DNA of 61,304 nucleotides, counting the filler, from Asterionella formosa (taxonomy: Eukaryota), in assembly GCA_002256025.1 (NCBI GenBank). It is 4 parts of 4 records of this genome, joined end to end, with 100 filler letters (N's around TTAATTAATTAA, not from the genome) between each part and the next. Parts side by side here need not be neighbours in the genome. Positions count along the whole stretch, not along the records: positions 46,081 to 61,304 come from NKIB01005543.1; 3 more parts are not named here. The stretch is one strand, 5' to 3'. The notes under the pieces are model-generated. The model did not search any database and was not told where the DNA came from. It worked only from the letters and a program-made list of their open reading frames with translations. Below, in pieces: positions 1 through 61,304 of this stretch. Both the position numbers and the translations under genes were made by a program. Numbering within the stretch: position 1 is the first letter of the stretch; every line of letters begins with the position of its first letter.

Positions 1-24
1 ACTCTTTCGTTCATTAAATGGTGA

Positions 25-308
25 AAGCAGCATAATATTGCGGCGGAGCAGCATAATTTCGCTTTTATACTGTTGCGATGGCTAGTTAGTCAACATATAT
101 TGTCACGAACACACATAATTATTGGTGCGATCACATAATTATTCGATAAGTAAAATAAAATTTTGTTTAACCCGAATAAATTAGGGAAAAAGTAGCATAA
201 TATTTCAAAAAAGTAACATAATATTTTGGAAAAGTAACATAATATTTTAAAAAATTAGCATAAATACGTCACTTTAGACATAAATTCGAAAAAGTGCCGT
301 AAACGGCG
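25..308. repeat. AT-rich imperfect repeat array (~21-22 nt AAAAGTA(G/A)CATAATATTT units) ending in a GCCGT-AA-ACGGC hairpin
   Basis: AGCATAAT/ACATAAT cores recur from ~25 to ~262. The short palindrome lies at 297-308, next to where the copia gag fragment is cut off. Confidence 0.5.
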
Positions 309-309
309 T

Positions 310-893
310 CTTAGATGCAGCTGAATCTCTCTCACCTGGTGATACTTCATCTCCATTTAGGATTCCTTCAAAACCTCTGTAGCAGGCATACTAGGCCACA
401 AACTTCGCTTTCCAAACGTGCCACTTGGCATCGGTACCATCAAATGTTGGCAACCGCACTCCTGACGATTCGTCATCAATTCCCATCTTGAGTACCTTTT
501 CAAACCTATCCGCTTTAAAGCATGTTAAAATGGTCTGTACTCCTTCCCGCGGGCTGGGTCTCTCTTCACGTAGACTCTTACGTTATCATAGTACTACCTA
601 GTACCACTTACTTTCTCTCTTGTCTCTGCTTCTAGCCTTCCTGCTAGATAGACTAATTGACCTTCCTGTCAATTAACACACTGTTTCCTCAGTTGATAAT
701 CTAAAACTCAAATTAAATTAGCTATAAGCTAAACTAAATGTTTCCTTTCCATGCATCTTTGCTTCCTGCAAATTCATTCTAAGAGAGTTTCCACTTATCA
801 TTTTCATAGAAATGTTCAATCTTTGATCTCGTTAGACAGCTGATTGACGTGGCAATGCAATATTCGACTCGTTCGATTACAATCGAGTCCACA
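310..893 (-). mobile_element. Ty1/copia (CoDi-like) LTR retrotransposon 5' remnant: putative LTR ~523-893, PBS-like site, disrupted gag start
   Basis: The minus strand from ATG 486 reads MGIDDESSGVRLPTFDGTDAKWHVWKAKFVA*YACYRGFEGILNGDE, matching the copia Gag N-terminal pattern (LPxFxG...WxxWxxKF) with an in-frame TAG at 391-393. The upstream segment runs TGT(893)...ACA(523) and is followed by TGCTTTAAAGC, loosely like the TGGTATCAGAGC PBS. LTR limits are inferred. Confidence 0.65.
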
Positions 894-1307
894 ATCCTTG
901 TGACTCGGGCTAATATTCTTGACACAGGTACTGGTACCTTCCTGCCGTATTATATGTACCATTACGAACGGTTTCTCAAACAATACCGGACGATTGTCCA
1001 ATGGAGGTACCTGGTACCAGTACAGGTATAAGGTAACTAATACGGGTATGATCATGGGGGTTGGTTATTTTAACACGTCAAGACTTGCCACACAGAATGA
1101 AGTCTGACGCGTGGTTTGAATATCATAACAATTACCTCTACATACCGTCAGTTATTTATGCAACATACTATATCGACTCCTTGTCTAATCGACTAAATAA
1201 ATATCATATTTTCATTTTTCTTATTAGTGCATAATACTAATATTTTGCTGCATTGTATATACCATGGACAGTTATTGAATCTTGTACATACATACTGGTT
1301 GTTTGTA

Positions 1308-1455
1308 AAGGTTGCGGCCGTGCAGTTACACATTGCGAGGTCCTTTTCCCCCAAAATATTTGTATGATGTACCTCAATCCATACATTACGTCCAAGAAAA
1401 AAGATAGTTGAAGGTAAATTTAGCTTTCACCAATACAACCACTTTGGTTACCACG
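1308..1455 (-). mobile_element. Terminal fragment of the Kolobok-like non-autonomous element, inverted relative to the 16426-17613 copy
   Basis: AAGGTTGCGGCCGTGCAGTTACACATTGCG...TATGATGTACCTCAATCCA...TTAGCTTTCACCA aligns with the reverse complement of ~17490-17615. Confidence 0.7.
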
Positions 1456-1890
1456 GTATAAATGATCGACAGTCTACAGGATATTAACATGTTTTGCGCC
1501 TGCCTTTCGTTATATGTAATACCTGTCTGGACACAATCAAAAAACTTTCGATGTGTCTACCTGCAATACCTGGTATATTGAACAAGAATTTGAGGGTCTT
1601 ATGATACCATCCAGCCGTTGACTATGTCGTACATAGGCCTCTGGCGAGGGATGATCGTCGCGAATTCACGCCACACTGCGGGCAGGGATTCCTTGCAGGC
1701 GCTGCTCGCCGAAGTCTGTATATGTATTTTCCTGGAGGTGGAGACTGCACGTATTTATGTTCAACGAATCGGCGCCTATTTTTTAGGAGTCTCTTACATC
1801 CATTTAACTTAAATCACTTCGGTTCTATTTGCACCCTCTCCTGACCTCCCTTTCATCGCAAATCAATAGTATTTCCTTCAATAGGCAACC

Positions 1891-2661
1891 ATGATGCCCG
1901 ACCCATACGAAGCCCTTGGCCTTCCTCATAGCGCAACAAAAACACAAATCAAAATGGCATATCGAAAACTTGCATTGCTGTACCATCCAGATCGAAATTC
2001 TCAAGCCACGCCTCAATGCAGAGAAGCTGCCTCCAACAAGTTTGCCCTCATCAGTACGGCATATGCTCTTCTGTCAGACGACGAGAAGAAGCGAAATTAC
2101 GACCACATCTATAGATATGGTGGATATGACACCCATCAACCATCGCTGCCCATGAACCGCCCAACCCCACCACCCTTTGACTTTGACAGCAGCACTAGTA
2201 ACAAGCGTCCCCGTGGGATTGGGTACACTGTTCACAATCCTGTGGCATATGTGATATCGTGTGGCAAACGGCAATCGACCACGATCGCTAGTTTGACAAT
2301 ACCACCACGCATGAATATGGCTGGCTTGCGCTTTTCCTATTCCGAAGGTACTTTCACCAAGGACCAAGGTGGTGTCCAATCTCAAGTGAGCAAGACGACG
2401 CAGTTTGTTCAGGGGAAGAAGTACACCAAAGTGGAAACAACAACGTTTTATCCAGATGGGAGAAAAGAATTGTTGATTGAAGGGAATGATTATGTGGAAC
2501 GACGAGTAACAAATGGACCTAAGCGACGACAACAACCGCAAGAAGAGAACGTGACACACTCTGGTGAACAAGATTTGCCATGGTATCAAAGTGCCTGGAG
2601 TGGCCTGCGAGAAAAGTTGACCAGTTGTCATAATCCCTGTGGGACGATATTGGTGCAATGA
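1891..2661 (+). CDS. DnaJ (J-domain) protein
   Basis: N-terminal DPYEALGL...IKMAYRKLALLYHPDRN...F..I..AY..LSD..K..YD with the HPD motif. Single exon, 256 aa. Confidence 0.9.
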   Translation: MMPDPYEALGLPHSATKTQIKMAYRKLALLYHPDRNSQATPQCREAASNKFALISTAYALLSDDEKKRNYDHIYRYGGYDTHQPSLPMNRPTPPPFDFDSSTSNKRPRGIGYTVHNPVAYVISCGKRQSTTIASLTIPPRMNMAGLRFSYSEGTFTKDQGGVQSQVSKTTQFVQGKKYTKVETTTFYPDGRKELLIEGNDYVERRVTNGPKRRQQPQEENVTHSGEQDLPWYQSAWSGLREKLTSCHNPCGTILVQ

Positions 2662-4329
2662 GTTACTTTGCTCTGACATGCGGAACTAGCACCCTAACCC
2701 GTGTGTGTGTGGCATGTATACATTGGTTGGTTAATTTATTTTGTTGTTTGTACACATCTAGAAACCGGTAGTTTATCAGATTAAGTGTCAATCAAATGGC
2801 AAAACGCTTTACCCTAAACTACGGTAGGCAATTGACTCGTCTAAAGTATCACTGTCATGGCTTTGATTGAACTCATTATGCCGAGAAAGAGCTTGCTCGG
2901 TTTCTCAAGGCGTACCGGTAATCTTAATCATTATTTGACTTTCGAAGCGGTAAATGATTTATGTATCCCTAACCAGTACGAGGTACCAGGTACCAGGTAC
3001 CAGGTATCCGCACGATGTATTCCATCCATGTGATAGGGAGTGGCTCGTGCGCAGCTGTTGAAAGTGACTAACTGACTGTATGAGATACCGTAACATAGGC
3101 ATAAATATAAGTGTCAGATACTTATATATAACCGCCACTAGTCGTAAGAATTACGCATTCCTAAATTATTCCAGCCTATCTCGTCCGACAGGCATTAGAT
3201 GATCCATTGGGAGTGCGTCGAAACTGAAATGGTGTGCATAAAACATGCGCTACTGGACCTTCCACTCTTCTAGTTTCAGAATCCACATGTTTAGGAATCC
3301 TACCTTTCTACATTTAGAACCTGCTGACAACATCTAGAATTTGTTGACTCCAACTAAATCTTGCTGACAGCAACTCCTGCCATTCATGGTGTTCGGTTGT
3401 TGCTGGTCGAATAATTCAGGGAATATCTTCATGAAAAGTACTTTTACATTATTAAATGCAAAAAGATCTATACAAAGGTCTATGCATCTTACTATATTTA
3501 TCATCAGGTTTCAACCAGCCATAAGTTTTTGTGGTTCATGTGTCAAAAGGTATTAGTATGTTAGCATTGTTTGCTTCTTAGTTACAGGAGTACCATGTAT
3601 AGGTAGGTGCCAAGAAAATATCAGACCTATTATATTCTATTTATTAACCATCATCAGTTTAGACTTCTACACTAATACCAGTATGTGTGTACTACGCATG
3701 TATATTTATATGTATCTATGTATGTTCAATCCATTATGTGGGAAAATATTCTTCTGTATTTCTAGCAAATAAATATTGTTAAATGATGGGAATCCAGAAA
3801 GAAGAAATGAAGGATTGATCACAACATTAGCAACTTCTGGTGGTTCCCTTGGCAAATCTTGGAAGCCTTTCAGAATTAAGATTAACTAATGAATTTATAT
3901 AGACCTGTTTGTTTGCTACTTGGAGTAGCAATTAATAATTAATTTTTTTTATATCAGCAACACATTGATTGGATGTTTGACGATGCAGCCACTCTCACGG
4001 GAGTTAAATTGACTTGTCATCACATAAAATGTATGTATATGTCCATGAATATTCAGGATTATTCCAAGGACTAAACAAATATACCGGTATCTTATTTGCT
4101 TGATGCTCGATCGTTCTGATGATAAACAAGAAATGATGTTTTTCAGTACGTATAGTATATACAGGGTATATGAATAGCATGTTTGGCATGTATGAAGTAT
4201 GAAATGTGAAAATCTACCAACCCAAAGAAGTCAAAAGATAATATTGACTGATGCTCTCGCACTCATTTAATTTTTTATCGACAAGAAATCAGAAACGTGA
4301 CTCCCTCATCAACCTTACAATCCAGTAAA

Positions 4330-5885
4330 ATGATACCATTTAAGCTGGTTCTGGTTTTGCTTCCATGTTCATTCATGGCTCTCCCGAAAGCTAGTTGCGC
4401 CCTGTCGACTGGCAATAACGAGGGATTCGTACCAGAAGTGGATTCGCAGCAGCAGGTAGAACGAGAAAGCTTCCATCAATGGAAGAAGTGGCGTCCAAAC
4501 TCGTTCCCAAATCCAATACAAGACTCTGACGCGTGCAGTGGTGGATTAAATCACAGAATTTGTGATCCAGATTCAGTTTTGAAGGAGCTGGAGCTTGTCG
4601 CGCTGTGGGAACGAATTCAACTCATTGAGCAAACTCAAGCGATCATTTGTCATGACAGCAACGAGCCTATTGAAGTTGGGATTGCTTTAGTTCAAAAGGT
4701 ACGCCAGAGCAACAAATTAAACCACCTACCACATTGACGAATGAATTTTGAATCGTTGCGTCTAGTGGACTAACTAGATCATCAATATATTACCATCAGA
4801 TGGACTTGGCTCCATATGGCTCGTTTAAAGACGAAGAAGCGAAAGCGGCGGAGTCGTTTGCCATCTACCTTCATGACGAATGGGGGGTGGGCAAGAAAAC
4901 GTCATGCGGTGGAACGGGTATTTTCTTCTTCCTGTCCATACGTGATCGAGCCATGTTTCTTTCACGTGGAGGAGCTACCAAAAAAGTGTTGACCAACGGG
5001 AGACTGGATAGCATACTTGACACGGTTAGGTCCATGTTACGACTAGAAGACTACGGTGGAGCCATTTTAGAAGTTCTGGAGCAAATAGAACATTATATTG
5101 CCTTGGGAGAACCCACTGCAGAGGAAACTCGTCAAGAAATGCTGCAATGTGTTATCCCTCTTGCCATTTTTTTTGGAATTATTCTCCTCTTCGTGTTCAA
5201 GGAGCGTCATGATCGTCAGGAACACTTGATTTATGCCAAGGTCGAATCTCAGCTTAGTGAATTGGACCGTTCTCGTGCCGAAGCCCTTCAAGGACGGTAC
5301 GATTGTACGTCGTGTCCTATTTGTTTGGAGGCCTTCCCTCCCGAACCTACACCAGGTCGAACCAAGAATGGCAGTGACATGCTACCGTTGAAACTATTGC
5401 GATGTGGACATGTCTTTGATGAAACCTGCTGGAATGAATGGATCAATAGCGGGCAAAGCACTGTGCGTCGTTGTCCTATTTGCCAACAAGATGTAGGATT
5501 GTCGAAAGTCAATAATTCTGATACTGGTAGTTTGATCCAAAACAACAGGATGCAACAAGATGACAACCAGATGCAACACGAAAACAATATGATGCAACAG
5601 CAAAACAACAACATGTATGAGAATCGCGTATTTCGTCAATACCTGCGAGAACGAAATTTTCGTCTAGCCCGCATGAGCGCTCAGTTTCCCCGATACGTTC
5701 GCCCAGAGCAGATTCAACGATGGACGACGGCGTCGACGTATGATGATACACTGTTGGCACGTGACCCAACATTTGTCCAGTCGAATCCAAGACTTGTGCG
5801 GGCTTCAACGACTAGAATGACTACTTCCAGTATTCGTAGTTTTGGTGGTGGTTCCAGTGCTGGTGGGCGTGGAGGTCGCTGGTGA
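4330..5885 (+). CDS. Signal peptide + TPM/MOLO-1-like ectodomain + TM helix + RING-H2 zinc finger (putative membrane E3 ligase); exons 4330-4698 and 4800-5885
   Basis: Phase-0 intron 4699-4799 (AAG|GTACGC...CATCAG|ATG) joins two ORFs. TPM-like motifs PNP...ICDPDSVL, LHDEWGVG and GIFFFLSIRDR; TM segment VIPLAIFFGIILLFVF; RING CPIC-x-CGHVFDETC-x-CPIC; C-terminal SFGGGSSAGGRGGRW tail typical of TPM proteins. Confidence 0.85.
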
Positions 5886-8359
5886 GGCAAACTTTCTGCA
5901 GTCGATATTTCGTTGGTATTGGTGTGCAAATTCCTGTTTAGATGGCATCATCATCAGGTGGGTCTACTTAATTTTATGTCTATGTTACATTTGATGAAGT
6001 CGAATGGACATTTGATGCTGGTAGCTACAAGAATGATGAAGTGGAAGGGGGAAAGGGGTGTGGGGTGTTTTATTTTCTTCAGTAGTAGGCTTCTATGTAG
6101 CCCCTTTCCAACTACCATAGACGATCTTGTCCGGTGAACATATGTAGGACAGAATGCAAAAAATCAAATACTACTGTTGCATATTGTTTCAATAAGCGAA
6201 ATCTTAACAGATGAAAATTTTCATCTTTTCATTGAATTTTGTTGCTCAACCCAATTTTTTGTATCTTGTTCCTCCATATTTTGTGTATTTGGGAGTAACA
6301 CCTTTTATGTCTCTTGGAAATGTGTATCTTTCTTTTGTGTAGTTTCCAGAAACAGCATTATGAAACGCTATTTTAATAAATTTACTTATCTCATGTAGTA
6401 ATTCTAATCTTATCAACAACGACATTCTTTCTATTCCAAAACAAAATGATTTCTGGGAGGAGCCATGGCAGTGACTTTTTTAATCCCTACACATGTAATT
6501 ATGCTTCATCTCTTCTCAACAAATGCAATACGGCATTTGTTCCTTAATGTAGTTCCTTTTCATGGCTTCATATGATTCTTCTGACAATGACTCTCGCCCT
6601 ACACTTGATGATCCATGAGTTGCAATAACCAGCTCTGGAGAGTTTTGATAGACAATGATGGGGAATCGACCATGATTAAGACTTCGGTAACTTGGGTTTT
6701 CTACATTGTCTCTGGATACAGAAACAAACCAAGGCTACTACGACTTTTGATCATCGAAATGTGATTGGATACAACAAGAAACAATCACTAAAAATGGATG
6801 TTGCTGTTTCCTTTTTGCAAGACATCAGGCAGTTCATCCTCACTGATTATATCTCTTCATTTGTTTCTGGAAATTTCGTTGATAATGCAGTGCAAGAGTT
6901 CACAGCATCATGGAAAATTTGGGAAATATCAAAACAGTTGAAAACGCCATACTATGTTGTAGGACAAGAATGTGCTTTGTCATGCCGGAATAAAAGCCAT
7001 AGGTTCATTTTTTTCCTGTTATGGCGTGATGATTATATATTGGAGACAAAGTTGTATTGGTATCGAATGCCTCAGTGTGTTGATAAGCGACTGTGGTGAA
7101 ACCCACTAGACAGTGTAATAGGCGATGCTCTGTTCACGTGGTTGTACTGGTGTGTGCTGGTGGGCGAATCATTATCCCAGACGGCGGTCTGGGAGATGTT
7201 CTAATTGCTATCTAGGGATTGAATATATATGTTATAGATGATAAAAGCGTAAAATATTGAAGTGAACGGCTTTGGTGCCTTGACATGGTCGAATTCCCTC
7301 GACTCCACAAAACAATGAGAGATGACTATATTTGAATTGTCTCCATACTATGCATAAAACCGTTTCTTGCCTCTTGGAATATTCTTCCCCATCACAACCA
7401 CTTCCCCTCCTCTTTGTTGGACTTAGATGTGACATACAAATACTTGTCAGCTTTTACTTTGGAGCAGCATGCTCACCTGCACCTGCCTATATCCTTCTCG
7501 TTTGTTGCTCCCTCTCACCAAAAAGCAATACATACTAGAGATGTGTATGCTGAAACATTAATTGCCCCTACTGGTGATCTAGCTAGTACCAGGAGATTTT
7601 GGTAATAAAACGGAACAAATATGTACAAATTAGAGAAGGGCAAGAGGGGGATTAGTTTCGATTTGTACAAGAAAATTAATTCCTGGTTGATTGCAGGTGG
7701 TTCTTCACAGGCTAGCTTTGCATAGGTGTTGATGCCTGACATGCAACCTGCTTGATGTGCCGTGTTGACAGCACAGATAGTGTCTGCATTAAACAATTGA
7801 TATGGAGTGTTGACAGTGTGGGTATTCACTTCTCTTATATGAAGAATGATCTGGATAGATCAAAAAACTACAAGCCCAGGTATGTGTATGCAAATGCTGA
7901 GGACTTTGCTGTGTTGTCCAATCACCAAATGCTTGTTTGAGTACATGTTATTTATGAACCCATGCATAAGAGATGAAAAGATTGGATGTTTGAACAGAAC
8001 ATCGAGGTCGCCTGCAACAAAATGTATATATGCTGCTCTTGAGCAATGCAAGGACCGCCGCCTTGGCATTTCATCTGTGACTGCTTAATCTAGTAGGAAG
8101 ATATGTTGTGTAAATCTGAAGTTGAACACTGCTTTGAGACAAATGCATCATGAGCAAAAGGTTCTAAGCAGTTGTGGCTACTAGTTCTGCAAATCATATT
8201 CCATATATTGATTGTGATCCAAGCAATGATGGATATTGCCAATGTCTTTGCAAGATGGTGAAGCATCAGCAAATTTGCAAGAAGTCTAAAGGTTCATTCA
8301 CTTCTTTCTATCCAAATAATTGAATAATAACCATATGCTTTTACATTTCTTGCATATAC

Positions 8360-8762
8360 TTTATCACTATGGATTGGTGCTCTACCCTGCAATATATGAA
8401 GTCAATTAATATAGTAGGCATAGTGTACTGGCTACATACTACCACATCGCTTGCTTGGTGCATTACAAGTATATTTGTAGCAACAGTTTTATCACTATGG
8501 ATTGGTGCTCTACCCTGCAATATATGAAATCAATTAATACAGGCATAGTGTCCTGGGTATAAACTACCACATCGCTTGCTTGGTGCACTACAAGTATAGT
8601 CGTTTCAACAGTTTTATCACTATGGATTGGTGCTCTACCCTGCAATATACGAAGTCAATTGATATACCGGTAGGCATACCGGTAGTGTACTGGCTATTTA
8701 TATTTATGCTACCACATCGTCGCTTGCTTGGTGCAGTACAAGTAAAGTCGTAGCAACAGTTT
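8360..8762. repeat. Three-copy tandem repeat with a ~125-150 nt unit
   Basis: TTTATCACTATGGATTGGTGCTCTACCCTGCAATAT starts at 8360, 8488 and 8613; each is followed by CTACCACATCG...CTTGCTTGGTGCA...CAACAGT. Confidence 0.9.
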
Positions 8763-9314
8763 GCTAGCTAAACAACCTGGTACCCTGGTACCAGTATACC
8801 GCGATACCAGTGCCAGTATTTTTAAATTGTTACCATCCCGGTAGACTACCGTATACTCCGAGTATGTCATTGTGGCTGCTACCGGTAGTCTACCTCATGC
8901 TCAAAGCAGGTACATACCGGTGTACCGGCATTTAATGCACATATATGTTATAGTCTATTTTCGCACTTAGAATAACAAAAACCTTGGCTTTCAACATGTG
9001 GGAAAAATCGTCCACATATTTCCGTCGTCGTACCTGGTACCTGTTCTGGGATTGTTTACTACGACAACGACCTCTTAAAATTCTTGGAAAGCTTCAACGA
9101 AACAAATGCCAGTTTTCGCTCAATCGAAATACCGGTACCTAGTACCCTGGTACTGTACTAACTATTATATGTATGTAGGGCGGAAAGCAATTAATAAATG
9201 CCTACTGGTACCAGGTACTGTATACCGGTACTCCTGAGAAATACTCGATGGACGATGACCGAATCCCGGACTATTGTACCCTCGCGTGAACAAAGTCACA
9301 TGACCCTGCTTTAG

Positions 9315-10777
<1,463 letters not shown>

Positions 10778-11405
10778 GCAAGTAACCGCTCGACGATCTT
10801 GTGCTCGACTACCGTATTTTTGCTTGATAATAAAATAATAAATGGATTGTAGAAATTTCTCAAAAAATGAAACAAACCCAACACAGGTTTATAGCAATTG
10901 TAAATGAATCCAGGTACCGTCAATCGACAATCTAAACAAGTGATATAGTCCAAGAAAAAGGAAAGTTAGAAAAAATGCTGTCCTACACAAGGTGCAGGTC
11001 ATTGGTTATTGTCTCTGCAAGTAAATAATACATTTCCATACCAGTATACTTATTGATTGAATCAAGGCTACAGGTAAAAAAAGGGTAGTACATGATAGCT
11101 GCCAAAATTTTAACTGAAACAGTGAGGCCCAGACCGCTTTTTCCGTTTCTTTTCCTCCAATTTCGATAAGTACATACCAATAGTCCATTTGAGACCAAAT
11201 GAATGCAATAATAAAATCATTTGAACGCAATGGTTCCATGAAGCTGAGAAAGGAACATCTTTTCGATTGTTGAGCAATGTTGCAAGTTTTCTCAAGCTAT
11301 GATGACAGCTATTCAAACCTAACTTCTTCATGAAAAACACATCTTCATTCAGCAATTTGTTGAATGAATTACAGTCGATAAAGTGGTCCCTCTTCTGCTG
11401 TTCAG

Positions 11406-11443
11406 GTGGTTGTTGTTGTTGTTGTTATTGTTGTTGTTGTTGT
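11406..11443. repeat. (GTT)n microsatellite
   Basis: Run of GTT triplets read directly from the sequence. Confidence 0.85.
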
Positions 11444-11691
11444 GTTTATTGCTTGATGAGTACAACTACAGGACAAAGTTGAAAAATAATATGCTTGCTA
11501 TACAGAAATCAAACCAAATACATGCCACCTCACTTCTAAAAGTTTTGAAACAACATATATAGGTGGAATAAAGTAGAATTACTTTTGAAACGAAAAAATA
11601 GCAAAAACACTACCTAATCACTATTAGATTTAAAATATTTAGAATTAGCTAGGTTTGAAAGCACTGTACACTTCATGGGGGTCCTTGTTTT

Positions 11692-12081
11692 TCAAAGGGA
11701 TCGAACCGCCCCCTTCAAACAACAGTCAGGAAGTTCCTTCCGAACAAAGTTCCCCAATGAACCACAAAAAAATCTGATCAAAAACATGGAGATTGTGTGC
11801 TCTTGAAAAAGGGTTATGTCGTCATCCTTCAATATGGTGCAAATGAAATCATGATCCTTCAAAAACTTATCCTTCAAGAACTCTTTGACTTCATCCCATC
11901 AGCACCACTGACATACAGGGCAACCAAAATCACAGCTTTTGCCGAAGATGCGATCCTCACATCCCTGCTCCACTTCCGACTCTACTATTAACTGGTCTTG
12001 ACATGTTGTTGGACATGTATCATGACTGTAGTCGAATTGGCTGTTGCCATGGTCATCATGATGATGTGTAATATCACTCAT
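11692..12081 (-). pseudogene. Disrupted Cys-rich ORF resembling the KolX / P2X7-ballast-like domain, probably transposon-derived
   Basis: Two consecutive broken frames: ...CDFGCPVCQWC* and ...FFCGSLGNFVRKELPDCCLKGAVRSL*. The second fits the LGxxxRxxLPxC...(I/V)R pattern. Confidence 0.4.
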
Positions 12082-12428
12082 GCTTGTTGATTAATGCATT
12101 TTCGGATTATTTTATCATCAAAAAATATTTGCGAAGCTGCTGGGTTGTATTGCACATATTTGTTGATCGGAGTATAGAATATAGATACATTGAGCAATGA
12201 AGAATGTATACATCTTTAGCCAATTCGAGGAGGAATCTATGTACACACAAGCGCAAATTTCCACTTAATAAGAAAATTCAAACGGAATCATTGTGATTTA
12301 TATTTTATAGCACATAAACGTTCCCATTTCCACGGAATTTCTGCAACCCTAATTTAAATGTTAATTTTTGCCTATGTAGGGTTTCAAATGCAGCAAAAAC
12401 ATAATTTCCATAAAGAAAATAGGAAAAT

Positions 12429-12514
12429 GATATTTCGTCCCCCTAACCCTACATAGACTCTTCTAAGCTAACATAGCATCTGTGGATAAGGGTTGTGTTG
12501 GGGGACGAAATATC
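12429..12514. repeat. Perfect 15-bp inverted repeat upstream of the nucleoporin gene
   Basis: GATATTTCGTCCCCC (12429-12443) and GGGGGACGAAATATC (12500-12514), with an inner AACCCT/AGGGTT pair. Confidence 0.85.
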
Positions 12515-12678
12515 CTCATTTCCCAAAAAATAATAAAAGCAGAAATATATGTAGTATAAGGTAATAGTAAATAATATACCCGTACTATATCATCAGCACC
12601 GCTGATGGTTCAACGATTGTTGACAATCAGGTTGCAATCGCGTCTCCCCTCATTGATCCAGCACACAGCCACTCCAGG

Positions 12679-15283
12679 ATGACCGTTCCACTGGAAGAAT
12701 CCTTGTCGTTTTCTATTTTAAGTACAGCTCGGAATGAAACTCTCTTCATCAGCGCCGTTCGGCCGGTGGGATCTGCTTTGAACCACGTGGTTGCACCTCG
12801 CGAGACGACTGGCCTAGCCTACGTCGTGACTCGAGGAAACGAGCTGTCTTGTGTCGAAATATCAGTATCCAACGCAATCACGATAAAACAGACCGTGGCT
12901 GTGAGAGAAGCAATTGCACATTTGGCCTGCAACGCCGATGGACGAATTGTCGCGGTGGCATGCACAGATGGAAGCCTGCACTGTTACGATGTCACAACAA
13001 CGAGTGGATTCCGCAAACGATGGACAATGGAAAATGTCCATAGTCACGTGGTGAGCAACATCGCGGACAGTTGTTCGGAAAGCCGGGATTACGCTGCAGG
13101 AGGAGCGGGACCAATTAGGTCGCTGGGATTTTCGAAAACAAACCACTTGCTCGTGGCCGATAGTAAGCTGTGCACAATCAGGGTGTATGATGCAGCGTCT
13201 ATTGCACCTACTGACACTGCGACAAGTTTGAAAGGCATTAAAGTCAGTTCAGCGTCTTGGTCTCCAGACGGAGCAGCCATTGTCGTTGGAGATGTGGATG
13301 GATCCTTACACCTATACAGTTTCGTATTGGGAGAGTTTACTCGTCAGACTGTGCTTCCGTGTCCCATTGAAGAAGACATGGGCTATTCTTGCACGCACCT
13401 GCATTGGTGCTTACCTAAAGATTTATGTGTTGGATTTTGTAAGACAACAGAGGAGGATGAACAAGACGCTGATGATGATGACGATGCAGCCAACCATCAG
13501 GCAAATTTGTTCATGGTGACCCTGAATGATTTTTCTGCAGTTAACTGGACTGAACTGGGAGACGTGGTTCCATTTTTCTCTGTGCCAAAGTACGGCCGAC
13601 ATGCATTCTACAGCTGCTATATGGTTGCCAAAGACAAAACCTCGATACTCTTGGTAGCAGCCAATGTTGGAAGTGACGTTAGGGTCGTGACGAAGGAAGG
13701 AAATGGGGATTGGCAACTCTCGGAGCTCCAAGAAGGATCGAACGCGATGACACCAACAGATGATGATGATGAGTATGCATACCCACTTGGCATGGCTGCA
13801 TTGCAAGTAAATGAAAAGCAGCAAGGGCTATTGCTGGCGTCCACTGATGGGACCCTTACTTTGTTTGATATTTGCAACAACAACAACGATAATTTCTTTG
13901 CATCATCAAATTCAGGCCCCATTGGATTGAATGGAGTTGGAAATACAACAGTATCGATCAGCGCAGCAACAGTTAACCTCGATCCTGCAATGCTTGAAAC
14001 TTGTGAACCATTCAAAAGTGAAACCAAGCTCGTTTTTGGTGCACCTACTGCCACAAATCCATTTGGAGTTGGCGCAACACCTGCATTTGGATCCACCGTA
14101 AACCCTTTTGGAACCACCGAGAATAAGCCAGTCTTTGGTGCTAAAGCCACCCCAAACCTTTTTGCGAGCAATATCATCGTGCCTGCATTCGGTGGAATTA
14201 CTGGCAGTGTTCAGTTTGGAGAATCATCCGCCCTCGGATCCTCATCTGCGGTTCCAGTAACTGCAAATATGGGCTTTCAATTTGGAACCACATCTAGCTT
14301 TGGAAGCTTAGGAACATCTGCAGTACCAGCTCTCGGTATAAGCGGCCTTCCATTTGGAAACTCATCGACCGGTAGATTACATTCTACAGATCCAGCCCCT
14401 GCTACGGGCACCATTCAGTTTGGAGCCCCATCCACCTTAGGGATCTCTTCTGCGGTTCCATCCTCTGTTTCTCAAGAGAAGCCCAATATATTCGGGCAAG
14501 GTTCGTCCTTTGGATCAGGCAAAAATGCGCCGATCTTCGGTTCAGCTGCGTCGTTTGGAACATCAGGATTTGGGAATATTTCTTCTAATCCAGCCACGAT
14601 CGGTTTCGAAGCACCTGTATTATCATCCCGCTTTGACACATTTTCTCATTCGGCTTCGGGTCCTGCTAACCGACAATTGTCCTCAATGACTCAACCTCTT
14701 TTTGGTAAAAGAGACGAACCAAAAGCGAAAGATATACAAACACCGACGGCAACCTCAATCACATCAACAATTGCACCTAGCAATACTATGCGTGAATACA
14801 TCAATGATCCAATAAATCCACATCGAGATCGTCTTGTTGCTCTGTTTCAAAAGTACAACAGTGATAAACTCTCGGATGTTGATCTTCTCCTTGAAAAGTA
14901 TAAGGGCAATGAAGATGTACTGTTTATAAAAATTGAAAACAAATATAAGTCGCCAAATAAGATTGCGCCAAGTGAGAACCCCAAAAAGGAAAAATTAGTT
15001 GAGCTTTTCCAAAAATATAACAGTACCAAGCTCAATGATGTCGACTACCTTCTTGAAAAATACAAAGGACGTGAAGATATTTTGATCACAAAAATCCTCG
15101 ACAAGTATGCCAAGTCAACAAATCAATTCCATGAATATTCTGATTCAAATCTTGTTTATCAAGAACGACTGATTCGTCTCTTCCAACAGCACAATCCAGA
15201 AAAACTCGGTGATGTTGACATGCTCCTTGAGAAGTACAAGGGGCGTGAGGATATTCTCTTCAAAAAGATTGAAGATAAGTATG
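12679..15283 (+). CDS. Nup214/Nup159-like nucleoporin (beta-propeller + FG repeats + three ~42-aa helical repeats); 3' end lost at the scaffold end
   Basis: WD40-like blades (SASWSPDGAAIVVGDVDGSLHLY) and many xFG motifs (NPFG, PAFG, FQFG, SFG) at ~14030-14710. The frame stays open into the Ns at 15284. Confidence 0.75.
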
Positions 15284-15383
15284 NNNNNNNNNNNNNNNNN
15301 NNNNNNNNNNNNNNNNNNNNNNNNNNNTTAATTAATTAANNNNNNNNNNNNNNNNNNNNNNNNNNNNNNNNNNNNNNNNNNNN
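15284..15383. other. Artificial scaffold-joining linker (44 N + TTAATTAATTAA + 44 N)
   Basis: The 12-mer at 15328-15339 gives stops in all six frames. The same layout occurs at 30642-30741 and 45981-46080. Confidence 0.95.
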
Positions 15384-15589
15384 GATTCCTCGCAATAAAA
15401 GTCGTCGTCGAATGATAAGGAACTAATGACACTCATCGTTCCATCATCCTTTCCGTCGTCGCCATCCATCGCTGTCCTCTTTGTTGTGCTCTTGTTTGGC
15501 ACAACAATCGTAATGGTTTCCACCGTGCCTTCTTGTTGTTGAGGAAGGATCAACGACCTTGGCCGAGCGTGAGAGGTTAAATTAATCAA
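15384..15589 (-). CDS. Possible N-terminal fragment of an acidic low-complexity protein, cut by the scaffold end
   Basis: Open frame ...MDGDDGKDDGTMSVISSLSFDDDFYCEE running into the gap. No recognisable domain; true start uncertain. Confidence 0.3.
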
Positions 15590-16425
15590 TGGAGGGATTA
15601 AAATAGAAAGGTATAACGAGACTATATAACTATCCTGCCGGCAGTCCGGGTAAGGTAAGTAAAACTCGATCAGATTCGTTGTTCTCCGCTAACAATCAAA
15701 TAGATATAACGATAGCTTTTTTGAGCCACGGCGTAGTTGCCTATAAATGATTTTGCGATTTCATTTTATTTTTACTATTATTACCGTTTAGTTGGACTAA
15801 GCTCACTGATTGGTTTTGCTCATATTGTTAGGTTTGTCATACCATTACCAAAGTCTTTTTTTCTTTGTTTGCACATGTATTATTTCCATGCTTTTTAAGA
15901 TAGTCGGTACTGAATACAATTTTGTAGCCTCGAATACATCTACCGGTACCGGAACCAGATAGTCTAACTGGTACTTTTATTCATGGTAGATACCTTGTCC
16001 TCCCTTGTACCAACACATGGTAAAGGAATGAATTTACCATCTGGTTGTGCTTGTCGCGTAATTTGGACTGCTCCAGTATCACATACTACGTATTCATACC
16101 TGCTGCTGGTTGATAGTCCCAAGCGATGACATACTCCTAAGTAGGAGTTGCGGGAAAGTCCGAATATTGCAAATATTTGTCCGAACATGCCGACCGGGTT
16201 CGGTATGTACCGGTAATCAAACAATGTAACCTTACATAAAATAAATACAGTATGCATATATTAGTATACCCGAAGTTAATTTTGTTTTACAACATTGTTG
16301 TGTGTAATTCTTACCGTCATATGCCTTGTATCGGTAGTGCGGAAGTGGATGCATACTACGTAGTTTGTACGGTTTCAAGATGAATATGGATACAGGTACC
16401 TCCAAGTTGCGGTCAATTTGCTTAA

Positions 16426-17613
16426 GGTTGCGGCCCTCGGCTTAACCCTAGTTTGGAGAAACCGTCGCTAGGGTTGTAAAAACGGCATGGAACAGGGAGT
16501 TTGCTGCTATGAGTTCCCATGATTCGAGTGTCCATTTGAATATTTGAATTAAATAGGAGTCGGCGCCAGATAGACAGATTTCCATTTTAAACAAACAAAA
16601 ATGATATGTAAACGATTGTCCTATGTCCACGTTGCTGTATGTAGACATAATTTTGCTCAACGCCTAAACACATATTTAAATCAGGTGTATGCCTAAATGA
16701 ACACTCATGATATTTTTTATCCGTTTATATTGAATCGTTGTTGCGGAATATAGATTTAATATTACTCTACCCCCAAAAGGCATATTACTCTGCACACTCA
16801 AAGGCACATACACGCATATAAACCAATACCGGAGTAACGGTGTACCAGGGTGGGTACCTGCTACTAGTGGTACATAATCTTGGTTAATTACGATGAATGA
16901 TGAAACTACCGGTAGTACTTATTTTACCTACCAGGTGCTGGTACAGTACATCTAATACATGTGGTTCAAGTATGGCTGGCGAAATTTTACAAGACTGGGA
17001 TACTCCACCCGATCTGGAGCAGGTGAGTAAATTCAATTCAACCAATCAGTATATGTGTAGTGACGCGGGAACTCACCCTGGAGTCTTTTCGGACAGGAAT
17101 TTTTCAGCAAAACAACATACATACGCAAGACTCTAAGTCTACGAGAATTTTTTGCATGTACTAATTCCGATTCCAATATTTTGGCGACTGTTGAAAAAGC
17201 CGATCGGGTCGACTTTTTGGAAGAGGCTTGCCCTACATCTACGGGGTTTCATGACGATTAAAATAGATTGCCGTGTACCCTATAACGTCAGGAGTTAACT
17301 TCTGTAGAGAAGTGGCAGTTATGTGTCGTAGATTCTTTGAAAAGCTTCGTAGCCCCTTTTTTGACTATTTTTGCGGTAGTTACGAATCTATGATTGAAAA
17401 CTGCCACTTCTCTACAGAAATGGGGTCCATACCATATCTGTATATAGATCATACCCCTAAGTCGAGCAATGACAGTATCCAAGCATACCGGTGTGCAAAG
17501 TGGTCGTAATGGTGAAAGCTAATTTTACCATTAACTATTATATTTACTTGTACGTGATGTGTGGATTGAGGTACATCATAAAAATCGCAATTTGTAACTG
17601 CGGGGCCGCAACC
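16426..17613 (+). mobile_element. Non-autonomous TIR DNA transposon flanked by TTAA (Kolobok-like), ~1.19 kb
   Basis: Left end TTAA|GGTTGCGGCCC (TTAA at 16422-16425); right end GGGCCGCAACC|TTAA (TTAA at 17614-17617). Internal 21-bp inverted repeat at 17300-17320 / 17399-17419. The interior ~16955-17227 is homologous to ~33260-33545. Confidence 0.7.
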
Positions 17614-18804
17614 TTAAATAAACAATTTAATTGCGGAAGATGGATATTCTCACGTTACCAGGTACTGGTACTCTCTTGGGCTGGCATCGCCTTTTCTTAC
17701 AAGAATAAAAATTTTCGTCCAATAGAATTAATTTAGTAAAATTAATTGGGGCTACCTGGTATGAGGTCATTATTATGCTTTCGAATAAACCACTGGTAAT
17801 ATGCGTCAGAAGCATTTGGTGATGATGCAAGCACAAAAAGCATATGGTATCAAGCTTAATGGGTAAAGTAATACGAAAAGAATTTCTGTAGCATAAACGT
17901 AGTAAAAATGATCACGGTTTGGGAGGAAAATATTACCATGTACAGATAGAAAAATATGCACTGTAAGCCACCGCTATGCAACAATCTTAATGACATTGAA
18001 AAAATTAGATCTTCATGGCTCTTTTCACTGAATCAAAATTGATTACTTAGTCGTTGAGTAGAGCGCATCATCTAACATGCTCTTCGTACTTGCATCAGGT
18101 TTCGATTGATAAATTACTTAAATATTTTCAGTCGGAAGATGGAGTAAAAGAACGGTGGCTTACAGTTTTTAACTGGTACTCCGGGGTGTCACTGTACACC
18201 CTCGAATATATAGATCACTATCCCTACTGGTATCTCAAAACCAGCCAAACCACGCACTAAAACATGGTATATGCATATGATTGTTAAATTCTTCTGCAGT
18301 CTGACTGCAATGCTAGCTTTTTCTAGACAAGCTCAGTGTACTAAAACCTTCTGTTCTAATCCCACCTTATTGTGAGCTTATTTGATCTATCTTGTAATCC
18401 TTCATTCAACCAACTATTGAGGTTCTCTTCCAAATTTTTTAAATAGATATTCATTGTGCTGTTAGACATTCAACTCTCAACTGACAACTCAACTACAGTT
18501 ACTTAGTAGATGAGAAAACTTGAGCGACAGTATTCTCGGAGAGGGTACAACATTTCAAGATGCAACAAATTCCTCTACATCAATTTTGTAGTGAGTTGGA
18601 TGTACACACTAATTGTCGTGGTCCACATTTCTATGGAATCTTGATAAGGTCATTTGACAGTTTACTGTCGTAGATATACTTTCTGCCATTCAACAATACA
18701 CTGCTTGTTCTTTATGCGAATAAAAACTTCGCATCGTGGAAATGATCATGAACTATCCTGGCTGACGGTTTATGCATTTTCCGACACTTTTATGCAAAAA
18801 ATGT

Positions 18805-21800
18805 GTTCTTTCCGAACCCATTGCCATAGAGGACACAACCTTCAGAGTCTACTTCCATAACATCAAGGGGCTACATCTCCAAAGGACCTCATCAGACCTC
18901 ATGTTTAATCTAGAATCAATGCGCGATATAGAAGCAAGCGTGTTTGGTTGGGCAGAAACAAACACCAACTGGAATCAAGAGGACGCACTGGCAGAATACA
19001 GGGACAAAGCCTCCCAAGAACAAGACAGTGTTCTCCTCTAGCAAAGTGCCATCTGCCTCAAAGTACAAACCAGGAGGAACTGCAATGACTCTGACAGGCA
19101 AATGGTGTCAGAGGGCCGAGCCGGGTGCAGGAAAAGATCCCTCAGGCATGGGCAGGTGGAGTTACATGGTATTGGAGGGCAAAACTGGTAAGGAACTATT
19201 AGTAATAACTGTATATAGAGTATCTCAAGTCTCAATGCCCCAACTTTGGGAAGGCACCACATATCATCAGGAGCACATGATCATGTCAAAAACAGGGTAC
19301 ATCAACCCAAATCCAAGGAAGCAGTTTATTCTAGACATGATTAAGTTCATTCAAGATCACCAGGGCAGAGAAAGAGAAATTTTACTTATGCTCAATGCAA
19401 ACGAGGAGGTTGGTAAAAAATCACAAGGTATAACAGCTCTAGTCCAGGAATGTTTGCTCAATGACATTTTAGCAACATACCATCCTGACAAACAAAAACC
19501 AGTAACATTCGACAGAGGTTCAAAGACAATCGACTACATATTAGGAAGCCAAAGGTGCAAGGAAACAATCCTGAGGGCAGGAGCGCTACCATTTTACCAC
19601 CAAATACAGGCGGACCACAGAGCGATATATGCGGACTTTGATGGGGAACAGCTCTTTGGTGGGAACCAGTCCTCAATCGTCTTGGCAAAACATAGAACCT
19701 TCACATCCAACAATCCAGCAGAGGTTGCGAAATATTTACAGGCAGTCAAAAAGTACTGGCGACTCCATATCTGAAAGGATAGAGAAACTACATGAGAACA
19801 TTAAAGACAAGGAAATCCAGGAAGTGCAGCAGGATTGGGAAAGCCTGGATGAGGAGATCGGCAGGTTCATGAAGATAGGAAAAAAGGCGCTCAAGAAACA
19901 ACCGTCTGGAAGATACTCCTGGTCCAAAACTCTACATCGTGCAGCATACACTCGACAATACTGGAAAAAGAGACCAAAGCTCCACAAATATGGCACAGAA
20001 GAAACAGAAGCCCTAGATACAATTAAGGAAATCGCGGGAATAAAATACGAGGACATGGGAAGAGGAGCATCTTTACTAGAAAAACTAGAGCAGTGGTCGA
20101 AGGAAAGCAAACAAAACGTCAAGGTTATTCAACGCGATTCGATATTTTTCAGAACAACTGAACTAAGAGAGGAAATATAAAAACTGAAAGGACAAACATC
20201 ATCAAAGGCTAAGAAGGAGATGAGGAGACTCCAGTCACTCCTATATTCAGAGCAACGAAAAAATGGATATAACCGACTGAAAAGCAGCATCTTCAATCCC
20301 AGCAAGGCAGCAGGAGCGCTCCTCACAAAGCAAAGTACTGCTTCCAGTCAGGGAAGGTCCTGAAAATAATAATATCACATGGAAAACAGAATTTGAAGCA
20401 GGCAGACTAGAAACAGCGCTTTTGGAACACTGCCACAGCCAATACAGAAGAGCCTCAGAAACTCAGTTTGGTCATGGACCGATTCAGGATCTCATAGGTT
20501 TTCATGGACTCACTCAGGCAGCAGACAAAATTCTGAGAGGAACTTTATTTGAGAACAACTACATCAGGCAGACACATTTGTTGATGATAAATCCCTGGGT
20601 TTCACTGGGCCCACAGGACAAGATCCCATGGACCTCTCCTATATGATAACCACAGTTACAAAATGTGCTCAACTGTGGGAGGACACTGCTGTTTGCCTTT
20701 CCGGAGGCGCCCTAGAACTTTCAAAGTGCTACTACCAGCTGATCCACTGGTACTGGGACTCCATGGGATTTCCGCAAATGCCTAGCTTGCGACCCATGGA
20801 CTCATTAGACACCGGATTCTATGAAACAACTCCAGGAACCTATTCAGCACTGGAATTGAGCTCGGGCCGAGAAGCTACCAAGACAAGAATCAAGCAAAGA
20901 GCAGCAAATCTCAGCAATAAATCACTAGGCATTTCGACAAGTCCGTCAGGGCAGTGGAAAGACGAGGACGAGAGACTGAAAATCAAAAGCAACACACATG
21001 CAGTCCTCACAATGTTGCACCAACTTCAAAGGCAGGATGCACACCAAGCCCATAGAATCATATGGGCACCTCAGATGACATATTCACTACCCATCACTGG
21101 TATGACGGGCAAACAACTCGAAGGTATTCAAAAAATGCCCGCAGAGCGAGCCTAGCTAAAATGGGTTTCAATCAAAATTTCCCAAAGGCTTCAGTGCATG
21201 GCCCCAAGGAGAGAGGAGCTCTAAGCATGGTAGACCTCACAGTGGAGCAGGGTATCCATGCAGTGGAAGGCTTCCTGTACCATAAATATGCTGATGATGA
21301 GGTGGCCAAACTGATGGACATTTCGCTTAGAATAGCACAACTGGAATCAGGACAAGAAGAACATCTCCTATTACATCCGGAGATTCAAATTCCATATCTC
21401 ACAAAATCATGGGTCACAGACATGAGGAATTTCATGGAAAAACACAATCTACAAATAGAAACTAGCAATCAGTGGTCGCCCCACAGCCACCTCATGTCAG
21501 AATGACGAAATGATAATGACAGCACTCATCAAAAAAGGAGTGAGCAAATACAAGCAATACCACATAAACGCGTGAAGAATGTACCTACAAGTATCAACAA
21601 TTTCAGATATTTCGACAGCAGATGGCTGGAATGGAAATCAGGCCTGAAATAATGCACTGCAGACGTGTGGCACACCGACACTCAAGATGGGAATGGCCAA
21701 GACAAGCTGAACCTACTGCAATGCAGAAGAAAGACTGGGTCGAGGCCCTCGGCAAACATCTCCTCACGCAGGGTTCAAAACAATTGCTGCAATTGAAAAC

Positions 21801-23960
21801 AAGGCTAGGAAAATGGCACACAAAACCATCAATGGAATGGGACTCAAACATTCACACACAAACGAAGACACTGTGGAAATACTCAAGAGACACAGGGGTC
21901 TGGCTCACTCACAGGGACATCTCACACCAACCCACTAGAATGAAATTTGACATCAGTAGTATAGGAAGCGATCAGAGGCAAGGAAGCCCACCGACAGATA
22001 GGCTTCCCTGCGATGTCCTCCAGACCGGGAGAATACAATTCAGGCTAAGGGAATGCGCTGCACCACTTCTAGCTCCAACAAAGCAAATATACGAGGTCAT
22101 CATCAAAGAATTACCCTTCCATCATTTTCGTCTACTGGAACATCTTCACTTTGCAAAGTCAGGAAAAGCTCTCGGCTACTCCGTCATTTAAAATTGGGCC
22201 TATCGATCAAAATAGCAACAGACGTCTCCATGCAAGGGGACAGGAGATGCTCTTTTGGCTGGTGCATTCGACTATCCAGGACATGCGACACTATACAGGA
22301 AACTATAGCGATATGCTCAGGCCCAGTGGATGGAGAGAGGAAACTATAGCGATATGCTCAGGCCCAGTGGATGGAGACATAAAAGCAAACAGCTCCACGC
22401 GCGCTGAATTGTTTGGGATTGCATCAAGTTTACTGTTTCTGACTATAACAATAAAAGCTCACAAAATCGACACGCAATCAGAGGTGCAAATATGGAGTGA
22501 TAGCGCAGCCTCCCTTGCAAGACTACACTTTCTATCATGGACAAAGCATCCCAGGCGTCCACTGGCCAATGCAGATATAGTGTCATCTATTGCTGATCTC
22601 ATCAGGGAACTACCCGTCCAAACGACAATCAGATAGATTAAAGCTCACCAGGAAAATGACAGCAACAGGATACTCACATCTGAAGCGGCAATGAATGTGA
22701 AAGCAGACGATCTAGCTACATCATTCCTGAAAAATCACAAAACAGAGGAGGATGGCGGGCCCCTTGCAAACTCAGCCCACTTTCAGGCCATGCATGCAAG
22801 TCTGATCAAGAACGGCACAAGAGTTCACAGCAGAGCAAGTTCGTCACTAAGAACTACCATACAAACAAACAGGTACAATGATGCCTACTTTCAAAACAAA
22901 CTCAGACTATCAACACAAAACATGATGAGCATCGATTGGGATAACCTCAAAAGCGCATATCTGAAACAAGACCACAAAACACAGGCCTTCATAGCAAAAT
23001 TTATTAATGGATGGCTTCCATGTGGAGCGAACGAGAAGGAAGATGATCGAACAGGGCAAGGATGAGTGCCCATACTGCGGCTTTCCAGAACAAAACGAAC
23101 ATATGCTACTATGCCAGAACACACAGGCAGTCTACCACCAGGGAGGTCGAGTCACAGCCATGACGACACAACTGCGTCGACATCAGGGGGGACAGGCAAC
23201 AACTACATTCTGGATTGGACTACTGAAGCACATCATGCAGGCAAAGCAGGGACAGTACATACCAAAATTCCCTCCAAACACGCCAAACTTTACAAAAACA
23301 ATACTTCGTCATGAGGCGGTGGAACACCAACTGGAACTGGGCGCCAAGCTCACTCTCCGGGGATATCTGAGCAGGAAATGGACAAGCGCATTCTGGACCT
23401 CCACAGGACAAAACCTTACAACAGAACAACATGGACACAAATGAACCAAAACGGCAATATCGCAACTCTGGAAAGTCACCCATAGCACCTGGACAGCAAG
23501 GAATGAGGAAGTTCACAGAGAAAAACACGAAGATATCAGCCAATCCGCAAAAAATGAAAGGATCAGGAGAATATACATGCTCGAAGGTTAAATATGCACC
23601 CAAGATAAGCACATTTTTGGTACAGAGCTAGAAACCCTGCTGAAATCGAGAATGAGCAAAAAACGCAGGTTCTTGGAAAGAGCAGACTTCCTAGTGGCTG
23701 CATCGAGAACTTTCGCGGCAACAGGCCAAACAACACTAAGAACATATTTCCTCTAAACAACATGCATCCCCAGGGCCAAACAACCGCAGAACGCTCCAGA
23801 CGCACACAGAAGAAGAGCCCAGAACACAACCAAGTGAAAATATCCAGGTTACAGACCCGAGCATCCACCAAGCGGTATCTCTAAACCAGGAACAGACCAT
23901 AGAAGACCCAAATTTTTTTACAAGACTCCTACACAAGGTAGTAGTGACCACCAACACTCA
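18805..23960 (+). mobile_element. Degenerate non-LTR retrotransposon (Ambal-like LINE): AP endonuclease, partial RT, RNase H, CCHC knuckle
   Basis: APE motifs FHNIKG, AETNTNW, DPSGMGRWS, SKTIDYILG and ADHRAIYAD. RT catalytic ADTFVDD at 20568-20588 is in frame with AQLWE..SGGALELSKC. RNase H motifs IATD..., STRAELFG, IWSDS and NVKADDLA. Knuckle CPYC..EHMLLC at ~23066-23115. Many stops and frameshifts; A-rich sense strand. Ends are approximate. Confidence 0.88.
22297..22377 (+). repeat. 41-nt tandem duplication that frameshifts the LINE RNase H
   Basis: AGGAAACTATAGCGATATGCTCAGGCCCAGTGGATGGAGA occurs at 22297 and 22338 (40 identical nt, period 41). Confidence 0.95.
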
Positions 23961-24987
23961 CCACCCACCGCCCCAATCTGAATGGGCCATGGAGCGCAAT
24001 AAATACAATCCTGTAGCTAGGCTAGTACTAATGCGCTATAAAAATTATTGAATAATATATCCAGCATTTACTTACACTAGTATATTGTCCACTTCTCCTC
24101 CTCTTCTCCACTGTCATCTTTGTGCCACTTGTGTTTGAATTGTAGGCATTTATAGCAATTAGAAAATTCATAGATTTTTTCTACCCTTAAATGTTGATTA
24201 TACACATATATATACTAGAAATGCTTGCTTCTGTTTGTCAATCAAAATTGATAGAAATAGTTGATTGTTCATGTGGCTAAAACTTTTTCGCATTCAGAAA
24301 ACTCGTCAGCAAGTGAATTCATTTAAAAAAAATCAATTTTCAATCCCTAAATTACTGATACCCATAATTTTGCAAATCCAGGCAGGTAAATGCTTTGGTG
24401 GGTATAGTACACTTGCATCCTTATTTCCATAAAAAGATGTCGTTCCAAGGCAGCTATCATAGCTACGTTTCTGGTGGTGGCCTCTCGCTCTTCTCCAATC
24501 TGTTAGGATATTTTATTATTGCTGGCTATTTGTTTCTACTTAATTGCTACTGGTATTTTAACTAAATTGCTTGGGATTGTTGGAGTTTCCTGATCCTCTT
24601 GGTGACAATCTTATGTACCACCTCCATTTCGTTTTTCAACAACTCATTCTTTCCAGGAGTAACTCCTTCTTCTTCGTCCTCTTCCTTATTCTTTCTCATT
24701 TTCGTAATTGTATAGCCTGGCTGATCTGTTCTTGGCCTGCATGGTAGCCCTCAGTTGCATTCACTTCTGTTGTGGTGATGATACTGGCAGCCTTCCTCTA
24801 TTTTGCACCAGTGTTTAATCAAGACATGAACTTTCCTGGCTGCAGACATTGTAACCACTACCCTAACATCTTTATATACTCTAGGGGTGTATTGCAGTTG
24901 TAATAAAATGCATGCATGAAAGAAATTACTAAATAACCCAACTCCTCTTGTGTCCTTCTTCCTCCACTTGATTACTTAAGTTCTAAC

Positions 24988-37500: not shown

Positions 37501-38240
37501 GACCAAAGGCAGAGGCCGTATTTTTAAAAATGAAATCCTTTGGTGCGCAACCAACCAAGAAAACGTTCGGATCCCTCACTCATGCTGCCCTTAACAGCGA
37601 TGATCCAAAAGCAGCTGAGAAAGCTGAGTGGTATTTCAAGGAAAGGACGAGACTTTACGAAGCGGGTAATGAAAGTTGCAAGCCCGAGGCACGCGCATTT
37701 GATCTCGTTATTACTGCATGCTCAAGATACAAGAATCAACATGGGGTGGCGAGGGCTCGCTTTTATTTAGATGAGATGGAGCGATTGGCAAAAGCAGGTA
37801 ATACGGAGTGCCTGCCAACAGTCGATACCTACAACTCATTCTTGGGGGTTATCTCGAAGAGTTTTTTCCGTGATAAGGCGAGTATGGCATATGATGCATT
37901 ATTAGAAATGGAGCAGAGAGGGCTCCGACCGATCTGTTTCTCGTTTGAATTGGTCTTGATGGCTTGCGCGTTTTCTGAACAATATGATTTACCAGATCGT
38001 GAAAAGGCCTTTTCCATTGCCGTCAAGGTCATGGATCGTGTCGTCGTGGAAGTGGAACCTTTGAAAGATTTTTTTATTCTGTTTTTCGAAGCTGCAGCAG
38101 GGTTGGGACACGAGGAAAAAGTTGCGGCTGTGTACAAGATGTGTTGTGAGGCTGGGCATGAGAATGACGAATTGATACAACTTAATTTGCAAAAGGCAGC
38201 GCCTCACTTTTCTCAAAGTGTAAATGTTTTGGGAGAATAG
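34593..38240 (+). CDS. Pentatricopeptide repeat (PPR) protein, 1215 aa, probably plastid-targeted
   Basis: Repeats such as PNxxx(F/Y)NxxIxAW and AExxLxxM. Hydrophobic signal ending TNS-FSP (ASAFAP-like). Single open frame. Confidence 0.9.
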   Translation: MALGCGYCYNVLLFLLLLLKQTNSFSPISTWKSSPLILARCKQKQHYMTHLSNNRDTDATNAAAATATTVTSNHLSTDNDPTTTNNPHHPFHVLMNAFVMSTRTSDEQAQALLDQWRSETNKSTALSNAFDTFAIHAYVNIRPYDPIQVTTAARADAILQLLQQIETQDMVPNNRQTLTVHVYNTVMEYLVQAKTKDAADRVQAIFNEMMDKCSSSNTTTTSTSTSQLSPNTMTFNNAIAAVITTRNNAGIKADAIFSKMKSLGVAPNTQTFASLITAWAYSSDDERNKDQVSIIKAENYFEEMKRMYHEHGDERCKPNENAFNAIIHAWSMSKENYNNNNTAFLKAESYMKEMKRLEKSGDNNCSPTLTTYNSFLKVIARSTIITKAELADAVLMEMDQRSIQPNDISFGTVLMACAYSNWYDLGTRERALHIAVKVMYRAQAESIPSRQTFGFFFVAAFGFDDCEQVAEVYKWCCEAGYENEGPIEHFRRESKYDLTKRGSMSSTPRLNHYNILLESAPGSWDAKDWQIAMRMPCWSQEGSGSIMAWTLMDRAVKEDEIKSNDWFRESFQKVFLKLFYRWHRFPDNVSARDILGRIEKYRSTIPEFNVPIQVYNFILYIAIKTKERDAHKLADECIQSLMVGGSGTPRPNSVTFNFALQALSISDLSDAAQRAEALLQTMKSLMEDGWEDMQPSRRTYHALISTLAKSTVPWAPERAEQLLNECPDLTVLIVNTAMGAWKNSFGLQGPDRCNQLFRHLQKLYAESDNKDIKPNTISYGMVIAAFAKFGRAIEAESILQELLDEFKRTKDPDLAPNAFVYNAVIDAWSKSNKNDAVQKSEALIDDMYKIAKETKNNDLLPNRIHYTSFLNTLAKSNDPDLSSRVEHILRRLHELDKKGIPGTKPDFKLYSCIIDCLAKSNSKEGAARAEDILNIMIARYKAGEVSVKPSSTTFNIVIKGHGKSGDVDAGPKAEAVFLKMKSFGAQPTKKTFGSLTHAALNSDDPKAAEKAEWYFKERTRLYEAGNESCKPEARAFDLVITACSRYKNQHGVARARFYLDEMERLAKAGNTECLPTVDTYNSFLGVISKSFFRDKASMAYDALLEMEQRGLRPICFSFELVLMACAFSEQYDLPDREKAFSIAVKVMDRVVVEVEPLKDFFILFFEAAAGLGHEEKVAAVYKMCCEAGHENDELIQLNLQKAAPHFSQSVNVLGE

Positions 38241-38509
38241 GTACAATATATTGTGAACGTTCGAACTGAGAAGGGTAATTCGATCAACAAAATCAAACGT
38301 CGTTTCAACCACTCGTGTTGTCATTACTCTAGTATGCATCAGTTGATTGGTATATAGACGCATATATCGATTATTTGTGTGAACTTTAGCTATTCTTGTG
38401 TGTGTGTGTGAGTTTGCGTGAATCGCTACCGCTATGCTGTTTGCATTTTTGCAATCTATCTCATGTTGCTTCCGTCGGTAAAAAATATATATATTTATAT
38501 AATTGTACC

Positions 38510-39860
38510 TCATCGTCGTTCACGTTGTCTTCCATACAATTCATCTGGTGGCAAGGATTGATCTGCAATGACGCGTACTGGTTGCATCGATGTTCCTACC
38601 ATACTCCCTGAGGAACAACATTTCTTAATAAAACCAAAATCACAACATAATTCTGGTCGAACACAATCATAGTTGGATTCACATGTATCTGGCAATAATC
38701 CCCCCAAAAAGGAGGAAAATGGATTCACTTTTTTGGTTGGCACTTGAGTCGCGTCCATTTGTTGTGCTGCAGCATATTTGGATCGTTCTATAGAATCCAT
38801 TTGTTGTACTTGTGCTTCCAAATCTTTAAATTCTTGTGGTGTTAATTTCTTGAGTCCAAATTTTTGACGTGATTTGTTTTTTAATTCGTAGGCTTCCCAA
38901 TCCAAGTCTTCGTAGTTATTGCTGTTGCTGGTATTGTCATTTGATACAGCAGCCAATGATTGCGGTGTATTCGTCTTGCCATTATTTGTTGAAAATAAGG
39001 ATGGACGTTGTCGAAAGATGGTATTGGATTGAAATTTCATCACCATCATTTTGTTATAATTGTTGTTGTTTGGTCCAACAACACCAACAGCATTTGTCGT
39101 CAACTTCCATTTAGCATTCAATGCTGGGATACTACTTCCCCCACCCAAGTTCATTTCTTGTTTCATGGCATTAAATATTCCATCTCTTGTTTCAAGTGGG
39201 ACATCATTGATAAGTAAATGTTCCACTTGATGTTTAACAATGTCCCCCGTTTGCTTGTCGAAATGATAGACACTGATCCCATCGACATGGACAGGTAGTC
39301 CAACAAATAGACGTGGTGTTAAATGTGCATTCCAACAGATGCGAATGTTGGTCCGTGTGGCATCATATACCATACGAAATGTGAGATAGGAGCGTTCTTT
39401 GCAATAAAACACGTCCACCAACAAATGTACCAAACGAAAGGCATTCTTGTACGATTCTATCCCATGGAGTGTCACCCCCGACGGATCCACGACGGTCAAG
39501 TGATTGCTGTAAATAGAGTAGTCTGTATAAAGTGTGTGTGAGTTAGTAGAGTCATGGGTAAAGCGAGAAAGTGTGAGAGTGAGAGAGAAATAAAGAGGGT
39601 GAAAGAATGGAAAAGGACATACCTGGCGATTTGGTCAACATGTCAGGATAATCAGTTCTCAAAGTATCCAAAGCTTTTCCTACTTTCAATTCAAACTCAT
39701 GTTGTTGTTGTTCGGATGTTGTGATAGCAAGTTGTGTCGAGGGCAATGATCGAATCATGGGCAATCGTGTGCATGTCAAGGCGTCAATGGAGAACAAGGC
39801 GGATAGCGCCAATATTCCAATTGCAGAAATCGCAGATTTTGTTCTTGTTCCTCCTTTCAT
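38510..39860 (-). CDS. DUF2358 / SnoaL-like protein with Cys-rich C-terminus; exons 39860-39623 and 39522-38510
   Basis: Phase-1 intron 39622-39523 gives LRTDYPDMLTKSP-DYSIYSNHLTVVDPSG. Motifs DGISVYHFD..G.I..H and C-terminal CESNYDCVRPELCCDFGF..CC. N-terminal signal peptide. Confidence 0.82.
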
Positions 39861-40867
39861 TGTTTGCTGTTTGTTTGAAGAGTACTGTGGTAGCAGTAGT
39901 AGTATGTTGGAGCAGTGACTGTGATTGTTGTGTTGGGGTAAATGACGCTAATGGTAATCAATGAGGAAGGCTGTGTTGTAATAAATATGCGAAAGGACGA
40001 ACGATTCAACAACAACAAAGAATGTGAAATAAAGTTCTCGACGTAGTATGTGGTTTCTTTCGATAGCAGAGAAATACATGTGTTGCGGCAGTGATACTGC
40101 TAGTCGTAAGTAGACTGAGTATTAATACCGTGAATACGTACTCCACATGCCGTATGTGCATATCGTAATAAGAAGAGGGGCGGGGGGAGGAGGATGGTGG
40201 ACGAGTCAGAGATTCTCATACATATGCAGGTACAACATGCATACGTACTGGGTGCATGATACCATATGTTTGTAGCAAGAAAGCAATCCAATGACTAGAG
40301 TTTCCGGGTTGCCCGTGGCAGAACAGAAGGCAGAAGAACGACACCAAACAGCACAAGCAAACGAGAATTCACAGGATGACGTGGTCTCATTGGGGGGACC
40401 CAGTGGTTGTTCTCAGCTCTAGCGGTCCACCCTCCGCCCGAGCGATACAGCATGAGCGATGAGGCCGATGATAAGGATCATGCATGCGAACAAGAAAGCA
40501 TCAGCCATGCTGACACCAGTCAAGTGGATTGCATGGTGCTGGCTGTCGATTCCTTGGTACCTGGTACCAGGGTACCATGTATTTGGGGAGTAGGTTATTA
40601 TTAGTCTACTGCAATTCTTATTTACAGTACCTGGTACCGGTTTCGCAATATTGGAGTACCAAGCAATACGCTGAGTACCGGTATCTATCATCTTATCACA
40701 CCGTCATGAAATATAATATAATAAAAACGACGACGACGAGGACGAAACAAACTCGAGGACGAAACAAACTCAACGACGGCACCACCATCAACACATTCCA
40801 TTTACAATACCTGGTTGTCCTAGTGTATCAGTGGGTACCACAAGACAAGAAACCGCATCCATAGCTC

Positions 40868-41226
40868 ATGTCATCACTACCAGCAATTGTACAAATGCCA
40901 CTTTACCTGTTGTTTGGTTTGTTGACGACATGGCATATATCAGGAGTCTCGTCCTCCTTTATCGCAGTGGGAGTTGTAGTACCATCACATTCATATCAGT
41001 CTTTGTCATTACAACAAAACCATGCAGCAAAGAAAGGAATTCAATTGGTATTGAACGCACGTCGATCACGCTCCAAACAATCCTTTAATCCTAGAAATAT
41101 TGAATCCTTTCAACCATCCATCGAAAGTAGGGACAGTAAAGACGACGAGGAGGAGCCACCAAAGTCTCGTTCCAAACAAAAGAAACTTGTACCAATACAA
41201 AAGAACAATCGATCCATTGCTATTAC

Positions 41227-41264
<38 letters not shown>

Positions 41265-42262
41265 CTACTATTGATACTTCTTTGGTAACTACTATTAGTG
41301 GGGGAGCACAAGTCATGTTTCAAATGGCACGGCGAATGTTGATTTGGCAACAACAAGAAGATATGGCTACTAGTAGTACAACAAATGCTAGACTACCACC
41401 ACCATTACCACGATGGCATCCATATAGTGGTGTATCCGACGATGAGAATTTACAATTTCGTCATCGTCCACCACGTATGGATACAAGTGGATATGCAGCA
41501 TCAATATGGAGAAATGTTAGAAAACGATCCAAACCAAGTTTATGGAGACATGCCTTGAGAACCTATCATGAAATGAACAAAACATCAAGTAGTAGTACTA
41601 CCACCATTCATCATGAGGGGGCACTCTTGGCATGTGCGAAATTAGGACTATGGCAAGAAGCATTGTCAATTTATTCAACCATACTAGCAGAAGCAACAAC
41701 AACAACATTACTCCCACCTCAAAAGCAACAATCATCTAAAAAAATTATTTCAAAAGAACGAACCGTCTCATCTGCTACCATTACTGACAATATGATTTTT
41801 TCAGTCATCAAGGCTTGTGTTCGAGCAAAAACTAGAGCACCGTTAGATGCTGCCAGAGATATATTATCATCCATTGATACCAAACATAATATTCCATTAA
41901 CAGCACGTCATGTCAATCCACTTGCAGCAGCATATCTGAAACTTGGATTAGGGAAAGAATCCAAACAAGTATTGAACTTGCTATTTGCAGCAACAGCAAC
42001 AACTGTCAATGATGAACCATCAACAGCAACTGTCAATGTTTTTGATATTGGGGCCAAGGATAAGGCATCCTATGCCCTGTTGGTTCAAAGTGCTATATCC
42101 AACAATGAATGGGATGATGCTGTCAAGGCCTTGGAAGAAATGACAAATGTGCAATTGTATCCCAGTCAACGACATTTAAATGCATGGCACGAAGTGGTGG
42201 ACAATCGAAATAATAAAGGCTGGAAACAAAAGAGAGATGAATATTGGTTAGATTCTGTATAA
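40868..42262 (+). CDS. PPR/TPR-like helical repeat protein with signal peptide and poly-Asn tract
   Basis: Motifs HEGALLACAKLGLWQEAL, VIKACVRA and SYALLVQSA..WDDAVKALEEM..P. (AAC)n run at ~41227-41262. 464-aa open frame. Confidence 0.75.
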
Positions 42263-42740
42263 GAGGCAACAATCATGAATATCTTTGCATTTGGTTTTAT
42301 ACAGGAATTGTGGAACAAAACAATATCAAATCATAAACAGCAGGTTTATTGTATGTTGATAATATCAAACACTACATTTATAGTTTTTTTAATCATGTGT
42401 TGCTATTCATACATGCTGAGAGAATGAATCAAGTATTTTGCAGGGACAAGGTCACTATGTTTGTATATGGACTTTTGTATTGATTATCCAATGTAAAGCA
42501 AATGGCCAACTTTGTAAGTATCCCAAGGATTATATATATGATGTCTAAATGCCGGTGTGCCAAGAGTCACTTGATGATCAGATGCACCTTTCTATTATGA
42601 CAGCATAGTGATCACTGTAAGTTGATACCATATGATATGAGCGACCTGTATATGGTGTCCTTTCTCGGCGTTTCCAGCATTCATTCAAGATTGCGCATCT
42701 CATTCCACTCAACAACATGTGTGGTGGTCAAAAGAACTCC

Positions 42741-45116
42741 TCAAGTTTTTGCTTTTCCAAATGGTGACTCAAAGTAGAATAGTTCACCCTTGGCCTTTAC
42801 TTCTAGTTCCTGATGGCTTCCTGCATCGTCATATGAATTTTCATTTGTTCCATTATTTGTAGTTGGAACCCATCCAACGCCTTTATGGCACATATCATCC
42901 AAAAACTTCGTAAAGATGGTATCTGTTGCAGCATTTTCTCGTATGTACATGTAATCCATCATGATTTCGTCGCCTGCCTTGATATTCTTTTCTGCATGGA
43001 TGAGCATAACAAAAAGTTCTGACTTGCGAAGAAAAGGGGGAGAAAAGGGTGACGAAGGGATGTCATCTTCGCCAATGTACAACTCCTTTACCCAACAAGT
43101 GTTGATCTCAGCATCTGTACAACCATGGTTCATGAAAGTATTATTACAGGCAATGCTCCCAGCCCAACCGGTAGACCCCAAAGCAAATGATTCAAAGCCA
43201 TACACAATGAAAAAATTGCGAAGTTGATGGTACATGTCGGCTGCAGGAAAATCGTCGATGAATTTGTTCAAGGCATTCCATTGCTCACTATCTATACGAA
43301 GACTCAAGCCAGCATCATGAGGCAATATAAAATTCCCAGCTGGGCAATCCTTAATAGCAAAAAGAGATCGACCCTTCACTGGATGTTGCCGCACTTCTGT
43401 TCCATAAAAGTGATTGTTCACATCGAACCATTTTGCGAGGAATGATTTGCAAATGGGCATTTCTCGACCTGGCAATGACTTACAATACCAATGCTCCCAT
43501 GCTCGGGCGATCGTGTTGTATTTCTTATGCGTCATGCCATCATAAACAAGAGTCGGAAGCGCAGCAATGTTGGTGTGAAGCTTTTGAATAAGGTCAACCT
43601 CTATTGCTGGACTGTTTGTCCGCACAAACGAATTGTATGTATCCGAACCATTGGGGAATAGAACGAGAAATGCAGATGCAAGTGGTTTGGCCAAGGGCTC
43701 ATCATACACTGAACCTAGAAGATAGCCAAGACCATGAGGAGCGACGCGAAACGCTTGTCGAAGGAAATTGTCCCGAGGACTCAAATCGTTGTCCTCCACC
43801 TCAAAGAGTTTGGGCTGTGACCCAGCAGAAATCACCACGACAGATCTATTGCCTATGCTCCCATGCACATTTTTGTGAAAGTCAATGGCTAACCACTCGT
43901 CATTGTCGATTGGCACGTCGATGTACACAATATCAATGAAACCTTTGTAAAAATCAATATCAGGGGCAGCTAGTACTATGTCAGCAGATTGTTTCATCCA
44001 TGTCTTGGCATCAAGATCGGCAATCTCCACAATCTTTTGGTGAAGACACGATGTTTCCCCAGTGCCAAGAAATGTACAATCATCCAAGTGTGACATGAAC
44101 TTGTGCGTCGTCTCAATAATGGCGCGGTCCATACCCAAGACAACCACTTTCTGCACACTTTTGTGCTTCAGTATCTCTTTCAATGCCGCTGTCGGATCCA
44201 AGGACACAATGACAATATAATTGGGCGACTCACTGGAGATCAGGGCCGGATGTACTAGAGCTTCGGCATGGGCAGTGCCTGTAGGGTGTGATGTGGTTAG
44301 TAATTGTCCATTCAAAAACAAGGACTTGACTGGCTCAGTCAAGGTCAAATCTTGATATTGCCATAGTTCCAACGAAATGTTGTGTGATACGTCGGAGGAA
44401 ATGCGTGATCGATTCTTGAGAAGTGGTTGCGACAGAATAAGGTTATCGACTGAAGACGCTTTCAGATCAGCTAGCTTCTGTGATGCTGCCACTGTCAATG
44501 CATTATTGGTTGTGAGCTCTAAGGGGTTCAATCTCTCATGAATTGACCACCTTACTTCTTCAAAATTACCCTTATTGATATGACTATTGACTTTTGGGAC
44601 GTACTGTACCAATGCATCCTTGGCCACAAGTCTTCCATAGGTACTGTAGGACGTAATTGACACTTCAAGTTGCAGCACGATGACTTGATTCTGGCGAGAA
44701 TAGAAGTGAGCAGTCACATGAATTAAAGCATCCTCGTTCGTATCGTGATCAAATGTGCACTTTCCTCCTTGGCCTGGAATCTTTGCTTCGTAACAATTTT
44801 GACCTATTTCGAGAGTTCGTTCCTCAAAGAAGTCGTCAGAAACATGTCTACTAGCCTTCATTGTAGGGTCCTTTTTCAAGAAGAAGGTCTCAATGGCATC
44901 ATTCATGAAGGAATTGGATAATCCCAAGACCATACTGTATGGAATAGCAAAGCTCAGTTTGTCGTTTCGCTTGAGGTGGCCTTGAGTAATTTGAGGAGAC
45001 ACAATTCCATCGTAGAGGAGCTGCAAGGTGCTCGCAGTAGTTCTGGCAATGGAACACAAACAGATGCAGATAGCCATGAGCCGAACTCGAACTCGAACTC
45101 TCGTGTTGTACATCAT
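42741..45116 (-). CDS. Multidomain fusion: degenerate AdoMetDC-like + spermidine-synthase-like aminopropyltransferase + SET domain
   Basis: APT motifs LFLNGQL, EALVHPAL, LKEILKHKSVQKVV and DIVYID. SET motifs KGRSLFAIKD, FMNHGC and NIKAGDEIMMDY followed by a Cys. The N-terminal HVTAHFY..VIVLQL resembles AdoMetDC SHxSxHTWP..xxxDL. Hydrophobic N-terminus. The ORF track start at 45128 is TTG; first ATG is 45116. Confidence 0.8.
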   Translation of the reverse strand: MMYNTRVRVRVRLMAICICLCSIARTTASTLQLLYDGIVSPQITQGHLKRNDKLSFAIPYSMVLGLSNSFMNDAIETFFLKKDPTMKASRHVSDDFFEERTLEIGQNCYEAKIPGQGGKCTFDHDTNEDALIHVTAHFYSRQNQVIVLQLEVSITSYSTYGRLVAKDALVQYVPKVNSHINKGNFEEVRWSIHERLNPLELTTNNALTVAASQKLADLKASSVDNLILSQPLLKNRSRISSDVSHNISLELWQYQDLTLTEPVKSLFLNGQLLTTSHPTGTAHAEALVHPALISSESPNYIVIVSLDPTAALKEILKHKSVQKVVVLGMDRAIIETTHKFMSHLDDCTFLGTGETSCLHQKIVEIADLDAKTWMKQSADIVLAAPDIDFYKGFIDIVYIDVPIDNDEWLAIDFHKNVHGSIGNRSVVVISAGSQPKLFEVEDNDLSPRDNFLRQAFRVAPHGLGYLLGSVYDEPLAKPLASAFLVLFPNGSDTYNSFVRTNSPAIEVDLIQKLHTNIAALPTLVYDGMTHKKYNTIARAWEHWYCKSLPGREMPICKSFLAKWFDVNNHFYGTEVRQHPVKGRSLFAIKDCPAGNFILPHDAGLSLRIDSEQWNALNKFIDDFPAADMYHQLRNFFIVYGFESFALGSTGWAGSIACNNTFMNHGCTDAEINTCWVKELYIGEDDIPSSPFSPPFLRKSELFVMLIHAEKNIKAGDEIMMDYMYIRENAATDTIFTKFLDDMCHKGVGWVPTTNNGTNENSYDDAGSHQELEVKAKGELFYFESPFGKAKT

Positions 45117-45665
45117 ATTTCCATTCAATTCAATTCAATTGATGGCAGTGAAAATAGTGGGGCGAGAAAGCTACCTAAATTGTGAGATTGTCCATATACA
45201 CATGCTGGTGTCCCCGTATATTTGTTGAAAAGTACTGCATGTCAAATACAGGTATAGGGATATACATGTAGCGACCATGCATGAAAAGTCGTAGACCTTA
45301 CTACCGGTATTGCGTATTTTACGTTTGGCTGGTACCAGGAGTACCGGTGAAAACAACCACGCCAGATGTTGTTGGATACCACCAGCAACACAGCACTACA
45401 TACGATACAACAACTGGTACCTGGTACCATATGTATTCCTACCATGCGTTCCTGGTACCGGTAGGCTACGGTACTCACTCTGGTATCACAGTCGGACACC
45501 ACATCATGCTTCTTTTTGATTCTTGTTGCAGTCCTTCCTGTCAGTTCTTGTTAGCAATTCTTTAAGGGTCGTTCTTATCATTCCGAATTTGCTGTATCAT
45601 TTCCGGGTTGCGGGCAAAAAGTGACGGTTGGTATCAAAACACGGTATCAGCAACGGTAACTTGAT

Positions 45666-45702
45666 GGTATCAATTTTGTATCATTGATACAAAATTGATA
45701 CC
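45666..45702. repeat. Perfect 18-bp palindrome with 1-nt spacer inside a cluster of GGTATCA motifs
   Basis: GGTATCAATTTTGTATCA-T-TGATACAAAATTGATACC, with further GGTATCA copies at ~45630, 45643, 45725 and 45754. Confidence 0.9.
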
Positions 45703-45980
45703 TTTTTTTGCCCCCTCCAAAAACGGTATCAGTGATACTGACGTTTTCACGCGGGTATCATTTCCGTTGTCACTAATAAAATAACCGAAAATAAGCCTGC
45801 AAGGCAAGGCACCAGTGATAATATAAATGGCATATACTATTCCTTCAATTTTATGCTGGCTGCGTACATCGTCCAAGCAACACCATTGATACAATTATAC
45901 AGCACCAGACAGAAAGTTATACTTGGCGATCTTATAACTCCCAAGTGTTTTTGTGTATTTGTTACTACAGATCAGTCATT

Positions 45981-46080
45981 NNNNNNNNNNNNNNNNNNNN
46001 NNNNNNNNNNNNNNNNNNNNNNNNTTAATTAATTAANNNNNNNNNNNNNNNNNNNNNNNNNNNNNNNNNNNNNNNNNNNN
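45981..46080. other. Artificial scaffold-joining linker
   Basis: 44 N + TTAATTAATTAA (46025-46036) + 44 N. Confidence 0.95.
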
Positions 46081-46388
46081 TATTATGACTATTCTATTGC
46101 TGTTCCAAGTACATCGTTGTCAGCACTCACGCATGTACCTAATCTGGTGGCTGCGCCGGTATGGTTCGTACGGCGCATGTATGGAGCATCATATGCAGAT
46201 ATTAACAGAGTCACCAGGTTTTACGGTAGCTCAGTTAGATGTTCCGATTTGGTCGGAAAAACCTACTGATATTATGTACGGGTACATTGCCGTATGCTGG
46301 TCCCTGGCTGCTGCTGTGCGATTGTGAAAAACACAGCATCAGTTTGACTGATGAATATTTACCGTTGTTTTGAGTTTTCTCGATCACC

Positions 46389-46791
46389 ATGTTGTCCTCT
46401 CTCTCACGTAGCAGCCGAGTGATCGTGAATAGAGTGCAAAAGTATGTATATCAGAGAGGTTGCGGATGGAACGTTAGGCAGCGACGGCAAGGAAAATGAA
46501 GGAAAAATGGATCGAATGTCATTAATTGCTCACCCCCGTTTGTTCCCTTCCTGATCGACCACCGGTAGGCGATATATGGCCAAGTATGGCGACGGATTCC
46601 ACGTCCATAAGAACAAGTACATCGAGGAGTTGAATGGTCGTCGTGAAATTACAGAATTGAACTTCACCATGGATAAGAAGAAAGCACTAAGATCGTTTTT
46701 CTGGGTATTCCTTCTTCCCTATGGACTCTACCAATTCGTCCGCACGGAATTAAAGCTTCGAGGAGATCGTCGTTATAAAGACTGCTTTTGA
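46389..46791 (+). CDS. NDUFB4: Mitochondrial complex I accessory subunit B15/NDUFB4-like; exons 46389-46441 and 46569-46791
   Basis: Phase-2 intron 46442-46568 (GTATGT...GGTAG) yields MLSSLSRSSRVIVNRVQKRYMAKYG..., an Arg/Ser-rich mitochondrial presequence. The mature part KNKYIEE..GRRE..E.NF + TM helix resembles plant B15. Confidence 0.78.
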
Positions 46792-46905
46792 ATGAGTTGC
46801 ACCTGTTATCCTGGTAGAAAGTTCATGATTCCATTAGCAAGTACCAGTTAGAACCATGATGTTCGGATTGATGTGCTGTGAGTTTATGGCTATACTTGAA
46901 CAACT

Positions 46906-47357
46906 GCATCAGTTTAACTCATAATTTATATTAAAGTGTTCAGTTATCGATCATAATTTTATCCTCTCTCTCACGCAGCATCCGAACGATCGACAATTGA
47001 GTACAAAGTTATGTTATGTATCACTGAGAGGTCACAGATAGAACATTAGGCGGCAACAGCACGGAAAATGAAAAAGCATCGACTGTCAGTGATTGCTCAC
47101 AGCGTGGGGGGGGGGGGGGGAGGGGGGGCGGGGGGGAGGGGGAGGGGGGGGGGGGGCGGGGGGNNNNNNNNNNCCCCCCCCCTACCGATACCGATTAGGC
47201 GATCTATGTCTAAGTAAGGAAAAATGGCTCCATTTACTTTAGAACAGTATATAAAGGAGTCTAATGGTCGTCATGAGATTACGGAACTGAGCTTGAACAT
47301 GGGTGAAAAGGACGTACTAAGAAATGTTTTTCTAGGTAGTTTTCATTGTTCCCTAGT
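46906..47357 (+). pseudogene. Degraded tandem duplicate of the NDUFB4-like gene, including 5' flank and intron
   Basis: Colinear matches to 46337-46720 (GCATCAGTTT, TCCTCTCTCTCACG, ATTGCTCAC, TAGGCGAT.TATG, AATGGTCGTC.TGA.ATTAC). The first ATG is lost, there is an early TAA, and a G-run plus small N gap sits in the intron. Confidence 0.85.
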
Positions 47358-47554
47358 GACTCGGCGGATTCATCCACACTGAATTCAATTTTCTAGGTAT
47401 ATTTTCATTATAACGACTGTAATGAATGGGCGAAGTGTGGGGAATGATGCGAAAATTGTTCAGAAGCAGCGAACAATCTTCTCGATTTATTAGGATTTCC
47501 AATACTGATTGATAGCATGCAATATTAAAAATTGAGATAGGCACAAACAGAATT

Positions 47555-50500
47555 CTATTTGGTCATTTTGGTGCCCTTCGCTTTGCCTATAGTTTCAGAT
47601 TCTGTGTCATAGAACCAATCATCATCTTCCAGTTGAAAAAGACCCGGGACAAACCTTCCATCCCTTGAGTAATTGTCCAATCGCTTGTAGCCTCGTCCTT
47701 TCTGCCGTTTGCGTGGGCGTGGGTTGCCTTCCATGTCCGATTGGTCACCCAGGTAAGGGTCATCATCAGTCAGCCTATCTGCGGGCCTTCGCACAGCCAT
47801 GACTACTTCATTGGCATCCATATCATCTTGGGCTCCTGTTCGGAGGAACGTCAAGTCAACAACATTCCCGAATTTTGAAGAATCCATGCAATCATCATCC
47901 TCAGTCTTCACAGGCACACCGAGTGGATCAGGTGAACCCCAGGTTTTACCTTCATCGTCACTGCTAATGACAACCACTTCCGAAAACGAAACTTCCATCG
48001 GGTCAATGATAACGACATCGCTGGCATCATCATCATTGAAAACTGGTGCTGCATCATCAAGCCCAACTTTTTTGACAGCAAGCATAGGCGCTTCAATGCC
48101 AACAGAAACCAGAAAATCCTTGACCCATTGCATAGTTATCTGATGATCCAGCAGAAACGAAAGTGCATCTACTCGAAGGGTCTTCCATCCTACTCGCTCG
48201 ATTGACCTTTGCTGTTGAAACATCGATTTCCATTCTCCGAGGGACTCACCAGCTCCTTCAATGATGGCTGCCGCACGAGACCCAGAATGGGGACTTTCCA
48301 CACTTATACCCTTATTCCAAATTTTCCCCATTGAGCGATGGCCAAAATTTTCTTGTGCCAAGGCGCTTCGAAAGAGAGCAGATACTTGACGCTCAAACAT
48401 ACCAGTAGAATTTGGTTCATCCATCGTGGTATCCTCTATATCTTCGTTGTGTAGCTGAGCAAAGAAACCAATAATTGGAATTTTGATGTCCTGATTGTTA
48501 GATACGTGATTTGTGTTGATACTTCTGACAAGCACCAACCTATCACGGGCTCTAGATAGAGCTACATTGGCACGTTGGGCATGCATTAACTGAGTTTGAG
48601 AAGGGACGCTACCGGGAGAACAAACTAGGCTCAGAAAGACAATATCACGCTCTGCTCCCTGGAAGGAAGGAGGTTCTCCAACAAGAATATTATGTTCATT
48701 CATTTTTTGAGGCCCGATGACATCAAGGAGTCTTCCTCGAATAAGCCTGCTTTGGTCATCTCCTATTAAAGAAATGACACCAATACTTCGGGGGTGTCCA
48801 CTCGCATCATCACGGGAGACTTGATCTCGAATCATTTCAATGATCTTATCGCACTCTTTCTCGTTGATTTTTCCCACTTTGACACCTTCCACTTCTATAT
48901 CAACAAGTGATGGCGACAAACGCTCTTGACTTGTTGGTAATCGTAGTGGAACAAGTCGATTGTTGTAGAACTGACTGTTGCTGAATGCTATAATCTCTGG
49001 GGCACATCGAAAATGCTCCCGTAGAACTGCGCGGCCTTGAGGATACGCTTGACTACAAAGATCGAAAAAGCTGCACCCCGGTAAAAGCGATTCATCAAAT
49101 GGCGATTCAGGAACAGCAGCGCGGAGGTTGACAATGGAAACCTCAGAAATGAAAGCCTCCGTGGGGCTTACTTGTTTGCCGTCACCCACAATCAACCACT
49201 GTTTGCCTCGAAGAATTCCTGGTAAAGCTGTCACATCACTTTGTGATGCTTCATCAAGAACCACAAGGTCAAATAGGTCAAACTCGGCTGGTAAGTAGTC
49301 ACTAATCTGAGAAGAAGTAAGAATCCAGCAGGGGATGTAACGAACGCACCGCTCAAAGGCATCTAAATACTCTTGTCGATGACGGCGTTGACGCTGTGAG
49401 AGTTTGCTCAATTGTGCTGACTTTCCGAACTTCGACCTTGCCGCTATTTGGGAAAATCGGATGAGCTGACGTTGTGCTTCAACGTCAAACATACGACTTA
49501 GTTGGGTCATCATTGTCGCCTCAACCAATTCGGTGGACAACTGTTGAAGTTGACTTGCCACTTGCGTCCGTCTTAAATCAAGTTGCATTGCCTCCGCAGC
49601 CACTTTGCAAGTATCGAACAACTCATAATTCCACACAAGCTCCTTCAACTCTGACAGTTTCTTCATCCATACAATAAACTCCTTGTCGATACGCCTTCTC
49701 CCGCCGTTGTTCCTCATCACCTTGTCAACTGCCCACCCATTGGTAGTAATCAAGGGTTCCAACGTTGTCCTAATAAAATTATCGATCTCATGCTCCCGTC
49801 GAAGGGCAGAACAGACTATCTCCCAGTCAGACTTGGAAACAGGAGATTTTCCATCAAGGAGAAGACTTCCAACCAATTCGGTTAATTTTGCACATCTTGT
49901 TGTCAAACCCAAGAGGTTGCCGATGCCCGGTACTTTAGCGATGAATTGACTTACTGATGTGTTCAAGGACGACAGCGTCTCGCCTGCTTTTGATGCAACT
50001 AATGTGATCAAATTTCCAGAAACTGGACAAGAAAAGCCACTCACTCTCTCGATAATGTCCGAGGAATCAACAAACATCATATCGGCCCTTTCGGCAATCT
50101 CGTGAGCCTCCTCCACGCTAATTTTTCTCGCGGCTTCCAGCATCCATGGCACTTCATTCATCATTGAAATCGAAATATTCATAACTTTTTGCCCTTCCTC
50201 TGAGTGGACGAAGCGCGTTCTATGGTGAGCCTGAACCTCCAGCTTTGTATCAATTGATCTCACCTCTCCCTCAAGTGTATCAATCTTTCGTTGAAGAACT
50301 AGGCATCGCTCTTTGTGTACATCGTTGTTGAGACCAGATATTCTATCAGCGAGATGCTCCACTGTTTGTTGCAATTGACGCATACCCTGTGATTCACTCA
50401 TGGACACATCAACACACAATTCTCTTACACATGGTGGCAATCGATGTCGCAACACCGAGAGTGCTGGAGCACCCTTGGAGGTTACCAGCACCCTTTTCCC

Positions 50501-51985
50501 TTGAGATAGGTAATCACATACAATATTTGCAATGGTTTGACTTTTGCCACTACCTGGAGGCCCCTCACACACTACTGCAGGAACCCCTCTGGCAAGCAAC
50601 ATGGAAATTTGAGTCTGTGTTTCTGAGGTTGGCAGAGGCAATAAAGGCTTTATTGGCAGATCGGAATGTTTCGCAGTGCTTCCAGCAAATATTGATTTCA
50701 TGGAAATCCATACATCATGAAAATTATTTGCTCTTCCTTTGCTTCTACTTAACAAGTCCATCACTGCAGGACCATGTGTTAACGACCATGCAGCCATAGG
50801 TAGGCTCGATGCTGGTTGGGCCATTACATTTTCAGCCATTTTCGATGCATCTCGTGCCCACACAGTGCCCGGTTTGGGTCTATGAAAGACACACCAGTCA
50901 TCTGTCACAACCAGTTTCTTTGGATCAACATTGTTATACACATCGGCTGCACTAACAAAGCAACCATCAGGTGAAAGCTCAACAGCCAAACCTCTTAACA
51001 ATTTTGAATAAGTGTGTGGCTCTCCTGGAGCAAATTCATAAGTTTCTATTTCTGAAACGGTCCGATGCCACGAAGTAATTACATCAGTAGATCGAGTCAA
51101 AGCTGTCATTACTTCAGCATTGAGGTGTACGCCAGCATGTTGGCGTGGTCGAACTAACAAAGCTCCATCTCGAGCCAATTCCACTTCAACTAGTACTTCT
51201 AGTAATGGTCCATTCACAATCCTGCCATCCTCCAGCTGCTGCATTCCGTTCCCAAAGCCCCAAACTAAATCATCGTTCTCCCTTGCCTCCTGTAAACAAT
51301 CAAAGAGTCTATTGTATAGTGGTTCCAGTTCTTGTTTCATTGCAGCTCGCTTGAGGTACGTTTTGTATTGCCTAAGAAAATTTTTGATTTCTGTTTGTTG
51401 ATTTTGGCTCATGGAGGGTGGAGGCTTTGGTGCAGTGGCGAGTTGTTCTAGCGTCAATATTTTGGAGGAATTTATTCTCGAAATCAAATTCCATTGTTGC
51501 AAATACTCTTCAACTGCTGCACTTTTTGTCGAGGGTTTTGTTCGTTGTGACGTGAATCTAGTCAATCGAAGCCAACATGGTCTGTTATTATTAAAAGACA
51601 TGTTGGCTTCTAGTTTGTTAGTAGTTTTATATGTTTTTCGTTTGTTGGCGTCGGCTGTTGTTGCTATTGTTGTTCTGTTGGAGGAATAAAAGGAAAATGG
51701 CGGTGTACCACCCAGTTCAGCAGTGTGCTTCGTAATGCGACGAAAGTCATTTGTCGTGAATAGTATTCTATCTTCTATTCCCTGGAAATAGGCCAAAGTT
51801 TTGCCACTGGCATGTTCACGAACAAAGGAAAGTCGATCCACATCGTCGGCACCTACTTGGTGCATTTTCGAAATGTAATGTAAAATTTGAGCCAAACGCT
51901 TTTTGTGAGTCGCTTCCGCATCAGTTAGGGACGATAAAGTCACTGCCTTCGTCCATGATGATGATGATGATGATGTGGATTCCAT
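47555..51985 (-). CDS. Superfamily-1 (UPF1/DNA2-like) helicase of bacterial architecture with a C-terminal Vsr/MTES_1575-like domain
   Basis: Walker A EGPPGSGKSQTIANI, KRVLVTS, DEASQ, GDGKQ, LREHFRC, FQGAERD and NVALSRARD. C-terminal QRSIERVGWKTLRV. Single open frame of ~4.4 kb; first ATG at 51985. Confidence 0.88.
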   Translation of the reverse strand: MESTSSSSSSWTKAVTLSSLTDAEATHKKRLAQILHYISKMHQVGADDVDRLSFVREHASGKTLAYFQGIEDRILFTTNDFRRITKHTAELGGTPPFSFYSSNRTTIATTADANKRKTYKTTNKLEANMSFNNNRPCWLRLTRFTSQRTKPSTKSAAVEEYLQQWNLISRINSSKILTLEQLATAPKPPPSMSQNQQTEIKNFLRQYKTYLKRAAMKQELEPLYNRLFDCLQEARENDDLVWGFGNGMQQLEDGRIVNGPLLEVLVEVELARDGALLVRPRQHAGVHLNAEVMTALTRSTDVITSWHRTVSEIETYEFAPGEPHTYSKLLRGLAVELSPDGCFVSAADVYNNVDPKKLVVTDDWCVFHRPKPGTVWARDASKMAENVMAQPASSLPMAAWSLTHGPAVMDLLSRSKGRANNFHDVWISMKSIFAGSTAKHSDLPIKPLLPLPTSETQTQISMLLARGVPAVVCEGPPGSGKSQTIANIVCDYLSQGKRVLVTSKGAPALSVLRHRLPPCVRELCVDVSMSESQGMRQLQQTVEHLADRISGLNNDVHKERCLVLQRKIDTLEGEVRSIDTKLEVQAHHRTRFVHSEEGQKVMNISISMMNEVPWMLEAARKISVEEAHEIAERADMMFVDSSDIIERVSGFSCPVSGNLITLVASKAGETLSSLNTSVSQFIAKVPGIGNLLGLTTRCAKLTELVGSLLLDGKSPVSKSDWEIVCSALRREHEIDNFIRTTLEPLITTNGWAVDKVMRNNGGRRRIDKEFIVWMKKLSELKELVWNYELFDTCKVAAEAMQLDLRRTQVASQLQQLSTELVEATMMTQLSRMFDVEAQRQLIRFSQIAARSKFGKSAQLSKLSQRQRRHRQEYLDAFERCVRYIPCWILTSSQISDYLPAEFDLFDLVVLDEASQSDVTALPGILRGKQWLIVGDGKQVSPTEAFISEVSIVNLRAAVPESPFDESLLPGCSFFDLCSQAYPQGRAVLREHFRCAPEIIAFSNSQFYNNRLVPLRLPTSQERLSPSLVDIEVEGVKVGKINEKECDKIIEMIRDQVSRDDASGHPRSIGVISLIGDDQSRLIRGRLLDVIGPQKMNEHNILVGEPPSFQGAERDIVFLSLVCSPGSVPSQTQLMHAQRANVALSRARDRLVLVRSINTNHVSNNQDIKIPIIGFFAQLHNEDIEDTTMDEPNSTGMFERQVSALFRSALAQENFGHRSMGKIWNKGISVESPHSGSRAAAIIEGAGESLGEWKSMFQQQRSIERVGWKTLRVDALSFLLDHQITMQWVKDFLVSVGIEAPMLAVKKVGLDDAAPVFNDDDASDVVIIDPMEVSFSEVVVISSDDEGKTWGSPDPLGVPVKTEDDDCMDSSKFGNVVDLTFLRTGAQDDMDANEVVMAVRRPADRLTDDDPYLGDQSDMEGNPRPRKRQKGRGYKRLDNYSRDGRFVPGLFQLEDDDWFYDTESETIGKAKGTKMTK

Positions 51986-52835
51986 CGTTCGCTGAGATTG
52001 CTTTGCTGCTGGTGTAATTGTAACAGCGGTAGTATTTATAGAATCGAAGAATAGAAATGATATTGCTGATAGAACGAGTATACCGGGGCGGGGGTAGGTA
52101 GACAAAAAGCAATAATCGATAAAGCAAATCGAGATTGAGAGAATTCAGCCAAGAAGTGGTTTACACACGTACATACATTTATGTACGGACGGCTGCATAA
52201 ATTCATAATTCGTAACAAGAATCGTCATCGCGCCATCGTCGTAGGCCGATGCCGCCGCGTCTACATACCGGTAGTCCTTTCGTCCCTTTCAAATTGCTTA
52301 CCGGTGCCTACTTACTAACTACAGTATCGGTATGGACATAGCGTTGGATCGTGTTTGATCCAGACGAGGAGGCCAAAGCCATGCGAAGTGCCGTGCGGTG
52401 AATGAGACATTTAGCTTGGTTTTCTTTCTAGTGAGAACCGTCTTTTACCGAACCTCCCTGTAATAACTCCTTGTACTCATTCGTTGTTTCAGTGTAGGTA
52501 CTGTACCTCCCGGGATACACTTGTTATTTATACTCCCCCACCCACCTGCGTCTGATACGTACGTACCTGGCAGTCCACTCCAATACCGGGATCATGTCGT
52601 AGCAAAATGCCCTCGCATCACGCATTTGCTTGGCTTTCTTCGTACTCGCTCTTTTAAAGTATTGCATGTTGCTCATACATATATATAGTCGAGGCTCAAT
52701 AACGCGTACTTAAAAATTTAGTTACCACATATATATAAGAATATCTGTATGTGCATGTGTGTATGTACCGGTAGCTGTTGTTCTTGTTCTTTTCCATTGC
52801 AGCATACCATTAAGTGAGTAATCGAGCAGTTGACG

Positions 52836-53885
52836 ATGAAGTGTTCAGTTCCCTTCCTTCTGCTCCTTATCGCATTAGCTCCAACATGCCAGTCTCTCAG
52901 CAATATCTTCCCCAACCTCCTTGACACACTCGAAATGGCGCTCTTGTCGAGTGTTGTGTATCAGATGTGGGGGTCCGACGGATGCAACGCCACCTTGCTT
53001 CCACAGGACGTGACATGTCACTACTATCATCACGACAAGTCGCAGGGGGCTCAAGTCTTGGTAGTCACTTCCGACGATTATATTGCCATCGTATTTGCGG
53101 GAACGGACGATTTGCGAACCAGCATTGCAGACGGAGACATACTGCTAAAGCCATTTGGACCACTAGACGAACTGGGTGACAGCATTAAACTTCCTGGACC
53201 AGCTAGAGTGCATGCCGGATTTGACAATGCTGTCTTTGAAGATGGACTATACGACACTGTGGTGGAAGTTGTCAATGAGCTGCGAGAAATAAACGCCAAT
53301 TACCGATTATTCACGACAGGCCACTCGCTGGGGGCGTCCGATTCACTCTTGCTCAGCGTAGGACTTGCCTTGGACTACCCAGATTTGACTATTTCCAACA
53401 TTAATTTCGGATGTCCCCGGACTGGAAATCATGAATGGAGGCAGCGGATTCATCACTCCTTGCCAAATTTGAGTGTCTTTCGGTTCGTCCTGGGCTGGGA
53501 CTTGGTACCGAGACTGCCAGAATATCCCTTTCATCACGTTGGTCACACGGTCCAACTCGACACGGACAGTGCCAAGGCATATTATTTGCATAATGGCAAC
53601 GCAACATTAGATTATTCCGGAGTGCCAATGGGATGGGACAGTATGCCGTTCTTTTGGCTCCCAGGAGCCTTAACATCGCATCACATAACGCGGTATCAAG
53701 ACTTTTTTCTTCAATTCAGTGTACCAAATGAAGAGTTGTTTTTTGTGGATAAGTTTGAGCGTGTAACGCCAATAAATGATGATCATCCTCCAAATGTCAA
53801 TGATGATAAATATGTGAATCCACCAGATGACATGTTAATGTTCGAGGAGGAGCTGCTGTTGACAAGTTATGCCGCTGTCGGCTAA
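52836..53885 (+). CDS. Secreted class 3 lipase
   Basis: Signal peptide; motifs IVFAGTD, VHAGF, nucleophile elbow GHSLG, NFGCPRTGN, DLVPRLP and HVG. Confidence 0.93.
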   Translation: MKCSVPFLLLLIALAPTCQSLSNIFPNLLDTLEMALLSSVVYQMWGSDGCNATLLPQDVTCHYYHHDKSQGAQVLVVTSDDYIAIVFAGTDDLRTSIADGDILLKPFGPLDELGDSIKLPGPARVHAGFDNAVFEDGLYDTVVEVVNELREINANYRLFTTGHSLGASDSLLLSVGLALDYPDLTISNINFGCPRTGNHEWRQRIHHSLPNLSVFRFVLGWDLVPRLPEYPFHHVGHTVQLDTDSAKAYYLHNGNATLDYSGVPMGWDSMPFFWLPGALTSHHITRYQDFFLQFSVPNEELFFVDKFERVTPINDDHPPNVNDDKYVNPPDDMLMFEEELLLTSYAAVG

Positions 53886-54259
53886 GCTTGCAGTCGCATC
53901 ATTGATGGTCTCATTGAAAAGTGTTATACTTTATCCGCTGCGGCTTTTCAGTCATTCTAAGATTTTTACATCCATGTTCTGAAAACCTTGCTAACGACGA
54001 TTGCCTATGTACAAAATTTCCACTTGTTTCGTCTCATGAGAAGGGTAAAACCTTCGCGACAACAATGAATTCCAGCACGGCACACTACCGGCAGTTGGAC
54101 TCCGTGCCAACTCTGAACAAAAAACAACATGTATAGTCCCCCTTCTACTACATTCTTTTCCAACTTGGAGCCTTGAATGAGGCAACGGAACAATGCAATT
54201 TAATATTTGTGTTTTTAATTTGAAAGAAGAGTTAATTCCAACATTTTAACTACACATTA

Positions 54260-55003
54260 TCATCTCTTTAAATACTGCTTAAAAAACAATCTCACTTGAT
54301 CCTTTTGCTCCTCCGTCTCGGGTGAATTAATAGGTGTAGCTGGGTTCCGAACATTGGCATATGTTTGAATTCGTTCCAGTGCTTCTTCCGCACCCATACC
54401 ATTATACATACACCCTAACATACAAGCAGCGACAAGCCCTGCTCGTCCTTTGCCTCCCCAACAATGTAAGTATAGTACTTCATCCTCTTTCTCTTCCATT
54501 CTACGTTTCAATTCACCAGTAAGTTGCACTAAATCGTCCATACTATCGGCAGGTTGAAAATCTCGAATCCCCATGTATATAAACTTAGCAGGCGTATCGG
54601 GATAAAACTGATTGGCCTCCATGGCATAATTCACAAATCCAGGCATGATGTTGCATGTCGCTTCCCCAGCAGACAGTTCTTCACCAAATACTAAAGTATC
54701 TGGTGATTGTGGCGGTACTTCTGCTTGTAGACAAACAAATGTCGTAACACCAAAGTCTTGTCGTAAGACACGCATTCGTTCCAAGCTATCACCACGACCT
54801 GATCCAGGGTTTCGGCCCTGTATTAGTTTTCCAGGAATGACCCAATTGGCATAAGGTGAAATGAAATGAGATTGTCGAAGTGTTGGCAAGTCTGAAAGCG
54901 ATGTAATGATGAGCGCATTTGTTGGATGGATTGTTGTCCCCCAAGTTAGCAGTATGACGAATACTATCGTGTTGGTGACAGCAGTTATGGCAACATAAAC
55001 CAT
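54260..55003 (-). CDS. Cys-based protein tyrosine / dual-specificity phosphatase-like protein
   Basis: P-loop YLHCWGGKGRAG (CX5R), NWVIPGKL and SPETEEQ. Hydrophobic N-terminal signal. Confidence 0.9.
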   Translation of the reverse strand: MVYVAITAVTNTIVFVILLTWGTTIHPTNALIITSLSDLPTLRQSHFISPYANWVIPGKLIQGRNPGSGRGDSLERMRVLRQDFGVTTFVCLQAEVPPQSPDTLVFGEELSAGEATCNIMPGFVNYAMEANQFYPDTPAKFIYMGIRDFQPADSMDDLVQLTGELKRRMEEKEDEVLYLHCWGGKGRAGLVAACMLGCMYNGMGAEEALERIQTYANVRNPATPINSPETEEQKDQVRLFFKQYLKR

Positions 55004-55451
55004 GGCGTGATATAATATGGTGCTGCTATTATCTCATAGGACTACATGTCACATTTTATTTTTATCATAAAAGACAGCAAAAGCCTGCAGAATCTTGGAT
55101 CAAGCTGTTGCAATAAGAAGTAAAGACAAACAAAGGAATCCAAGATTCTCGAATATTTGATTTCTAACAATCATATTATTTGCCTTCTGCTTTGCATGCG
55201 CGCTGTTTTTAGCTTACAAAAAGGAGTCTACTTTTTTAAACAAAAATTTTGAAACTCCCATCCCCCATGATCAAGCATTAAAAAAAGGCGCAAACAATCA
55301 TGATTGGCTTCTCCATCGTTGACAGGGCCACCTTGGCTTTAGTGTTCTCATTTTTCGAAATCCAGGAGATTATCATGACCCATCATTCATTTCCTCGCGT
55401 ACCTGTACCCACCACAACAAGCAAAAAAATAATTCAATCAACAGTATCACC

Positions 55452-56375
55452 ATGATGAAGGAATACAATCAACCATTCGTCTACCTCCATTCGTTTCCAC
55501 CCACTCCTCATTGCTGCAACATGAGTCCCTTTGCCATGAAGGTCGAGAGTTACCTTCGCGCTCACAAGATTCCTTACGAAATGGTCTACACTTCTAAATT
55601 CGGCGATAAGAATATGATTCCGTACATGCGACTTGGCCATCCCGACGAAGGGGAAGAAGTCTCGGACAGTAACGTCATTCTCACCAGATTGAAGAAGGAC
55701 TACGGCGACAAGCTCGACCAGCACCTGTCCGTTGAGCAGAAAGCTGTGGCTCATGCGTTTACTCGAATGTTGGAAGAACACACGGCACAAATCGCCTTTC
55801 ACTACCGATATGGGTTGAACATGCCTGAATTTTGCCGCGTGTTGGATATTCCTGATCGAATTTTTGATGCCGAGACATCGCCTAAAGGAGCCATCAGGAG
55901 CTCCATGTTCATGAAGGCTCAGTCATCGCACACTTTGATGAAAACGAAGTACAGAGGGTTAGCCAAGCACACTGACGATGAGTTGTGGGATTTTAGTAAT
56001 CAAGACATCAAGGCCCTGTCAGATTTTTTGGGATCGAACCTCTTCTTTTTTGGGGATGAAGTGACATCATTGGATTGTACTGTTTTTGGTCACCTCTCAC
56101 AATTTATATACATTCCACTTCCTTCTCCACAAAAGAAGTATATGCAAGAGGAGTGTGCTAATTTAGTAGCCTTTGTGGAGCGTTTCCGCAAATTGTATTG
56201 GTCTGACTGGGTGGCTAGGTGCGAAAAACAGCCCAATGCCAAATACGCTCAGGAAGACGACAAAGACAATGCAACTACACCAAAACGCACAATCATGATC
56301 ACTGGTGGTTTATCTGTGTTGTTGTTGGCAGCCACGCTATTGTTCTCAACATTACGGGTCCCACGCGCCAAGTGA
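55452..56375 (+). CDS. FAXC/metaxin-like glutathione S-transferase-fold protein with C-terminal membrane anchor
   Basis: Motifs SPFAMKVESYLR, IPY, VSDSNVI, RMLEEH and ALSDFLG...FFFGDEVTSLDCTVFGHL. Hydrophobic tail. Confidence 0.88.
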   Translation: MMKEYNQPFVYLHSFPPTPHCCNMSPFAMKVESYLRAHKIPYEMVYTSKFGDKNMIPYMRLGHPDEGEEVSDSNVILTRLKKDYGDKLDQHLSVEQKAVAHAFTRMLEEHTAQIAFHYRYGLNMPEFCRVLDIPDRIFDAETSPKGAIRSSMFMKAQSSHTLMKTKYRGLAKHTDDELWDFSNQDIKALSDFLGSNLFFFGDEVTSLDCTVFGHLSQFIYIPLPSPQKKYMQEECANLVAFVERFRKLYWSDWVARCEKQPNAKYAQEDDKDNATTPKRTIMITGGLSVLLLAATLLFSTLRVPRAK

Positions 56376-56536
56376 GCTCTTACCCAATTTACGCAAGAGT
56401 AACAGCTTCCAACTCATACCTTGGTCGACGCTGATTAGCGACAAGCTGATTATCATATCAATATAATCAAAAATGCGCAATAATAAGTATTATACAATTA
56501 TGGAAAGTACATGAGCCGAGCAAAACAGATAGATGG

Positions 56537-58288
56537 TTAGAAACCCATGGCACATCCATCGGCTCGGCCATCAGACCCAGCCCATAGTACTCCAGTCTCT
56601 CTATCTCGCTTGATGATTTGGGCTCGTCCAAACATACTCCTTGAATGGCCTGTAATGCATGCGTTCATGTTGTGTCCTCGCCGTTCCAATTCTGCCAACG
56701 AATCGCTTGGAATGCCATCCTCTAGTTGCACAGTGCCTGATGGTGTGCCGCAAGTTATACAAAAGCGAGGCAAGTCGACCGCAGCTTGCGGATCCATCCC
56801 TCCTGCCACCATGTCGACTGTTAGTTGCAAGTGTCCTTGGGGTTGCATGTTGCCCCCCATGTTGCTAATCGTAGCGTACAGCTCACCGCTATCCGCAAAA
56901 GTCAGCATTCCCGGAATAATTGTGTGACATGGTCTCTTTCCTCCAGCCAAACTGTTTGGATGACTCTCATCCAACGTGAAACCAAAGCCTCTATTTTGCA
57001 AAGTGAAGCCACAACCGTCTGGCATAATACCAGTCCCAAATCCCATATAATTGCTATTCACGAAACTTACAGCATTGCCTTCTTGGTCCACTACTTGAAA
57101 ACTTACTGTGCAACTCGACGGAAGTGGATCTCCCTGAATCGTAGCCCTGCTTGGGTCAAAAAGCGCCTCTGCTCGGCTCCCAATTCTCGCCTGGTCCAAG
57201 AGCCATTCTGGCGTCACGAGAGTATGATCAGGACAGGCTACGTGAGCACGTGCATCTGCAAATCCCAAACGCATCATTTCAATCATGACATGGTAGGCAT
57301 CCGCCTTGCCAATGTTGCCTGGTGAAATCATCGGGCATTTTCCTTTTTCTTCCAATGCTTGCAATCCTGAAAGTGCAACCAGCGCTGCCACACCTTGACC
57401 ATTTGGAGGTACTTGCCACAAGTCCACTCCTCGATAGTTGGCTGATATGGGAGTGGGAAAGAGCGATTCATGTTTGTGCAAGTCGTCTACTTCCATGACG
57501 CCTCCAAACTTCTTGATCGCATCTACAATTGCCTGACCTGTAGGTCCATTGTAAAAGCCGTCAGTAGCCCCAAGTTTCCCCAACTCCCTTAATACACGTG
57601 CCATGTCTGGATTGCAAAATATTTGGCCTGGCTTTGGTGCATTTTTCCCATCCACGGTCATGGGAACGATTGGATCCATTCCATTAACCCATTTCCTAAT
57701 TTGATTCATACCAGTGGCCCAATGATACGATGTCACTGGTGTAACTGGAAAGCCTTCCTCCGCTAGTACAGCAGCTGGCTCCATGAGTTCCGAAAACGAG
57801 AATATTCCGGATCCCTTCGTTTTATGCAAATCTTCCCACCCTCGTGCGGCACCTGGCACCGTCACAGAGTTGGCCGAAAATTGATAGTCTTGTTCTGATA
57901 TGCCACCTTTTCCATCGGGACAATGCTGTTTCAGCAACTCCATAGACAGCCGCTGTGCCGATTTTCCACTCCCATTAATGGCCGATACCTGTTGGTCCTT
58001 AGCATTGTAGTACAAACAGAACATGTCACCTCCCAGACCTGTCGAACAGGGTTCCAAGACAGCCAGTGCTGCGGCTATAGCTACTGCAGTATCCGCCGCA
58101 TTCGCTCCCTTTCGGAGCATGTCCAAGCCGACGCTACTTGCCAGGGGCTGACTGGTAGCAACACATGCATGGCGACATAAAAAGGGGGATCTTCTGGAGG
58201 TAAAGAGCAACGCGTCATCCTCGCTGTCGCCTTGCAGCAAAACATTCGTTGATGGTGCTAGGCTCGACGCCGCGAACCATTCGCCCAT
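56537..58288 (-). CDS. ggt: Gamma-glutamyltransferase (YwrD-like Ntn hydrolase)
   Basis: Motifs VATSQPLA, GANAADTAVA, EPCSTGLGGD, TVPGA, PPNGQG, nucleophile Thr in SCTVSF, LQNRG, KRPCHTIIP, MGGNMQPQG and GSDGRADG. First ATG at 58288. Confidence 0.94.
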   Translation of the reverse strand: MGEWFAASSLAPSTNVLLQGDSEDDALLFTSRRSPFLCRHACVATSQPLASSVGLDMLRKGANAADTAVAIAAALAVLEPCSTGLGGDMFCLYYNAKDQQVSAINGSGKSAQRLSMELLKQHCPDGKGGISEQDYQFSANSVTVPGAARGWEDLHKTKGSGIFSFSELMEPAAVLAEEGFPVTPVTSYHWATGMNQIRKWVNGMDPIVPMTVDGKNAPKPGQIFCNPDMARVLRELGKLGATDGFYNGPTGQAIVDAIKKFGGVMEVDDLHKHESLFPTPISANYRGVDLWQVPPNGQGVAALVALSGLQALEEKGKCPMISPGNIGKADAYHVMIEMMRLGFADARAHVACPDHTLVTPEWLLDQARIGSRAEALFDPSRATIQGDPLPSSCTVSFQVVDQEGNAVSFVNSNYMGFGTGIMPDGCGFTLQNRGFGFTLDESHPNSLAGGKRPCHTIIPGMLTFADSGELYATISNMGGNMQPQGHLQLTVDMVAGGMDPQAAVDLPRFCITCGTPSGTVQLEDGIPSDSLAELERRGHNMNACITGHSRSMFGRAQIIKRDRETGVLWAGSDGRADGCAMGF

Positions 58289-58823
58289 GCCTGACAATGA
58301 TTTGATGATGGCTTTCTATGTTCGTTTGATCCGCCATCATTATACATCAGTTTGTCGTCCACCCTATGTACTCAAATAGTCTCATTTTTACCTTACCGGT
58401 GCTGTACATGTTTTAGTGTAATACTCCGTACATTATATACCGGTAGTCTACCGTATTCAATAATTAGCAATGCTTACTCCTTACCGGCATGTTGTGCGCG
58501 GTATTCCCAGATCATATTGTACAGTACATACGTACTTTACGGTCAACACTCTCGCGTCAAATGTTCGCCACAGCCAGCATCCTCGAACAAATCCAAGGAT
58601 ACCGGCATCTATTACCAGTATCCTCGCTCGCAGCAGGGAGTCTCCACCCTCGCTCGGTCGTGTCTGTTTTCCCTCCATTTACAATTCTATTCATACCGGT
58701 ACTCAGTTGATTCAGCGTCCGTTGCTCTCCGTCAACATCTATACTTCAACTCCTTCAATTATTACTGTTTTGCATTGCATTGTCGCAATTCATGTCAGGC
58801 ATCACACTATAGATTTCGCAAAT

Positions 58824-60077
58824 ATGGCTTCATTTAGGGGAGGACCGACAACGTCAATGCCACGAACAAGGGCCATAGGATGGCTTTTGTTGTTTGTGTC
58901 GTTCCTTTCTGTCATTGGGATATTTTTCTGTGTTCCGCTATTCGATGACTCTATTGAGTATTCTTTGTTAGACAGCTCCATCGACTTTGGTGTCAACAAT
59001 GCGATCGTCAAGATCCCAAACTCAAGTAATAACAGTTCAACGGCCTCAGCCTCTTTCATCGGCAACGACCTTGCTCCACTTCCAGGGCTTCAGCCTCTGC
59101 GGTGTGAGCAATACCTGGAGGATGTCTACAATGGTATTATCAACATTAGCGATCCAAATGATTTCAAGGTCTACGCCCGTCGTATTCAAGGGATAACTGA
59201 CAATCCATTCTGGGTTGCAGTTCATGAAGAAAAATTTGACAGTGTCCGCTGGGGAAGTATATTTGTGTTGGGACGATACTACGAATCGAAAATGAACCAA
59301 GCCTTTGTTGATATTCTCCGTCAAAGCTCACCCGAAGCACGTGTCATTGATGTAGGAGGTAACATTGGTTGGTTTACATTGCTCTCTAGATCCATGGGAT
59401 TTGCCGTAGAGGCCTTTGAACCCTCAAAGCGAAACTCGGCTAGACTATGTGAATCGATGCGCATGAATCGATGGTCCAATGTTCTAGAGAAAACATATGA
59501 CAACATTTTGCCGCTGTCAGGAGGAGGTGCGGGGCGATACGTGAATGTTTATGACGTTGCATTGGGAGAACGTGACGGAAACCAAACGTTCAACTTTCAT
59601 CCAACCAATCCTGGCCAAGGGTCTCTTAGTAAAATGGTAGAAACAAATGTAGACCATCTTTGGAGCCAACATTCGAAACGGTCAGATGTTGTTGAAGTGG
59701 CAACTTTGGACTCCTTTATTCGTAGTAAGGGGTGGTTTGAAGAACCCATTGAGATCGCTATCCTCAAAGTTGACATTGAAGGGTATGAGCCACATGTATT
59801 CGCTGGCGCCCAACAGCTTTTGAAATCTCACATGATTAAAAATATATTGCTTGAGCTCTCGCCCGATATGCCTCGTAACAACAAATCTCCGAACATTCAA
59901 ATGATAAACAGGATTTTAGAGGCAGGCTACAGAGTTCACATGTTTGGAGGATACCAAGGTCCGAATATGCCAAACCCTTTTCCAGCAGCACCCACAAACA
60001 AGTTGGCGAAGTTGCTAGTGGAGTTGACTATGGAAAGGAAAGTAAAGCAACTGAATTTGTGGTTCAAGATTGCTTAA
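58824..60077 (+). CDS. FkbM-family methyltransferase with N-terminal signal anchor
   Basis: Motifs VIDVGGNIGWF, AFEP, ALG, TLDS and LKVDIEGYEP. TM segment WLLLFVSFLSVIGIFFCV. Likely start MASFRGG at 58824. Confidence 0.9.
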   Translation: MASFRGGPTTSMPRTRAIGWLLLFVSFLSVIGIFFCVPLFDDSIEYSLLDSSIDFGVNNAIVKIPNSSNNSSTASASFIGNDLAPLPGLQPLRCEQYLEDVYNGIINISDPNDFKVYARRIQGITDNPFWVAVHEEKFDSVRWGSIFVLGRYYESKMNQAFVDILRQSSPEARVIDVGGNIGWFTLLSRSMGFAVEAFEPSKRNSARLCESMRMNRWSNVLEKTYDNILPLSGGGAGRYVNVYDVALGERDGNQTFNFHPTNPGQGSLSKMVETNVDHLWSQHSKRSDVVEVATLDSFIRSKGWFEEPIEIAILKVDIEGYEPHVFAGAQQLLKSHMIKNILLELSPDMPRNNKSPNIQMINRILEAGYRVHMFGGYQGPNMPNPFPAAPTNKLAKLLVELTMERKVKQLNLWFKIA

Positions 60078-60099
60078 CATTGCAAGGCTTCTGAGCTAC

Positions 60100-61293
60100 A
60101 CAGCATAATTGATGGAGGAATTTGACAATGGAATTCATGAATTGTATTGCATGGCCTATTGATATTTGGCGTGACCTCGGAAGAGGAATCCGTCCCAAAA
60201 TGGACTTCATCCAGTTGGCGGAGGCCAATCTGATGTCAACCGAATTCTTTTTCATCTCATAGCGTTATTCCATGGTCAGCTCTGCGTTGTTGTAAACGCT
60301 TGGTCAACTCTAAACAACATCCGCTCGTATTTTCATTGTACACAAGTTTCCATTCCCTCAAACCACGTGTTTTGAATCCTCCTTGCATCCAAAGAAACAA
60401 GAGAATTGAATGTGAACTCCTCATAGTCACTAGCATAAATGATCAATCAATGATTACGTTTCACCATATCTGCTATGCTAGTTTCATGAATACTGTTTCT
60501 CTGGTATCAAGGAACATTCCGTGAAAAATTGAAATTTTTTTATTTATAATACCTTCTTGGCGTGTTTCGAGAATCCAGGGTATTGATTGTTGCCAATGTT
60601 GGCAGTACTCCCATGTTTGTTCAACCACAGTACAATCATCACTTTGGGATGCTGATCCATTCGTGCTCGAATCTTCATCCAATATGTTTGAAACGTTTTG
60701 TCTACTTGCATGAAATGAATGTAATACCATTCCTGGGATGAAATGTTTCATCATTAAAATCAATAAATTGAATACCATACTGGTCAAGAAGTTGTTGAGG
60801 AATTGTTAATTGTTGCGTTTTCGCTTGAAGTTGAGAGAATCTTTTCAAGGGGGGGGGGGGGGGGGGGTGGTGGGGGGTGACAAAATATTGAGTAGATGTG
60901 ATCAATTCCATCATCAGATACTGAATTTGAATCATGCGTTCTGGGAAGTGACAAGTCAATCAGGTGGGTTTTATAGATCCTACTTATAGCATTAGACAAT
61001 GCTCCCATTCAATCCAGAAGCAAGTCATGTGATTTGTTAGGATAGGGAATGAGAGCGAGTGGGCAGTCGAATTGACAGTGGCAGGGCCCAGCTTGATGAA
61101 CAAGAAACAAAAAAACCTCAGAGGGATGGAACTCTCTATTTTGTGCATAGATAGCTATAGTACGTATTAGATCATATCTCCTTAACAGGATTACAAGTAC
61201 TGCGGAATATTCTTCATCTACAATACTTTCTTGGTCTTTTGCTCCTTGACGAAAACCATTTTGGCAAGCCCCTTGATAATGAGCGATCCCCAA
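60100..61293 (-). pseudogene. Possible degraded coding sequence of unknown family
   Basis: A chain of short minus-strand frames with protein-like composition (e.g. WEYCQHWQQSIPW, WMQGGFKTRGLREWKLVYNE) broken by stops. No family recognised. Confidence 0.25.
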
Positions 61294-61304
61294 AAGATCT
61301 GTAA

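Follow-up and report, generated by a model that had tools for sequence, protein, structure and literature searches.

A single intronless gene of the diatom Asterionella formosa descends from an unnamed bacterial family of SF1B helicase-nucleases, and its product combines an apparently intact helicase motor with a nuclease-fold domain that very probably no longer cuts. Reading the sequence as a whole, we tentatively propose a domesticated nuclear nucleic-acid motor carrying a pseudo-nuclease.

The gene and its domain layout

The window, the whole stretch of DNA that was analysed, is 61,304 nucleotides long, filler included, and the gene lies in its last part (Table 1). The stop-to-stop frame (47555-52144) comprises 1529 codons and gives 1476 aa from the first ATG at 51985. 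The uninterrupted frame of about 1480 aa in the preliminary description is thus real, and RNA contigs of four runs span it with no joint listed. As for transcription, a point that description had left to be checked, the gene is present in polyA RNA, in contigs from field samples. Ordinary eukaryotic genes occur on the same contig, which rules out a contaminant contig; the genes beside it encode a lipase, a phosphatase and a SET-domain protein. The gene occupies a single locus, represented also by a 99.8% allelic contig, and no expansion of the family was found in the A. formosa genome.

Table 1. Features of the gene and its product, in positions of the window
Feature	Position	Strand	Basis or remark
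Whole gene, 1476 aa, no intron	47555..51985	-	ORF; RNA contigs
N-terminal alpha/beta region, residues 19-446, inherited from bacterial family	50648..51931	-	HHalign; model
LVWGFG...GPLLEV beta-hairpin block	51194..51268	-	LVWGFG 240-245, GPLLEV 259-264
Helicase motifs I (GPPGSGKS) and Ia (RVLVTSK)	50474..50563	-	residues 475-482, 498-504
Long insertion between motifs Ia and II, approximate limits	49406..50398	-	about 260 aa shorter than bacterial one
Helicase motifs II-VI (DEASQ, GDGKQ, HFRC, FQGAE, NVALSRAR)	48545..49255	-	Pfam; motif positions
Putative Vsr/MTES_1575-fold pseudo-nuclease, residues 1194-1297	48095..48406	-	catalytic D, E, H positions replaced
Acidic tail with SUMO-interaction-like motifs DVVIIDP, VVVISSDDE, VVDLT	47849..48019	-	SIM-like by consensus
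Basic cluster PRPRKRQK, NLS-like	47699..47722	-	tail comparison
Conserved diatom tail motif YSRDGRF	47651..47671	-	tail alignment

The protein is an SF1B helicase with the full motif set I-VI, and the motifs quoted in the preliminary description were all located at the expected places: DEASQ at residues 911-915 (436 aa past Walker A), GDGKQ at 934, HFRC at 991, FQGAE at 1108, NVALSRAR at 1140, and toward the C-terminus GISVE at 1226, IIEGAG at 1241, QRSIERVGW at 1259-1267 and PRPRKRQK at 1422-1429. Pfam matches to AAA_12 (65.5 bits) and AAA_11 (36.7 bits) are above the cut-off of 27; for MTES_1575 the diatom protein scores weakly (15.2 vs a cut-off of 38.2). Motifs II-V are kept in 43-44 of 44 diatom rows, in all four Picozoa-linked rows and in all ten from pelagophytes and haptophytes. 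Judged by its motifs, the motor is intact.

HHalign of the N-terminal region to the bacterial N-terminus gives 99.9% (E 2e-33, 375 columns), and the structure model of this region has a pLDDT of 85. We consider it a candidate substrate-sensing part. The LVWGFG...GPLLEV block within it faintly resembles the LYLAxGFLxW...APL motif of Hhe/ProA.

Bacterial origin

Full-length relatives form a bacterial family of about 1500-1700 aa with AAA_11/AAA_12 and MTES_1575, exemplified by WP_252380332.1 from Desulfovulcanus ferrireducens (P0096). It is colinear with the A. formosa protein over the N-terminal region, the helicase and the C-terminal domain; all three are homologous and fall in the same clade, placing the diatom protein within this family. 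After the algal rows the next matches are bacterial, with 40-45% identity in the core. Unlike the diatom proteins, bacterial members keep the nuclease site, have a longer insertion and lack a SIM-rich tail, and they often bear a GreA/GreB-like C-terminal fusion (Pfam PF01272). Methylotuvimicrobium and Nitrosomonas are among the environmental bacteria that have a member.

In the careful IQ-TREE analysis, 13 eukaryote rows group together (94/82, just under the star threshold) within a bacterial family clade supported at 100/99. On this basis we hold with high confidence that the algal gene is of bacterial origin, as proposed before. Contrary to what had been assumed, the acquisition was not specific to diatoms: besides diatoms, both pennate and centric (Fistulifera, Cylindrotheca, Pseudo-nitzschia and Seminavis among them), relatives are present in pelagophytes, in the haptophyte Prymnesium and in a clade linked to a Picozoa fragment. 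Among the 120 matches listed, no protein of Phaeodactylum tricornutum, Thalassiosira pseudonana or Fragilariopsis cylindrus is named.

A single transfer into eukaryotes is likely. Two further trees recover one eukaryote clade, with support of 98 and 99, and an identical E-to-C change is shared by 4/4 Picozoa-linked, 5/5 pelagophyte and 8/45 diatom rows. Both points count against a history of two or three independent acquisitions from that one bacterial family, each followed by loss of the nuclease, with diatoms and the Picozoa-linked clade on one side and pelagophytes and haptophytes on the other. That history, which we think unlikely, would fit FastTree and one quick tree with distant outgroups, in which the eukaryote groups are unresolved or paraphyletic (three trees). 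It would also fit the sharply different insertions: the median Walker A-B distance is 431 in diatoms (55 rows) and 435 in the Picozoa-linked clade (4 rows) vs 798 in pelagophytes and haptophytes (13 rows), with 688 in bacteria (216 rows).

A probably disarmed nuclease and an added tail

The C-terminal domain retains the Vsr fold, and its ID...ExDG residues are replaced, both as first described. Bacterial domains have the D plus ExDG pair in 244 of 250 cases, domains of the eukaryote type in none of 125; by alignment column, the catalytic D is found in 117/117 bacteria and 0/45 diatoms. At the ID...ExDG...H columns the A. formosa protein has G, I, E(G) and E. The near-invariant bacterial D and E give way in all eukaryote groups to varied small or hydrophobic residues, and the nuclease is very probably dead in the eukaryote proteins. 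That the domain still cuts through a rearranged active site, as part of a working helicase-nuclease like Hhe, is most improbable given this loss, even with features that such a reading would use: an intact fold, one acidic position kept as D or E in 44/45 diatoms, an E at a second column in 31/45, and nearly invariant W, Q, R and W in the last helix-strand.

The acidic tail with its NLS-like cluster was also described correctly. Of 39 diatom tails, 38 carry basic clusters, where shuffling predicts 19.4, and [SA]RDxR[WFY] occurs in 56 of 99. SIM-like motifs, counted with a pattern (consensus plus acidic/serine run) written post hoc after the consensus had been seen, occur in 93 of 102 diatom tails vs 15.1 expected, in 21 of 111 bacteria vs 17.1 expected, and in just 3 of 12 from pelagophytes and haptophytes. 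Acidic nuclear tails often carry motifs of this kind. A SUMO gene is present in the A. formosa genome, and the tail motifs make a nuclear, SUMO-linked protein somewhat probable.

Possible functions

We envisage an old transfer in which an algal ancestor would have acquired a defence-island SF1B helicase-nuclease. Its ATPase/helicase motifs and N-terminal region were kept, the Vsr-fold domain lost its catalytic residues and not its fold, and diatoms added the acidic tail, which carries SIM-like motifs and basic ones. The protein may enter the nucleus and be recruited to SUMO-marked chromatin or nuclear bodies. SF1B enzymes as a rule translocate 5' to 3', and ATP-driven movement in this direction on single-stranded nucleic acid is predicted, with the dead nuclease domain perhaps holding the substrate. 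RNA:DNA hybrids or aberrant DNA intermediates might be unwound and left to host enzymes for processing. The protein would then be a constitutive genome-surveillance motor with a senataxin-like role, not a self-contained cutting effector. We lean slightly toward surveillance rather than dedicated immunity. Housekeeping-like traits are the one locus, orthologues in both pennate and centric diatoms and presence in polyA RNA. Counting against this reading is the donor family's defence neighbourhood, and absence from P. tricornutum, T. pseudonana and F. cylindrus, should it reflect genuine loss, would speak against essential housekeeping.

A dedicated antiviral or anti-transposon factor appears less probable from the sequences. 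In such a protein the bacterial sensing function (N-terminal region, insertion and motor) would persist, and in place of cutting, its output would be to silence or sequester, in a SUMO-dependent way, nucleic acid of viruses or mobile elements. Such a factor would account for the wholly retained N-terminal region and the patchy spread over algae, and the bacterial family often adjoins CBASS, R-M, Zorya or BREX. A known defence system lies within about 5.5 kb at 7 of 19 bacterial loci, a count made without a random-gene control, and in 4 of 6 plasmid regions; in one genome a family member has a true Hhe about 22 kb away. PMC7335047 gives data on a second gene copy in Seminavis, which evolves fast (piN/piS 0.58), and PMC13276650 describes earlier cases in which defence proteins have homologues in eukaryotic immunity. 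Against it, 12 of the 19 loci show no known system, no family member scanned passed a curated defence model, a search for a tested defence function of the bacterial family found none, and the A. formosa genome shows no expansion. A more specific history, which we regard as rather doubtful, would start from an undescribed single-gene anti-phage family of bacteria that entered an early eukaryote of the red-plastid algal assemblage in one transfer. The nuclease would have been lost at once, and in diatoms the protein would have become a nuclear sensor for foreign nucleic acid, recruited through SUMO. An RNA helicase acting in RNP remodelling or in promoting RNA decay, like UPF1 or MOV10, is improbable. 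RAP domains have an RNA-binding role and offer an analogue for the dead nuclease domain; yet the donor domain is of the DNA-endonuclease type, the tail motifs point to the nucleus, and the genome already has UPF1-, SEN1-, IGHMBP2-, AQR- and MOV10-like genes, presumably rightly so named from reading their sequences.

No description of the family in algae was found in the literature searched, in which one supplement was covered in part. To our knowledge, little has been learnt about intracellular virus resistance in bloom-forming algae, and examples of bacterial defence-type genes traced to these algae are few. If the SUMO-recruited sensor were true, diatoms, pelagophytes and haptophytes would have in it a testable candidate for intrinsic immunity to viruses, and nature would have exchanged an effector domain for a signalling tail. 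The gene is a concrete candidate with a before and an after, an armed bacterial family vs a uniformly disarmed eukaryotic one in several algal lines, and the bacterial family is flagged as a candidate defence system. Even if the algal job is housekeeping, this is a clean example of a helicase-nuclease becoming a motor with a pseudo-nuclease.

Comparison with known systems

The Hhe-like architecture proposed earlier holds as a relation to Hhe-type helicase-nucleases and fails as membership. Hhe (DUF4011-helicase-Vsr; NF042953) likewise has an SF1B helicase, a long insertion and a C-terminal Vsr-fold domain, and Klebsiella Hhe is about 26% identical to the protein over 671 columns; it forms a separate clade on a long branch. 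We reject Hhe identity: NF042953 scores 117.1 bits vs a cut-off of 2000 (a true Hhe scored 2575.8), the nuclease residues are replaced, and the supposed DUF4011 layout was not borne out, with no match to PF13195 in the Pfam scan at E <= 0.1. An ESM Atlas lead gave DUF4011 at 0.88. HHalign against Hhe/ProA N-termini gave 0.2% for the diatom and 2% (E 0.023) for the bacterial sequence; the protein and the Hhe/ProA DUF4011 region may have a remote beta module in common. According to bioRxiv 2022.06.16.496414, Hhe defence is lost in a nuclease-site mutant, so the diatom protein, its nuclease decayed, presumably cannot work as Hhe does.

Prometheus ProA has the same helicase-nuclease layout and is the best NCBIfam match, but NF058533 scores 164 bits vs 1500, DUF4011 and DUF3320 are lacking, and it clusters with Hhe and not with the unnamed family; this identity too was rejected. 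ProA is described in PMC13700489 as related to eukaryotic antiviral enzymes acting on R-loops. The PADLOC candidate PDC-S37 is the best PADLOC match of the A. formosa protein (136 bits) and the top one for all 20 relatives scanned; with 146-265 bits on a 1550-position model and no N-terminal match, it is a neighbouring family, not the same one. Mokosh (MkoA/MkoC) was rejected, with helicase-only matches of 74-108 bits and no partner nuclease gene among the neighbours. UPF1, SEN1/SETX, IGHMBP2 and MOV10 belong to the same SF1B fold family but have no Vsr-fold domain. The distinction from these eukaryotic helicases drawn earlier stands: PDB matches to UPF1-like helicases are weak (E 5e-7 to 6e-5), and the UPF1-, IGHMBP2- and MOV10-like genes of A. 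formosa fall far outside the protein's clade. Among them, SETX is our proposed functional analogue of the diatom protein.

The helicase gene and its transcripts

The motifs quoted in the preliminary description are all present in the translated 1476-aa frame. Among the Pfam domains it anticipated, AAA_11 and AAA_12 score above cut-off and MTES_1575 gives a weak match; Pfam DUF4011 is missing and the Hhe score lies far under membership. The 15.2-kb contig also carries lipase, phosphatase, GST-like, gamma-glutamyltranspeptidase and FkbM genes. The second match in the A. formosa genome is an allelic contig (99.8% identity across 12.4 kb), and the gene is a single locus.

The stretch is present in 11 of the 13 RNA runs listed, with at least half its words in 7 of 13; these data are assembled contigs, which show presence, neither strand nor level. 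RNA contigs cover the frame without a joint in all four runs examined (in run X1 as a single piece of 4155 bases).

Features along the A. formosa stretch
Feature	Position	Strand	Remarks
Helicase gene, 1476 aa	47555-51985	-	Open frame
Gap in RNA cover	52176-52486		Without RNA-contig cover in 4/4 runs examined
Lipase and phosphatase genes	52836-55003		Convergent; both spanned by single RNA contigs in two runs; overlapping 3' ends suggested
Two alike segments	46340-46800, 46930-47420		Downstream of helicase gene, a poly-G gap lying between that gene and the segments; apparently duplicated (by eye)
791-aa ORF	42741-45116	-	Spermine-synthase-like methyltransferase stretch fused to C-terminal SET domain
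DUF924 protein gene	31009-31794	-	126.6 bits; Pfam describes DUF924 as bacterial; possibly another transfer
Low-GC segment	32001-33000		GC 0.21
AT-skewed region	19001-24000		5 kb with marked AT skew (0.24-0.39); short ORFs

Relatives in algae and bacteria

The 120 homologue matches listed comprise the query itself, 89 diatom-type proteins (40-73% identity), four that span the full query at 32-34% identity, and 26 bacterial-type proteins of ~1550 aa each. Named diatom matches include Seminavis, Nitzschia, Cylindrotheca, Fistulifera, Amphora, Pseudo-nitzschia, Mayamaea, Extubocellulus, Thalassiosira and Attheya; three model diatoms are not named among the matches listed, and their possible lack of the gene would explain how it escaped notice. 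One of the four full-query matches clusters with a 121-aa, 100% identical fragment from a Picomonas judraskeda single-cell assembly. This fragment, which could be a co-sorted contaminant, is the sole taxonomic anchor of the Picozoa-linked clade. C-terminal tails of P0092-P0094, proteins of this clade, hold a short segment not in diatom copies that, by eye, resembles a DnaJ-domain start.

A word-free search recovered pelagophyte relatives (Pelagophyceae CCMP2097, Chrysophaeum, Aureoumbra) as well as Seminavis Sro16_g011930, a second diatom copy that has diverged; searching from a pelagophyte protein found relatives in Aureococcus and the haptophyte Prymnesium parvum. Sorted by best BLAST group, i.e. 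by similarity, with most rows lacking an organism name, 426 matches fell into 261 bacterial, 126 diatom, 18 pelagophyte/haptophyte, 5 Picozoa-linked, 2 paralogue and 14 without the core. The second diatom copies (P0187, which is Sro16_g011930, P0194 and P0174) are fast-evolving, with cores 35-39% identical; helicase motifs are retained in the two scored, and no tail resembling a SUMO-interaction motif (SIM) was seen. The Seminavis supplement gives a piN/piS of 0.58 for Sro16_g011930, and the rows listed from it include this copy and not the main one.

Family membership and origin

Against curated defence models, the query scored 117 bits for Hhe (cut-off 2000) and 164 bits for the Prometheus helicase ProA (cut-off 1500), and both identities were rejected; a PADLOC scan returned partial matches to the candidate model PDC-S37, MkoA/C and Hhe. 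No curated model was passed by the bacterial relatives scanned (7 of 10 proteins in one set and 10 in another). The N-terminal region of diatom members matches that of bacterial members with 99.9% probability, whereas for Hhe and ProA N-termini the probability is just 0.2-2%.

Without an outgroup, a FastTree phylogeny of 173 rows placed all 56 eukaryote-type rows on one side of a branch (support 98). When Hhe/ProA and four of the genome's own SF1 helicases were included, the algal and bacterial family formed a clade (99) distant from both, and the root fell among eukaryote rows, as in two further trees. Long outgroup branches can misplace a root in this way. With nearer bacterial outgroups and a mixture model applied to 42 of 82 rows (both long-branch paralogues are among the 40 left out), all 13 eukaryote rows fall into a single clade, supported at 99 in a quick tree and at 94/82 in a careful one. 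In the careful tree this clade is nested in a bacterial family (100/99) whose deep branches are unresolved. Because the outer branches are all prokaryotic, bacteria-to-eukaryote transfer is the simplest reading; a single event is probable though unproven, and the trees single out no donor phylum.

Neighbourhoods of the bacterial donor family

A genome scan gave 26 donor-family loci, of which 19 were examined (three short contigs and four partial or broken matches were left out). In the 136 adjacent ORFs scanned, a known defence system occurs at 7 of the 19 loci, a count that stands without a random-gene control: CBASS (L020), type I R-M (L021, L022), type II/IIG R-M (L023), Zorya II (L024), a type III methylase piece with PDC-M30/41 (L027), and HamB-like helicase, WYL and dynamin genes (L029). 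Three further loci have toxin-type neighbours (MazF, Fic, AbiU2), and nine have neither kind among the neighbouring ORFs scanned. Across six plasmid regions, the donor-family gene comes after a BREX-1 operon in one, adjoins DUF4194 and TIGR02679/80 genes (presumably Wadjet-type) in two, and lies near AbiE in one; another holds an integrase alone and the last is unannotated. Judging by these neighbours, the donor seems to be a defence-island gene. Its family (L019-L039, L097-L099, L132-L134) passes no PADLOC or NCBIfam model and is a candidate unnamed single-gene defence system. Many members have a GreA/GreB-like C-terminal domain.

The C-terminal tail and possible function

Diatom tails are ~220 aa long and 27% acidic. 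By a consensus pattern set post hoc, SIM-like motifs, putatively SUMO-binding, occur in 93 of 102 diatom tails versus 15.1 expected from shuffles (two or more in 47), in 21 of 111 bacterial tails versus 17.1 expected, and in 3 of 12 pelagophyte/haptophyte tails. Basic clusters are a feature of 38 of 39 diatom tails (19.4 expected), and the A. formosa genome has a SUMO gene. A 381-codon frame at locus L147 (G000:C85), presumably Rad60/NIP45-like, combines an acidic N-terminus with two SUMO-like domains.

The protein has intact motor motifs, has kept its N-terminal region and gained a tail, and its RNA is present; the nuclease residues are replaced, as first described, leaving a C-terminal domain that is folded but disarmed. 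The favoured, tentative reading is that it may be a constitutive surveillance motor, one that would be imported into the nucleus and recruited by SUMO, is predicted to translocate 5'-to-3', and may unwind RNA:DNA or aberrant DNA. Possible absence from the three model diatoms would speak for a role that is dispensable and defence-like. We consider a dedicated antiviral or anti-transposon factor somewhat less likely than the surveillance motor. An RNA/RNP helicase seems distinctly improbable, and a C-terminal nuclease that is still active, given the replaced residues, very improbable.

Comparison with known systems

Gao 2020, van den Berg 2024 and Cury 2024 are reportedly the primary papers on defence proteins with eukaryotic homologues. 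Such proteins are an established theme (PMC13276650, PMC13700489); passages of PMC13069673 and PMC11232893 do not treat the query's helicase family. A literature search found no report of this family in algae, and gene-transfer catalogues may already list it. By ancestry and layout the query resembles the Hhe/Prometheus class, though it belongs to neither system.
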